NCBI GenBank assembly: GCA_965233585.1
Contig: CBDDTI010000448.1
Coordinates: 1-15,171, forward strand
Source: a bacterium
GTDB lineage: Bacteria; SAR324; NAC60-12
Direction of reading: 5' to 3'
DNA length: 15,171 nucleotides
Part shown: piece after piece, positions 1 through 15,171 of the stretch
How positions within the stretch are numbered: position 1 is the stretch's first letter
Layout: every line of letters starts with the position of its first letter
Position numbers and translations under genes: made by a program
The notes under the pieces: model-generated
Database searches by the model: none
Told to the model about the DNA's origin: nothing
The model's input: the letters and a program-made list of their open reading frames with translations, nothing else

Positions 1-2
1 AC

Positions 3-2549
3 ATGAAAAAACGCAGACTTTCGGCCGAACTCAACTGGATAAAACGACTACAGACGCCATATCCTCTTGGCCTTAATGATCAGATCTACCAACAAGGGAA
101 CATATCATCCGTTCGCTCAAATATTAACGTCTTCTCATTGAAACCAGATGTTCGCAGAAAGCGTCGATCTCATGGTGTACGTCGCAATGGTCTCTCTAGG
201 AGAAAACAAAGACTGAATAGGTCCTTGGATGACCTTCTACGAATCGCCAAAAATAACGGTCGACACGAGCTCTTACATGCACTCTCTTCTATTCCGGTAT
301 CTCGAATGAAACCAATCCTGGATGAGGCAGACCGCAGAAGTTTACGACATTCAGATTGATTCAAACTTAAAATGATTATGGCTTTTTCGTTTAATAAACT
401 CTTTCCCCGCATACCTCCACTTCCTCCTTAAACACAGTTTATCAAAATTAAGTTCGTTAATCACGGCTTGGACTTGCTTAATATTTCCAACAGTTTCAGG
501 GATCACAGAGTCACCTCTAAAATCCCTCAGTATTTCGAGAATCTTGACCCTCCTCTTATTTGCTATCAGTACAAAAGTCCTATTCGAAATATCATTTTCA
601 ACTACAACCAAGTAACTTCTGATCCTGATGTTCTGAGTTCCATTCAGCCATCATGATCTTGTGCGGACTCACCGTTTCTGTATCCACCTGCTGGACATGT
701 TGTCACCGGTGACCTTACTTGTATTCCTGATAAAGGATTACGGTCTCTCTTTAAGAAAGGGCCTAAATACAGACTTCCATCCAGGATTGATTTTACTAAG
801 TGCCGGGATATTGTCGAGGATGCACTTCAGACGTATTGTAAACGTTGGTCCAAAAAGGAAGGCGTCGGAGTGCATGCCCTTAACGACTGGAAAAATGAAT
901 TTTTACGCATTATTGACATAAGAATAGACAATTTTACTAAACACCCACATTTGTTCAAACAGCCATCCAGTCGTTCAGTGAAGTCATTGAAAAAGAAAAT
1001 GGAGAAATTACACCGTAAATATGTCTTTGCTCCTGCCGATAAAGCAGCGAATAACGTGATCATTATTTGAAAAAGACACTACGTAGAGGTTTTGAAGGGT
1101 GAATTAAATTCTACGAGTACATACGCACCTGCTCAGTTGACGAAAGACCAACTTCTTGTGCATCATATCAATACTCTCACGAAAATAGATGTCAAAATTG
1201 ATAAATGTGAACTGCCTACATTTTATTGGTTGCCAAAATTACACAAACGTCCTTATAAATCACGTTTTATATCAAATTCAAGTCACTGCTCTACTACCAT
1301 TCTTTCGAAGCATATTACATCTGCTCTGACAGCTGTCAAAGATCATGTTATAAAGTACAGTGAAACTGCTTTTAGCAATAGTAATGTCAATTATTTTTGG
1401 TCCATTAAAAACTCTTCCGAGGTCATCGAAAAGTTGCGACTGCGTAACTTTCGGGGTTCTCAGGTATCTTCTTTCGACTTTTCTACTTTATACACCTCAT
1501 TGCCACATGATCTTATCAAAGCAAAAGTGTTGTCTCTTGTCAACTGGTGTTTCAACAGAGAGTCAAAAACGTACCTCTGTACTTCAGATAAGGCAGGGTT
1601 TTTTAGCAACAAGAAATATGACTCGTATAAATGTTGGTCTTGCGCGGAGTTATGTGAAGCTTTTACTTTCCTCATGGAAAACATATATGTGCAATTTGAT
1701 GGCATGGTATATCAACAAATAGTGGGGATTCCTATGGGCACCAATTGTGCTCCACTTATAGCAGATTTATTTTTATATTGTTACGAGAGGGACTTTATGT
1801 CTGACCTTCAAAAGTCGAAACGTTTTGACCTCATAGATATGTTCAACGATACCTCTCGATATCTTGACGATATTTTCACCATCGATAACCCTGAATTTGA
1901 GAAACATATTCCTGATATATATCCAGCTGAACTTCAGTTGAATAAAGCAAATACTTCAGACAAAGAAACTTCTTTCTTAGATTTAAATATAAAAGTTATT
2001 GGTAGTGACATTCATACCAGCGTTTACGACAAACGCGATGACTTCGGATTTCCTATCGTTAATTTCCCATGGTTGAGTGGTGACGTCCCTAGACTCCCAT
2101 CGTACGGTATTTACATTTCGCAGTTAGTTAGATTTGCTAGGTGTTGTACTAGCGTTTTGGATTTCCATTCTAAAAATCTCCAAATTACTTCAAAACTGCT
2201 GACACAGGGTTATAGATATCACAAGCTTCGAAAAACATTTGGAAAGTTCTTTAGATCATACTCTGAACTTCTGTCGAAATTTGGTGATATTTCGTTCCAA
2301 GAATATTTGTCAAAAGGAATCTCTCACCCGGTCTTCTACGGTGATCTAGTTTACAAACTAAGGAGGGTCAAAGACACACCTAATTTCATCTTGTCGGGTT
2401 CGAAAATAGTCAAACGCCTTCGACGACGACAGTATGACCCAGTGATCATCGAGAGGACTATAGGTCTTGTGCTTGGCCCTTCTACAGCCTTGTACGAACC
2501 GTTCCTAAAGCATTGCACTCTGACTAACAAGGCGGTGGGGACTATATGA
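3..2549 (+). pseudogene. Copy 1 EN-RT selenoprotein ORF, partial, with premature TAA
   Basis: One frame with TGA at 357, 654 and 1068 as in the other copies. AAA>TAA at 429-431 (AAA at 4267-4269 in copy 2), plus several private missense changes nearby. Confidence 0.85.
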
Positions 2550-2601
2550 CGGGCCTTGTCCAAACCTCCTCAGAGGCGACAGGGTCCTGATCTTTGTCCC
2601 C
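2537..2601 (+). promoter_or_regulatory. SECIS element, form II (copy 1)
   Basis: Helix I GGGGAC(2537-42)/GTCCCC(2596-2601); core ATGAC(2546-50)/TGAT(2588-91); helix II GGGCCTTGTC(2551-60)/GACAGGGTCC(2578-87); unpaired AAA(2562-64); apical mini-stem CCTC-ctca-GAGG. The basal stem extends with CTGACTAACAA(2520-30)/TTGTTAGTCGG(2607-17). Confidence 0.92.
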
Positions 2602-2784
2602 TCTGATTGTTAGTCGGGACTCCTTCAGCCATCAGACCTGAGCTCGCTTTCAGCCGGGCGGAGCACAGCCGGCCCTATTTGGATGTCGCTAAATATATTT
2701 TTGATATATAATATTTATTAACTATGCTGTGTGTGTATTGATTTTTATGACCTCTCCGCTTGGTGTGGCTGTTGGTTTGTTGTC

Positions 2785-2792
2785 TATATAAG
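2785..2792 (+). promoter_or_regulatory. Candidate TATA box in the 3' UTR/pseudo-LTR (also at 6623, 10354, 13895)
   Basis: TATATAAG matches TATAWAWR. A start ~30 nt downstream (~2815) would fall just before the ribozyme-like structure. Motif match only. Confidence 0.45.
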
Positions 2793-2826
2793 GAGGTTTA
2801 TTTACAAATTTTTAAATGTGTGTCCT

Positions 2827-2953
2827 TTTGATTACACGGCTGTTGCGGGGAGTGGGAAGGTGGGCCCGTAAACCGGTTAACCACACCAGTTGGGTGGCTG
2901 TAGTTACTCCAACTGACCGTCCTAAGTCGGTCCGCAATTGCTGTTTAATCGAA
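2827..2953 (+). ncRNA. Putative twister ribozyme, P5-type circular permutation (copy 1)
   Basis: P5 2830-2848/2932-2950; P2 GTGG(2852-55)/CCAC(2881-84); conserved GA(2856-57); T1 AGG(2858-60)/CCT(2921-23); L1 TAA(2878-80); T2 AC(2885-86)/GT(2926-27); P3 2887-2915; P4 ACCG/CGGT closing loop TCCTAAGT. P1 is weak (GCC/GGT). Folded manually. Confidence 0.75.
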
Positions 2954-3222
2954 CTTTTTTGTGGCGTTGTTTGTGTTGTCACTTTGCCCCTTTGACATTT
3001 CTGTTGGTATAGGGGCTTTTGTCATAGGACTGGGTCAGATCTCCTCCTTTTTGTCTTTATATCTACACTTATTCCCGGCTGCAGTGTGGAGCGTTGTAAC
3101 AAGGTTCCCCGCGTCCGGGTGTTTAAAGTGTCATTATTCATCTCATTCGAGTTCTGACTTAGTTGTGTGATAGATTCCTTTATACTACGGAATCTTTTCC
3201 CCACAATTACCCGAACCCCAAT

Positions 3223-6200
3223 ATGGCTACAAATTTACTGAATTGCAAAAATAGATCACCTCGAGTTTTACTCACTCCTCTTAGATTACCTTCTGTATCT
3301 TCACTTCATCTTCCTGGCGTTTCTTGTAAAAAACTGTTTACTACCACTAAAGTTGCACTTTCTCCCCTTCACTTTGGTTCTCCAAATTCCAAATCTCAGT
3401 CAGTTTCTAACTCGGGTCGGACTGCAAAGTCCTTTCGTCTCACTAATCGTATTAACAGAAGGTTTTCTAAGATATCCACGTGCAATGCTAGGAGATGTTT
3501 AACATGCCACCATATCTCATGCAAGTCAACTATAACATCCTCTATCAATGGCAAAAGATACGGCATCCAAATCGACAAAGACGTTGATTGAAATAGTTCA
3601 AATTTGATATACGTTATTACATGAGAAGCCAGGGGTTGTGGTGCTCAGTACGTCGGCGAAACATCTCAAAGCCTGAAAGGTCGCTTCCGCAGTCATTCGT
3701 TTAAAATCCGAAACAATTCTAGACGCAAATACAAGAACTTCTTATATGACCACTTCATTAAATATAATCATTCCATAGAAAATGTTACTATAACTCCAGT
3801 TGAAATTCTTTCTAAAAAACCTGGTGATTCGAAAAATGACATGAAAAAACGCAGACTTTCGGCCGAACTCAACTGGATAAAACGACTACAGACGCCATAT
3901 CCTCTTGGCCTTAATGATCAGATCTACCAACAAGGGAACATATCATCCGTTCGCTCACACATTAACGTCTTCTCATTGAAACCAGATGTTCGCAGAAAGC
4001 GTCGATCTCATGGTGTACGTCGCAATGGTCTCTCTAGGAGAAAACAAAGACTGAATAGGTCCTTGGATGACCTTCTACGAATCGCCAAAAATAACGGTCG
4101 ACACGAGCTCTTACATGCACTCTCTTCTATTCCGGTATCTCGACTGAAACCAATCCTGGATGAGGCAGACCGCAGAAGTTTACGACATTCAGATTGATTC
4201 AAACTTAAAATGATTATGGCCTTTTCGTTTAATAAACTCTTTCCCCGCATACCTCCACTTCCTCCTAAAACACAGTTTATCAAAATTAAGTTCGTTAATC
4301 AAGGCCTGGACTTGCTTAATATTTCCAACATTTTCAGGGATCACAGAGTCACCTCTAAAATCCCTCAGTATTTCGAGAATCTTGACCCTCCTCTTATTTG
4401 CTATCAGTACAAAAGTCCTATTCGAAATATCATTTTCAACTACAACCAAGTAACTTCTGATCCTGATGTTCTGAGTTCCATTCAGCCATCATGATCTTGT
4501 GCGGACTCACCGTTTCTGTATCCACCTGCTGGACATGTTGTCACCGGTGACCTTACTTGTATTCCTGATAAAGGATTACGGTCTCTCTTTAAGAAAGGGC
4601 CTAAATACAGACTTCCATCCAGGGTTGATTTTACTAAGTGCCGGGATATTGTCGAGGATGCACTTCAGACGTATTGTAAACGCTGGTCCAAAAAGGAAGG
4701 CGTCGGAGTGCATGCCCTTAACGACTGGAAAAATGAGTTTTTACGCATTATTGACATAAGAATAGACAATTTTACTAAACACCCACATTTGTTCAAACAG
4801 CCATCCAGTCGTTCTGTGAAGTCATTGAAAAAGAAAATGGAAAAATTACACCGTAAATATGTCTTTGCTCCTGCCGATAAAGCAGCGAATAACGTGATCA
4901 TTATTTGAAAAAGACACTACGTAGAGGTTTTGAAGGGTGAATTAAATTCTACGAGTACATACGCACCTGCTCAGTTGACGAAAGACCAACTTCTTGTGCA
5001 TCATATCAATTCTCTCACCAAAATAGATGTCAAAATTGATAAATGTGAACTGCCTACATTTTATTGGTTACCAAAATTACACAAACGTCCTTATAAATCA
5101 CGTTTTATATCAAATTCAAGTCACTGCTCTACTACCATTCTTTCGAAGCATATTACATCTGCTCTGACAGCTGTCAAAGATCATGTTATAAAGTACAGTG
5201 AAACTGCTTTTAGCAATAGTAATGTCAATTATTTTTGGTCCATTAAAAACTCTTCCGAGGTCATCGAAAAGTTGCGACTGCGTAACTTTCGGGGTTCTCA
5301 GGTATCTTCTTTCGACTTTTCTACTTTATACACCTCATTGCCACATGATCTTATCAAAGCAAAAGTGTTGTCTCTTGTCAACTGGTGTTTCAACAGAGAG
5401 TCAAAAACGTACCTCTGTACTTCAGATAAGGCAGGGTTTTTTAGCAACAAGAAATATGACTCATATAAATGTTGGTCTTGCGCGGAGTTATGTGAAGCTT
5501 TTACTTTCCTCATGGAAAACATATATGTGCAATTTGATGGCATGGTATATCAACAAATAGTGGGGATTCCTATGGGCACCAATTGTGCTCCACTTATAGC
5601 AGATTTATTTTTATATTGTTACGAGAGGGACTTTATGTCTGACCTTCAAAAGTCGAAACGTTTTGACCTCATAGATATGTTCAACGATACCTCTCGATAT
5701 CTTGACGATATTTTCACCATCGATAACCCTGAATTTGAGAAACATATTCCTGATATATATCCAGCTGAACTTCAGTTGAATAAAGCAAATACTTCAGACA
5801 AAGAAACTTCTTTCTTAGATTTAAATATAAAAGTTATTGGTAGTGACATTCATACCAGCGTTTACGACAAACGCGATGACTTCGGATTTCCTATCGTTAA
5901 TTTCCCATGGTTGAGTGGTGACGTCCCTAGACTCCCATCGTACGGTATTTACATTTCGCAGTTAGTTAGATTTGCTAGGTGTTGTACTAGCGTTTTGGAT
6001 TTCCATTCTAAAAATCTCCAAATTACTTCAAAACTGCTGACACAGGGTTATAGATATCACAAGCTTCGAAAAACATTTGGAAAGTTCTTTAGATCATACT
6101 CTGAACTTCTGTCGAAATTTGGTGATATTTCGTTCCAAGAATATTTGTCAAAAGGAATCTCTCACCCGGTCTTCTACGGTGATCTAGTTTACAAACTAAG

Positions 6201-6387
6201 GAGGGTCAAAGACACACCTAATTTCATCTTGTCGGGTTCGAAAATAGTCAAACGCCTTCGACGACGACAGTATGACCCAGTGATCATCGAGAGGACTATA
6301 GGTCTTGTGCTTGGCCCTTCTACAGCCTTGTACGAACCGTTCCTAAAGCATTGCACTCTGACTAACAAGGCGGTGGGGACTATATGA
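3223..6387 (+). CDS. GIY-YIG endonuclease / reverse transcriptase polyprotein, 1054 aa, with 5 putative selenocysteines (U123, U134, U325, U424, U562)
   Basis: ATG in AATATGG context. Continuous frame except TGA at 3589, 3622, 4195, 4492 and 4906. EN: CNARRCLTC...DUNSSNLIYVITUEARGCGAQYVGET...RFRSH...LYDHF...ELNWIKRLQTPYPLGLN. Linker: USC...GHVVTGDL...KGPKYR. RT: ADKAANNVIIIUK, YWLPKLHK, SFDFSTLYT, GIPMGTNCAPLIADL, RYLDDI, FLDL. Confidence 0.92.
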
Positions 6388-6439
6388 CGGGCCTTGTCCA
6401 AACCTCCTCAGAGGCGACAGGGTCCTGATCTTTGTCCCC
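6375..6439 (+). promoter_or_regulatory. SECIS element, form II (copy 2)
   Basis: Same sequence as 2537-2601. The core TGA at 6385-6387 is the ORF stop. Confidence 0.92.
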
Positions 6440-6664
6440 TCTGATTGTTAGTCGGGACTCCTTCAGCCATCAGACCTGAGCTCGCTTTCAGCCGGGCGGA
6501 GCACAGCCGGCCCTATTTGGATGTCGCTAAATATATTTTTGATATATAATATTTATTAACTATGCTGTGTGTGTATTGATTTTTATGACCTCTCCGCTTG
6601 GTGTGGCTGTTGGTTTGTTGTCTATATAAGGAGGTTTATTTACAAATTTTTAAATGTGTGTCCT

Positions 6665-6791
6665 TTTGATTACACGGCTGTTGCGGGGAGTGGGAAGGTG
6701 GGCCCGTAAACCGGTTAACCACACCAGTTGGGTGGCTGTAGTTACTCCAACTGACCGTCCTAAGTCGGTCCGCAATTGCTGTTTAATCGAA
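6665..6791 (+). ncRNA. Putative P5-type twister ribozyme (copy 2)
   Basis: Same sequence as 2827-2953. Predicted cleavage between 6716 and 6717. Confidence 0.75.
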
Positions 6792-6953
6792 CTTTTTTGT
6801 GGCGTTGTTTGTGTTGTCACTTTGCCCCTTTGACATTTCTGTTGGTATAGGGGCTTTTGTCATAGGACTGGGTCAGATCTCCTCCTTTTTGTCTTTAGTG
6901 ATAGATTCCTTTATACTACGGAATCTTTTCCCCACAATTACCCGAACCCCAAT

Positions 6954-9900
6954 ATGGCTACAAATTTACTGAATTGCAAAAATAGATCACCTCGAGTTTT
7001 ACTCACTCCTCTTAGATTACCTTCTGTATCTTCACTTCATCTTCCTGGCGTTTCTTGTAAAAAACTGTTTACTACCACTAAAGTTGCACTTTCTCCCCTT
7101 CACTTTGGTTCTCCAAATTCCAAATCTCAGTCAGTTTCTAACTCGGGTCGGACTGCAAAGTCCTTTCGTCTCACTAATCGTATTAACAGAAGGTTTTCTA
7201 AGATATCCACGTGCAATGCTAGGAGATGTTTAACATGCCACCATATCTCATGCAAGTCAACTATAACATCCTCTATCAATGGCAAAAGATACGGCATCCA
7301 AATCGACAAAGACGTTGATTGAAATAGTTCAAATTTGATATACGTTATTACATGAGAAGCCAGGGGTTGTGGTGCTCAGTACGTCGGCGAAACATCTCAA
7401 AGCCTGAAAGGTCGCTTCCGCAGTCATTCGTTTAAAATCCGAAACAATTCTAGACGCAAATACAAGAACTTCTTATATGACCACTTCATTAAATATAATC
7501 ATTCCATAGAAAATGTTACTATAACTCCAGTTGAAATTCTTTCTAAAAAACCTGGTGATTCAAAAAATGACATGAAAAAACGCAGACTTTCGGCCGAACT
7601 CAACTGGATAAAACGACTACAGACGCCATATCCTCTTGGCCTTAATGATCAGATCTACCAACAAGGGAACATATCATCCGTTCGCTCACACATTAACGTC
7701 TTCTCATTGAAACCAGATGTTCGCAGAAAGCGTCGATCTCATGGTGTACGTCGCAATGGTCTCTCTAGGAGAAAACAAAGACTGAATAGGTCCTTGGATG
7801 ACCTTCTACGAATCGCCAAAAATAACGGTCGACACGAGCTCTTACATGCACTCTCTTCTATTCCGGTATCTCGACTGAAACCAATCCTGGATGAGGCAGA
7901 CCGCAGAAGTTTACGACATTCAGATTGATTCAAACTTAAAATGATTATGGCCTTTTCGTTTAATAAACTCTTTCCCCGCATACCTCCACTTCCTCCTAAA
8001 ACACAGTTTATCAAAATTAAGTTCGTTAATCAAGGCCTGGACTTGCTTAATATTTCCAACATTTTCAGGGATCACAGAGTCACCTCTAAAATCCCTCAGT
8101 ATTTCGAGAATCTTGACCCTCCTCTTATTTGCTATCAGTACAAAAGTCCTATTCGAAATATCATTTTCAACTACAACCAAGTAACTTCTGATCCTGATGT
8201 TCTGAGTTCCATTCAGCCATCATGATCTTGTGCGGACTCACCGTTTCTGTATCCACCTGCTGGACATGTTGTCACCGGTGACCTTACTTGTATTCCTGAT
8301 AAAGGATTACGGTCTCTCTTTAAGAAAGGGCCTAAATACAGACTTCCATCCAGGGTTGATTTTACTAAGTGCCGGGATATTGTCGAGGATGCACTTCAGA
8401 CGTATTGTAAACGCTGGTCCAAAAAGGAAGGCGTCGGAGTGCATGCCCTTAACGACTGGAAAAATGAGTTTTTACGCATTATTGACATAAGAATAGACAA
8501 TTTTACTAAACACCCACATTTGTTCAAACAGCCATCCAGTCGTTCTGTGAAGTCATTGAAAAAGAAAATGGAAAAATTACACCGTAAATATGTCTTTGCT
8601 CCTGCCGATAAAGCAGCGAATAACGTGATCATTATTTGAAAAAGACACTACGTAGAGGTTTTGAAGGGTGAATTAAATTCTACGAGTACATACGCACCTG
8701 CTCAGTTGACGAAAGACCAACTTCTTGTGCATCATATCAATTCTCTCACCAAAATAGATGTCAAAATTGATAAATGTGAACTGCCTACATTTTATTGGTT
8801 ACCAAAATTACACAAACGTCCTTATAAATCACGTTTTATATCAAATTCAAGTCACTGCTCTACTACCATTCTTTCGAAGCATATTACATCTGCTCTGACA
8901 GCTGTCAAAGATCATGTTATAAAGTACAGTGAAACTGCTTTTAGCAATAGTAATGTCAATTATTTTTGGTCCATTAAAAACTCTTCCGAGGTCATCGAAA
9001 AGTTGCGACTGCGTAACTTTCGGGGTTCTCAGGTATCTTCTTTCGACTTTTCTACTTTATACACCTCATTGCCACATGATCTTATCAAAGCAAAAGTGTT
9101 GTCTCTTGTCAACTGGTGTTTCAACAGAGAGTCAAAAACGTACCTCTGTACTTCAGATAAGGCAGGGTTTTTTAGCAACAAGAAATATGACTCATATAAA
9201 TGTTGGTCTTGCGCGGAGTTATGTGAAGCTTTTACTTTCCTCATGGAAAACATATATGTGCAATTTGATGGCATGGTATATCAACAAATAGTGGGGATTC
9301 CTATGGGCACCAATTGTGCTCCACTTATAGCAGATTTATTTTTATATTGTTACGAGAGGGACTTTATGTCTGACCTTCAAAAGTCGAAACGTTTTGACCT
9401 CATAGATATGTTCAACGATACCTCTCGATATCTTGACGATATTTTCACCATCGATAACCCTGAATTTGAGAAACATATTCCTGATATATATCCAGCTGAA
9501 CTTCAGTTGAATAAAGCAAATACTTCAGACAAAGAAACTTCTTTCTTAGATTTAAATATAAAAGTTATTGGTAGTGACATTCATACCAGCGTTTACGACA
9601 AACGCGATGACTTCGGATTTCCTATCGTTAATTTCCCATGGTTGAGTGGTGACGTCCCTAGACTCCCATCGTACGGTATTTACATTTCGCAGTTAGTTAG
9701 ATTTGCTAGGTGTTGTACTAGCGTTTTGGATTTCCATTCTAAAAATCTCCAAATTACTTCAAAACTGCTGACACAGGGTTATAGATATCACAAGCTTCGA
9801 AAAACATTTGGAAAGTTCTTTAGATCATACTCTGAACTTCTGTCGAAATTTGGTGATATTTCGTTCCAAGAATATTTGTCAAAAGGAATCTCTCACCCGG

Positions 9901-10118
9901 TCTTCTACGGTGATCTAGTTTACAAACTAAGGAGGGTCAAAGACACACCTAATTTCATCTTGTCGGGTTCGAAAATAGTCAAACGCCTTCGACGACGACA
10001 GTATGACCCAGTGATCATCGAGAGGACTATAGGTCTTGTGCTTGGCCCTTCTACAGCCTTGTACGAACCGTTCCTAAAGCATTGCACTCTGACTAACAAG
10101 GCGGTGGGGACTATATGA
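6954..10118 (+). CDS. GIY-YIG endonuclease / RT polyprotein, 1054 aa, 5 putative selenocysteines (copy 3)
   Basis: Same protein blocks as copy 2 at constant offset 3731. TGA at 7320, 7353, 7926, 8223 and 8637; stop at 10116-10118. Confidence 0.92.
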
Positions 10119-10170
10119 CGGGCCTTGTCCAAACCTCCTCAGAGGCGACAGGGTCCTGATCTTTGTCCCC
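10106..10170 (+). promoter_or_regulatory. SECIS element, form II (copy 3)
   Basis: Same sequence as 2537-2601. Confidence 0.92.
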
Positions 10171-10395
10171 TCTGATTGTTAGTCGGGACTCCTTCAGCCA
10201 TCAGACCTGAGCTCGCTTTCAGCCGGGCGGAGCACAGCCGGCCCTATTTGGATGTCGCTAAATATATTTTTGATATATAATATTTATTAACTATGCTGTG
10301 TGTGTATTGATTTTTATGACCTCTCCGTTTGGTGTGGCTGTTGGTTTGTTGTCTATATAAGGAGGTTTATTTACAAATTTTTAAATGTGTGTCCT

Positions 10396-10522
10396 TTTGA
10401 TTACACGGCTGTTGCGGGGAGTGGGAAGGTGGGCCCGTAAACCGGTTAACCACACCAGTTGGGTGGCTGTAGTTACTCCAACTGACCGTCCTAAGTCGGT
10501 CCGCAATTGCTGTTTAATCGAA
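10396..10522 (+). ncRNA. Putative P5-type twister ribozyme (copy 3)
   Basis: Same sequence as 2827-2953. Predicted cleavage between 10447 and 10448. Confidence 0.75.
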
Positions 10523-10595
10523 CTTTTTTGTGGCGTTGTTTGTGTTGTCACTTTGCCCCTTTGACATTTCTGTTGGTATAGGGGCTTTTGTCATA

Positions 10596-13500
10596 AAACT
10601 GTTTACTACCACTAAAGTTGCACTTTCTCCCCTTCACTTTGGTTCTCGGGAAATTCCAAATCTCAGTCAGTTTCTAACTCGGGTCGGACTGCAAAGTCCT
10701 TTCGTCTCACTAATCGTATTAACAGAAGGCTTTTCTAAGATATCCACGTGCAATGCTAGGAGATGTTTAACATGCCACCATATCTCATGCAAGTCAACTA
10801 TAACATCCTCTATCAATGGCAAAAGATACGGCATCCAAATCGACAAAGACGTCGATGCTCTGAAATAGTTCAAATTTGATATATGTTATTACATGAGAAG
10901 CCAGGGGTTGTGGTGCTCAGTACGTCGGCGAAACATCTCAAAGCCTGAAAGGTCGCTTCCGCAGTCATTCGTTTAAAATCCGAAACAATTCTAGACGCAA
11001 ATACAAGAACTTCTTATATGACCACTTCATTAAATATAATCATTCCATAGAAAATGTTACTATAACTCCAGTTGAAATTCTTTCTAAAAAACCTGGTGAT
11101 TCGAAAAATGACATGAAAAAACGCAGACTTTCGGCCGAACTCAACTGGATAAAACGACTACAGACGCCATATCCTCTTGGCCTTAATGATCAGATCTACC
11201 AACAAGGGAACATATCATCCGTTCGCTCACACATTAACGTCTTCTCATTGAAACCAGATGTTCGCAGAAAGCGTCGATCTCATGGTGTACGTCGCAATGG
11301 TCTCTCTAGGAGAAAACAAAGACTGAATAGGTCCTTGGATGACCTTCTACGAATCGCCAAAAATAACGGTCGACACGAGCTCTTACATGCACTCTCTTCT
11401 ATTCCGGTATCTCGACTGAAACCAATCCTGGATGAGGCAGACCGCAGAAGTTTACGACATTCAGATTGATTCAAACTTAAAATGATTATGGCCTTTTCGT
11501 TTAATAAACTCTTTCCCCGCATACCTCCACTTCCTCCTAAAACACAGTTTATCAAAATTAAGTTCGTTAATCAAGGCTTGGACTTGCTTAATATTTCCAA
11601 CATTTTCAGGGATCACAGAGTCACCTCTAAAATCCCTCAGTATTTCGAGAATCTTGACCCTCCTCTTATTTGCTATCAGTACAAAAGTCCTATTCGAAAT
11701 ATCATTTTCAACTACAACCAAGTAACTTCTGATCCTGATGTTCTGAGTTCCATTCAGCCATCATGATCTTGTGCGGACTCACCGTTTCTGTATCCACCTG
11801 CTGGACATGTTGTCACCGGTGACCTTACTTGTATTCCTGATAAAGGATTACGGTCTCTCTTTAAGAAAGGGCCTAAATACAGACTTCCATCCAGGGTTGA
11901 TTTTACTAAGTGCCGGGATATTGTCGAGGATGCACTTCAGACGTATTGTAAACGTTGGTCCAAAAAGGAAGGCGTCGGAGTGCATGCCCTTAACGACTGG
12001 AAAAATGAGTTTTTACGCATTATTGACATAAGAATAGACAATTTTACTAAACACCCACATTTGTTCAAACAGCCATCCAGTCGTTCTGTGAAGTCATTGA
12101 AAAAGAAAATGGAAAAATTACACCGTAAATATGTCTTTGCTCCTGCCGATAAAGCAGCGAATAACGTGATCATTATTTGAAAAAGACACTACGTAGAGGT
12201 TTTGAAGGGTGAATTAAATTCTACGAGTACATACGCACCTGCTCAGTTGACGAAAGACCAACTTCTTGTGCATCATATCAATACTCTCACCAAAATAGAT
12301 GTCAAAATTGATAAATGTGAACTGCCTACATTTTATTGGTTACCAAAATTACACAAACGTCCTTATAAATCACGTTTTATATCAAATTCAAGTCACTGCT
12401 CTACTACCATTCTTTCGAAGCATATTACATCTGCTCTGACAGCTGTCAAAGATCATGTTATAAAGTACAGTGAAACTGCTTTTAGCAATAGTAATGTCAA
12501 TTATTTTTGGTCCATTAAAAACTCTTCCGAGGTCATCGAAAAGTTGCGACTGCGTAACTTTCGGGGTTCTCAGGTATCTTCTTTCGACTTTTCTACTTTA
12601 TACACCTCATTGCCACATGATCTTATCAAAGCAAAAGTGTTGTCTCTTGTCAACTGGTGTTTCAACAGAGAGTCAAAAACGTACCTCTGTACTTCAGATA
12701 AGGCAGGGTTTTTTAGCAACAAGAAATATGACTCATATAAATGTTGGTCTTGCGCGGAGTTATGTGAAGCTTTTACTTTCCTCATGGAAAACATATATGT
12801 GCAATTTGATGGCATGGTATATCAACAAATAGTGGGGATTCCTATGGGCACCAATTGTGCTCCACTTATAGCAGATTTATTTTTATATTGTTACGAGAGG
12901 GACTTTATGTCTGACCTTCAAAAGTCGAAACGTTTTGACCTCATAGATATGTTCAACGATACCTCTCGATATCTTGACGATATTTTCACCATCGATAACC
13001 CTGAATTTGAGAAACATATTCCTGATATATATCCAGCTGAACTTCAGTTGAATAAAGCAAATACTTCAGACAAAGAAACTTCTTTCTTAGATTTAAATAT
13101 AAAAGTTATTGGTAGTGACATTCATACCAGCGTTTACGACAAACGCGATGACTTCGGATTTCCTATCGTTAATTTCCCATGGTTGAGTGGTGACGTCCCT
13201 AGACTCCCATCGTACGGTATTTACATTTCGCAGTTAGTTAGATTTGCTAGGTGTTGTACTAGCGTTTTGGATTTCCATTCTAAAAATCTCCAAATTACTT
13301 CAAAACTGCTGACACAGGGTTATAGATATCACAAGCTTCGAAAAACATTTGGAAAGTTCTTTAGATCATACTCTGAACTTCTGTCGAAATTTGGTGATAT
13401 TTCGTTCCAAGAATATTTGTCAAAAGGAATCTCTCACCCGGTCTTCTACGGTGATCTAGTTTACAAACTAAGGAGGGTCAAAGACACACCTAATTTCATC

Positions 13501-13659
13501 TTGTCGGGTTCGAAAATAGTCAAACGCCTTCGACGACGACAGTATGACCCAGTGATCATCGAGAGGACTATAGGTCTTGTGCTTGGCCCTTCTACAGCCT
13601 TGTACGAACCGTTCCTAAAGCATTGCACTCTGACTAACAAGGCGGTGGGGACTATATGA
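10596..13659 (+). pseudogene. Copy 4 EN-RT ORF lacking start codon, with three small insertions near its 5' end
   Basis: Insertions of +2 (~10648), +1 (10730) and +4 (10857-60) relative to copy 2. The frame is otherwise colinear from ~10861 to the stop. Confidence 0.85.
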
Positions 13660-13711
13660 CGGGCCTTGTCCAAACCTCCTCAGAGGCGACAGGGTCCTGA
13701 TCTTTGTCCCC
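13647..13711 (+). promoter_or_regulatory. SECIS element, form II (copy 4)
   Basis: Same sequence as 2537-2601. Confidence 0.92.
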
Positions 13712-13936
13712 TCTGATTGTTAGTCGGGACTCCTTCAGCCATCAGACCTGAGCTCGCTTTCAGCCGGGCGGAGCACAGCCGGCCCTATTTGGATGTCGCT
13801 AAATATATTTTTGATATATAATATTTATTAACTATGCTGTGTGTGTATTGATTTTTATGACCTCTCCGCTTGGTGTGGCTGTTGGTTTGTTGTCTATATA
13901 AGGAGGTTTATTTACAAATTTTTAAATGTGTGTCCT

Positions 13937-14063
13937 TTTGATTACACGGCTGTTGCGGGGAGTGGGAAGGTGGGCCCGTAAACCGGTTAACCACACCAGT
14001 TGGGTGGCTGTAGTTACTCCAACTGACCGTCCTAAGTCGGTCCGCAATTGCTGTTTAATCGAA
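13937..14063 (+). ncRNA. Putative P5-type twister ribozyme (copy 4)
   Basis: Same sequence as 2827-2953. Predicted cleavage between 13988 and 13989. Confidence 0.75.
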
Positions 14064-14166
14064 CTTTTTTGTGGCGTTGTTTGTGTTGTCACTTTGCCCC
14101 TTTGACATTTCTGTTGGTATAGGGGCTTTTGTCATAGGACTGGGTCAGATCTCCTCCTTTTTGTCT

Positions 14167-15171
14167 ATGTTTAACATGCCACCATATCTCATGCAAGTCA
14201 ACTATAACATCCTCTATCAATGGCAAAAGATACGGCATCCTAATCGACAAAGACGTTGATTGAAATAGTTCAAATTTGGTATATGTTATTACATGAGAAG
14301 CCAGGGGTTGTGGTGCTCAGTACGTCGGCGAAACATCTCAAAGCCTGAAAGGTCGCTTCCGCAGTCATTCGTTTAAAATCCGAAACAATTCTAGACGCAA
14401 ATACAAGAACTTCTTATATGACCACTTCATTAAATATAATCATTCCATAGAAAATGTTACTATAACTCCAGTTGAAATTCTTTCTAAACAACCTGGTGAT
14501 TCAAAAAATGACATGAAAAAACGCAGACTTTCGGCCGAACTCAACTGGATAAAACGACTACAGACGCCATATCCTCTTGGCCTTAATGATCAGATCTACC
14601 AACAAGGGAACATATCATCCGTTCGCTCAAATATTAACGTCTTCTCATTGAAACCAGATGTTCGCAGAAAGCGTCGATCTCATGGTGTACGTCGCAATGG
14701 TCTCTCTAGGAGAAAACAAAGACTGAATAGGTCCTTGGATGACCTTCTACGAATCGCCAAAAATAACGGTCGACACGAGCTCTTACATGCACTCTCTTCT
14801 ATTCCGGTATCTCGACTGAAACCAATCCTGGATGAGGCAGACCGCAGAAGTTTACGACATTCAGATTGATTCAAACTTAAAATGATTATGGCTTTTTCGT
14901 TTAATAAACTCTTTCCCGAATACCTCCACTTCCTCCTAAAACACAGTTTATCAAAATTAAGTTCGTTAATCAAGGCCTGGACTTGCTTAATATTTCCAAC
15001 ATTTTCAGGGATCACAGAGTCACCTCTAAAATCCCTCAGTATTTCGAGAATCTTGACCCTCCTCTTATTTGCTATCAGTACAAAAGTCCTATTCGAAATA
15101 TCATTTTCAACTACAACCAAGTAACTTCTGATCCTGATGTTCTGAGTTCCATTCAGCCATCTTGATCTTGT
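14167..15171 (+). mobile_element. Naiad-type PLE copy 5, 5'-truncated, frameshifted, runs off window
   Basis: Starts at ATGTTTAACATGCC (equivalent to 3495). 1-bp deletion near 14915-14919 (TTTCCCGAATA vs TTTCCCCGCATA). Confidence 0.92.

Follow-up and report, generated by a model that had tools for sequence, protein, structure and literature searches.

The 3' untranslated region (UTR), or pseudo-LTR, of a Naiad retroelement appears to carry a circularly permuted, type-P5 twister ribozyme that is predicted to cut between U2878 and A2879 and to be switched on by the pairing of two RNA copies. The probability of this reading as a whole, which rests on sequence comparison, is put at about 0.6. Its parts differ in strength: the motif is almost certainly a twister-derived fold, and self-cleavage at the predicted site is highly probable. 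The motif is both real and new, a variant of the twister in a new host class.

The Host Element

The window (the whole stretch of DNA analyzed, positions 1-15171, 15,171 nt) is a head-to-tail array of a 3.8-kb element. Its copies start at unit positions 1, 108, 271, and 436, while their 3' ends nearly coincide (3838, 3838, about 3805-3811, and 3835). Three features define the element around the ribozyme.

3223-6387, forward strand: Naiad ORF, 1054 aa, with N-terminal GIY-YIG, CxC, DKA, and RT and five in-frame UGA codons, identified by comparison with the motifs that PMC8557442 gives as diagnostic
2538-2600, forward strand: SECIS element (Rfam RF00031, 42.1 bits, above the gathering score of 35), the core AUGA of which includes the last UGA of the ORF
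2954-3059, forward strand: tail from the ribozyme to the 3' end of the element, placed by array junctions and a depth drop; 181 nt from the predicted cut to 3059

The ORF is a single frame when TGA is decoded as selenocysteine. Its translation shows LIY at residues 128-130 and YVG at 143-145, U-S-C at 424-426, and DKA at 552-554, followed by the RT. Pfam gave nothing significant on this protein, and its homologues carry PF00078 and PF01541. Within the window Rfam places a SECIS 3' of each complete ORF end, including 6376-6438, and at both that site and 2538-2600 the final UGA of the ORF is part of the SECIS core. The five internal UGA codons and the RF00031 SECIS are those of a selenoprotein Naiad, and the partial tandem with 5' truncation expected of Naiads is present as well. 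The diagnostic features of selenoprotein Naiads given by Craig et al. 2021 (PMC8557442) match the window's element. Together, ORF motifs, UGA codons, and SECIS agree with the first-pass annotation in naming a Naiad as host, and the assignment to the N-terminal-EN Penelope-like elements, selenoprotein type, is supported on these sequence features.

The ribozyme motif lies in the 3' UTR, 227 nt 3' of the SECIS. Depth in DNA contigs (run X6) falls from 51,596 to 320 across 3059/3060, a drop of the kind that many 5'-truncated copies would produce.

Further observations concern the element and its surroundings. Another contig of the same assembly, C653, holds an array 94-95% identical, in which one copy has no ribozyme through deletion. 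At the 5' start of the element in the window (3072-3115) there is a short motif like the conserved 5' motif in many published Naiad consensi. Of 14 related loci scanned, 7 show SECIS-like matches, 2 of these above the gathering score, so selenoprotein Naiads look more widely spread than the four published families. Although its completeness score as a prokaryote genome is 92%, the 12-Mb assembly contains animal retroelement contigs. Naiad-like RTs are also found on 24 GTDB contigs, and the presence of Naiad contigs in prokaryote assemblies is presumably host contamination.

A P5-Permuted Twister Core

The ribozyme occurs four times in the window and is described by its first copy.

2827-2953, forward strand: P5-permuted twister-like ribozyme, copy 1 (fold, descriptor, held-out model, and position check)
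6665-6791, forward strand: ribozyme copy 2, identical to copy 1 (held-out model)
10396-10522, forward strand: ribozyme copy 3, identical to copy 1 (held-out model)
13937-14063, forward strand: ribozyme copy 4, identical to copy 1 (held-out model)
2827-2848, forward strand: 5' strand of P5, pairing with 2932-2953 in the fold
2852-2855, forward strand: P2 strand (P2'), four Watson-Crick pairs with 2881-2884
2856-2857, forward strand: G2856 (general-base position) and A2857; G in 27/28 and A in 25/28 non-training rows
2858-2860, forward strand: T1 pseudoknot strand (T1'), pairing with 2921-2923, 3/3 Watson-Crick
2862-2867, forward strand: palindrome 1, where the first P1 strand would be (palindrome test against shuffles)
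2871-2878, forward strand: palindrome 2, where the second P1 strand would be, ending at the predicted cut
2878-2879, forward strand: cleavage site U2878/A2879, followed by A2880, predicted by homology to the twister
2881-2884, forward strand: second strand of P2, pairing with 2852-2855
2885-2886, forward strand: T2 pseudoknot strand, pairing with 2926-2927
2887-2915, forward strand: P3 hairpin, 12-42 nt in relatives
2916-2931, forward strand: P4 (2916-2919/2928-2931) with the 8-nt loop L4 (2920-2927)

The strand order is P2'-T1'-cut-P2-T2-P3-P4 with the termini within P5, which is the type-P5 permutation. Every twister core element that had been proposed in this permuted order is found at its position, in all four identical copies. 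The nested P5/P2/P3/P4 arrangement is the minimum-energy fold given by RNAfold (-55.5 kcal/mol, z -4.5), and 0 of 200 shuffles equal it.

Searches with the motif and with known families gave a less simple picture. A strict twister descriptor has 7 matches on both strands of the 12-Mb assembly, every one a copy of the window's element. A loose descriptor has 141 in the same assembly (24 Mb counting both strands), which indicates that the loose core by itself is not specific. The Rfam comparison suggested as a check went against the motif, as no twister model matches the window at E<=10. On the whole assembly RF02684 gives 2 weak matches elsewhere and 0 at the motif, and the Rfam twister models give no match on 14 related loci. 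Given that Rfam is blind to the motif, the single sequence could not decide its nature; its relatives did.

Evidence from Relatives

Relatives were gathered by RT alignment: 24 loci from genome_contigs and the best 80 of at least 543 confirmed stretches from metagenome_contigs, 104 in all. On this set of 24 loci plus the best 80 of at least 543, a relaxed P5-twister descriptor finds 29 sense matches, 102-696 nt downstream of the RT match, and 5 strays (4 antisense, 1 within an ORF); it has 0 matches in 193,041 nt of shuffled tails. A second parser, run over the same 104 loci (again including the best 80 of at least 543), gives 35 rows that represent 28 distinct cores, among them the window's own and a copy on contig C487.

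Pairing in these cores is extensive, although the counts are partly circular in that the parser scores pairing itself: P2 pairs in 27/28, 28/28, 13/13, and 27/28 cores by position; T1 in 19/28 (nine have U.U at one end), 28/28, and 27/28 (C-G 22, U-A 5); T2 in 27/28 at both positions; and P4 in 27, 27, 28, and 28 of 28. T1 exchanges C-G, U-A, and A-U across cores, and the variable T2 pair is A-U in 12, C-G in 10, and G-U in 5. P2 has 4 bp in 13 of the 28, including the window, and 3 bp with a bulge in 15. All 28 cores can be closed by a P5-type stem, 7-13 bp long and lying within 16 nt. The window copy has neither relative defect, the bulged P2 or the U.U in T1.

A less circular test was made because of the parser's scoring. 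It uses a covariance model built from 8 other loci, with the window left out and the pseudoknots not modeled. The model was run on 79 of the 104 loci together with the window and two stretches of the window's assembly, and it gives 44 matches, all sense to the element. It finds the held-out window at 41.6 bits (E about 1e-6) and has 8 matches within the window's own assembly. In the alignment made by the model (36 distinct rows), 95.8% of cells are paired. The pseudoknots outside the model are paired in 84.7% (T1) and 97.1% (T2) of cells, against 31-46% in slid controls, with double-sided changes at 2 of 3 T1 pairs and 1 of 2 T2 pairs. P4 is paired in 99.3%, and its closing G-C is found in 36/36. 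The covariation that had been proposed as a check on related Naiad 3' UTRs is present in both T1 and T2. All counts exclude the MAFFT alignments A2-A4, whose G-A anchor was out of register.

The pseudoknot pairs bear on the earlier claim that changes in the window are compensatory. The twisters in Table 1 of PMC8501958 have T2 as GC/GC and T1 as CCC/GGG or UCC/GGG. The window's pairs differ from these and are therefore compensatory relative to published twisters.

Single bases follow the same pattern. Among the 28 rows outside the training set, 25-28 retain the catalytic G, both As that follow the cut, and the bases of L4; the 8-nt L4 reads U-nCn-AA-Gn, its loop bases being kept in 26-28. The base at -1 varies (U21 C4 A1 G1 gap1). 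G2856 and A2879, which had been singled out as kept, are in place in the window, and the catalytic G and A+1 are each found in 27/28, counts that are partly circular in that both anchors also steered the search. Fixed catalytic bases with a free -1 base are the twister pattern described in PMC5408937 and PMC6154101, and the relatives match it.

Two copies in the sample deserve mention. The copy on C487 (G000:C487:2776-2863, reverse strand) is older and 88% identical; it keeps the twister core with A at -1, and its palindrome 2 is broken. Locus L009 (1626-1815) has two successive twister copies; the second of them has decayed, and its T2 pair is not the same.

Palindromes in Place of P1

P1 is part of the twister consensus, yet it is described as dispensable for cleavage (PMC5408937), and a twister without it has been called "inefficient" (PMC8501958). 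In the Naiad motif a three-pair P1 forms in at most 6 of 28 cores, whichever register is tried. The first-pass annotation had drawn a P1 of about 3 bp after a 3-nt insert; that helix is fully paired in 4 of 28 related cores. Both this register and the one chosen by RNAfold fail across relatives, and a P1 directly after T1' is paired in 0/28.

What occupies the segment from T1 to the cut (17-24 nt across cores; 2861-2878 in the window) is two palindromes with a short linker. Twin palindromes beat shuffles at p<0.05 in 22 of 28 cores and at p<0.01 in 17; a palindrome replacing the helix beside the cut, a trait of dimeric ribozymes, is found in those 22/28. The six cores that fail the test are C487, L040, L080, L105, L083, and L025; in L080, palindrome 2 has a 2-nt center, a form that the test excludes. 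In most cores palindrome 2 ends at the cut or within a base or two of it. The lengths of the two palindromes correlate weakly (rho 0.38, p 0.06).

The palindrome sequences diverge widely across cores while self-complementarity persists. Palindrome 1 has 7 different self-complementary centers (GCGC 12, GATC 5, GGCC 3, TGCA 2, GTAC, AGCT, and CGCG). Palindrome 2 has 10, one of them a mis-pick (CCGG 7, ACGT, CTAG, CATG, and odd forms with an unpaired middle base). These counts are inflated by near-copies, but each change of center needs two matched substitutions, and each palindrome shows several such changes. As a control, the center of the P3 hairpin is self-complementary in 1 of 24 cores. Plain hairpins were considered for the palindromes and are ruled out, both by covariation at the innermost pairs and by the weakness of the folds that the segment forms as a monomer (0 to -5.6 kcal/mol). 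Since the innermost bases covary even though a hairpin could not pair them, the comparison points to the palindromes pairing between two RNA copies.

A Proposed Dimer-Gated Mechanism and Its Alternatives

In a lone copy, the palindrome segment would fold back onto the T1 strand and hinder the active site. In most cores the monomer fold pairs one or more bases of the T1 strand with a probability above 0.9, a sequestration that may be overstated because the energy tools ignore pseudoknots. The partners could be the two pseudo-LTRs of one tandem transcript or two element RNAs. Palindrome 1 would pair with palindrome 1 and palindrome 2 with palindrome 2 between the copies, T1 would be freed, and the intercopy helices would occupy the stacking place of P1. 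In nearest-neighbor energies without junction or topology terms, opening T1 and forming both duplexes is favorable in 26 of 28 cores (-14.5 kcal/mol in the window). Topology may be an obstacle, as both duplexes would have to form between loops that are closed. The bulged 3-bp P2 of 15/28 relatives may lower activity; altered P2 length has been suggested to disturb the active site (PMC5408937).

Cuts at both successive copies would release a unit-length RNA with a 5'-OH at 2879 and a cyclic phosphate at the next 2878. Such an RNA may be circularized; release of unit-length RNA for circularization was proposed for Penelope hammerheads (PMC4209133). Reverse transcription would begin internally, near 3059, which would put the ends of the element off the cut, and it starts internally in the anole element PAc (PMC11167929). 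Among the copies in the window and on C653, none has its start or its end at the predicted cut. Internal initiation would account for the absence of such junctions. According to the same report on PAc, no RNA reads end at the cut of its hammerhead.

Dimer gating is the least certain step of the mechanism, and the monomer may cut anyway given that the twister stays active without P1 (PMC5408937). It is unlikely, though not far-fetched, that the motif is an active monomeric twister lacking P1 whose palindromes pair RNA copies for some other purpose; with the same modest likelihood, that purpose would be to align ends for ligation or template switching or to build a two-RNA, two-protein particle. 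P1-less twisters do cleave (PMC5408937, PMC8501958), and for one Penelope protein a dimeric state is predicted (PMC11167929). In addition, a 10-nt palindrome is also found in an unrelated second motif (below) and may be a general Naiad dimerization signal. However, both palindromes sit exactly at the place of P1, with the second ending at or near the cut in most cores, and in the monomer fold the T1 strand is usually taken up by pairing.

It is quite improbable that the fold derives from a twister but no longer cuts itself, serving instead as a binding or start signal for RT and endonuclease or cutting only with the aid of protein. The PAc hammerhead, which needs protein and is dispensable for insertion in vitro (PMC11167929), offers a precedent; the constant spacing of about 180 nt from the element's 3' end, the absence of a junction at the cut, and the P2 and T1 variants among relatives would also fit. 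The conserved bases speak against it, as they are the catalytic set of the twister and the one position free in twisters, -1, is free here. Chance resemblance within a structured UTR would be in keeping with the missing Rfam twister match and with the 141 matches of the loose descriptor in 24 Mb, but it is vanishingly improbable: the shuffled-tail control (0 descriptor matches in 193,041 nt against 29 sense matches downstream of RT), the held-out score of 41.6 bits, and the pseudoknot covariation refute it. The dimer-gated P5 twister is the reading preferred here.

Spread Among Naiads and a Second Motif

The spread of the motif was surveyed in 60 loci with a tail of at least 450 nt and an RT match reaching residue 395, several of them labeled by eye. 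In this sample, drawn from a set with the best 80 of at least 543 stretches, the twister is present in 23 of 24 loci at 47% or higher RT identity; below 47%, 11 of 36 have the twister, 8 have the second motif, and 17 have neither. On a quick tree, the rows that bear the twister are spread over no fewer than three subclades. In 22 of the 54 consensi of File S5 of Craig et al., tails read by eye (the last 450-600 nt or more of each, with names partly inferred from file order) show the twister in 5 (Scon, Mmer, Mgal, Bpla, and Mphi), the second motif in 10, and neither in 7. The proposal that a twister stands in the place of the hammerhead thus holds against both relatives and published Naiad consensi. 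An 8-mer search of the Craig et al. supplement missed the motif, L4 being different there. A pattern scan of viral_contigs gave 7 stretches, none a twister or beside an RT, and a protein scan gave none.

The second motif, also a pseudoknot, occupies the twister's place in the 3' UTR of twelve loci and never occurs alongside the twister.

L064:3295, L066:1429, L067:1521, L071:2735, L072:2112, L073:3232, L081:1090, L088:1120, L090:1073, L094:1714, L098:1903, L099:847: second motif

In 10 sequences its 10-nt palindrome is 100% paired with double-sided change at 5/5 pairs, and a crossing 5-bp helix is likewise 100% paired with double-sided change at every pair. Another 5-bp helix opens with G.U or G-C and is otherwise invariant. 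No Rfam family matches the motif, no HDV-like match was found on 10 loci, and the window's assembly has only 2 matches, which look like chance. At about even odds, its parts would map onto an HDV-like core with rearranged strands and without P2. When unrelated motifs swap at one position, this usually signals that self-cleavage is the function they have in common (PMC10085705, PMC6765202). The 3' tails of L017 and L082, which lie behind more distant RTs (33-40% identity) and have neither motif, show hammerhead-like cores by eye.

Novelty and Meaning

A literature search, thin in its coverage of subscription papers, found no twister in a Penelope-like element and no natural dimeric twister. Some of the Naiad loci may already be included, without comment, in a list of twisters in print. 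A wider reading, advanced tentatively and at well short of even odds, is that this would be the first natural obligate-dimer twister, and that Naiads swapped ribozyme classes, carrying either a twister or an undescribed permuted HDV-like ribozyme, each with palindromes, without ever losing self-cleavage. If true, the Penelope cycle would generally depend on dimer-gated self-cleavage, which would have arisen on three independent occasions and would not be a parasite of that cycle. PMC8557442 raised the idea that hammerheads merely parasitize Penelope-like elements; a conserved twister that occupies the hammerhead's slot and shares its palindrome design speaks for a function that is needed.

The question of its role is open to test with a 130-nt RNA. 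A twister architecture overlooked by Rfam is present in animal elements of very high copy number, and the position of the slot points to a second, uncatalogued ribozyme candidate. For RNA engineering, the motif would offer a natural twister that depends on concentration or on a tandem arrangement.

Comparison with Known Systems

The closest ribozyme is the type-P5 twister (RF02684; PMC5408937), which shares with the Naiad motif the strand order, P2, P4 with its closing G-C, the 8-nt L4, both T1 and T2, the G-A after P2, and the N/AA cut site. In contrast, the Naiad motif lacks P1 and has two palindromes instead, its T2 is AC/GU, GC/GU, or CC/GG where twisters usually have GC/GC, and about half of the Naiad relatives have the 3-bp bulged P2. 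It is too distant from RF02684 (58 positions) to score. For Penelope-like-element hammerheads, the title of Lunse et al. 2017 reportedly contains the word dimers.

The minimal type I hammerheads of canonical Penelope pseudo-LTRs (Cervera and de la Pena; PMC4209133) are alike in host class and position and in having the helix beside the cut replaced by a palindrome able to pair two copies. In those hammerheads helix III is palindromic and unstable, and cutting is weak and occurs as dimers. They belong to a different ribozyme class, with one palindrome of 2-4 nt against two of 6-12 nt in Naiads, and the Naiad twister sits in a clade reported to be without canonical hammerheads. In the report of that absence (PMC8557442), hammerheads alone were searched for, and the word twister does not appear in the main text.

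The Perere-3 and RTE twisters (PMC8501958; PMC7761336) also serve a retroelement and have a weak or missing P1. While they are P1-type and lie at the 5' end, where target-site duplications adjoin the cut, the Naiad ribozyme is P5-type, lies in a Penelope-like 3' UTR, and does not mark an end of the element. The nearest elements are Naiad_Scon and Naiad_Mmer (PMC8557442, File S5), which resemble the window's element in domain order, in-frame UGA codons, and SECIS, and whose consensi, read by eye, carry the same ribozyme motif with both palindromes.

What the first reader, a model, noticed from the sequence alone, without database searches (positions are those of the whole stretch)
2827..2953. 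Circularly permuted (P5-type) twister ribozyme in the pseudo-LTR of a Naiad retroelement
Seen: all twister core elements occur in P5-permuted order: long P5, GTGG-GA-AGG, short P1, TAA-CCAC-AC, P3 hairpin, ACCG-TCCTAAGT-CGGT, P5'. Established: the rice Osa-1-4 twister has UAA-CACU-GC...CCGG-UCCCAAGC-CCGG...AGUG-GAGGG. Relative to it, both pseudoknots show compensatory changes here (CCC/GGG to CCU/AGG; GC/GC to AC/GU), and the catalytic G (2856) and the A after the cut site (2879) are kept. Canonical PLE pLTRs carry hammerheads, while N-terminal-EN PLEs were reported to lack canonical hammerheads. Inference: a twister fills that role in this family; I do not recall this being described. Caveat: P1 is only ~3 bp with a 3-nt TGG insert, although P1 is known to be largely dispensable.
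Basis: partly seen in the sequence, partly recalled or inferred. Interest (0 to 1): 0.93.

Follow-up and report, generated by a model that had tools for sequence, protein, structure and literature searches.

The report
Twister ribozyme in Naiad retroelement tail
Each copy of this clam-type Naiad retrotransposon carries, near its 3' end, an RNA motif with every hallmark of a self-cutting twister ribozyme, which would fill the place that hammerhead ribozymes hold in other Penelope-like elements.

Summary
At 2827-2953 (+), and identically at 6665, 10396 and 13937, lies a complete type-P5 twister layout: long P5, P2, closed P3, P4 with an 8-nt loop, both pseudoknots, the GA and the N-A-A cut site (2878/2879). 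My descriptor found only these 4 copies in the window and nothing in 87 Mb of random sequence.

Rfam does not call it, so membership rests on anatomy and comparison. A model built from the window alone finds the same structure downstream of related Naiad reverse transcriptases in two unrelated contigs (L001, L002). Across the three, 94% of pair cells stay paired and 20 of 39 pairs carry double changes. By eye, 5 of 10 published Naiad consensus 3' regions that I read have the same layout.

Instead, two perfect palindromes sit between pseudoknot and cut site in all 8 examples, recalling the dimer-dependent hammerheads of canonical Penelope-like elements.

My literature searches found no paper linking twister to Penelope-like elements. 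Cleavage is untested.

Verdict: a real, conserved twister-fold element, probably self-cleaving, and a new variant and context of a known ribozyme class.

The parts
2828..2848 (+). P5, 5' strand. Three segments (2828-2834, 2836-2840, 2842-2848) pair with 2946-2952, 2940-2944 and 2932-2938.
   Evidence: Present in the minimum-energy fold. 13 of 19 P5 pairs show double changes across the window, L001 and L002.
2849..2851 (+). Junction GGA. A2851, just 5' of P2', is kept in all 8 Naiad twisters seen.
   Evidence: Supplement sequences read by eye.
2852..2855 (+). P2, 3' strand (GUGG), pairing with 2881-2884.
   Evidence: helix 2: 90.9% of cells paired, 1 pair with a double change.
2856..2857 (+). 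G2856 is the presumed general base. A2857 is the presumed trans partner of A2924.
   Evidence: Position relative to P2' and pseudoknot 2, matching the twister table in PMC8501958 and the Rfam twister-P1 consensus line. The catalytic role is inferred.
2858..2860 (+). Pseudoknot 2 (T1), 3' strand AGG, pairing with C2921, C2922 and U2923 of L4.
   Evidence: 3 of 3 Watson-Crick pairs in the window. Helix 3 has 77.8% of cells paired and one pair that changes A-U to G-C.
2862..2867 (+). Palindrome 1 (GGGCCC). It is too short to be a hairpin.
   Evidence: A perfect palindrome of 6-12 nt, with a different sequence each time, sits here in all 8 examples.
2871..2878 (+). Palindrome 2 (AACCGGUU). This is the P1 position. 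U2878 is nucleotide -1.
   Evidence: The two halves covary in relatives: the second pair is A-U in the window and U-A in L001, and an inner C-G becomes U-A in L002 and Naiad_Bpla.
2878..2880 (+). L1 U-A-A. The predicted scissile bond lies between U2878 and A2879. A2879 is the presumed general acid.
   Evidence: Sequence layout. Cleavage not tested.
2881..2884 (+). P2, 5' strand (CCAC).
2885..2886 (+). Pseudoknot 1 (T2), 5' strand AC, pairing with G2926 and U2927.
   Evidence: 2 of 2 pairs formed in all three tool-held sequences (invariant there). It reads CC/GG in Naiad_Mmer and Naiad_Scon by eye.
2887..2915 (+). P3 hairpin. The outer stem is 2887-2893 with 2909-2915.
   Evidence: Helix 5 has 100% of cells paired and 4 of 7 pairs with double changes.
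2916..2931 (+). P4 (ACCG/CGGU) enclosing L4 UCCUAAGU (2920-2927).
   Evidence: helix 6: 100% paired, 1 pair with a double change.
2932..2952 (+). P5, 3' strand.
6665..6791 (+). Copy 2 of the whole motif. Predicted cut at 6716/6717.
   Evidence: 165.1 bits.
10396..10522 (+). Copy 3. Predicted cut at 10447/10448.
13937..14063 (+). Copy 4. Predicted cut at 13988/13989.
2538..2600 (+). SECIS element of the same unit, 227 nt upstream of the motif. Further copies at 6376, 10107 and 13648.
   Evidence: Rfam SECIS_1, 42.1 bits against a gathering score of 35.
3223..6387 (+). Intact Naiad ORF of unit 2: 1054 residues read with 5 in-frame TGA codons as selenocysteine.
   Evidence: The reverse-transcriptase part has 3104 homologues at E <= 1e-10. 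Pfam gives only a sub-threshold RVT_1 match.
3030..3059 (+). 3' terminus of the element. Its last base is about 3059, and the next, 5'-truncated copy follows directly.
   Evidence: Alignment of the four unit junctions.

Best explanation
The motif is a genuine type-P5 (circularly permuted) twister-fold ribozyme, kept by selection in the 3' UTR of a lineage of bivalve-type Naiad Penelope-like elements.

Proposed mechanism (inferred from the twister literature):
- In the transcript, P5 brings the two halves together, and P2, P3 and P4 form.
- The L4 loop UCCUAAGU docks through two pseudoknots: CCU with AGG, and GU with AC.
- G2856 acts as general base and A2879 as general acid.
- The chain is cut between U2878 and A2879, leaving a 2',3'-cyclic phosphate and a 5'-OH.

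Proposed role (inferred): because the elements lie head to tail, cuts in successive copies would release unit-length RNA from tandem or read-through transcripts. This is the job proposed for the hammerheads of canonical Penelope-like elements.

Status of each step:
- Shown: the anatomy, its non-random nature and its conservation with covariation.
- Inferred: catalysis, the cut site and the biological role.
For: 1. Anatomy. The full twister anatomy is present, in 4 identical copies.

2. Chance. The strict descriptor gives 4 hits in the window and 0 in 87.2 Mb of random sequence. Fold z = -4.66.

3. Independent detection. A covariance model built only from the window finds full-length matches in two related Naiad fragments:
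- L001 1328-1453, 49.1 bits, E = 1.5e-12.
- L002 1615-1712, 22.9 bits, E = 5.8e-05.
- Apart from the window's own reverse strand (28.1 bits), background hits are 8 bits or less.
In both loci the match lies downstream of a reverse transcriptase that is 61% (L001) or 52% (L002) identical to the window's and downstream of a SECIS match.

4. Covariation on the 3 distinct sequences:
- 94.3% of 105 pair cells are standard pairs.
- 20 of 39 pairs changed on both sides.
- 0 of 500 shuffles reach any of the five measures.
- Slid controls give 30-42% paired.
- RNAalifold predicts the same helices on its own, with 19 compensatory pairs.

5. Published consensus sequences. I read 10 Naiad consensus 3' regions by eye in the supplement of PMC8557442.
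- Five show the same ordered layout 150-330 nt from the 3' end: Mmer, Scon, Mphi, Bpla and Mgal.
- Their P5 sequences are unrelated, but each pairs over 10-14 bp.
- P2 covaries.
- P4 changes from ACCG/CGGU to CCUG/CAGG or CCCG/CGGG.
- Pseudoknot 1 is AC/GU or CC/GG.
- Pseudoknot 2 is ACC/GGU in Bpla and Mgal, against CCU/AGG in the window.

6. Rfam on a relative. The twister-P1 model gives a sub-threshold match (20.0 bits, E = 0.82) to the 3' half of the L002 motif.

7. Tolerance data. In PMC11662667 about 94% of tested natural twister candidates cleaved. Imperfect P1, P2 and P4, any base at -1, insertions after pseudoknot 2 and long P3 were tolerated. All type-P1 twisters carrying a P5 stem-loop cleaved above 0.80.
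Against: - No Rfam twister family reaches even E = 10 on the window. This holds for the whole window at gathering scores, for 2700-3100 and for 2825-2955.
- The L002 match is far below the gathering score (20 against 67.2 bits).
- No cleavage data exist. PMC11662667 tested only type-P1 twisters.
- P1 is not a normal hairpin: palindrome 2 leaves a 0-1 nt 'loop'.
- In 4 of the 8 examples (L002, Mmer, Scon, Mphi) the outer pair of pseudoknot 2 is U.U.
- L001 has an A.G in pseudoknot 2 and a C.A in P2.
- The covariation statistics rest on only 3 distinct sequences, and on an alignment fitted to the model. The pseudoknot columns were not part of the model.
- The five consensus sequences were compared by eye only.
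- Five of the 10 consensus 3' regions read show no such motif: Obim, Mcor, Olur, Tgra and Pmar.
- My descriptor was written after seeing the sequence.
- A cut inside the element's own 3' UTR would remove the last 181 nt. Inserted copies retain those bases up to 3059, so the template for integration cannot be cut at that site.
Confidence: 0.75

Rival explanations
1. It is a conserved but non-catalytic 3' UTR structure, for example the RNA handle that the element's reverse transcriptase recognises for target-primed reverse transcription. On this reading it descends from, or merely resembles, a twister.
For: - It sits 100-330 nt from the element's 3' end, where retroelement reverse transcriptases often bind.
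- Rfam gives no twister call.
- P1 is aberrant.
- Integrated copies keep the sequence 3' of the predicted cut.
- Oyster-type Naiads carry a different conserved structure at the same place.
Against: - A protein handle would have no need to keep N-A-A, GA, the loop AA and both pseudoknots, with compensatory changes, across families whose P5, P2 and P3 sequences have diverged.
- These are exactly the positions that PMC11662667 finds essential for cleavage.
Confidence: 0.12
2. It is a decayed twister: once active in an ancestor, now carried along without function.
For: - Several relatives show mismatches in pseudoknot 2 or P2.
- L002 holds a second, clearly degenerate half-copy at about 1760-1815.
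Against: - The window's own copy has no mismatch in P2, P4 or either pseudoknot.
- 20 of 39 pairs show compensatory double changes, which indicates continuing selection on the fold.
- The element itself looks recently active: the unit 2 ORF is intact and the 4 motif copies are identical.
Confidence: 0.08
3. It is a chance resemblance in a repeated element.
For: The four copies in the window are one sequence repeated, so they count as a single observation.
Against: - 0 descriptor hits in 87.2 Mb of random sequence.
- Independent recovery in L001 and L002 by a structure model.
- The same layout in 5 published consensus sequences.
Confidence: 0.01

Closest known systems
Type-P5 twister ribozymes (twister class of Roth et al. 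2014; Rfam twister clan CL00120)
   Same: - Order of elements with the ends in P5, and P1 and P3 closed.
- The N-A-A cut site, GA, an 8-nt L4 with AA, two pseudoknots, and P2 and P4 of 3-4 bp.
- That types P1, P3 and P5 exist is stated in PMC10085705.
   Different: - Not recognised by the Rfam models.
- Both pseudoknots carry compensatory substitutions relative to the consensus shown.
- P1 is replaced by two perfect palindromes.
- It sits in an animal retroelement.
- I recall, but did not check, that known type-P5 examples are mostly bacterial or environmental. Roth et al. 2014 was not read.
Twister variants at the 5' end of Perere-3 / RTE non-LTR retrotransposons in Schistosoma (PMC8501958; also noted in PMC7761336)
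   Same: A twister-class ribozyme embedded in, and co-transcribed with, a retrotransposon. A processing role is proposed.
   Different: - Those are type P1, at the 5' end, with P1 partly supplied by the target-site duplication, in a non-LTR element.
- This one is type P5, in the 3' UTR of a Penelope-like element.
Minimal type-I hammerheads in the pseudo-LTRs of canonical Penelope-like elements (Cervera & de la Pena 2014; Lunse et al. 2017, as summarised in PMC6765202)
   Same: - Position near the 3' end or pseudo-LTR of tandemly arranged Penelope-like elements.
- The closing helix next to the cut site is extremely short, with a palindromic loop. For the hammerheads this goes with cleavage as dimers.
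   Different: - A different ribozyme class and fold.
- Dimer dependence is not shown here.
HDV-like ribozymes of R2, L1Tc and other non-LTR elements
   Same: Self-cleaving RNA used by a retroelement to define an RNA end.
   Different: Unrelated fold, 5'-end location, and a documented role in translation initiation.

Membership tests
Twister ribozyme (any permutation) | L1 with N(-1)-A-A, and the scissile bond 5' of the first A | tested here: met
   U2878-A2879-A2880 lies directly 5' of P2. A-A is kept in L001 and L002 and in the 5 consensus sequences read by eye. N(-1) is U or C.
Twister ribozyme (any permutation) | G-A immediately 3' of the P2 3' strand (general base G) | tested here: met
   G2856-A2857. 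These are invariant columns 30-31 of alignment A8.
Twister ribozyme (any permutation) | Pseudoknot between L4 positions 2-4 and the three bases after GA | tested here: met
   - Window: 3 of 3 Watson-Crick pairs (CCU/AGG).
- Across the 3 sequences, 7 of 9 cells are paired, with one compensatory pair.
- U.U or A.G occurs at one end in 5 of the 8 examples.
Twister ribozyme (any permutation) | Two-base-pair pseudoknot between the bases after P2 and the last two bases of L4 | tested here: met
   AC/GU gives 6 of 6 cells paired. It reads CC/GG in Mmer and Scon by eye.
Twister ribozyme (any permutation) | 8-nt L4 with A-A at positions 5-6, closed by P4 | tested here: met
   UCCUAAGU lies between ACCG and CGGU. 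P4 is 100% paired.
Twister ribozyme (any permutation) | P1 helix next to the cut site | tested here: inconclusive
   - No ordinary hairpin is present.
- Palindrome 2 (AACCGGUU) occupies the place and covaries in relatives.
- P1 is reported as dispensable.
Twister ribozyme (any permutation) | Score at or above the Rfam gathering threshold for a twister model | tested here: not met
   No twister match at E <= 10 on the window. L002 scores 20.0 bits against 67.2 for twister-P1. This is an operational criterion. The models do not score pseudoknots and would treat their compensatory changes as mismatches.
Twister ribozyme (any permutation) | Site-specific self-cleavage | not testable with these tools
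   Needs an in vitro transcription and cleavage assay.
Type-P5 permutation | 5' and 3' ends enter through P5, with P1 and P3 closed | tested here: met
   A 19-bp interrupted P5 formed by 2828-2848 and 2932-2952 encloses everything else.
Naiad clade of Penelope-like elements (PMC8557442) | N-terminal GIY-YIG endonuclease, CxC linker, DKA motif and C-terminal reverse transcriptase. Clam families also have in-frame UGA codons and a SECIS. | tested here: met
   - ORF 3223-6387 shows a ...IYVIT...YVGET... block, then U-S-C at the CxC place, ADKA, then reverse-transcriptase motifs.
- SECIS at 42.1 bits.
- Likeness to Naiad_Mmer and Naiad_Scon proteins was seen by eye.
- Pfam itself gives only RVT_1 at E = 0.042, below its cut-off, and no GIY-YIG hit.
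Hammerhead ribozyme of canonical Penelope-like elements | CUGAUGA...GAAA core with three helices | tested here: not met
   No hammerhead match in Rfam at gathering scores over the window or at E <= 10 over 2700-3100. The authors of PMC8557442 likewise found none in Naiads.

The most novel reading that the evidence does not exclude
Naiad twisters may be built to work only when two copies meet.

- The normal P1 hairpin is replaced by two perfect palindromes. One is GC-rich and 6-12 nt long. The other ends at the cut site.
- These can pair fully only between two RNAs: neighbouring copies in one tandem transcript, or two element RNAs.
- That would make cleavage dimer-dependent, a convergent copy of the design of Penelope-like hammerheads in a different ribozyme class.
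- The same palindromes could act as an RNA dimer linkage that favours template jumps by the reverse transcriptase, and hence the head-to-tail arrays typical of these elements.
- More broadly, every Penelope-like lineage may need some self-cleaving RNA and may swap the class freely. The different conserved structure in oyster-type Naiads would then be a third solution.
Probability: 0.3. Interest if true: 0.85.

Novelty: new variant of a known kind. Interest (0 to 1): 0.72.

Why it matters
[quoted passage not shown] It suggested that hammerheads might be dispensable parasites of Penelope-like elements (PMC8557442).

If a twister sits where the hammerhead would be in at least two bivalve Naiad lineages, the opposite follows. 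Self-cleavage would be a required function that can be supplied by different ribozyme classes.

It would also:
- give the twister class a second retroelement host besides RTE-type non-LTR elements;
- give a eukaryotic, high-copy example of the type-P5 permutation;
- supply a natural set of covarying pseudoknot variants that the Rfam models miss;
- make the question of what ribozymes do for Penelope-like elements testable in a system with two ribozyme classes.

Tried and rejected
Rfam
- Rfam was run at gathering scores over the whole window and at E <= 10 over 2700-3100 and 2825-2955. There was no twister, hammerhead or other ribozyme hit.
- Rfam on L001 and L002 gave only a 20-bit twister-P1 match in L002.

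Pairings considered and dropped
- The alternative found by RNAalifold (UGG after pseudoknot 2 with CC.G).
- Both were rejected because they are not kept in L001, Mphi, Bpla or Mgal.

Reverse strand
- The descriptor gives 0 hits there. The model's 28-bit and 21-bit reverse-strand matches only reflect the symmetry of the helices.

Motif word searches in the supplement of PMC8557442
- These were mostly unproductive. Only the first two occurrences of each term are shown, and lines are wrapped.
- One search gave the Mphi lead. One search gave nothing new.

Protein family searches
- Pfam on the ORF gave 0 families at E <= 0.01, and only sub-threshold RVT_1 at E <= 10.

Dimer folding
- RNAcofold favours dimers by 10-12 kcal/mol for all three sequences.
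- Any hairpin-rich RNA gains this way, so I do not count it as evidence.

Literature and sources not reached
- Paper search was badly framed (it did not require the twister term) and is uninformative.
- Lunse et al. 2017 is not held.
- Sequences from the paper's supplement could not be fed to the alignment, Rfam or covariation tools.

Full report
WHAT THE WINDOW IS

The 15,171 bases hold four and a half head-to-tail copies of one element, with start-to-start spacings of 3838, 3731, 3541 and 3400 nt.
- Each copy carries a long ORF. In unit 2 it runs from 3223 to 6387 and is open if five in-frame TGA codons are read as selenocysteine.
- Each copy has a SECIS element that Rfam scores above its gathering threshold: 42.1 against 35 bits, at 2538, 6376, 10107 and 13648.
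- The protein shows an N-terminal ...IYVIT...YVGET... block, the ADKA motif and reverse-transcriptase motifs.
- Its reverse-transcriptase half has 3104 homologues at E <= 1e-10.
- Pfam gives no family at E <= 0.01 and only a sub-threshold RVT_1 match.
- The layout matches the selenoprotein-encoding clam Naiads described in PMC8557442. I read passages, the metadata table and the protein starts.
- The four unit junctions share the same 3' end, at about 3059. Each is followed by a next copy that is 5'-truncated to a different extent. This is the usual pattern for tandem Penelope-like elements.

THE OBSERVATION

- The pseudoknot-free minimum-energy fold contains P5, P2, P3 and P4. It gives -54.9 kcal/mol, z = -4.66, and 0 of 200 shuffles fold as well.
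- The four copies are identical over 241 nt, so the window alone offers no covariation.
- A descriptor that I wrote after seeing the sequence finds these four sites and nothing else on either strand.
- The same descriptor finds nothing in 7.2 Mb and nothing in 80 Mb of composition-matched random sequence.
- Chance is therefore excluded, even allowing generously for a tailored descriptor.

THE NEGATIVE RESULT

Rfam gives no twister match. This holds at gathering scores over the window and at E <= 10 over 2700-3100 and 2825-2955. Three features would each cost such models score:
- both pseudoknots carry compensatory substitutions, which a covariance model reads as four mismatches at conserved single-stranded positions;
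- P3 is 29 nt long;
- the P1 region is unusual.
This explains the failure but does not remove it. By the curated models, this is not a recognised member.

RELATED SEQUENCES HELD BY THE TOOLS

I aligned the window's reverse transcriptase with 15 homologues and used that alignment to scan the bacterial and archaeal genome collection. The scan returned three eukaryote-like fragments inside bacterial assemblies.
- L001 is 61% identical and L002 52% identical to the window's reverse transcriptase.
- Both have a SECIS match (39.3 and 29.2 bits).
- Both carry a twister-like motif 200-350 nt further downstream.

A covariance model built from the window alone, without pseudoknots, recovers both over its full length:
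- L001 at 49.1 bits, E = 1.5e-12.
- L002 at 22.9 bits, E = 5.8e-05.
- Apart from reverse-strand self-matches, all other hits are 8 bits or less.

After one round of iteration, L002 (26.7 bits) ranks above the reverse-strand matches (20.9 bits).

On the resulting alignment of three distinct sequences I added both pseudoknots by hand and counted pairs:
- 94.3% of 105 pair cells are standard pairs.
- 20 of 39 pairs changed on both sides.
- 0 of 500 shuffles reach any of the five measures.
- Partners slid by 1-3 columns give only 30-42% paired.

RNAalifold predicts the same four helices independently, with 19 compensatory pairs.

Caveats: there are only three sequences, the alignment was fitted to the model's helices, and pseudoknot 1 is invariant among the three.

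Rfam's twister-P1 model gives a weak match (20.0 bits, E = 0.82, gathering score 67.2) to the 3' half of the L002 motif.

PUBLISHED NAIAD CONSENSUS SEQUENCES

In the supplement of PMC8557442 I read the 3' regions of 10 of the 54 Naiad families by eye (parts 20-23).

Five show the same ordered layout 150-330 nt before the 3' end:
- Naiad_Mmer and Naiad_Scon, the two selenoprotein clam families;
- Naiad_Mphi, Naiad_Bpla and Naiad_Mgal, from mytilid mussels.

What varies and what is kept among them:
- P5 has unrelated sequences in each, yet each pairs over 10-14 bp.
- P2 covaries. In the mussels and in L002 it reads as 3 bp with one bulged pyrimidine.
- P4 is ACCG/CGGU, CCUG/CAGG or CCCG/CGGG.
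- Pseudoknot 1 is AC/GU or CC/GG.
- In pseudoknot 2 the inner pair is U-A in the window and C-G elsewhere. The outer pair is C-G (window, L001), A-U (Bpla, Mgal) or U.U (Mmer, Scon, Mphi, L002).
- The A-A after the cut, the G-A and the loop A-A never change.

Five regions show no such motif: Obim, Mcor (whose consensus ends earlier), Olur, Tgra and Pmar. The other 44 families were not inspected. None of the five twister-bearing families is flagged with a hammerhead core in the authors' table.

These sequences could not be passed to the alignment or Rfam tools, so this part rests on reading.

P1 AND THE PALINDROMES

Instead, all eight examples have two perfect palindromes between pseudoknot 2 and the cut site.

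Palindrome 1:
- It is 6-12 nt long and has a different sequence in each example. The window has GGGCCC.

Palindrome 2:
- It is 8-11 nt long with a 0-1 nt centre, and it ends at or one base before the cut. The window has AACCGGUU.
- Its two halves covary: the second pair is A-U in the window and U-A in L001, and an inner C-G becomes U-A in L002 and Bpla.

In shuffles of the 18-22 nt segment, two palindromes this long arise in 0.6-1.0% of trials for each of the three tool-held sequences.

Palindrome 2 could form a 2-4 bp P1 with a tri- or tetraloop. Six-base versions of palindrome 1 (window, L002, Bpla) cannot form a hairpin at all, which points to pairing between molecules.

The review PMC6765202 (passages) describes the hammerheads of Penelope-like elements as having an extremely short, palindromic loop in stem III and as probably cleaving as dimers, helped by the tandem layout. 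The parallel is striking but untested here. Cofold energies are not discriminating.

LIKELY ACTIVITY

PMC11662667 (sections 9, 32, 33 and passages) tested about 2600 natural type-P1 candidates.
- About 94% were active.
- Imperfections in P1, P2 and P4, any base at -1, insertions after pseudoknot 2 and long P3 hairpins were tolerated.
- Changes to A1, A2, the general-base G, the loop A and non-wobble pseudoknot mismatches were harmful.
- The window's copy has none of the harmful changes. Its deviations fall in the tolerated classes.
- That study did not test type P5 permutations.

MECHANISM AND ROLE

Inferred chemistry: the twister fold forms and cuts between U2878 and A2879.

Inferred role: in tandem arrays, cuts in successive copies would give unit-length RNA with 5'-OH and cyclic-phosphate ends, as proposed for hammerheads in canonical Penelope-like elements.

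A TATA-like TATATAAG at 2785-2792 lies about 36 nt before P5. A promoter in the upstream copy's tail would therefore start transcripts right at the ribozyme. This is sequence reading only.

One difficulty remains. Integrated copies extend 181 nt beyond the cut, so the integration template is either uncut at that site or religated.

NOVELTY

Twister in non-LTR retrotransposons is known (PMC8501958; PMC7761336).

Full-text searches found no paper that places a twister in a Penelope-like element:
- twister with Penelope-like: 17 papers, none on this;
- Naiad with ribozyme: 4 papers hold the terms, 3 listed;
- twister with Naiad: 0 papers;
- twister with bivalve: 2 papers hold the terms, 1 listed;
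- 'twister ribozyme' with PLEs: 2 reviews;
- twister, retrozyme and mussel.

The 2026 preprint on animal retrozymes and Penelope-like elements has no mention of twister.

PMC11662667 lists bivalves among taxa with predicted type-P1 twisters. Its supplement could not be opened. Roth et al. 2014 was not read. Some of these sites may therefore already sit in a candidate list without their context having been noticed.

Noticed in passing
Supplement of PMC8557442, part 20 (Naiad_Olur, Naiad_Tgra, Naiad_Pmar 3' UTRs). Not in the window.: These oyster, ark-clam and pearl-oyster Naiads lack the twister loop. At the same place they share another conserved, covarying structure:
- an outer stem;
- a GGGUG/CACCY helix;
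- a perfect 8-10 nt palindrome that differs in each;
- a hairpin with an invariant 7-nt loop UGCUUAC;
- a second 6-bp hairpin.
It may be another ribozyme class or a protein-binding fold.
   Followed up: partly
window 2785-2792 (and the same place in units 2-4): TATA-box-like TATATAAG about 36 nt upstream of the start of P5. A promoter here would begin transcripts right at the ribozyme.
   Followed up: no
window 3223-6387: The ORF of unit 2 has five in-frame TGA codons. Published clam Naiads have 3-4.
- One replaces the first Cys of the CxC motif (..PSUSC..).
- Two lie in the GIY-YIG block.
- One follows ADKAANNVIII.
The terminal TGA (6385-6387) lies inside the SECIS.
   Followed up: partly
window 429-431: The unit 1 ORF has one non-TGA stop where unit 2 has a lysine codon. 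Unit 1 is therefore broken while unit 2 is intact.
   Followed up: no
window 3030-3480, 6868-7210, 10599-10760, 14140-14180: All four junctions share the same 3' end of the element (the third stops a little short). The next copy then starts at a different 5' truncation point. This pattern is expected from template jumps or repeated insertion.
   Followed up: partly
L002 1760-1815: A second, degenerate half-twister: the P3-P4-L4 part is kept, with loop UUCCAAGG, but the GA is replaced. It lies about 100 nt after the intact one.
   Followed up: no
L001 (RAYF01000171.1), L002 (NZ_WACP01000033.1), L003; protein P0090: Naiad retroelement fragments with SECIS elements sit in assemblies labelled as bacteria. 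One homologue is annotated in a clam-symbiont metagenome-assembled genome. These are most likely host DNA contamination.
   Followed up: no
window 2875-2882: GGUUAACC is itself a palindrome centred exactly on the predicted cut site. L002 has GUUUAAAC likewise, but Naiad_Mmer does not, so it may be a by-product of palindrome 2 followed by A-A and P2.
   Followed up: no

Follow-up and report, generated by a model that had tools for sequence, protein, structure and literature searches.

Transposons that encode selenoproteins have so far been described in one paper and in four families. These are the multi-selenocysteine (multi-Sec) Naiads of two clams and two spiders, which carry three or four UGA codons as far as the accessible text of that paper goes (Craig et al., 2021, PMC8557442), and which the original prediction for the locus treated here had rightly counted as known. 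In the same text, the stop codons of the published families lie 1–21 nt upstream of the SECIS (in Naiad_Mmer, a UGA lies 7 nt upstream), the spider Naiads, which have a reduced IFD, are inferred to be of independent origin, and bivalve SelenoP figures as the extreme case of many UGA-Sec codons. For further selenoprotein transposons, a literature search with most subscription journals outside its reach found Craig et al. (2021) alone relevant. Here we describe a locus that appears to add a family to these four, and that has more UGA codons than any other mobile element seen so far.

The window, as we call the whole 15,171-nt stretch of DNA that was analysed, is a head-to-tail partial tandem array of a Naiad-clade Penelope-like retrotransposon in five variably 5'-truncated copies. 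With the junctions mapped, units are spaced 3838, 3731, 3541 and 3400 nt apart. The copies and their parts are as follows.

1–3059, + strand: copy 1, its start lost to the window edge; equivalent to 3839–6897 of copy 2
357, 654 and 1068, + strand: TGA codons of copy 1, which has its terminal TGA at 2547 and an additional TAA nonsense codon at 429–431
3060–6897, + strand: copy 2, the longest unit (3838 nt)
3060–3222, + strand: 5' leader of copy 2
3223–6387, + strand: open reading frame (ORF) of copy 2
6388–6897, + strand: 3' UTR of copy 2, its last letters being ...CTCCTTTTTGTCTTTA
6707–6769, + strand: block of the 3' UTR with two hairpins and a weak fold signal (z -1.72); by eye, the consensi published for Naiad_Mmer and Naiad_Scon have it too
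6898–10595, + strand: copy 3, whose start lies 107 nt further inside the unit than that of copy 2 and whose 3' end is ~33 nt short
10595–14166, + strand: copy 4, 5'-truncated within the ORF and without its ATG
14167–15171, + strand: copy 5, with its 5' truncation further in and a 1-nt deletion; continues past the window end

The entire ORF is found only in copies 2 and 3, because copy 1 has the TAA, copy 4 is truncated and carries three insertions (2 nt at about 10648, 1 nt at about 10730 and 4 nt at about 10857), and copy 5 has the deletion; three of the five copies are thus damaged or truncated. The ORF of copy 3 (6954–10118) is intact and differs from that of copy 2 by a single synonymous change. 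Since the window holds the element alone, with no other gene, it offers no host gene for comparison. Searches of the whole window returned neither a hammerhead nor any Rfam family except SECIS_1 up to E 1, and the window contains no tRNA genes and no inverted copy of the element, the sole inverted match being a short palindromic stretch found in each copy. The unit is too long for Tandem Repeats Finder (maximum period 500), whose output was accordingly empty.

Read with TGA as Sec (U), the ORF of copy 2 runs in one frame for 1054 codons plus a terminal TGA. As the original prediction had claimed, the apparent ORF fragments share one frame and the internal stops are all TGA (five, with zero TAA or TAG), while the remaining five frames over 3223–6387 contain 39–107 stops apiece. 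TGA accounts for 58 of the 143 stops that the two off-frames of the + strand contain, so that five TGAs out of five would be expected by chance with a probability of ~0.011. Trp is encoded by TGG (eight codons) and ordinary Cys by TGT or TGC (24 codons) in the same ORF, again in line with the prediction, and the TGAs are kept in every copy that covers them, at 22 of 22 internal sites and four of four terminal ones across the five copies. The five internal codons are listed here with the residues found at their columns in relatives; these counts come from pairwise BLASTP, where distant relatives have <45% identity and close relatives 45% or more.

3589–3591, + strand: UGA codon 123, at the site of the Cys that precedes GIY; Cys in 79 of 79 distant relatives, W in six of six close ones
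3622–3624, + strand: UGA codon 134, in the GIY-YIG core, where the CCHH finger has its first Cys; Cys in 82 of 82 distant relatives, W in five and C in one close relative
4195–4197, + strand: UGA codon 325, in the linker at a non-Cys column; first residue of a predicted helix (325–339)
4492–4494, + strand: UGA codon 424, where CxC has its first Cys; Cys in 121 of 122 distant relatives, W in five and C in four close ones
4906–4908, + strand: UGA codon 562, at the DKA+8 Cys (eight residues past the motif); Cys in 128 of 129 distant relatives, W in 11 and C in five close ones

Judged from its sequence and a structural model, the predicted product is a single EN-RT protein of a Naiad Penelope-like element, with an N-terminal GIY-YIG nuclease, a CxC linker, a DKA motif and a telomerase-like RT. 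The 'retrotransposon polyprotein' proposed at the outset therefore holds as regards a Naiad-type retrotransposon, 'polyprotein' being a loose term for one EN-RT protein. Its predicted layout, in residues, is:

~84–235: GIY-YIG nuclease
~250–440: KR-rich linker and CxC
552–554: DKA
D698 and D828–D829: RT catalytic residues

Residues 1–79 are predicted to be disordered. The window's own EN-RT protein gave no relevant Pfam match up to E 1, and domain identity is for this reason drawn from relatives, profile and fold. PF01541 (GIY-YIG) was found in 10 of 17 aligned relatives and PF00078 (RVT_1) in seven of the 17, and a 101-sequence profile searched against the PDB matched I-TevI at positions 62–146 (1ln0, E 7e-4) and a group II intron RT at positions 707–778 (6me0, E 3e-5). 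With an AF2 model of mean pLDDT 86.9, the 15 best Foldseek matches were all TERT chains (E 5e-11 to 4e-7), whose TM-scores are low (0.22–0.29 of query) because the query is multi-domain. D698 and Q778/G781, in the region of RT motifs A–B, where Naiads have their insertion-in-fingers domain (IFD), are about 80 residues apart.

The traits of the Naiad clade found here are an endonuclease N-terminal to the RT within a single ORF (the permuted order of the clade), a CxC, DKA rather than DKG, a CX2-5CxxC finger, a CCHH-like finger, a telomerase-related RT, variably 5'-truncated partial tandems of the pseudo-LTR kind and the lack of a canonical hammerhead. The CxC is U424-S-C426, its two columns being Cys in 121 of 122 and 114 of 122 distant relatives, and D552, K553 and A554 are invariant in the alignment of relatives and at least 90% conserved in the 101-sequence profile alignment. 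The first finger reads C87-x4-C92-x2-C95 (Cys in 58/62, 65/67 and 66/69 relatives); for the CCHH finger, the columns of U134 and C139 are Cys in 82 of 82 relatives each, a count that covers the Cys columns only. The matches from named organisms were RT fragments of Pinctada imbricata only (59–68% identity across 17–24% of the query).

Relatives below 45% identity have only nine columns with at least 90% Cys, and four of the five TGAs coincide with four of these; the chance that at least four of five random positions would fall on the nine is 2.6e-8. The assignment of four TGAs to Cys sites is thus borne out, and a Trp column, named beforehand as an outcome that would speak against the reading, underlies none of the four in distant relatives. 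In close relatives (at least 45% identity) the four Cys columns show W, or else the protein call begins or ends there. Such a W is most simply a TGA translated by a gene caller with TGA as Trp, since translating the window DNA in code 4 yields the same tails as those relatives' proteins have. Relatives in the public protein set are of two kinds, truncated at the TGAs or continued across them with W, and an ORF listing of the window yields a 485-aa fragment, much as mis-annotation had been foreseen.

Among the 40 relatives that reach codon 325, 21 protein calls end exactly before it, 14 have W and two have L. With 21 of 40 calls stopping there and 14 of 40 reading W, this codon too would be a conserved TGA; as read from protein calls, the column is TGA at 60–100% identity and holds varied residues, including N or L, further out. 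It is not a Cys column, and there is therefore no obvious role for Sec at this site. We found no stem-loops of the Sec-redefinition type after the five UGAs, the five 80-nt stretches that follow them being no more stably folded than shuffled sequence (z +0.7 to +1.5).

The SECIS itself is located where the ORF ends.

2538–2600, + strand: SECIS of copy 1 (Rfam, 42.1 bits, gathering 35)
6376–6438, + strand: SECIS of copy 2 (Rfam SECIS_1, RF00031, 42.1 bits, gathering 35, E 8.3e-6)
6376–6380 paired with 6434–6438, + strand: helix I of the copy 2 SECIS, followed by the core (AUGA 6384–6387 and UGAU 6426–6429), helix II, the unpaired AAA (6400–6402) and a 4-bp apical mini-stem
6385–6387, + strand: terminal UGA, at once the ORF stop and the UGA within the core AUGA (6384–6387) of the SECIS; the next in-frame stops are TGA at 6442 and TAA at 6547
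10107–10169, + strand: SECIS of copy 3 (Rfam SECIS_1)
13648–13710, + strand: SECIS of copy 4 (Rfam SECIS_1)

These four matches count as one independent observation because they are copies of one sequence. The fold has an MFE of -36.8 kcal/mol (z -3.1), none of 200 shuffles being equally stable, and looks type II-like (AAA in the bulge plus the mini-stem), as judged from the predicted structure. All five internal UGAs lie upstream of it, at distances of 1.5–2.8 kb. A SECIS had been expected to follow the ORF; it is present, but it does not simply come after, since the terminal TGA belongs to its core and the last 12 nt of the ORF overlap it. Such an overlap of SECIS and ORF end is unusual for eukaryotes. 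The protein calls of five close relatives finish exactly at residue 1054. The original prediction was silent on the position of the stop codon inside the SECIS, on the conservation of the fifth TGA and on the damage to some of the copies.

The comparison of synonymous and nonsynonymous change across the TGAs, proposed as a check, indicates constraint. Unique variant sites between the copies comprise 15 synonymous and 10 nonsynonymous ones (dN/dS ~0.19), with a synonymous-site fraction of 0.22 and a binomial P of 4.7e-5 (0.006 under an all-transition model). Every stretch that separates two TGAs, and that beyond the last one, contains variants. The test covers 25 hand-listed sites within the window copies, shared variants being counted once and one indel-adjacent mismatch dropped.

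We consider it highly probable that the locus is a five-UGA Naiad element with SECIS-driven Sec decoding at all five codons, probably from a bivalve-like invertebrate genome; both Sec insertion and transcription of the element are here inferred from sequence. The SECIS of the element mRNA would recruit the host SECIS-binding protein, the Sec-specific elongation factor and Sec-tRNA, and the five UGAs would all be decoded as Sec, processively, as in selenoprotein P. Translation would then terminate at the sixth UGA, inside the SECIS core, which we propose is not recodable because the arriving ribosome has already melted the SECIS. In the nuclease, Sec would be placed in presumed metal-binding or redox Cys clusters, at the Cys before GIY and in the CCHH finger; it would also occur in the CxC and beside DKA. 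One SECIS for five UGAs implies that little full-length protein would be made, unless the UGAs are decoded processively. Transposition would proceed by target-primed reverse transcription, as in other Penelope-like elements, leaving 5'-truncated tandem copies, each with a SECIS.

If the copies were instead dead pseudogenes, the TGAs would be inherited nonsense, whether from a broken master that was amplified or from tandem duplication, and the SECIS-like hairpin would be fortuitous. The genuine TAA in copy 1, the indels and 5' truncations in copies 4 and 5 and the mere fragments yielded by standard gene callers are what such decay would leave, and the retention of the TGAs within the window is on its own weak evidence because the array copies share ancestry. 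Copies 2 and 3, however, are free of TAA, TAG and frameshifts; the TGAs single out four of nine invariant Cys columns (P ~3e-8), which are TGA, as read from protein calls, in relatives down to 47–60% identity; a synonymous excess is found downstream of every TGA; and the SECIS exceeds the curated Rfam cut-off. Decay thus appears extremely improbable. Living elements might still read UGA as something other than Sec, either under a variant nuclear code (Trp or Cys) or as leaky stops decoded by near-cognate tRNAs (Trp, Cys or Arg). Relatives read through with W do give long open frames, and the terminal UGA is followed by C, which makes a leaky stop context, but Trp and Cys already have their TGG and TGY codons in this ORF, the columns of distant relatives are Cys and not Trp, and a bona fide SECIS is present. 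UGA as a sense codon would, moreover, carry the ORF through the SECIS to the TAA at 6547, whereas relatives are similar over the SECIS part only and then diverge or shift frame, and the five close relatives end at residue 1054. We know of no metazoan nuclear code with a reassigned UGA, and consider decoding as another amino acid very improbable.

Recoding might also be partial, with only some of the UGAs read as Sec and a truncated main product, for example the endonuclease up to codon 325 or a peptide up to codon 123; full-length EN-RT would then be rare, and selenium supply would therefore tune transposition. Codon 325 does lie at the EN/linker boundary in a non-Cys column, a single SECIS has to serve five UGAs, and Sec decoding is described in the accessible text of one report as competing with termination (PMC9599142). 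Against this, the signal of purifying selection persists after codons 325 and 562, a product without RT would be unable to transpose in cis, and no stop is needed at codon 325, given the L in two of 40 relatives and the N or L in more distant ones. Truncation as the main outcome therefore seems very improbable.

With Sec decoding at all five UGAs as the preferred reading, the locus and its relatives may form a wider, as yet undescribed radiation of selenoprotein-encoding Naiads with turnover of Sec sites, in which Sec and Cys flip at CCHH, CxC and DKA+8, a Sec that arose at a non-Cys linker site persists in relatives down to 60% identity, and the ORF stops at the SECIS-core UGA. We offer this extension tentatively, as a possibility to which we give somewhat less than even weight. 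If it is true, nearly half of the family's invariant cysteines would be selenocysteines, transposition would depend on host selenium supply, each 5'-truncated copy would spread a working SECIS through the genome, and a single trinucleotide would act as stop codon and recoding signal. Taken with its database relatives, the locus suggests that Sec and Cys have been exchanged repeatedly at the same columns inside one clade, which would make such elements a small natural test case for two questions, namely why presumed metal-binding motifs exchange Cys for Sec and how many UGAs a single SECIS is able to serve. Because gene callers shred these genes or resort to a Mycoplasma-type code, mis-annotation in invertebrate assemblies is a likely consequence, and such elements can mislead genetic-code inference on contigs.

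Among known systems outside transposons, selenoprotein P resembles the element in that many UGA-Sec codons of one mRNA are decoded from the 3' SECIS, but it is a host selenium-transport protein of unrelated sequence; it usually has two SECIS elements, against one per unit here. The GPx4-like gene of Fowlpox virus shares a eukaryote-type SECIS that overlaps the coding sequence (Mix et al., PMC1802603); in the accessible text the entire SECIS lies within the viral ORF, whereas only its first 12 nt do so here, with the stop codon in the core. Closer still are the Naiads of Stegodyphus spiders (Naiad_Sdum and Naiad_Smim), for which the accessible text of Craig et al. (2021) describes multiple Sec codons, a 3' SECIS, and UGA before GIY and at DKA+8, as here; they differ in having Sec in the CX2-5CxxC finger, which in our element is encoded by TGY (C87, C92 and C95).

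The nearest counterparts are the clam elements Naiad_Mmer (Mercenaria mercenaria) and Naiad_Scon (Sinonovacula constricta). In the portions of the report that bear on them, both have the N-terminal GIY-YIG, CxC, DKA and RT, occur as partial tandems without a canonical hammerhead, and carry UGA at the same three places as here, namely the Cys before GIY, the first CCHH Cys and the DKA+8 Cys (Craig et al., 2021). By eye, their N-terminal PLRL..S.HLP motif is similar to ours; the SECIS of both is at the ORF end, and that of Naiad_Mmer is, by eye, alike in helix I and core, while its helix II differs in sequence yet pairs. Protein identity to the two is about half in the EN region, as estimated by eye only. 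The differences begin with the number of UGAs, which is five here as against three in Naiad_Mmer and four in Naiad_Scon by the published account (Craig et al., 2021). The first Cys of CxC is TGA here and TGC or TGT in the two clam elements, and linker codon 325 is TGA here where both have Pro (each by eye); conversely, the UGA in RT6(D) that is reported for Naiad_Scon is absent from our element. All four published families are described as having a type I SECIS, whereas ours is type II-like by its predicted fold, and our ORF ends on the SECIS-core UGA, with no UAA, UAG or earlier UGA ahead of the SECIS. Neither near-identity nor the same UGA set was seen by eye, and the element thus appears to be a different family of the same clade as Naiad_Mmer and Naiad_Scon. 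Relative to Craig et al. (2021), the features that its sequence presents as new are the five UGAs, a putative Sec where CxC has its first Cys, a predicted Sec at a conserved non-Cys site, and a stop codon that is the UGA of the SECIS core.

Read with TGA as selenocysteine (Sec), positions 3223–6387 of the forward strand form a single frame of 1054 codons that is followed by TGA, and the internal in-frame stops are exclusively TGA (codons 123, 134, 325, 424 and 562). The nearest in-frame stop upstream is a TAG at 3160, those 3′ of the frame are a TGA at 6442 and a TAA at 6547, and the remaining five frames of the same stretch hold 39–107 stops each. Since the two other + strand frames contain 143 stops, 58 of which are TGA, five TGAs out of five would be expected by chance with a probability of ~0.011. 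As the original prediction had it, one frame thus carries TGA as its only internal stop, Trp is encoded by TGG (eight codons) and ordinary Cys by TGT or TGC (24 codons), and every copy of the element that covers a TGA retains it (22 of 22 internal and four of four terminal sites).

The entire 15,171-nt window is one unit repeated and nothing else, with all ORFs on the + strand and no inverted copy of the element found in it. Direct-repeat analysis resolved five copies arranged head to tail, whose starts lie 3838, 3731, 3541 and 3400 nt apart, and when copy boundaries were mapped by pairwise alignment to the longest copy (copy 2, 3060–6897) each later copy was seen to begin deeper in the unit.

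Starts of the later copies, as positions in the reference copy (copy 2)
Copy 3: 3167
Copy 4: ~3330
Copy 5: 3495

Copies 1 and 2 share an identical 3′ end (...CTCCTTTTTGTCTTTA), which is shortened by ~33 nt in copy 3 and by 3 nt in copy 4. The inter-copy junctions differ: at 10594–10596 the shortened end of copy 3 meets an internal ORF position of copy 4 with a 1-nt (A) overlap, and at 14166–14167 copy 4 stops 3 nt before the usual 3′ end and copy 5 follows. The ORF is intact in copy 2 and in copy 3 (6954–10118, which differs by one synonymous change); copy 1 has an additional TAA at K349 (nt 429–431), copy 4 is without the ATG and carries 2, 1 and 4 inserted nt at three places ahead of the first TGA, and copy 5 has a 1-nt deletion. 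Variants are shared among copies as a mosaic (three by copies 1 and 5, three by 1 and 4, one by 3 and 5, one by 4 and 5; sites 3612, 3831, 3958/3960, 4221, 4306, 4683 and 5011 in copy-2 coordinates), and the array is thus not a simple duplication of a single insertion; the mosaic could have arisen by gene conversion, by template switching or by insertions that came one after another from distinct sources.

The encoded protein is of the Naiad type, as originally predicted; its architecture comprises an N-terminal GIY-YIG endonuclease, a CxC linker, the DKA motif and a TERT-like reverse transcriptase (RT), on which relatives, profile, motifs and model agree. Pfam gave no match on the window's own protein, while a word-indexed search returned 47 relatives. 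With exhaustive phmmer, 31,686 representatives passed an E-value limit of 0.001, and 1,880 passed one of 1e-30. PF01541 (GIY-YIG) was found in 10 and PF00078 in seven of 17 aligned sequences, and the N- and C-terminal parts of a 101-sequence profile match I-TevI and a group II intron RT, respectively. The DKA motif (D552-K553-A554), D698 (RT motif A) and D828 are invariant in the 17-sequence alignment, with D829 (motif C, together with D828) at least 90% conserved, and each of the six is at least 90% conserved among the 101 sequences. An AlphaFold model built on the larger alignment (mean pLDDT 86.9, pTM 0.74) has telomerase RTs as its 15 best PDB matches, and its pLDDT falls below 50 only at residues 1–79, 260–266 and 1047–1055. 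Residues 1–79 (3223–3460), predicted from that low pLDDT to be disordered, bear a PLRLPSVSSLHLP / LSPLHF motif, which also occurs, in repeated form, at the N-termini of the clam elements Naiad_Mmer and Naiad_Scon (supplement of PMC8557442). Named relatives were confined to RT fragments among gene models of Pinctada imbricata, and the most similar families described so far are those of clams.

Residues in the TGA columns were taken from pairwise BLASTP alignments to 195 homologues, split at 45% identity.

Residues of homologues in the five TGA columns
Codon 123: below 45% identity, Cys 79/79; at least 45%, W 6/6
Codon 134: below 45%, Cys 82/82; at least 45%, W 5, C 1
Codon 325: below 45%, variable (C 10/102, L 11, gap 14, others); at least 45%, W 6, L 3, N 1
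Codon 424: below 45%, Cys 121/122; at least 45%, W 5, C 4
Codon 562: below 45%, Cys 128/129; at least 45%, W 11, C 5

Four TGAs thus lie at typical Cys sites, as had been proposed; in relatives below 45% identity these four are neither Trp columns nor random, the outcome that the original prediction set against itself, and codon 325 is variable. Cys reaches at least 90% among distant relatives in only nine columns (87, 92, 95, 123, 134, 139, 424, 426 and 562), TGA occupies four of them, and if five positions were drawn at random the chance of four or more falling on the nine is 2.6e-8. No relative below 45% identity has W at the four Cys columns, and the W of database relatives appears to be TGA read by a gene caller with a TGA=Trp code. 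Under table 4, 6373–6549 translates as ...VGTIW RALSKPPQRRQGPD...PLW LLVGT..., and the same tail occurs in seven database relatives; five further close relatives terminate exactly at ...KAVGT(I/L). Other protein calls are cut as by a standard-code caller: P0055 (56% identity) starts seven residues past column 134 and, like P0081, ends directly before column 562, while P0154 and P0191 start 5–6 residues past column 562 and P0049 two residues past column 424. Relatives are thus either cut at TGAs or read through as W, which bears out the expected mis-annotation by standard gene calling. Many (e.g. P0002–P0006, P0009, P0056, P0120) carry TGA as Trp through the SECIS into the 3′ UTR; where a contig is rich in the element, automated callers evidently choose a Mycoplasma-type code.

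Because the codon-325 column is not conserved (Pro in Naiad_Mmer and Naiad_Scon by eye, varied residues elsewhere), a private nonsense mutation, or TGG in relatives, was conceivable. A search with the fragment M207–D324, which ends at the TGA, gave 63 matches, 40 of them reaching the column. Protein calls finish exactly at residue 324 in 21 of the 40 (60–100% identity, four at 60–65%), and the other 19 read W (14) or L (two), end five residues earlier (one) or are otherwise different (two). Since some calls stop at the column and others read W there, the codon is TGA. The fifth UGA, which in the AlphaFold model is the first residue of helix 325–339, is thus old and retained rather than a private nonsense mutation, though it replaces no cysteine.

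Rfam SECIS_1 matches once per unit (42.1 bits against a gathering threshold of 35; E 8.3e-6 each), the four matches being identical copies and so a single observation; no other Rfam family matched the window at E up to 1.

Rfam SECIS_1 matches
2538–2600
6376–6438
10107–10169
13648–13710

The predicted structure of this stretch (−36.8 kcal/mol; z −3.1; none of 200 shuffles as stable) consists of helix I, a core of AUGA (6384–6387) and UGAU (6426–6429), a helix II of ~10 bp, an unpaired AAA (6400–6402) and then a 4-bp mini-stem, and from this fold it looks like the type II form. The SECIS had been placed after the ORF; it is present, but its AUGA core contains the terminal TGA (6385–6387), and the first 12 nt of the SECIS lie inside the ORF. 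A SECIS overlapping coding sequence is reported to function in eukaryotes (PMC1802603). No helper stem-loops were found 3′ of the UGAs.

Among copies the ORF has 25 unique substitutions, 15 synonymous and 10 nonsynonymous (copy-shared variants counted once, one indel-adjacent mismatch excluded), with synonymous sites making up 22% of the ORF (binomial P 4.7e-5; P 0.006 if all changes were transitions). The proposed check of dN/dS across the TGAs gave ~0.19, with synonymous changes in each inter-TGA segment and past the last TGA. This excess argues that the copies descend from source elements whose entire frame was under purifying selection as they diverged, though the numbers are small (25 substitutions).

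Which columns would be Sec varies among relatives. P0009 (57% identity) has W in all five, P0002 and P0003 (91%) genuine Cys at 424, P0097 (86%) Cys at 134, and P0055 N at 325 with Cys at 424; column 562 is Cys in P0007 and P0012–15 (47–50%) and W in P0008, P0010, P0011 and P0018. A maximum-likelihood tree built on 22 rows places the nine that have TGA at column 562 together in a single 14-row clade (support 100/99), the other five members of which have Cys, and it requires at least two state changes. The gene model P0023 fuses the N-terminal endonuclease of a Cys-type (oyster-like) Naiad to 178 C-terminal residues 99% identical to the window protein, which suggests that both types may sit side by side in one genome.

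The Cys/TGA correspondence, TGA conservation, SECIS and selection on the frame support the original reading of Sec recoding, and we infer Sec insertion at the five UGAs from these sequence features. The element mRNA would recruit the host Sec machinery via its single 3′ SECIS, the UGAs, 1.5–2.8 kb upstream, would be decoded as Sec in place of cysteines in motifs presumed to bind metal or act in redox chemistry, and termination would occur at the SECIS-core UGA because the arriving ribosome had unwound the SECIS.

Multi-Sec Naiads were, as originally stated, already known from spiders and clams: Craig et al. (2021; PMC8557442) describe four selenoprotein Naiads, with four UGAs in Naiad_Scon and Naiad_Sdum and three in Naiad_Mmer and Naiad_Smim, as against five here. 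In the literature searched we found no report of selenoprotein-encoding transposons besides that paper. The partial-tandem, variably 5′-truncated layout of the array is that described there for Penelope-like elements. A 3′ UTR block at 6707–6769 (...AAACCGGTTAACCACACCAGTTGG...CCAACTGACCGTCCTAAGTCGGT), with counterparts at the corresponding positions of copies 1, 3 and 4, is recognisable by eye in the Naiad_Mmer and Naiad_Scon consensi, though the proteins are only about half identical; its two hairpins still pair although their stems differ in sequence. The block may serve in RT recognition or as a 3′-end element; it had no Rfam match, and 6676–6800 folds with only a weak advantage over shuffled sequence (z −1.72, equalled by 12 of 200 shuffles).

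All four published SECIS elements are reported there as type I, and lie 1–21 nt past a UAA or UAG (7 nt past an assumed UGA stop in Naiad_Mmer), whereas the window ORF has no such stop ahead of its type II-like SECIS. Judged by eye, the Naiad_Mmer context in the supplement also keeps the UGA of the SECIS core in frame, with UAA coming after it; helix I and the core resemble those of the window, and helix II, though of different sequence, remains paired. In all four Naiads Sec is reported at DKA+8 and at the Cys that precedes GIY, and in the clam elements also at the first Cys of CCHH; exactly these three sites are common to the window and the clam Naiads. In the clam consensi, compared with the window by eye only, the first Cys of CxC is TGT or TGC and the codon-325 column is Pro, so two of the five predicted Sec sites here are new relative to those described there. 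The phenomenon being published, the element is, as judged by eye against the published consensi, a new family of a known kind among selenoprotein Naiads. What it adds is a fifth UGA, predicted Sec both in CxC and at a conserved site that is not a Cys column, and a stop within the SECIS core.
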